From positions 16,913 through 31,659 of the forward strand of contig CAZEBC010000025.1 of the NCBI GenBank assembly GCA_964510165.1: a stretch of DNA of 14,747 nucleotides. Direction: 5' to 3'. A program made the position numbers and the translations under genes. This document shows, one piece after another, positions 1 through 14,747 of the stretch. Under the pieces are notes generated by a model. That model did not search any database. It saw only the letters and a list, made by a program, of their open reading frames with translations, and was not told the DNA's origin. Origin of the DNA: an uncultured bacterium (lineage in GTDB: Bacteria > Abyssobacteria > SURF-5). How positions within the stretch are numbered: the first letter of the stretch is position 1; each line of letters opens with the position of its first letter.

Positions 1-97
1 GTTCGGCTCAAGGTACAATAGATTTTAGCCTCGCGGCGGATATCTCGAAAATCAAAAAAATCAAGATTTTAGGGGATTTTTCGCCTATGACACTGGT

Positions 98-189
98 CTG
101 GATTCCCGCTTTCGCAGGAATGACAAAAGGGCGGGAATGATGGATTCCCGCTCCCCGATCGGGTCGAGGACAGGTTTCGCGGGAATGAC
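98..189. repeat. Cluster of REP-like palindromes (CTGGATTCCCGCTTTCGCRGGAATGAC type), one copy interrupted by a second hairpin
   Basis: Full copy ctggattcccgctttcgcaggaatgac at 98-124; half copy gcgggaatga at 131-140; second copy split as tggattcccgc (141-151) + 23-nt insert (152-174) + tttcgcgggaatgac (175-189). Core fits ATTCCC-N8-GGGAAT with one mismatch in the first copy. Confidence 0.85.
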
Positions 190-230
190 AAGAGGGGTGA
201 AGTCTTTCGCGGTGATGTGGGGCCGGTGGC

Positions 231-259
231 TTTCGATTCATCCGGGATTCATATATAAT
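231..259 (+). promoter_or_regulatory. Possible sigma70 promoter of nrdJ
   Basis: Exact TATAAT at 254-259 in an AT-rich patch just upstream of the ATG at 283. The -35 at 17-nt spacing (tttcga, 231-236) is a poor match. Confidence 0.4.
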
Positions 260-282
260 GATTATGTGAGGGGGGCACAGGA

Positions 283-2607
283 ATGACGATGGTGAAGAGC
301 AAGAAGAAAACGACGCGGAAGACTCAAGCAGGCAGCGTCCCGCCGCCGAAAGCCAGGATCGAGTTCACTGTCAACGCCCTTAAGGTGTTGGAAAAGCGGT
401 ACTTGAAGAAGGATGATGACGGCAAGCCGGTAGAGCGTCCCGAGGATATGTTCTGGCGGGTGGCGCGGACCATCGCCGCTGTTGATAGGCTGTATGATGC
501 GAATGCCGACGAGATGGCGACGGCAAAAGAGTTCTATCACCTGATGGCTAACATGGAGTTCATGCCGAACTCGCCCACGCTGATGAACGCGGGCCGCGAG
601 CTGGGGCAGCTTTCGGCGTGTTTCGTGCTTCCGATTGAGGACTCAATGGACAGCATCTTCGAGGCGGTAAAAAACACCGCGCTCATTCACAAGAGCGGCG
701 GCGGGACGGGCTTTTCATTTTCACGCATACGTCCGAAGAACGACACGGTGCTTTCGACGAAGGGGATCTCGAGCGGTCCGATCTCGTTCATGAAAGTGTT
801 CGACATGGCGACGGAGACGATCAAGCAGGGCGGCACGCGCCGAGGGGCGAACATGGGCATATTGCGCGTGGACCATCCGGACATTCTGGAGTTCATTGTC
901 GCCAAGGAGAACGAGAGCCAGCTCAATAACTTCAATATTTCGGTCGCAATCACCGACGCGTTCATGCGAGCCGTTGAAAAGGACGACACCTATCCTCTGG
1001 TCAATCCGCGGACGGGCGAGGTAGTGAACCGGCTGAAGGCGCGCGAGGTGTTCGACAAGATCGTGGCGCATGCGTGGCTTAACGGCGACCCGGGCGTCGT
1101 GTTCATTGACCGGATCAACGCCGGCAACCCGACGCCGAAAGTCGGCGCGATCGAGAGCACGAATCCGTGCGGCGAACAGCCGCTGCTGCCGTATGAGTCG
1201 TGCAATCTTGGTTCGATCAACCTGGCCAAGATGGTCGTCAAGCGCAACAGTCATTACGAGATAGATTTTCCGAAGCTCGCGCGAACGGTGCGCACGGCGG
1301 TTCATTTCCTCGACAACGTGGTTGACATCAACAATTATCCGCTGCCGATCATCCGCGAGATGACGCAGGCCAACCGCAAGATCGGCCTCGGGATCATGGG
1401 CTTCGCGGATATGCTGATCCGGCTGAAGGTCCCGTACAATTCCGACAAGGCGCTCAAGGTGGCCGAGGAGGTCATGTCGTTCATCCAGAACAAAGCGCAT
1501 GACGAATCCTCGAGGATCGCGGAGGCGCGCGGCTCATTCCCGAATTATGACAAGAGCATCTATGCTGGGTCGGGCCGGCCGATGCGCAATGCGACCGTGA
1601 CGACCGTCGCTCCGACGGGCACCATCAGCATCATCTCGGGCTGTTCGAGCGGGATCGAGCCGATATTCGCGATTGCGTTCACGCGGCACGTGCTCGACAA
1701 GGAAGAGCTGATCGAGGTGCATCCGTTGTTCCGGCAGGAGGCGAAGGAGCGAGGGTTCTTCTCGCCGCAACTGATGAAGCGGATAACGGAGAGCGGCGGC
1801 ATCAAGGACCTGGCGGAGATACCGTCGGACATCAAGGAAATCTACGTGACCGCGCACGACGTGGCGCCGGAATGGCACGTGCGGATGCAGGCTGCGTTCC
1901 AGCTTCACACCGACAATGCAGTTTCGAAGACCGTGAATTTCCCGAACAGCGCCACCAAAGAAGACGTGGAGAAGGTGTACCGGCTTGCGTACAGCCTGAA
2001 CTGTAAGGGAGTGACGATTTTCCGCGACGGCAGCCGAAGCGACCAGGTGTGGACGAAGAGCACCACCAAGAAAGCTGCGACTGTAACGGGCGACGGCGAG
2101 ATACAGCCGCGCCCGCGCGCGACCGTGACGCAGGGAACGACCGAGAAGGTGGTCATCGGCTGCGGGAACCTCTACGTGACCGTCAATTCCGACGATTGCG
2201 GCATCTGCGAGGTGTTCACCAGCACCGGCCGGGCTGGCGGCTGTCCGTCACAGTCGGAGGCGACGAGCCGGCTCGTGTCGCTCTCGCTGAGGTCGGGCAT
2301 CAGCGTAGACGCGCTCATCGAGCAGCTCAAGGGAATTCGCTGCCTGTCCACCGTCGCGGCCAAACGCAACAACCCCGAGATACGCTGCCTGTCGTGTCCG
2401 GACGCCATCGGCCGCGCGATCGAGAAGTATACCAAGCATCCCAACCGCCAGATCGCTGAACTCAACGGCGAACCTGAGCCTGTGGAGAAGGCTGCCGCCC
2501 CGAAACAGCAGATGGTGGCTGCGGCCTGCCCCGATTGCGGCGCCCAGATTGAGCGCGAGGGCGGCTGCATCGTGTGCCGCGCCTGCGGTTATTCGAAGTG
2601 CAACTGA
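283..2607 (+). CDS. nrdJ: Vitamin B12-dependent (class II) ribonucleotide reductase with C-terminal TSCPD domain and Zn ribbon
   Basis: 774 aa. Motifs [38 protein letters not shown], catalytic [40 protein letters not shown]-terminal LSCPD and CPDC-x10-CxxC-GYSKC. No ATP cone and no beta-subunit gene nearby. Start may be 283 or 289; each has a purine-rich RBS. Confidence 0.95.
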
Positions 2608-2643
2608 GCGGAGAAGCGGGTCGGCGAGGTTGTCCCACAATCG

Positions 2644-2706
2644 TGTAGGTGCAAGTCCATTCGCATACCTGCGGGAAAAAGAACGTCCGAATGAATTCGC
2701 ACCTCC
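2644..2706. repeat. Inverted pair of GTAG-type REP elements (REPIN-like doublet)
   Basis: tgtaggtgcaagtccattcgcat (2644-2666) and the inverted copy gtccgaatgaattcgcacctcc (2685-2706; reverse complement ggaggtgcgaattcattcggac), 18 nt apart. The same core recurs at 9277-9294. Confidence 0.8.
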
Positions 2707-2771
2707 TCCAAATTTTCCGCATGCCCCCAACTTTCGCAAAGACGATTTTGTATGAATTGACATGAAGTGTA

Positions 2772-2799
2772 TTGACAAGAATGCGGTATGCGATATAAT
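2772..2799 (+). promoter_or_regulatory. Consensus sigma70 promoter for the hydrolase gene
   Basis: TTGACA (2772-2777) - 16 nt - TATAAT (2794-2799). A second TTGACA lies at 2757-2762. RBS GGAGG at 2841-2845 precedes ATG 2856. Confidence 0.85.
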
Positions 2800-2855
2800 T
2801 AGGGCACAGCAAACCCCTACTCGAACTCAAGGCGCACACCGGAGGAATCGCCATC

Positions 2856-4175
2856 ATGAGGAGATTCGCCCGTAGTCTCGCCGCTTTCCTCTTCCTATCT
2901 GCATGTTCCGTTTCCGCTTTTGCGGAGTCAAATACGGTCCGTGATTTGGCCCTGAAACGGGAGCTGATCCGGCAAAACAGAGAAGCGGGAAGTCCGCTGA
3001 CCTTGCAGGAAGTAGAAGCGTTTCATGCGTTCCTCACGGAACCCAAGGCGGAGATTCGGCAAACGCCGAGCATCGAGGTTGGGTTGTATGATTCGCCGGG
3101 CGCGGCGACCGCCCGTACGAACCCGCTGGGCAGCCGCATCCCGCTCATCCTTGTGCACGGAAGCGGCAGCGATATCCTGAGCGACGGCGAGTATGGCAGG
3201 GAGCTCAACGATCTGGAGCGGTGGATAGACTACGTCCGCGCGTTCAACGCGGACCCCGAGTTTTCCAGCCGCTACAAAGTGTACCGCTTCGTGTACGACA
3301 GCCAATTGGGCATCGAGCAGAACGGCGCGAACCTCGTGACCGTCCTCGACACGCTCACCAGTTACCCCGGCTGGGAGAGTGAGAATCTCGACGGTAAGAA
3401 CTTCGTCATCCTGGCGCACAGCATGGGAGGCCTGGTTTCGCGCGCCGCGATGAACATGCAGTTTTCGCTCGGGGTGGACGCCGGCCATTATTTCGGCGAC
3501 CATGTCATCAATCTGGTCACGCTTGGGACGCCGCACCGAGGCTCGCCGCTGGCGATTCCCGCGTGGGTGTACGACAGCGTCAAGCGCGGCTCGATGATGA
3601 CCGAACTTGAATTCCACTATTCGTATGAGCTTCACTACGGGTTCGATCCGACGGAGGGCGAATTCGATCTGGCGTGGGATAATTACGATGACGGCGTGCC
3701 CCAGACTGACATCACCACCTATCAGCATCTGCTGATACCGGTCTTGAAGAAAGTTGGTGGCGGACGCGACCAGCATGAGGAGTCGGTGTTTACGCCGTAT
3801 CCGGCCGTGCTGAACGCTGCCGATGCGTTTACGGGCAAGCTGATCGCGTATTGCGCGCAGAATCCGCCCCAGGGAGACGTCGATACGCTGCTGGACCTGA
3901 TGTTCTACTACACCCTCGGATTGTTGAACGAACACCATCTGCTGGGGTTTACGAGCAACAAGTTGGCCGGCCTGATAGCGGGCGACATCGGGGAGGGAAA
4001 CCTGAAACCGTACGGCGATAACGACGGTCTCGTCCCCTTCGCCAGCGCCGTATTTGACGGCGAAACCGTGGCGCAGGTCTATACCCTCGCCAACAGCGAC
4101 CATCTCAGCCTGCTCGACAAGTCGCAGGTGATCACAACTGTCAAGACCAAGCTGATTTCGATCGCTATGCCGTGA
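2856..4175 (+). CDS. Secreted alpha/beta-hydrolase (lipase/esterase, PGAP1-like)
   Basis: 439 aa. Signal peptide MRRFARSLAAFLFLSACSVSAFA; oxyanion motif LILVHG; nucleophile elbow ILAHSMGGL (Ser189); VTLGTPHRGS; candidate catalytic Asp in NDGLVP and His in SDHL. Confidence 0.85.
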   Translation: MRRFARSLAAFLFLSACSVSAFAESNTVRDLALKRELIRQNREAGSPLTLQEVEAFHAFLTEPKAEIRQTPSIEVGLYDSPGAATARTNPLGSRIPLILVHGSGSDILSDGEYGRELNDLERWIDYVRAFNADPEFSSRYKVYRFVYDSQLGIEQNGANLVTVLDTLTSYPGWESENLDGKNFVILAHSMGGLVSRAAMNMQFSLGVDAGHYFGDHVINLVTLGTPHRGSPLAIPAWVYDSVKRGSMMTELEFHYSYELHYGFDPTEGEFDLAWDNYDDGVPQTDITTYQHLLIPVLKKVGGGRDQHEESVFTPYPAVLNAADAFTGKLIAYCAQNPPQGDVDTLLDLMFYYTLGLLNEHHLLGFTSNKLAGLIAGDIGEGNLKPYGDNDGLVPFASAVFDGETVAQVYTLANSDHLSLLDKSQVITTVKTKLISIAMP

Positions 4176-4206
4176 TGAGGACGGTTTAGGGCTGGTTTTT
4201 GGCTCG

Positions 4207-4284
4207 AATCAGCGGGAATCAGCGTAATCTGCGGATAGCACATCTTTCATTTGTGACATTCGTGCGATTCCTCTTATTCGTGCT
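4207..4284. repeat. Two short-period tandem repeat tracts
   Basis: aatcagcggg / aatcagcgt / aatctgcgg at 4207-4234; atttgtgac / attcgtgcg / attcctctt / attcgtgct at 4249-4284 (four 9-bp units). Confidence 0.6.
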
Positions 4285-4323
4285 CCCACGCTTTTCGTAG
4301 TGAAATCCTACCCATTGCCCTGA

Positions 4324-4352
4324 TTGCAAACGCTGGAGGCTTTTATTATAAT
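4324..4352 (+). promoter_or_regulatory. sigma70 promoter of the pyk-bsh operon
   Basis: TTGCAA (4324-4329) - 17 nt - TATAAT (4347-4352). RBS GGAG at 4394-4397 precedes ATG 4402. Confidence 0.75.
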
Positions 4353-4401
4353 TAGCCAACGTCGAGCGTCTCCCTGCATCCCGTCATTTCAATGGAGACC
4401 A

Positions 4402-5859
4402 ATGCGTCGGACCAAGATAGTAGCGACAATCGGGCCAAGTTCGAGCGATGAGGACGCGCTCCGCCGGATACTCGCGGCGGGCATGGACGCGGCCCGGCTC
4501 AACTTCTCTCATGGGACGCATGAGAGCCACAAGCGCAGCTACGACCTCATCCGCAAGCTGGCATCCGAACTCGACACGCCGGTCGCCATCATCGCAGACC
4601 TGCAAGGCCCGAAAATCCGGACCGGCGAGCTGGCGGGCGAGCCGCTGCGTCTGAAAAAGGGTGGCGAACTGGTCATCACCACGCGTCCGATGAAGGGCCA
4701 CGACGGCATCATCTCAACCACATACGGGCGGCTTCACAAGGATGTCGAACCGGGCGACAGAGTTCTGCTCGATGACGGCGCGATGGAAGCCCGCGTTACG
4801 AAGGTCGAGGGCCGCGACATTCATTGCCAGGTGGCGTGGGGCGGCACGCTCGGCGCTCACAAGGGGATCAACCTGCCGGAGGTCAAGATATCGGAACATG
4901 CGCCGACGCGCAAGGATTTGGAGGACGCCCGGTTTGCGACCTCGCTCGGGGTGGATTATCTGGCGATGAGCTTTGTGCGCCGGGCGGACGACATAGCTCG
5001 CCTCAAGAAGTATCTGAGGCGGCACGGCGCGGACACGCCTGTCATCGCCAAGATCGAGAAGCCGGAAGCGCTTGAGAACATAGATGCGATAATCAAGGCG
5101 TCCGACGGCATCATGATTGCGCGGGGCGACCTTGGCGTTGAGATGCCGCCGGAGAAAGTGCCGCAGATACAGAAGGACCTGATTGCGAGGTGCATCGAAG
5201 CGGGCAGGCCGGTCATCACCGCCACTCAGATGCTTGAGTCCATGATAGAACGCTCGACGCCGACGCGGGCCGAGGCGTCGGACGTGGTCAACGCCATTTA
5301 CGACGGAACCGGCGCAGTCATGCTCTCGGGCGAGACGGCCATAGGGAAATACCCGGTCAATGCGGTCAGGATGATGGCGCGCATCGCGGAAGAGGCCGAC
5401 ACCTACGTGGCGGAGGAGCAGAAGAAGGAGTTTCGGCACCGACAGGTGATTGACAGCTTCGAGGACGCGATCGGGCAGGCAACGCAGACCACAGCACGCC
5501 ATTTGCCGACCCGGCTGATAGTGTGCTTCACGTCGTCCGGGTTCACGGCGTTACAGGTGTCGAGCTATCGGCCGTCGGTCCCGATAATCGCGGCCACGCA
5601 TTCCTGCGATTTGCCGCCGCGCATGAACCTGTACTGGGGAGTGCACCCGATCTGCGTGGAGAAGGCCAGCACCGTTGATGAGATGATCGCCCGGGTGGAA
5701 GATGAACTGCTCGATCGGAGAATGGTAAAGCCGGGTGACAGCATAATCATCACCGCCGGCTATCCGCTGGCCGTTCCGGGTACTACCAACATGATGCAAT
5801 TGGTGCGCGTGGGCCGGCACGGGTCGGCGCACCGACCGACAAGGAGGAAGCGGAGATAA
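4402..5859 (+). CDS. pyk: Pyruvate kinase
   Basis: 485 aa from ATG 4402 (MRRTKIVATIGPSS). Motifs ARLNFSHG, DLQGPKIRTG, KGINLP, IAKIEK, DGIMIARGDLGVE, ITATQMLESM, PTRAEASDV, VMLSGETA, C-terminal GTTN. The ORF-track start at 4324 is the -35 hexamer, not the real start. Confidence 0.97.
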   Translation: MRRTKIVATIGPSSSDEDALRRILAAGMDAARLNFSHGTHESHKRSYDLIRKLASELDTPVAIIADLQGPKIRTGELAGEPLRLKKGGELVITTRPMKGHDGIISTTYGRLHKDVEPGDRVLLDDGAMEARVTKVEGRDIHCQVAWGGTLGAHKGINLPEVKISEHAPTRKDLEDARFATSLGVDYLAMSFVRRADDIARLKKYLRRHGADTPVIAKIEKPEALENIDAIIKASDGIMIARGDLGVEMPPEKVPQIQKDLIARCIEAGRPVITATQMLESMIERSTPTRAEASDVVNAIYDGTGAVMLSGETAIGKYPVNAVRMMARIAEEADTYVAEEQKKEFRHRQVIDSFEDAIGQATQTTARHLPTRLIVCFTSSGFTALQVSSYRPSVPIIAATHSCDLPPRMNLYWGVHPICVEKASTVDEMIARVEDELLDRRMVKPGDSIIITAGYPLAVPGTTNMMQLVRVGRHGSAHRPTRRKRR

Positions 5860-7457
5860 TGGCGCAGGTACGCGAATTGTTCCTCGATTACTGCAATGAT
5901 TTTCAGAGGCTCCGTCAATTCTTCCGGTATGACCCGCGCGCGCTTCCCGCCGCCATCAGCGAGCTTCGCGGCACGCAGCAGCGGCATTTCAATGAAGACC
6001 ATCTCAACGAGATAAAGCTTTACAACAAGCGGATGGATTGCGGCGAGGAGACGCTTCGCAACATTGACAAGCTCGGCAAGAACGGCACGCTCGCGGTCGT
6101 CACGGGCCAGCAGCCGGGCATCTTCACGGGGCCGCTCTACACGATCTACAAGACTCTCACGGCGATTAAGCTCGCGAAGCACATCAGCGCCACGTTCGAG
6201 GTCGAGGCAGTTCCCGTGTTCTGGAACGCGTCTGAGGACCACGATTTTGAAGAAGTGCGGCACGTCGAGTTCATCAACCGCGATGACCGCGTCATAAGCC
6301 TGCTATACGAACCGCAGGCCGACATCGAGCGGAAATCCATTTTCGACATCCCGCTTGAGCCGTCTCTCGGTTTTCTGATTGACCTCATGGCCGGGGACAC
6401 GAGCGAGAGCGAGTTCAAGTCGTTCCTCATCGATCTGTTGAGGAATTCGCTCGGCCGCTGTTACTCGCTTGCCGATTGGTTTTCAAACCTGATGCAGGCA
6501 TTGTTCGGGGAATACGGGCTTATCATCCTTGACGCGCATCTGCCGCCCTGCCGCCAGTTGGCGCGGCCGGTAATCGGGCGCGAGATCAAGATGCCGACCC
6601 GCTCGTCCCGGCTGATTAACGAGACGGGCGCCCAGCTTCGCGCGCTTGGGTATCATCAACAGATAGAGCGTCAGCCCGACGACGTGAACTTCTTCTTCTA
6701 CGCACAAGGAAGAAGGAACAAAGTGCGCTTCAGGCAGGGCAACTTCGTGGTGGACAGCATCGGCCTGCAATACGACCAGACCGAGATGCTCGACATGCTG
6801 GCGGAGGAACCGCAGCGGTTCAGCCCGAGCGCGGCGCTGAGGCCGCTTGTGCAGGACCATATCCTGCCGACCGCCGCTTACGTTGGCGGCCCCGGCGAGA
6901 TATCGTACTTCGCGCAGATGAGAAACGTATATTCGTTCTTCGACCTGGTGATGCCCGTCATATTTCCGAGGGCGCGCGTGACGCTAGTCGAGGCGCGAAT
7001 GGCGAAAATCCTGGAGCGCTACGGACTGCACGTAAATGATGCGAACAAGAGCCGGAAAGACCTGCTCCAGACGGTGCTTTCACAGAAACTGACCAGTCCG
7101 GTCATCCAATCGTGCGACCGCAAACTCGAGGTGATCCAGGTGGTCCTCGACGAGTTCAGGCGCGAGGTGGGCGAGGTTGACCCGACGCTGGTGGAACCCG
7201 TGGACAAGCTGAAGCGCAAGATCGGTTACGAGATGGACAAGCTGCGGGACCGGCTGGCGCAATCGCAGGACCAGGACTTCGAGGTGGCGGAGCAGCAGGT
7301 GGACAAGTTGCGGGCGCACCTGTTCCCCGAGGGCAAGGAGCAGGAGCGCGTGCTCAACATATTCCCCTACCTCTTTCAACATGGCGTTCAATTGATAGCA
7401 ATTCTCGAGAAGAAGCTCGACATTATGAGTTTTGAGAGGAACGTCATCTATGTCTGA
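5859..7457 (+). CDS. bshC: Bacillithiol biosynthesis cysteine-adding enzyme BshC
   Basis: 532 aa. Motifs VVTGQQPGIFTGPLYTIYK, VFWNASEDHDFEEV, RFSPSAALRPLVQD, LPTAAYVGGPGEISYFAQ, C-terminal coiled coil and PEGKEQER. TAATG overlap with pyk; AGGAGG at 5842-5847. Confidence 0.95.
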   Translation: MAQVRELFLDYCNDFQRLRQFFRYDPRALPAAISELRGTQQRHFNEDHLNEIKLYNKRMDCGEETLRNIDKLGKNGTLAVVTGQQPGIFTGPLYTIYKTLTAIKLAKHISATFEVEAVPVFWNASEDHDFEEVRHVEFINRDDRVISLLYEPQADIERKSIFDIPLEPSLGFLIDLMAGDTSESEFKSFLIDLLRNSLGRCYSLADWFSNLMQALFGEYGLIILDAHLPPCRQLARPVIGREIKMPTRSSRLINETGAQLRALGYHQQIERQPDDVNFFFYAQGRRNKVRFRQGNFVVDSIGLQYDQTEMLDMLAEEPQRFSPSAALRPLVQDHILPTAAYVGGPGEISYFAQMRNVYSFFDLVMPVIFPRARVTLVEARMAKILERYGLHVNDANKSRKDLLQTVLSQKLTSPVIQSCDRKLEVIQVVLDEFRREVGEVDPTLVEPVDKLKRKIGYEMDKLRDRLAQSQDQDFEVAEQQVDKLRAHLFPEGKEQERVLNIFPYLFQHGVQLIAILEKKLDIMSFERNVIYV

Positions 7458-8169
7458 GAATGTGCTCGACGTGCTCGCTTTCGGGGCACATCCGGACGAC
7501 GTGGACATGACCTCGGGCGGATTGCTGTGCCGCATGGTTGACAGCGGGCTTCGCGTCGGCATCGTTGACCTGACTCGCGGCGAACTCGGCACGCGCGGCA
7601 CTCCGGAGATTCGCACCCAGGAAGCGCAGGCGGCGGCCAGAATCCTCGGTGTCAGAGTGCGGGAATGCCTTGACATGCCGGACGCGGGCGTCCGCAACAC
7701 GCTGGGGGCGCGACTCGCGGTTATCGAGGTGTTGCGGAAGTATCGGCCTCCTCTCATCATCATCCCCTACTGGGAATGCAATCATCCCGACCACGCCAAC
7801 ACGGGCGTGCTTGTGAAGGAGGCGGCATACCTGGCCGGATTGAACAAGATCGAGACGGGCCAGGAGCGGTTTCGTCCGAAGCGAGTCATCCATTACATGA
7901 CCCACTACCGCTTCGAGCCGTCCTTCATTGTGCCCATTGACGAATACTTCGAGCGCAAGATGGCGGCGGTAAGAGCACACGCCTCGCAATTTTACCGACC
8001 GGACGCGGCGGAACCGGAGACCCGCATCTCGCAGCCGGGCTTTCTTGACCTGCTGGCATTGAGAGACCGGACCTACGGCTCGATGATAGACGCGATGTAC
8101 GGCGAGCCTTACTATATGCGCGGCATGCTCCGGATCGAAAACCCCTTTGACCTGTGGTGTCGCACATGA
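7450..8169 (+). CDS. bshB1: N-acetylglucosaminyl-malate deacetylase BshB1 (PIG-L family)
   Basis: 239 aa from ATG 7450 (RBS gagagga at 7434-7440; 8-nt overlap with bshC). Motifs DVLAFGAHPDD, DLTRGELGTRGTPEIR, HPDH, AHASQF, YGEPY. Lies between bshC and bshA. Confidence 0.93.
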   Translation: MSENVLDVLAFGAHPDDVDMTSGGLLCRMVDSGLRVGIVDLTRGELGTRGTPEIRTQEAQAAARILGVRVRECLDMPDAGVRNTLGARLAVIEVLRKYRPPLIIIPYWECNHPDHANTGVLVKEAAYLAGLNKIETGQERFRPKRVIHYMTHYRFEPSFIVPIDEYFERKMAAVRAHASQFYRPDAAEPETRISQPGFLDLLALRDRTYGSMIDAMYGEPYYMRGMLRIENPFDLWCRT

Positions 8170-9260
8170 GGATCGGCATCACCTGCCACGCCACGGTCGG
8201 GGGGAGCGGCGCGATAGCGGTCGGGCTCGGGAAACTGCTGGCGGCCGCCGGACATGAGGTTCACTTTATCTGTCATGAGATGCCGTTCGGGCTGACGGGC
8301 CATCGCCACCCTCGCATTACCGTCCACGAAGTCGAGGCCACCCAATACCCGCCGCTGAAATACCCACCTTATGCGATGGCGCTCGCCGTCAAGATGGCTG
8401 CGGTCGCGAGAGAGGCCCGCCTTGACCTGTTGCATGTGCACTACGCGATCCCGCACGCGTTGAGCGCCTATCTCGCTCGCGAGATGAGCGCGCCTGACCA
8501 CCTGAAGATAGTGTGCACGCTGCATGGAACCGACATCACGCTCGTGGGAGCGGACCCCTCGTATCGGCCCTTGGTGAAGTTTTGCATCGAGGCGTGCGAC
8601 GCGGTCACCTCGGTCTCGCATTGGCTGACGGACACGGTGAAGCATTCGTTCGGGCTCAGCCGCGAAGTGCACACCATTTACAACTTTGTGGACACAAATG
8701 AGTACATGCGAATCGAGGCTCGCGTGAACGACATCCCGGTCATCGTTCACATGTCGAATTTCCGACCCGTCAAGAGGACTCTCGACGTGGTGAGAGTGTT
8801 CAAGCGCGTGCGGGAACGACGGAAGGCCCATCTCCTGATGGTCGGTGACGGACCCGACAGGGAGCGGGCATTTGAGTTGGCGCAGTCGCTGGGGATTGCG
8901 GAGGATGTCGAGTTTGCGGGAGTCACCGAGAGCGCAGTCGACATCCTGTCGTGTGCCGACGTGTTTCTCTTGCCGAGCGAGATGGAGAGTTTCGGACTGG
9001 CCGCGCTCGAGGCAATGGCCTGCGAAACGCCGGTGGTCGCAACAAACGTGGGCGGCTTGAGCGAAGTAGTCGAGGACGGCCGGACCGGCTATCTGCTGCC
9101 GCTTGGCGATACCGAATCCATGGCCTTGCGCATACTCGAGATAATCGAGAATCCGGAACTCAAGCGGCGTCTGGGTCAGCGTGGCCGCGCACTCGCACAG
9201 GAGAAATTCAGTCCACAGGCGGCGCTTCAGGCATACTTGAAAGTCTACGGTTTCCCTTAA
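8166..9260 (+). CDS. bshA: N-acetyl-alpha-D-glucosaminyl L-malate synthase BshA (GT4)
   Basis: 364 aa from ATG 8166 (ATGA overlap with the bshB1 stop). Motifs MRIGITC..VGGSG, LLHVHYAIPHA, TLHGTDITLVG, HMSNFRPVKR, ESFGLAALEAMAC. Confidence 0.94.
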   Translation: MRIGITCHATVGGSGAIAVGLGKLLAAAGHEVHFICHEMPFGLTGHRHPRITVHEVEATQYPPLKYPPYAMALAVKMAAVAREARLDLLHVHYAIPHALSAYLAREMSAPDHLKIVCTLHGTDITLVGADPSYRPLVKFCIEACDAVTSVSHWLTDTVKHSFGLSREVHTIYNFVDTNEYMRIEARVNDIPVIVHMSNFRPVKRTLDVVRVFKRVRERRKAHLLMVGDGPDRERAFELAQSLGIAEDVEFAGVTESAVDILSCADVFLLPSEMESFGLAALEAMACETPVVATNVGGLSEVVEDGRTGYLLPLGDTESMALRILEIIENPELKRRLGQRGRALAQEKFSPQAALQAYLKVYGFP

Positions 9261-9276
9261 CTACCACGGGGGAATC

Positions 9277-9294
9277 GTGCGAATGAATTCGCAC
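9277..9294. repeat. Single REP-like palindrome between convergent bshA and asd
   Basis: gtgcgaat-ga-attcgcac has perfect 8-bp arms and the same core as the doublet at 2644-2706. Confidence 0.75.
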
Positions 9295-9334
9295 TCGCTC
9301 GATTGCGGGACAGCCTCTCATTCCCTTCCGTCTG

Positions 9335-10339
9335 TCAGCGGACAAGATACTCCGCTATCTGCACCGCGTTGAGCGCCGCGCCTTTCCTGAGGTTATCCGA
9401 CACGATCCACATGTTGAGGCCGTGCGGAACCGTGTCGTCGCGGCGGATGCGGCCGACAAAGGTTTCGTCGAGACCCTCGCAATTGATGGCCAACGGATAC
9501 AGCGCCTTCGAGGGGTCATCCACCACTTTGACGCCCGGCGCTTTCGAGAGGATTTGCCGTGCGCGTTCCGGGGTCATCTCCGACTCGAACTCGAGGTTGA
9601 CCGATTCCGAATGGCCGCGATAGACGGGCACGCGCACCGTGGTGGCGCTCACCTTGATCGAGTCGTCCTCCATTATCTTCTTGGTCTCGTTGACCATCTT
9701 CATCTCTTCTTTGGTGTAGCCGTTCTCGAGGAACACGTCGATGTGCGGCAGCGCATTGAACGCGATCTGGTGCGGATACACTCTCGGCAGATATTGGCCG
9801 CCGTTCATGAGCGCGCGGGTCTGCTCGCGCAGTTCGATGATCGCCTTCATGCCGGTGCCTGAGACCGATTGATAGGTTGAGACGACCACGCGCTTGATCC
9901 GCGCCGCGTCGTGAAGCGGCTTGAGCGCGACCACCATCTGAATCGTGGAGCAGTTCGGGTTGGCGATTATCCCCTTGTGCCTCTTGATCGCATGCGGATT
10001 GACCTCGGGGACCACGAGCGGCACGTCGGGCTCCATGCGGAACGCGCTGGTATTGTCCACTACGACACAGCCCCGCTTGATCGCCTCAGGCACATATTGC
10101 TTGCTGACGGTCGCTCCGGGTGAGGAGAGGATTATCTCGACGCCGTTCAGGCGCTCCGGCTTCAGTTCCTCCACCTTTATCTTCTCGCCATGGAACAGGA
10201 ACTCCTTGCCGACGGAACGTTGCGACGCTAAAAGCTTGAGGTTCCCGACGGGGAAATTGCGCTGCTCGACGATCTTTCGCATCTCTTCGCCGACCGCGCC
10301 AGTCGCGCCCACGATTGCTACGTTGTATTGTCTTGACAT
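9335..10339 (-). CDS. asd: Aspartate-semialdehyde dehydrogenase
   Basis: 334 aa. Motifs VAIVGATGAVG, VDNTSAFRM, PLVVPEVN, IIANPNCSTIQ (catalytic Cys), STYQSVSGTG, RVPVYRGHSE, DNLRKGAALNAVQIAE. AAAGGAG RBS upstream. Confidence 0.97.
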   Translation of the reverse strand: MSRQYNVAIVGATGAVGEEMRKIVEQRNFPVGNLKLLASQRSVGKEFLFHGEKIKVEELKPERLNGVEIILSSPGATVSKQYVPEAIKRGCVVVDNTSAFRMEPDVPLVVPEVNPHAIKRHKGIIANPNCSTIQMVVALKPLHDAARIKRVVVSTYQSVSGTGMKAIIELREQTRALMNGGQYLPRVYPHQIAFNALPHIDVFLENGYTKEEMKMVNETKKIMEDDSIKVSATTVRVPVYRGHSESVNLEFESEMTPERARQILSKAPGVKVVDDPSKALYPLAINCEGLDETFVGRIRRDDTVPHGLNMWIVSDNLRKGAALNAVQIAEYLVR

Positions 10340-10363
10340 ATCATTAGCTCCTTTGCCAATTCC

Positions 10364-11416
10364 CTATTCAGCGATGTACTTCGCCACAAGATCGCCGACC
10401 TGGCTTGTCGAGCAGCCCATCTGGCCGGCGGCCATGCCTTTCAAATTTCCGATGGTCCTGATGACCGCTTCCTCAATCTTTGCAGCGGCCTCCTTCTCGC
10501 CTAGGAAATCGAGCATCATCTGACACGCGCAGATCGCGGCCAGCGGATTTATGACTCCTTTGCCCGTGTACTTGGGGGCCGAGCCGCCGATCGGCTCGAA
10601 CATGGACGTGCCCGACGGGTTGATGTTGCCGCCCGCCGCGATGCCCATGCCACCCTGTATCATCGCGCCGAGGTCGGTGATGATGTCGCCGAACATGTTA
10701 TCGGTCACGATCACGTCGAACCACTCGGGATTCTTCACCATCCACATGCAGATGGCGTCCACGTGCGCGTAATCGGTCTCGATGTCGGGATATTCCTTCG
10801 CGACCTCCCTGAACGCGCGTTCCCACAGGTCGAACGCGTACGTGAGCACGTTCGTCTTGCCGCACAGCGTAAGCTTCTTTCTTTTCGCTCGCGCGCGACA
10901 GAACTCGAACGCGTAGCGCAGGCAGCGCTCGACGCCCTTGCGCGTGTTAACCGATTCCTGGATCGCGACTTCGTCGGGCGTGCCCTTCCGAAGAAAACCG
11001 CCCGCGCCCGCATACAGGCCCTCGGTGTTCTCGCGAATCACCACGAAATCTATGTCCTTGGGCTTTTTCTTTCTCACCGGCGTCTCGACGCCGGGGAATA
11101 ACTTCACGGGACGCAGATTTATGTATTGGTCGAGCGCAAACCGCAGTCTCAGCAGAATTCCCTGCTCGAGCACGCCCGGCTTGACGTTCGGATGCCCGAT
11201 GGCGCCGAGATAGATCGCCTGAAACTCTCGAAGCTGTTCAATCGCGTCCTCCGGCAGAGTTTCGCCCGTCTTCAGATATCGCTCGCCGCCGAAATCGAAT
11301 GTGGTCGTCTCGTATTTGAACCCAAACTTCTTCGAGGCGGCCTTGAGCACCTTGAGCCCCTCCGCCACCACCTCCGGCCCGGTTCCGTCACCGGGTATCA
11401 CTGCGATCGTGTGCAT
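10364..11416 (-). CDS. leuB: 3-isopropylmalate dehydrogenase
   Basis: 350 aa. Motifs [34 protein letters not shown] (IPMDH-type E..LL..R), [32 protein letters not shown]. Lies downstream of leuD and upstream of asd. Confidence 0.88.
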
Positions 11417-11495
11417 TAATCGTCCCCAGAATTCTCTGTTATTTGGCTGTAGTCTAAAGAATCCACAACGGAATCCTCGAACACGGCTTTGTCCT

Positions 11496-11619
11496 AAATC
11501 CCCTTAACCCCTTTACAAAGAGGGAACCGAGCGGCAGTTCCACTCTCCCCGCTCAGAAGAAGGGGAACCAAGCGGCAGTGCAATCTCCCCCTTTAGAAAA
11601 GGGGGATTAAGGGGGATTT
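11496..11619. repeat. Composite palindromic repeat array (AAATCCCCCTAACCCCCTTT-n-AAAGGGGGA family)
   Basis: Left end aaatccccttaacccctttacaaagagggaacc (11496-11528); two internal 40-41 bp units sharing gggaaccragcggcagt..ctcccc (11522-11550, 11563-11590); inverted right end tctccccctttagaaaagggggattaagggggattt (11584-11619). Confidence 0.9.
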
Positions 11620-11968
11620 GACTTCAGAAGCCGCCACAGTGTCTCGACCACTCCTTCGAGATTTTCGAAGACTTCTCTGTCCGAGAATCGGATAACCCTC
11701 AATCCAACCCTTGCGAGGTATTCGTCTCTTGCTTTATCCTTCTCCCGTCCTTGTTCCGTATAATGCTGACCTCCATCCAACTCGACGATGAGTTCCGCCC
11801 TTGCACAAAAAAATCAACTATATAGTTCCCAAGTATCTTCTGGCGGTAGAACTGGAATCCATCCAATTGCTTGCGCCTTATTCTCGACCAGAGCAGCTTT
11901 TCCGCTTCGGTCATATTGTTTCGGAGATTCCTCGATAGTTGTTTCAATCTGGGATTATAAGGAATCAT
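11607..11968 (-). pseudogene. DUF559/Vsr-like endonuclease gene split by a -1 frameshift (pseudogene, recoded gene or sequencing error)
   Basis: Frame 1: MIPYNPRLKQLSRNLRNNMTEAEKLLWSRIRRKQLDGFQFYRQKILGNYIVDFF. One extra T in the T7 run (A7 at 11807-11813) continues CARAELIVELDGGQHYTEQGREKDKARDEYLARVGLRVIRFSDREVFENLEGVVETLWRLLKSNPP to TAA at 11609-11607. The restored protein is 120 aa with typical DUF559 motifs. Confidence 0.9.
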
Positions 11969-11997
11969 GGCAATATCCCGTATCCGTTCGGCGCCTT

Positions 11998-12032
11998 AAA
12001 TCCCCCTAACCCCCTTCTCCAAAGGGGGAACC
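11998..12032. repeat. Further copy of the same palindromic repeat, upstream of the DUF559 gene
   Basis: aaatccccctaacccccttctccaaagggggaacc is a direct copy of 11496-11528 and is inverted relative to 11584-11619. Confidence 0.9.
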
Positions 12033-12079
12033 AACCACAAGCGTTTTCCAGGAAATACGAGCACGATCTCCCATAAGAA

Positions 12080-12601
12080 TCACCTATTCACCTTTCCCCC
12101 GCTCACCCGCTTGCGCGCGTAATTGATCAACCCGCCCGCGTCTATCAACTCCTGCATGAATGGCGGAATCGGATTCGCCCGATATTCCTTCCCGGCGCTC
12201 AAATTCCGTATGATGCCCTTTGAGATATCCACTTCGATCGTGTCGCCGTCCCTGATGCCGTCCACCGCCTCCGGACATTCGAGTATCGGCAGACCCATAT
12301 TGAACGAGTTCCTGTAGAAAATCCGCGCGAAACTCTTCGCGATGACACATGATATCCCGAGCGTCTTGATCGAAATCGGCGCGTGCTCTCGCGACGAGCC
12401 GCAGCCGAAATTGGCGCCCGCCACTATGAAGTCGCCCGCACTCGCCTTATGCACGAACTCGGCGTCCGCGTCCTCCATGCAATGCTGCGCCAGCACCTCG
12501 GGGTCGCTGGACGAGAGATAGCGCGCGGGGATGATGGCGTCGGTGTCAATATTGTCGCCATACTTCCACCCCTTTCCCTTCAGCGCATGTCTTTCCGCCA
12601 T
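12080..12601 (-). CDS. leuD: 3-isopropylmalate dehydratase small subunit
   Basis: 173 aa. Motifs [78 protein letters not shown] at 12615-12610. Confidence 0.93.
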
Positions 12602-12633
12602 TCCGCACGTCCTTTCACGATGGATTTCGGGCG

Positions 12634-12662
12634 ATTATAAGGCATCCCCGTTGATTTTGCAA
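12634..12662 (-). promoter_or_regulatory. sigma70 promoter of leuD-leuB-asd
   Basis: Minus strand TTGCAA (12662-12657) - 17 nt - TATAAT (12639-12634), with the same hexamers and spacing as the pyk promoter. Confidence 0.8.
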
Positions 12663-12671
12663 TAAGCACTA

Positions 12672-13667
12672 TCAGTAGCCGACCATCTCCAGCAGCGGTT
12701 TGAGATAGTGGACAAAATACACGGTATAGAACAGATAGATGACGACTATGCCGACTATGACGACGACCACCGGGCCAATCAGCTTCGGGATCGACTCGAG
12801 CACCACCATCGCCTCGTCCTCATAAATATCGGCCACTCGCTCCAGCGACTCCGAGAAGCTGCCGGTCTCTTCGCCCACCGCAAGCACCTCACGGATCATG
12901 GGCGTAATGAACCGCGATTTACTGAGGGCCTCCGCCATGGTGGCGCCCCGCCCGATCGGAGAGGCCGCCTTCATCAGGCTATTTGTCACGACGCGGTTGC
13001 CGGCCACCGCCGCCGCGCGCTCGACGGCCTGCATCATCGGCACCGCGCTCTCAAGCTGCATCGCCAAGGTGCGCGTGAATCTCGCCATCGCCAACTTGAT
13101 CGACACCGACCGCATCAACGGGACCGAAAGCGCCACGCGGTCCCAAATCCCGCGTCCCAACGCGGTGCGCGACAAGAACGACACCGAAAGCCCGAGCGCT
13201 GCAAATGCCGCCACCGTGCCGTACGCGAGCGATTCAGCCGTCGCAATCTTGTCCGAACTGAAGACTATCGTGATCAGGAAAAACACAGCGAACGCAAAGA
13301 ATAGTTGTATAGCGGGATAGATGGAGGCCCTGATGGTGGCCCGCCTCAGCGTCAAACGCGTGTCGAAGTAGTCGGCCAGCCTTGCAAACACCGTCTCCAG
13401 ATGTCCGCTGCTCTCCCCCGCCTGCACCATCTCGACAAAGATGGGCGGGAACCTCCGCGCCCGCGCGCGCAACGCCTCGGAAAGCGTGCTGCCCGCAGCG
13501 ATGTCGTCCCCGATATCCTTGAGCGCCCTCCTCAAGCGTCTGTCCTTCGCCTCCCGCGCAATCACGGGAAACGCCCTCGACAGCGTCAATCCGGCCCCGA
13601 TCGAGACGGCCGCCTGCTTCGAGAAGTTCGCCATCGATTTCAGTGGTATTCGTCCCGCCAATATCAT
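12672..13667 (-). CDS. Type II secretion system F / PilC family inner-membrane platform protein
   Basis: 331 aa with two T2SSF repeats (FPPIFVEMVQAGESSGHLETVFARLADYF...IYP and MIREVLAVGEETGSFSESLERVADIYE), each followed by hydrophobic segments. ATGA overlap with the rluD stop. Confidence 0.9.
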   Translation of the reverse strand: MILAGRIPLKSMANFSKQAAVSIGAGLTLSRAFPVIAREAKDRRLRRALKDIGDDIAAGSTLSEALRARARRFPPIFVEMVQAGESSGHLETVFARLADYFDTRLTLRRATIRASIYPAIQLFFAFAVFFLITIVFSSDKIATAESLAYGTVAAFAALGLSVSFLSRTALGRGIWDRVALSVPLMRSVSIKLAMARFTRTLAMQLESAVPMMQAVERAAAVAGNRVVTNSLMKAASPIGRGATMAEALSKSRFITPMIREVLAVGEETGSFSESLERVADIYEDEAMVVLESIPKLIGPVVVVIVGIVVIYLFYTVYFVHYLKPLLEMVGY

Positions 13668-14674
13668 CGACCTTCCTGTCGAGACCGCGTCGTTCGAGCG
13701 AGCGACGAAGTCTCCCGAAGCAGTCCCAGCAAATTCTGAAACTCATCCGGCAGGGGCGTGCGGAACTTCAATTCCTCGCCCGTCACCGGATGCTTGAACT
13801 CCAGTTTCTCTGCGTGGAGCATGTGCCCATGAAGCCGCGAGATGGCGCTGACGACATCGGGCGCCATATGCTCGTGAAACCGCCTCAGCCTCACTCCGTA
13901 TACCGAATCGCCCACGATCGGATGCCCGATATACGCCAGATGCACCCGTATCTGATGCGTCCTTCCAGTGGTAAGCTCCAATGCCAGATGCGAGACCCCC
14001 GCGAAGCTGTCTTCCACCTTGAAGTGCGTTTTCGCGTCGCGGCTACCCACTCCGACCACCGCCATCTTTTTGCGATCGGACGGACTTCGGCCGATGGGCG
14101 CATCAATAGTCCCGCGCGATTCATCAAAGTTGCCGTATGCGAGCGCCCGATACCGCCTCTTCATCGCGCGTTCGCCAATCATCTCAACCAGCGCGCGGTG
14201 CGCGGCCTCGCTCTTCGCCACCACCAGCAGGCCCGACGTGTCCTTGTCCAGCCGGTGCACTATTCCCGGCCTTGCCGGACCCCCTATCGGTGACAGCCGC
14301 CTCGTATGCGCGAGCAGCGCGTTCACCAGCGTGCCTGCGCTCACCCCCGCCGCCGGATGCACCACCATCCCCGCCTGCTTGTTCACAACAATAATATCGT
14401 CATCCTCAAATACGATGTCCAGCGGAATCTGTTCGGGCGAAAAATCGGAGGCCTCTCTCTCTTCAACGGATACCCACACCGAATCGCCGGCCCGAAGCTT
14501 GTGGCTCGGCTTCGCTTCGTAATAGTTCACCAGGACTTTTTTCGCGTGAATAAGCGCTTGTGCGCGCGCGCGAGAAAGGTCGCGCAGTTTTGCCGAAAGA
14601 TACTGATCGAGCCTCATGCCCTCATCTTCGAGCGCAACGCTCAGCCTGTGCTCGATGCCCGCCATACTTCTCAT
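13664..14674 (-). CDS. rluD: RluA/RluD family 23S rRNA pseudouridine synthase with S4 domain
   Basis: 336 aa. S4 domain RLDQYLS..LSRARAQALI; motifs VVNKQAGMVVHP, GTLVNALL, RPGIVHRLDKDTSGLL (catalytic Asp), TGRTHQIRVH, GHPIVGD, LHA..L.FKHP. Start may be 14674 or 14665. Confidence 0.93.
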   Translation of the reverse strand: MRSMAGIEHRLSVALEDEGMRLDQYLSAKLRDLSRARAQALIHAKKVLVNYYEAKPSHKLRAGDSVWVSVEEREASDFSPEQIPLDIVFEDDDIIVVNKQAGMVVHPAAGVSAGTLVNALLAHTRRLSPIGGPARPGIVHRLDKDTSGLLVVAKSEAAHRALVEMIGERAMKRRYRALAYGNFDESRGTIDAPIGRSPSDRKKMAVVGVGSRDAKTHFKVEDSFAGVSHLALELTTGRTHQIRVHLAYIGHPIVGDSVYGVRLRRFHEHMAPDVVSAISRLHGHMLHAEKLEFKHPVTGEELKFRTPLPDEFQNLLGLLRETSSLARTTRSRQEGR

Positions 14675-14681
14675 GTTCTTT

Positions 14682-14727
14682 CCCTCTCACCCCAACCTCT
14701 CCCACCGGGAGAGGACCGGGTGAGGGA
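14682..14727. repeat. Palindromic REP-like element (CTCACCCCAACCTCTCCC-n3-GGGAGAGG-n3-GGGTGAGGG)
   Basis: Inner stem cctctccc (14696-14703) / gggagagg (14707-14714) and outer stem ctcaccc (14686-14692) / gggtgag (14718-14724), directly upstream of rluD. Confidence 0.75.
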
Positions 14728-14747
14728 ACAACTTCGGAAACGAACAA

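Follow-up and report, generated by a model that had tools for sequence, protein, structure and literature searches.

A 3-isopropylmalate dehydrogenase (IPMDH; LeuB) with Lys-Tyr at the coenzyme site, where NAD-dependent LeuBs carry Asp-Ile, was found in the genome of an uncultured bacterium, and the Lys-Tyr motif marks a large, multi-phylum clade, not one genome. The gene (P0001; 10364..11416, minus strand) lies within a stretch of DNA of 14,747 nucleotides (hereafter the window) and encodes a protein of 350 aa, which was recognized as LeuB and as a member of the Lys-Tyr clade by its family score, fold and residues. From the residue changes described below we infer the coenzyme preference of this enzyme and its physiological role: the window LeuB probably makes efficient use of NADP+, either as the preferred coenzyme or with dual specificity. 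The broader reading, in which a widespread clade of genuine leucine-pathway IPMDHs would have switched naturally to NADP+, is judged from the sequences to have about an even chance of being right.

The coenzyme use of LeuB is a standard example of adaptive constraint, and a natural Lys-Tyr clade makes this constraint directly testable. The usual view of IPMDH as NAD-constrained, to which an earlier note on this DNA had referred, is found in PMC6501885, where it is stated that all IMDHs use NAD and that product inhibition by NADPH makes NADP use by E. coli LeuB maladaptive, which is said to account for what is seen throughout life's history. In a metabolic model published in 2022 (PMC9168515), leuB needs NAD in every condition modelled, and just two oxidoreductases of E. 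coli, leuB being one, are bound to keep their coenzyme. In a full-text literature search, with subscription papers mostly outside its coverage, a natural NADP-type IPMDH was not found to be reported, and the name of the enzyme has zero occurrences in the accessible part of a review of NADPH-generating systems (PMC4518329).

Identity and genomic context of the leuB gene

The identification of the window gene as leuB is based on the family score, the catalytic and substrate-binding residues, the synteny with other leu genes and the absence of any further LeuB candidate from the genome. The whole protein passed the equivalog cut-off of the NCBIfam model NF002898 (PRK03437) with 550.7 bits against 393 (an excess of 158 bits), and four other members of the Lys-Tyr clade scored 523.9–552.8 bits with the same model. 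The Pfam model Iso_dh gave 316.8 bits, and the protein stayed under the cut-offs of the tartrate dehydrogenase model NF006048 (345.6 bits; cut-off 501) and of TIGR00183, which represents NADP-dependent isocitrate dehydrogenases (NADP-IDHs) (147.8 bits; cut-off 567.3). Residues R92, R102, R128, Y135, K187, D220, D244 and D248, which we take to serve catalysis and metal/substrate binding in beta-decarboxylating dehydrogenases, do not vary when the protein is aligned with E. coli LeuB and the three paralogues from the same genome (including IDHs), nor do they in alignment A2.

The substrate-recognition helix (residues 83–92 in the translation; 11141..11170, minus strand) is of the isopropylmalate type (E84, L88, L89). 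E84 is invariant and L88 and L89 are nearly invariant across alignment A2, and the S-x-N motif is absent from the window LeuB, whereas the two IDH-like paralogues of this genome carry RSLN and RSVN in the same helix. The AlphaFold model of the protein (mean pLDDT of 95.2) had as its top Foldseek match the LeuB of M. tuberculosis (Rv2995c, 1w0d; TM 0.91/0.95, 50% identity), which is also the nearest solved structure by sequence (E 4.9e-100) and shares the family model, fold and length class. The helix of the M. tuberculosis enzyme (LERGLLLRLRF) is nearly identical to that of the window LeuB, and the two enzymes share their catalytic Arg, Tyr, Lys and Asp.

In the window, leuB is located between two other genes of the minus strand: leuD, encoding the small subunit of 3-isopropylmalate dehydratase (12080..12601; TIGR02084, 254.1 bits, cut-off 245.85), is placed upstream, beyond a spacer of 663 bp that the earlier note does not mention, and asd, encoding aspartate-semialdehyde dehydrogenase (9335..10339; NF011456, 507.9 bits), 24 bp downstream. 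LeuC is encoded elsewhere in the genome, adjoining ilvBN (TIGR02083, 682 bits, cut-off 610.65), and LeuA (TIGR00973, 724.2 bits) and the citramalate synthase CimA (TIGR00977, 713.2 bits) are encoded on other contigs. Because the genome also encodes CimA, the window LeuB probably oxidises 3-methylmalate for isoleucine synthesis too (the citramalate route). In other organisms with the citramalate pathway, LeuBCD serve this route.

Four Iso_dh genes are present in the assembly, which is 97% complete. Besides the window gene, these encode: (i) a classical NADP-IDH on contig C107 (TIGR00183, 663.3 bits), with a helix motif of the S-x-N type (RSLN or RSVN), (ii) an IDH-like protein of 366 aa, with S-V-N and D-I, adjoining the E2 component of a 2-oxoacid dehydrogenase, and (iii) an archaeal-type protein of 355 aa with D-I on contig C4, under every cut-off. 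As these three are either IDH-like or under the cut-offs, the window gene is the only candidate passing a LeuB model among the four paralogues scored. Thus, the leuB call of the earlier note, together with its description of an isopropylmalate-type helix lacking S-x-N and of a gene set between leuD and asd, was correct.

The genomic context was also compared across the clade. A genome scan (one genome per species) gave at least 595 relatives, 80 loci of which were kept, and the flanks of these 80 genes, up to 5 kb each, were searched with proteins of the window's genome (tblastn, E <= 1e-10, at least half of the query aligned; some loci were short). A leuD homologue was placed directly upstream of leuB at 44 of the 80 loci, leuC was near it at 37 and leuA at 23, asd followed downstream at 38, cimA was near it at 10, and none of these five genes was detected at 21. 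The order leuA-leuC-leuD-leuB-asd recurs in different phyla, a context that argues strongly for a role as LeuB. Taken together, these data identify the window gene, with high confidence, as the leucine-pathway LeuB of this organism.

The coenzyme loop and the other specificity sites

The coenzyme (adenosine-ribose) loop of the window LeuB comprises residues 273–291 of the translation (10544..10600, minus strand) and was aligned with the corresponding regions of E. coli LeuB (EPAGGSAPDIAGKNIANP) and of the NADP-IDH of the same genome (EATHGTAPKYAGQDKVNP). At the aligned loop E. coli LeuB reads GGSAPDIAGKNIANP, with Asp-Ile at D289-I290, and the NADP-IDH reads HGTAPKYAGQDKVNP; the pattern K-Y-x5-(V/I)-N-P is common to the latter and the window LeuB. 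The NAD-type signature Asp-Ile (G-S-A-P-D-I loop; EC 1.1.1.85, acceptor NAD+) is not present in the window protein, where it is replaced by K282-Y283 (10568..10573, minus strand). T. thermophilus IPMDH has Asp278-Ile279 at this loop. Further along the loop, I289 (10550..10552, minus strand) occupies the site of A296 in E. coli LeuB and V351 in IDH. Outside the loop, two more regions were compared, i.e. K228-N229 (10730..10735, minus strand), in which N229 corresponds to D236 of E. coli LeuB, and a clade-specific loop with the conserved K326 (residues 325–336; 10409..10444, minus strand), which was defined by the alignment and the model. The site of N229 is also that of the IDH Arg which reaches the 2'-phosphate from the partner subunit, and the IDH of this genome has Arg there.

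The complete mapping of the specificity sites of E. coli K-12 LeuB onto the window LeuB is D236 to N229, D289 to K282, I290 to Y283, A296 to I289 and R341 to a gap, and the partner of G337 is A330 in one alignment and K326 in another, because the alignment of the last loop is unstable. At the same six sites the NADP-IDH of this genome has R, K, Y, V, Y and R. Consequently, the window LeuB shows the NADP state at three of the six engineered sites (K, Y, and I in place of V), the fourth (236) has lost its acid but carries Asn229, not Arg, and the equivalents of Tyr337 and Arg341 are absent or not alignable. In the AlphaFold model, residues 325–336 form a loop between helices 308–324 and 337–349, at the place where IDH has the helix with Tyr391 and Arg395. 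In summary of the IDH-type 2'-phosphate pocket, the window LeuB has the Lys-Tyr loop, Asn229 beside Lys228 at the partner site and K326 in a loop, and it has no Tyr/Arg helix. Judged by its residues, this pocket appears incomplete in comparison with both IDH and the engineered enzyme.

M. tuberculosis LeuB (1w0d), otherwise so similar, has HGSAPDIAGQGIADP (Asp-Ile) at the coenzyme loop, in contrast to K-Y in the window LeuB, T-D-P in contrast to K-N-P at residues 228–230, and lacks the 5-residue insertion of the 325–336 loop with K326. E. coli-type NADP-IDH belongs to the same superfamily and shares the K-Y-x5-(V/I)-N-P loop, but it differs in its S-x-N helix, in the Arg at the partner-subunit site (Asn229 in the window LeuB) and in its length (416 aa, with extra insertions); where the NADP-IDH of this genome has the Tyr/Arg helix VTYDLAR, the window LeuB has a loop.

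An NADP-dependent E. coli IPMDH, RKYVYR, was reportedly described by Lunzer in 2005 and Miller in 2006, and an engineered NADP-dependent T. thermophilus IPMDH is said to have been obtained by Chen, Greer and Dean in 1996. The changes D->K, I->Y, A->V (Ile here) and the loss of the acid at 236 are common to the engineered enzymes and the window LeuB. The latter, however, is natural, strictly conserved and widespread, has Asn and not Arg at 236, has no Tyr at 337, and possesses Lys228 and Lys326 of its own. The changes listed for NADP-using E. coli LeuB in a table of PMC5817062 are K100R, A229T, D236R, L248M, D289K, I290Y, A296V and G337Y, and the six-site mutant is named RKYVYR in PMC6501885. 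Lys344 and Tyr345 are among the NADP+-binding residues of E. coli IDH, whose helix carries Tyr391 and Arg395 (PMC8623467).

The reading of this loop in the earlier note agrees with these results: its numbering of K282, Y283 and I289 is exact, although its span (10544–10590) covers residues 277–291 and the whole motif extends to 10600, and it had rightly named Asp-Ile for E. coli LeuB, Lys344-Tyr345 for E. coli IDH and D->K, I->Y and A->V as engineering changes.

Conservation, spread and phylogeny of the Lys-Tyr clade

The Lys-Tyr pair was present in all 120 best homologues from the protein database (90%-identity clusters, 76–100% identical to the window LeuB); 114 of them matched the search pattern for the motif, and in the remaining six the deviations are confined to adjacent positions (e.g. 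S-T-P-K-Y, V-V-S-P). Among the 80 loci kept from at least 595 relatives, 79 have K-Y and one has R-Y. Of these, 75 were matched by the pattern (74 K-Y and the R-Y) and five K-Y were recognized by eye; one locus (L094) ends just after K-Y. The supposition of the earlier note that the motif may mark a whole subfamily was thereby borne out.

The clade is found mostly in anaerobic bacteria, representing the phyla Desulfobacterota, Nitrospirota, Omnitrophota, Latescibacteria, Bacillota, Actinomycetota and others. The record titles of the matches listed refer to Desulfobulbus, Thermodesulfobacteria, Syntrophaceae, Smithella, Thermodesulfovibrio and additional Nitrospirae, as well as to Omnitrophota, Latescibacteria, Acidobacteria, Actinomycetota, Armatimonadetes, Planctomycetia, Ignavibacteriales, Desulforudis and one MAG described as 'archaeon'. 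A cultured strain, Desulforudis sp. Tu-874, is among the carriers (L051/L104). In the phylum of the window itself, a match with an identity of 74% or more was obtained in 9 of 11 genomes. An even sample of a sulfate-reducer phylum (that of genome G009) gave matches at E <= 1e-150, with 68–79% identity, in 61 of 121 genomes, and these 61 probably carry K-Y as well, judging from the 80 loci of similar identity.

The Lys-Tyr clade was then compared with 46 Asp-Ile-type LeuBs, namely 38 Bifidobacterium-type sequences (every third match of 330–380 aa, plus P0131) and eight representatives of 50%-identity clusters. K282 and Y283 are present in 120/120 clade members, in contrast to D and I in 46/46 sequences of the Asp-Ile type. 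At position 289, Ile is found in 111 of the 120, whereas Ala is found in all 46. K228 is again invariant in the clade (120/120), and most Asp-Ile-type sequences have Thr or Ser in its place; the corresponding (M/F/L)(V/I)KNP motif is present in all 75 loci searched for it (from the 80 kept of at least 595). K326 is found in 115 of the 120 clade members, while 42 of the 46 Asp-Ile-type sequences have a gap there. When clade-specific sites were defined as those at least 90% conserved in the 120 clade members and shared by at most 5% of the 46 Asp-Ile-type sequences, 36 were obtained. Those located in or close to the coenzyme site include T12, H75, K228, G277, K282, Y283, I289 and K326, some of which would contact the coenzyme, judging from the known structures of the family. 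T12 replaces the Ile of the G-D-G-I-G-P-E loop of other sequences.

Mapping of the K-Y motif on a tree, which the earlier note had proposed, was performed with FastTree on 116 tips: the window LeuB, every fifth top match (24), 77 of 88 near-full-length representatives (after removal of 11 with apparent frameshifts or truncations near the motif), 10 Bifidobacterium LeuBs, E. coli LeuB and the three other paralogues of the window's genome. The tree was rooted on the NADP-IDH of this genome, and its deeper branches are poorly supported. The Lys-Tyr clade is monophyletic (support 0.966), and its sister is the protein P0121 (support 0.996), which has His-Phe at the two sites. The clade and P0121 are nested in a group of 50 tips, nearly all of which have the E-L-L helix and which includes Asp-Ile LeuBs. 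Among the 88 representatives, D-I is present in 41 and K-Y in 10, and the others have K-H, K-R, K-L, R-Y and additional pairs. Other Lys-Tyr lineages are P0122, P0125, P0127, P0132, P0167, P0207, P0208, P0241 and P0251. On the 116-tip tree, 11 parsimony changes are required for a basic residue at site 282, and thus Asp has been lost repeatedly in uncharacterised branches of the superfamily.

Coenzyme use and alternative readings

We propose that the adenosine-ribose pocket was rebuilt in the Lys-Tyr clade along the lines of that in NADP-IDHs. The Asp that engages the 2'- and 3'-hydroxyls of NAD by hydrogen bonding and repels a 2'-phosphate is replaced by Lys282, the adjacent Ile by Tyr283 and the Ala six residues on by Ile289, the acid at the dimer-partner site gives way to Asn229, preceded by the conserved Lys228, and the clade-specific loop adds the conserved Lys326. 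An enzyme of this kind would accept NADP+ efficiently, as its preferred coenzyme or as one of two, and leucine synthesis in the mostly anaerobic carriers would yield NADPH, not NADH. Since the NADP state is found at three engineered sites, the acid is lost at a fourth and the changes are conserved clade-wide, the sequence argues strongly for NADP preference or dual use, and this appears to be the most economical account of the strictly conserved K-Y-x5-(I/V) and the extra lysines nearby.

The NADP-preferring or dual-specificity IPMDH that the earlier note had suggested is therefore favoured by the IDH-type loop, but its pocket shares only three of the six engineered sites and is missing the Tyr/Arg helix. 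The missing helix weakens the NADP reading without excluding it, because an IDH in which Pro replaces Tyr391 is still NADP-dependent, with low affinity (PMC8623467).

The same features can be read in another way, which we consider unlikely. The window LeuB might be an ordinary NAD-dependent LeuB, in which Lys282 and Tyr283 contact the ribose hydroxyls of NAD or the adenine in a clade-specific manner, the likeness to IDH being superficial. In favour of this, the IDH helix with Tyr391 and Arg395 is missing, and site 236 has Asn and not Arg. The sister lineage P0121 is in keeping with it as well, because a pair such as His-Phe suggests that the pocket is plastic and that Lys-Tyr need not mean phosphate binding. 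Moreover, the characterised IPMDHs in the literature examined use NAD (e.g. Nostoc IPMDH, which is NAD-dependent, as is HphB, according to PMC13308025), and NADP use is argued to be selected against in LeuB (PMC6501885 and PMC9168515). However, Asp is present in all 46 related Asp-Ile-type LeuBs and in the enzymes of E. coli and M. tuberculosis, whereas Lys is strictly conserved here (120/120), so the residue marking NAD use is gone; the complete K-Y-x5-(I/V) is the same as in the NADP-IDH of this very genome, and K228 and K326 put further positive charge near the pocket. Should the clade nevertheless use NAD+, the rule by which coenzyme specificity is commonly read from sequence in the superfamily would fail.

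If, as we favour, NADP+ is used, the statement that all IMDHs use NAD would be false, and the constraint seen in E. coli would depend on the redox physiology of the cell, e.g. on NADPH/NADP+ in strict anaerobes. The synthesis of leucine and isoleucine would then be a source of NADPH for these anaerobes, metabolic models of the carriers would assign the wrong coenzyme, and nature would have found a shorter route to NADP than the engineered one.

It is far less probable that the clade comprises NADP-dependent dehydrogenases acting on a different 2-hydroxy acid (3-methylmalate only, tartrate, D-malate or homoisocitrate), with the archaeal-type Asp-Ile paralogue of contig C4 as the true LeuB. In support of this, the tartrate dehydrogenase model TIGR02089 is the second-best family of the window LeuB (392.9 bits), the C4 paralogue, which reads HGSAPDIAGKGIANP, adjoins the large (HacA-family) and small subunits of an aconitase-family enzyme, and the tested leu neighbours are absent at 21 of the 80 loci kept from at least 595. 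The tartrate dehydrogenase score is nevertheless under its cut-off (470.4), whereas that of the LeuB model was exceeded by 158 bits. The tartrate dehydrogenase/decarboxylase of P. putida (3flk; TIGR02089) is the second-best solved relative (E 2.7e-86; fold match with TM 0.95/0.92 and 42% identity) and has the same length class and architecture, but it carries HGSAPDIFGKNIANP and the substrate helix S-L-W-G, while the window LeuB has E-x3-L-L, like M. tuberculosis LeuB, and a leu-operon context with the leuA-leuC-leuD-leuB order repeated across phyla. As regards contig C4, its proteins are under the LeuB, LeuC and LeuD equivalog cut-offs and are encoded beside a PrpB-like lyase. Five other genomes were searched whole: three (G001, G003 and G005) have, beside the clade LeuB, a single further Iso_dh gene, which is IDH-like with S-x-N, leaving no other non-IDH paralogue, and in the remaining two (G002 and G004) a classical IDH is also present, together with a D-I paralogue of 366 aa (under every cut-off). 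Hence, the reading of the window LeuB as a tartrate dehydrogenase was rejected on the cut-off, the substrate helix and the operon context, and that of the C4 paralogue as the true LeuB on the cut-offs and context.

A separate question concerned ketol-acid reductoisomerase (IlvC), as a general pairing of NADP-type LeuB with an NADH-type reductoisomerase was considered. IlvC was searched for in 30 genomes with a clade LeuB, with a match in 27, above the cut-off in 25, and the loop could be read in 24 (the loops of L111 and L117 were outside the pattern). Among these 24 loops, 12 have the usual Arg, 7 are acidic without Arg and 5 are of other types. As no consistent complementary change was found in them, a result that speaks against the NADP reading, the general pairing was rejected, although it may hold in some lineages. 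The IlvC of the window's own genome has the loop QWPGDKAY, without Arg, which resembles the QLEGDAY loop of the NADH-dependent ketol-acid reductoisomerase of Desulfococcus oleovorans (PMC5940873, Table 3).

Basic residues in other branches of the LeuB superfamily

Replacement of the Asp-Ile pair was also found in several further uncharacterised branches of the LeuB/tartrate-dehydrogenase-like superfamily. Among the database proteins homologous to the LeuB of the window, a Lys-Tyr pair occupies this position in P0122, P0125, P0127, P0132, P0167, P0207, P0208, P0241 and P0251, while other basic pairs are present in P0133 and P0248 (both Lys-His), P0200 (Arg-Tyr) and P0222 (Lys-Arg). One of these proteins, P0125, combines Lys-Tyr with an E-L-L helix of the isopropylmalate type.

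Related pathway genes elsewhere in the genome

The ketol-acid reductoisomerase (KARI) of the same genome (locus L109, positions 1328-2398, contig C125) carries the cofactor loop QWPGDKAY, which lacks Arg and contains one Asp. This loop is similar to those of the Desulfococcus oleovorans (QLEGDAY) and Archaeoglobus fulgidus (LPEWDKAT) enzymes, which are listed in Table 3 of PMC5940873 as NADH-using and NADH-preferring, respectively, and by analogy with them the KARI of this genome may prefer NADH. Acidic, Arg-less KARI loops were also identified in other genomes encoding a Lys-Tyr LeuB (7 of 24).

The LeuA reading frame (locus L013, 1283-3586, contig C127) encodes 767 amino acids, and the models of 2-isopropylmalate synthase stop at approximately residue 495. 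The C-terminal ~270 residues lie beyond these models, and the locus ends right after the stop codon.

A second 2-oxoacid-type pathway of this genome is encoded on contig C4 by a same-strand cluster (L004 223-3751 and L012 444-3058). It comprises genes for: (i) an archaeal-type paralogue of the Iso_dh family (355 aa), containing HGSAPDIAGKGIANP and scoring under every NCBIfam cut-off, (ii) a HacA-family large subunit (416 aa), (iii) a LeuD/HacB-like small subunit (173 aa) and (iv) a lyase of 286 aa resembling PrpB, which scores 293 bits with TIGR02317 (cut-off 354). The cluster also includes a 341-aa ORF, for which comparison with NCBIfam gave no matches.

Genes and spacer surrounding leuB

The leuD-leuB spacer (11417-12079, 663 bp) contains an 89-aa ORF on the minus strand (11699-11968), whose similarity to Pfam DUF559 (PF04480, E-value 5e-16) is confined to the first half of that profile (positions 2-50 of 109). 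G-rich units of ~10 nt are placed on both sides of this ORF in a mirror arrangement; beside it, AAGGGGGATT occurs twice (11599-11618), and the 20-nt arms flanking it (11586-11605 and 12010-12029) are 90% complementary. The content of the spacer looks like a decayed insertion cassette.

At 12672-13667, a GspF/PilC-like ORF (331 aa) overlaps by 4 bp the stop codon of the upstream rluD-like gene. Its match begins only at about position 57-65 of models of ~400 residues, and therefore the protein either has a short N-terminus or its start was miscalled.

Bacillithiol synthesis is encoded by a complete operon at 5859-9260, where bshC (TIGR03998, 485.9 bits), bshB1 (TIGR04001, 266.1 bits) and bshA (TIGR03999, 464.1 bits) are arranged head to tail with overlapping ends. 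The nearest named relatives of the genome carrying this operon are Candidatus Abyssubacteria.

What the first reader, a model, noticed from the sequence alone, without database searches (positions are those of the whole stretch)
11496..12032. DUF559 endonuclease bracketed by its own palindromic repeats: a candidate REP-associated mobile cassette inside the leuD-leuB operon
Seen: a ~540-bp block between leuD and leuB holds one small DUF559/Vsr-like nuclease gene. Copies of one repeat family (aaatccccctaaccccctt-n-aaagggggaa) flank it in opposite orientations at 11584-11619 and 11998-12032, with another copy at 11496-11528 and two internal 40-41 bp units. The gene's stop codon lies inside the repeat. 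GC is lower: 27/60 for line 11821-11880 versus 39/60 for nrdJ line 1081-1140. Known: REP sequences similarly flank their cognate RAYT (HUH tyrosine transposase) genes, while DUF559 has the PD-(D/E)XK/Vsr-like fold and no assigned role. Inference: this is a REPtron-like unit in which a non-HUH nuclease cuts and spreads a C-rich/G-rich hairpin repeat. No target-site duplication was found.
Basis: partly seen in the sequence, partly recalled or inferred. Interest (0 to 1): 0.8.

Follow-up and report, generated by a model that had tools for sequence, protein, structure and literature searches.

The report
Dead nuclease cassette flanked by triplex-type repeats
A small, broken DUF559 nuclease gene sits between two leucine-synthesis genes, bracketed by inverted copies of the long-known but unexplained BoxC/"triplex-motif" repeats. 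The same gene-plus-repeat unit recurs across many bacterial phyla, which makes this nuclease a testable candidate for what spreads those repeats.

Summary
The leuD-leuB spacer is 663 bp here, against 30-274 bp in 8 relatives. It holds one DUF559 (Vsr-fold) nuclease gene, broken by a 1-base frameshift. The gene lies between inverted repeat units, each a C5/G5 hairpin plus a third C5 or G5 block, and its stop codon lies inside the 3' unit.

The repeats are a C5 variant of the published BoxC/PIT/TM intrastrand-triplex repeats (Holder 2015). That paper found no mobility gene for them.

In 80 homologous loci from more than 20 phyla the gene carries the same flanks in a fixed inverted orientation, 34:4 on each side. 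One relative holds four dispersed copies, 92-96% identical, with sharp ends. In 201 gammaproteobacterial genomes, DUF559 and TM repeats co-occur (odds ratio 10, no correction for phylogeny).

Against a simple "the nuclease spreads the repeats" reading:
- This genome has about 164 TM-type units of another subtype and no cognate gene.
- Relatives carry about 144 C5 hairpins without a C5-type gene.
- No empty site and no target duplication were found.

The REPtron-like reading is therefore partly supported: cassette yes, mobility probable, agent unproven. This scan has reported the same pairing before on other DNA.

The parts
12080..12601 (-). leuD (3-isopropylmalate dehydratase small subunit), the gene upstream of the cassette and on the same strand
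   Evidence: Pfam Aconitase_C, E 1.4e-21. 77-80% identical orthologues lie next to leuB in 8 family genomes.
11997..12032 (.). 5' repeat unit C. Read in gene orientation it is hairpin arm C5, loop, arm G5, TTA, third block G5-ATTT (order Y-R-R). It ends 28 nt before the ATG.
   Evidence: Same layout as the upstream unit in 34 of 80 homologous loci, against 4 in the opposite order. The TTA second loop matches Holder's TMECO type A.
11607..11968 (-). DUF559 / Vsr-fold nuclease pseudogene. The N half is read from 11968. The frame is lost in the A7 run at 11807-11813. The C half ends at TAA 11609-11607.
   Evidence: The conserved D...E-x-D-G-G-Q-H residues are kept. It is the only DUF559 locus in the genome. 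One contig of run X3 has an extra base here and an open frame.
11584..11619 (.). 3' repeat unit B. Read in gene orientation it is third block AAATCCCCC, TAA (the stop codon), arm C5-TTT, loop, arm AAA-G5 (order Y-Y-R).
   Evidence: DNA fold -8.7 kcal/mol. Same layout downstream in 34 of 80 loci, against 4 in the opposite order. This 34-nt unit also lies on many other contigs in four metagenome runs.
11541..11566 (.). Degenerate middle hairpin (C4 ... G4) between units B and A
   Evidence: families D2 and D5. Weak fold, -4.2 kcal/mol, z -1.05.
11495..11528 (.). Repeat unit A, a degenerate C4 copy inverted relative to B. A and B together form a gene-less doublet with the third blocks facing outward.
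   Evidence: D3, I7, I8. The block 11493-11621 folds as one long palindrome, z -2.3, matched by 1 of 200 shuffles. The same outward-block doublet layout is seen in 12 of 13 close pairs elsewhere in the genome.
10364..11416 (-). leuB (3-isopropylmalate dehydrogenase), the downstream gene
   Evidence: Pfam Iso_dh, E 2.5e-94.

Best explanation
The block is a decayed copy of a selfish DNA cassette. The cassette is a ~120-codon DUF559 nuclease gene (PD-(D/E)XK, Vsr fold) carried between two inverted 'three-block' repeat units. Each unit is a G/C hairpin plus a third block that mirrors the neighbouring arm. These units are a C5 variant of the BoxC/PIT/TM intrastrand-triplex repeats.

Shown:
- The gene and both repeat units behave as one unit across phyla.
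- The unit is an insertion in the leuD-leuB spacer of this lineage, on the same strand as the operon.
- The gene is frameshifted in this assembly.
- Related cassettes exist as several dispersed copies with sharp ends in other genomes.

Inferred: the nuclease recognises the folded or unwound three-block ends by shape more than by sequence and nicks or cuts there. Host repair or recombination then copies the cassette, and gene-less units in trans, to new sites. After the gene dies, as here, the repeats remain as fossils.
For: 1. Architecture.
- With a strict detector, 52 of 79 loci have a C-rich hairpin within 100 nt upstream and 59 of 79 within 110 nt downstream. The background is 0.017 per 110 nt (56 in 368,885 nt).
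- The order is fixed. Upstream it is Y-R-R in 34 and Y-Y-R in 4. Downstream it is Y-Y-R in 34 and Y-R-R in 4 (n=80).

2. The flanks travel with the gene. Genome G004 has only 2 CCCTCTCCC hairpins, and both flank its DUF559 gene.

3. Insertion here.
- The spacer is 663 bp, against 30-45 bp in 4 family genomes and 67-274 bp in 4 others. None of those holds DUF559.
- 0 of 80 metagenome leuD loci hold DUF559.
- GC is 46% against 58-59%.

4. Proliferation elsewhere.
- G296 has 4 copies, 92-96% identical over about 625 columns, with flanks 19-47% identical.
- G012 has at least 4 copies, one of them frameshifted.

5. Genome-level link. Of 201 genomes, 31 have both, 14 only DUF559, 28 only TM and 128 neither. 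Odds ratio 10.1, Fisher p 2.8e-10. 9 of the 13 genomes with 30 or more TM units have DUF559.

6. Fold. A profile of relatives hits PDB 3hrl (E 1.6e-24) and the catalytic domain of the homing endonuclease I-Bth0305I, 3r3p (E 0.0086).

7. The 3' flank type changes 17 times on the nuclease tree, against 25.4 in shuffles (0 of 300 shuffles reach it).
Against: - No cleavage or movement was observed here.
- This genome has 181 three-block units. 164 are of the CCCTCTCCC (TMECO) type with no cognate DUF559 gene anywhere, and only 11 are of the cassette's own C5 type.
- G009 has 144 C5 hairpins and only weak DUF559 hits inside large ORFs. G004 has 147 C5 hairpins and a DUF559 gene of another flank type.
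- The 5' and 3' flank classes of one cassette agree in only 22 of 40 loci, against a shuffled mean of 17 and a maximum of 24.
- The protein tree also clusters by host phylum (26 changes against 48.7), so flank type and host are confounded.
- The odds ratio is not corrected for phylogeny, and each cassette itself contributes two units.
- No empty site with exact ends was found in the family, E. coli or Acinetobacter, and I saw no target duplication in the window.
- The cassette is rare on phages (3 of 50,697 records) and plasmids (49 of 72,556), so no vector is evident.
Confidence: 0.6

Rival explanations
1. Repeat-parasite (homing-type) reading. The TM repeats spread or persist by some other means. 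DUF559 is a free-standing homing-type endonuclease that uses them as its cleavage site and as the homology for repair. On this reading the gene rides on the repeats rather than driving them.
For: - A weak but direct sequence link to the EDxHD homing endonuclease I-Bth0305I. Its abstract describes a homodimer that cuts a pseudopalindrome.
- High TM copy numbers occur in genomes without a cognate gene.
- Gene-less composites with the cassette's own layout (Y-R-R, 45 nt, Y-Y-R) recur in G004 and could be empty targets.
- 28 of 156 DUF559-free genomes still carry TM units.
Against: - G004's cassette brings the only two units of its subtype in that genome, so pre-existing repeats are not needed at the landing site.
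- The G296 copies share about 150-nt inverted ends well beyond a short target.
- No allele pair showing an uninterrupted target was found.
Confidence: 0.2
2. Resident repair or maintenance nuclease. DUF559 is a Vsr-like T/G-mismatch or damage nuclease kept for the host's benefit. The flanking units are then its expression signals (a G-rich block as ribosome-binding site, a 3' hairpin as stabiliser), or unrelated repeats that gather in the same spacers.
For: - Caulobacter VsrA carries a DUF559 domain and causes an SOS response when a cytosine methylase is deleted (passages read).
- In many loci the G-rich third block lies 5-15 nt before the ATG.
- The proteins cluster by host phylum.
- The leuD-leuB spacer of relatives also collects other repeats.
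Against: - Patchy presence: 3 of 11 genomes of the phylum and 45 of 201 gammaproteobacteria.
- Frequent decay: frameshifts, internal stops and fragments, including here.
- Low GC and multi-copy units with sharp ends.
- The third block mirrors the arm in 37 cases and copies it in 5, which a ribosome-binding role does not explain.
- Here the block is 28 nt from the ATG.
- Holder 2015 reports earlier work that found no promoter or terminator activity for PIT elements.
- No terminator-like site was found at the units here.
Confidence: 0.15

Closest known systems
BoxC / PIT elements / TM (TMECO) intrastrand-triplex repeats (Holder et al. 2015, PMC4666352; abstract and passages read)
   Same: Three consecutive blocks: pyrimidine arm, N3-6 loop, purine arm, N3, second purine block. 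The TTA second loop equals their type A. The repeats are intergenic, multi-copy and wide-spread across phyla. This genome also holds 113 exact CCCTCTCCC hairpins and 164 three-block units of that type.
   Different: The cassette's own units use plain C5/G5 blocks with A/T extensions instead of CCCTCNCCC. Holder et al. state they never found transposase or integrase remnants near TMECO, and the words 'endonuclease' and 'ycjD' do not occur in their text. Here the units are the inverted ends of a nuclease gene.
REP / REPIN elements with their RAYT (TnpA-REP) transposases, the 'REPtron'
   Same: A single small gene is flanked by inverted copies of the palindromic repeat that also populates the genome. 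Gene-less doublets exist.
   Different: The enzyme has the PD-(D/E)XK Vsr fold, not the HUH Y1 fold. The repeats have a mirror-symmetric third block and lack the GTAG head. Repeat abundance does not need a resident cognate gene in the genomes examined.
EDxHD / Vsr-like homing endonucleases such as I-Bth0305I (Taylor et al. 2011, PMC3239194; abstract read)
   Same: Related nuclease core (profile hit to 3r3p, E 0.0086). Both are selfish genes that decay after fixation.
   Different: I-Bth0305I is multidomain and sits in a group I intron of a phage recA gene. The DUF559 protein is about 120 residues, free-standing and chromosomal, and carries its own inverted repeats.
Vsr and Caulobacter VsrA repair nucleases (Matthey et al. 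2026, PMC12907096; passages read)
   Same: Same fold and the same Pfam domain (DUF559 in VsrA). A DUF559-domain protein damages DNA in vivo.
   Different: No methyltransferase partner or mismatch context is evident here. No flanking-repeat architecture was reported in the passages I read.
MITEs and their parent insertion sequences (general knowledge)
   Same: A gene-carrying unit with terminal inverted repeats, plus many gene-less short derivatives.
   Different: No known transposase family and no target-site duplication was found. The ends are structure-forming three-block units.

Membership tests
Pfam DUF559 (PF04480), Vsr-fold PD-(D/E)XK nucleases | Match to the family profile above the curated cut-off | tested here: met
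   N half 59 bits and C half 56 bits, against a cut-off of 20.6. Together they cover profile positions 2-108 of 109.
Pfam DUF559 (PF04480), Vsr-fold PD-(D/E)XK nucleases | Conserved catalytic-core residues (D-F ... E-x-D-G-G-Q-H) | tested here: met
   Both halves keep the nearly invariant columns in the alignment with 13 relatives. A profile of relatives hits PDB 3hrl, E 1.6e-24.
Pfam DUF559 (PF04480), Vsr-fold PD-(D/E)XK nucleases | Intact reading frame | tested here: not met
   The frame is lost in the A7 run at 11807-11813. One contig of run X3 (depth 5.2) has one more base and an open frame. Run X1, the likely source, agrees with the window. Run X2 does not cover the site.
BoxC/PIT/TM intrastrand-triplex repeats | Three consecutive blocks: a hairpin of a pyrimidine and a purine arm, plus a second purine (or pyrimidine) block after a short loop | tested here: met
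   Units B and C. My three-block detector finds both: C25:28498-28528 and 28914-28940.
BoxC/PIT/TM intrastrand-triplex repeats | TMECO consensus CCCTCNCCC-N3-6-GGGNGAGGG-N3-GGGNGAGGG | tested here: not met
   The cassette's units are a C5 variant. A near-match to the consensus lies at window 14683-14726, and the core hairpin occurs 113 times in the genome.
BoxC/PIT/TM intrastrand-triplex repeats | The third block is the mirror image of the neighbouring arm (triplex geometry), not a direct copy | tested here: inconclusive
   C5 blocks are symmetric, so the window is uninformative. In related cassettes with asymmetric arms the count is 37 mirror, 5 direct and 11 ties.
BoxC/PIT/TM intrastrand-triplex repeats | Forms a triplex in vitro | not testable with these tools
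   Only hairpin energies could be computed.
REP-RAYT (REPtron) | HUH Y1 (IS200/IS605-like) transposase | tested here: not met
   The only Pfam families hit are DUF559, MTES_1575 and DUF2726, all nuclease folds.
REP-RAYT (REPtron) | The gene is flanked by inverted copies of the genome's repeat | tested here: met
EDxHD homing endonucleases | Residence in an intron or intein, with extra DNA-binding domains | tested here: not met
   Free-standing, about 120 codons, in an intergenic spacer.
IS / MITE-type transposon | Target-site duplication at the ends | tested here: not met
   None was seen at the window's units. The junctions of the four G296 copies were not checked base by base for short duplications.

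The most novel reading that the evidence does not exclude
DUF559 nucleases are the missing partner enzymes of the BoxC/PIT/TM triplex-forming repeats. On this reading a Vsr-fold nuclease recognises a folded three-block DNA structure and drives the spread of both its own cassette and the gene-less repeats. That would be a pan-bacterial, structure-directed mobility system unrelated to HUH, DDE or serine/tyrosine recombinases. It would also explain the genome instability reported at TM loci.
Probability: 0.3. Interest if true: 0.9.

Novelty: new variant of a known kind. Interest (0 to 1): 0.68.

Why it matters
BoxC/PIT/TM repeats have been known since the 1990s, occur in hundreds of bacterial genomes and are linked to genome rearrangement. 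No function or spreading mechanism has been assigned to them (Holder 2015). DUF559 is a very common small protein of unknown role, present even in E. coli as YcjD.

A fixed physical pairing of the two gives each a concrete, testable hypothesis. The nuclease can be assayed on three-block DNA, and a marked mini-cassette can be tested for movement.

I found no paper stating the link. Searches were for 'DUF559' (25 papers hold the term, listing read), 'Vsr-like' plus 'homing endonuclease', and 'intrastrand triplex' / repeat / nuclease. Paywalled literature was not searched.

The window's own copy is an ordinary dead member. The value lies in the class. Earlier follow-ups of this scan already reported the class on other DNA.

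Tried and rejected
- Rfam: no credible family in 11300-12200. Best hits were E 0.48 and 8.7, far below the gathering scores.
- Terminator scan: the three terminator-like sites are not at units B or C.
- Empty site: none with exact ends was found.
  - Family spacers are too diverged.
  - The metagenome leuD loci are at most 69% identical.
  - E. coli genomes lacking the ycjD stretch carry different genes there (TetR plus RND efflux in H20) and no TM unit at the breakpoint.
  - Acinetobacter relatives share the gene but not its flanks.
- Reads: no contig joins across the cassette. No RNA holder is listed, so nothing can be said on expression.
- Exact 6-nt arm identity between the 5' and 3' units: 9 of 39 loci, against a shuffled mean of 5.9 and a maximum of 12. 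Not informative.
- Single-unit DNA folds are not better than shuffles, z -0.9 to -1.9.
- A phylum-wide test was not possible, because only 11 genomes of the phylum are held.
- Loci L250-L252 (G141 copies) were fetched but not analysed.
- Not done: structure prediction, complex prediction, the large representative-protein search and the protein atlas were not run. The PDB sequence match was judged sufficient.

Full report
WHAT IS THERE

On the minus strand the window encodes leuD (12080-12601) and leuB (10364-11416) (Pfam). Their spacer is 663 bp.

The spacer holds a DUF559 gene (11607-11968, minus strand) whose two halves lie in different frames. Each half scores well above the PF04480 cut-off. 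Together they cover profile positions 2-108 of 109. The conserved D...E-x-D-G-G-Q-H core is kept. The break lies in the A7 run at 11807-11813. It is the only DUF559 locus in the 4.17-Mb, 97%-complete genome.

THE REPEATS

Read in the gene's direction:
- The 5' unit (12032 to 11997) is arm C5, loop, arm G5, TTA, G5-ATTT.
- The 3' unit (11619 to 11584) is AAATC5, TAA, arm C5, loop, arm G5.
- The TAA of the 3' unit is the stop codon.

A degenerate hairpin (11541-11566) and an inverted C4 copy (11495-11528) follow. Together with the 3' unit they form a long composite palindrome, z -2.3. The GC figures are exact: the gene is 46% GC and its neighbours 58-59%.

AN INSERTION IN THIS LINEAGE

Eight of nine genomes of the same family have leuD next to leuB.
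- Spacers are about 30-45 bp in four genomes and 67-274 bp in the other four.
- None of them holds DUF559.
- Some longer spacers hold a solo unit (G009), a remnant of the G5-ATTT block (G005), or other REP-like repeats.

None of 80 metagenome leuD loci (at most 69% identical) has a DUF559 gene within 1.5 kb.

Contigs of a hot-spring run from another study (X3) tile the same leuB-cassette-leuD arrangement. One contig (depth 5.2) has five substitutions and one extra base at the break, which opens the frame. The likely source run agrees with the window. A third study's contigs stop on either side of the site. The frameshift is therefore probably real for this population, but an assembly error is not excluded.

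WHAT THE REPEATS ARE

I read its abstract and passages.
- Their TMECO consensus is CCCTCNCCC-N3-6-GGGNGAGGG-N3-GGGNGAGGG, with TTA as one type of second loop. This is the same three-block plan.
- They report 23 copies in E. coli K-12 and occurrence in more than 260 genomes.
- They link the loci to rearrangement.
- They state that they never found transposase or integrase remnants nearby.

The cassette's units are a C5 variant of this plan.

A direct test of the triplex geometry was possible on related cassettes whose arms are asymmetric. The third block is the mirror image of the neighbouring arm in 37 cases, a direct copy in 5 and tied in 11. This is what an intrastrand triplex needs. Neither an alternative Watson-Crick hairpin nor a simple direct-repeat binding site predicts it.

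THE PAIRING IS GENERAL

I fetched 80 loci encoding close homologues (44-71% identity) from more than 20 phyla.
- A strict detector finds a C-rich hairpin within 100 nt upstream in 52 of 79 loci and downstream in 59 of 79. The background is 0.017 per 110 nt in the far flanks.
- The order is fixed. Upstream it is Y-R-R in 34 loci and Y-Y-R in 4. Downstream it is Y-Y-R in 34 and Y-R-R in 4.
- The block sequence varies between lineages (C5; CCCTCC; CCCCTC; CCCTCTCCC), with both arms changing together.

On a tree of the 80 proteins the 3' flank class changes 17 times, against 25.4 in shuffles (0 of 300 shuffles reach it). Host phylum is clustered as well (26 against 48.7), so the two are confounded. 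The 5' and 3' classes of one cassette agree only weakly: 22 of 40, against a shuffled mean of 17 and a maximum of 24.

EVIDENCE THAT THE UNIT MOVES

- G004 has exactly two CCCTCTCCC hairpins in 5.5 Mb, and they are the two flanks of its DUF559 gene. The flanks therefore arrive with the gene.
- G296 has four dispersed copies, 92-96% identical over about 625 columns, with flanks at background identity (19-47%). They carry long inverted ends that contain the three-block units.
- G012 has at least four copies, one frameshifted and one truncated at its 5' end. The truncated copy's similarity ends just after the 3' unit.
- Decay is common: internal stops, fragments and frameshifts appear.
- In a 201-genome sample of one gammaproteobacterial class, 45 genomes have DUF559 (E at most 1e-15) and 59 have the TMECO three-block pattern.
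  - 31 have both, 14 only the gene, 28 only the repeat and 128 neither.
  - The odds ratio is 10.1, p 2.8e-10. Without the two unpublished genomes it is 10.5.
  - 9 of the 13 genomes with 30 or more units have the gene.
  - The test is not corrected for relatedness, and each cassette itself adds two units.

EVIDENCE AGAINST A SIMPLE DRIVER MODEL

- This genome has 181 three-block units, against 8 in a reversed-sequence control. 164 are of the CCCTCTCCC type with no cognate gene, and only 11 are of the C5 type.
- G009 has 144 C5 hairpins and only weak DUF559 hits inside large ORFs.
- G004 has 147 C5 hairpins but a DUF559 gene of another type.
- Either the driver is often lost after a burst, as with MITEs, or non-cognate nucleases act on shape, or something else spreads the repeats.
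- I found no empty site with exact ends, and I saw no target duplication in the window.
- The gene is rare on phages (3 of 50,697 records) and plasmids (49 of 72,556).

THE ENZYME

A profile of relatives matches PDB 3hrl ("endonuclease-like protein", E 1.6e-24). It also matches, weakly, the catalytic domain of the Vsr-like homing endonuclease I-Bth0305I (3r3p, E 0.0086). The abstract of Taylor 2011 was read. A DUF559-domain protein, Caulobacter VsrA, causes DNA damage in vivo when a cytosine methylase is removed (passages read). This supports nuclease activity for the family, and it is also the basis of the rival "repair enzyme" reading.

VERDICT

The unit is a dead member of a wide-spread DUF559-plus-TM-repeat cassette.
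- Cassette identity is firm.
- Mobility of the class is probable.
- That the nuclease itself cuts and spreads the repeats is a reasonable inference at roughly one in three.

It works like REP-RAYT or like a homing endonuclease that carries its own ends, but it fails the defining tests of both families. I found no paper stating the link. This scan has reported the same pairing before on other DNA.

Noticed in passing
window 14683-14726: A four-block unit close to the E. coli TMECO consensus (CCCTC-CACCCC ... CTCTCCC-loop-GGGAGAGG ... GGGTGAGGG) lies just upstream of the start of the pseudouridine-synthase gene (13664-14674, minus strand). It is one of about 164 such units in this genome.
   Followed up: partly
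own genome, e.g. C4:10890-10935, C132:10220-10280, C180:48-107, C273:935-1000: A second repeat family with a GTAGGGGCGCCCCTAC-type palindrome (a REP-like GTAG head) lies directly beside several C5 hairpins. It could be a separate REP/RAYT-type family. No search for a RAYT gene was made.
   Followed up: no
L085:1986-2260 (G009) and L086:1998-2199 (G004): The leuD-leuB spacers of two relatives hold an inverted doublet of a GTAGGTGCGAATTTATTCGCA-type REP-like repeat. G009 also holds a solo C6 three-block unit. This spacer appears to collect repeats.
   Followed up: partly
proteins P0064, P0069, P0115; G016:C20, G009:C168, G015:C1, G023:C3: DUF559 domains lie inside very long open frames together with acetyl-CoA synthetase, DNA polymerase III alpha or carbamoyl-phosphate synthase domains. 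P0115 stands for 32 member sequences. These could be cassettes read through in frame inside housekeeping genes, as earlier notes of the scan claim. I did not inspect them.
   Followed up: no
L244:5030-5840 (E. coli K-12, sapF-ycjD-fabI): E. coli ycjD (DUF559) has a degenerate unit at its stop codon. About 170 nt downstream lie a remnant resembling a second DUF559 3' end and then a canonical TMECO unit. There is no 5' unit. Only 3346 of 5426 complete E. coli genomes hold at least 80% of this 1.1-kb stretch.
   Followed up: partly
L124, L129, L131, L141 (G004): A multi-copy composite has the cassette's layout but no gene: hairpin-G6ATTT, a 45-nt spacer, then AAATC4-hairpin. It is nested inside a further pair of inverted repeats. 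It could be a deletion derivative or an empty target.
   Followed up: partly
window 283-9260: Context genes by Pfam: a ribonucleotide reductase (Ribonuc_red_lgC/lgN and TSCPD domains), a PGAP1-like hydrolase, pyruvate kinase, BshC, a PIG-L deacetylase and a GT4 glycosyltransferase. The last three look like a bacillithiol-synthesis cluster. Aspartate-semialdehyde dehydrogenase lies at 9335-10339 (-).
   Followed up: no
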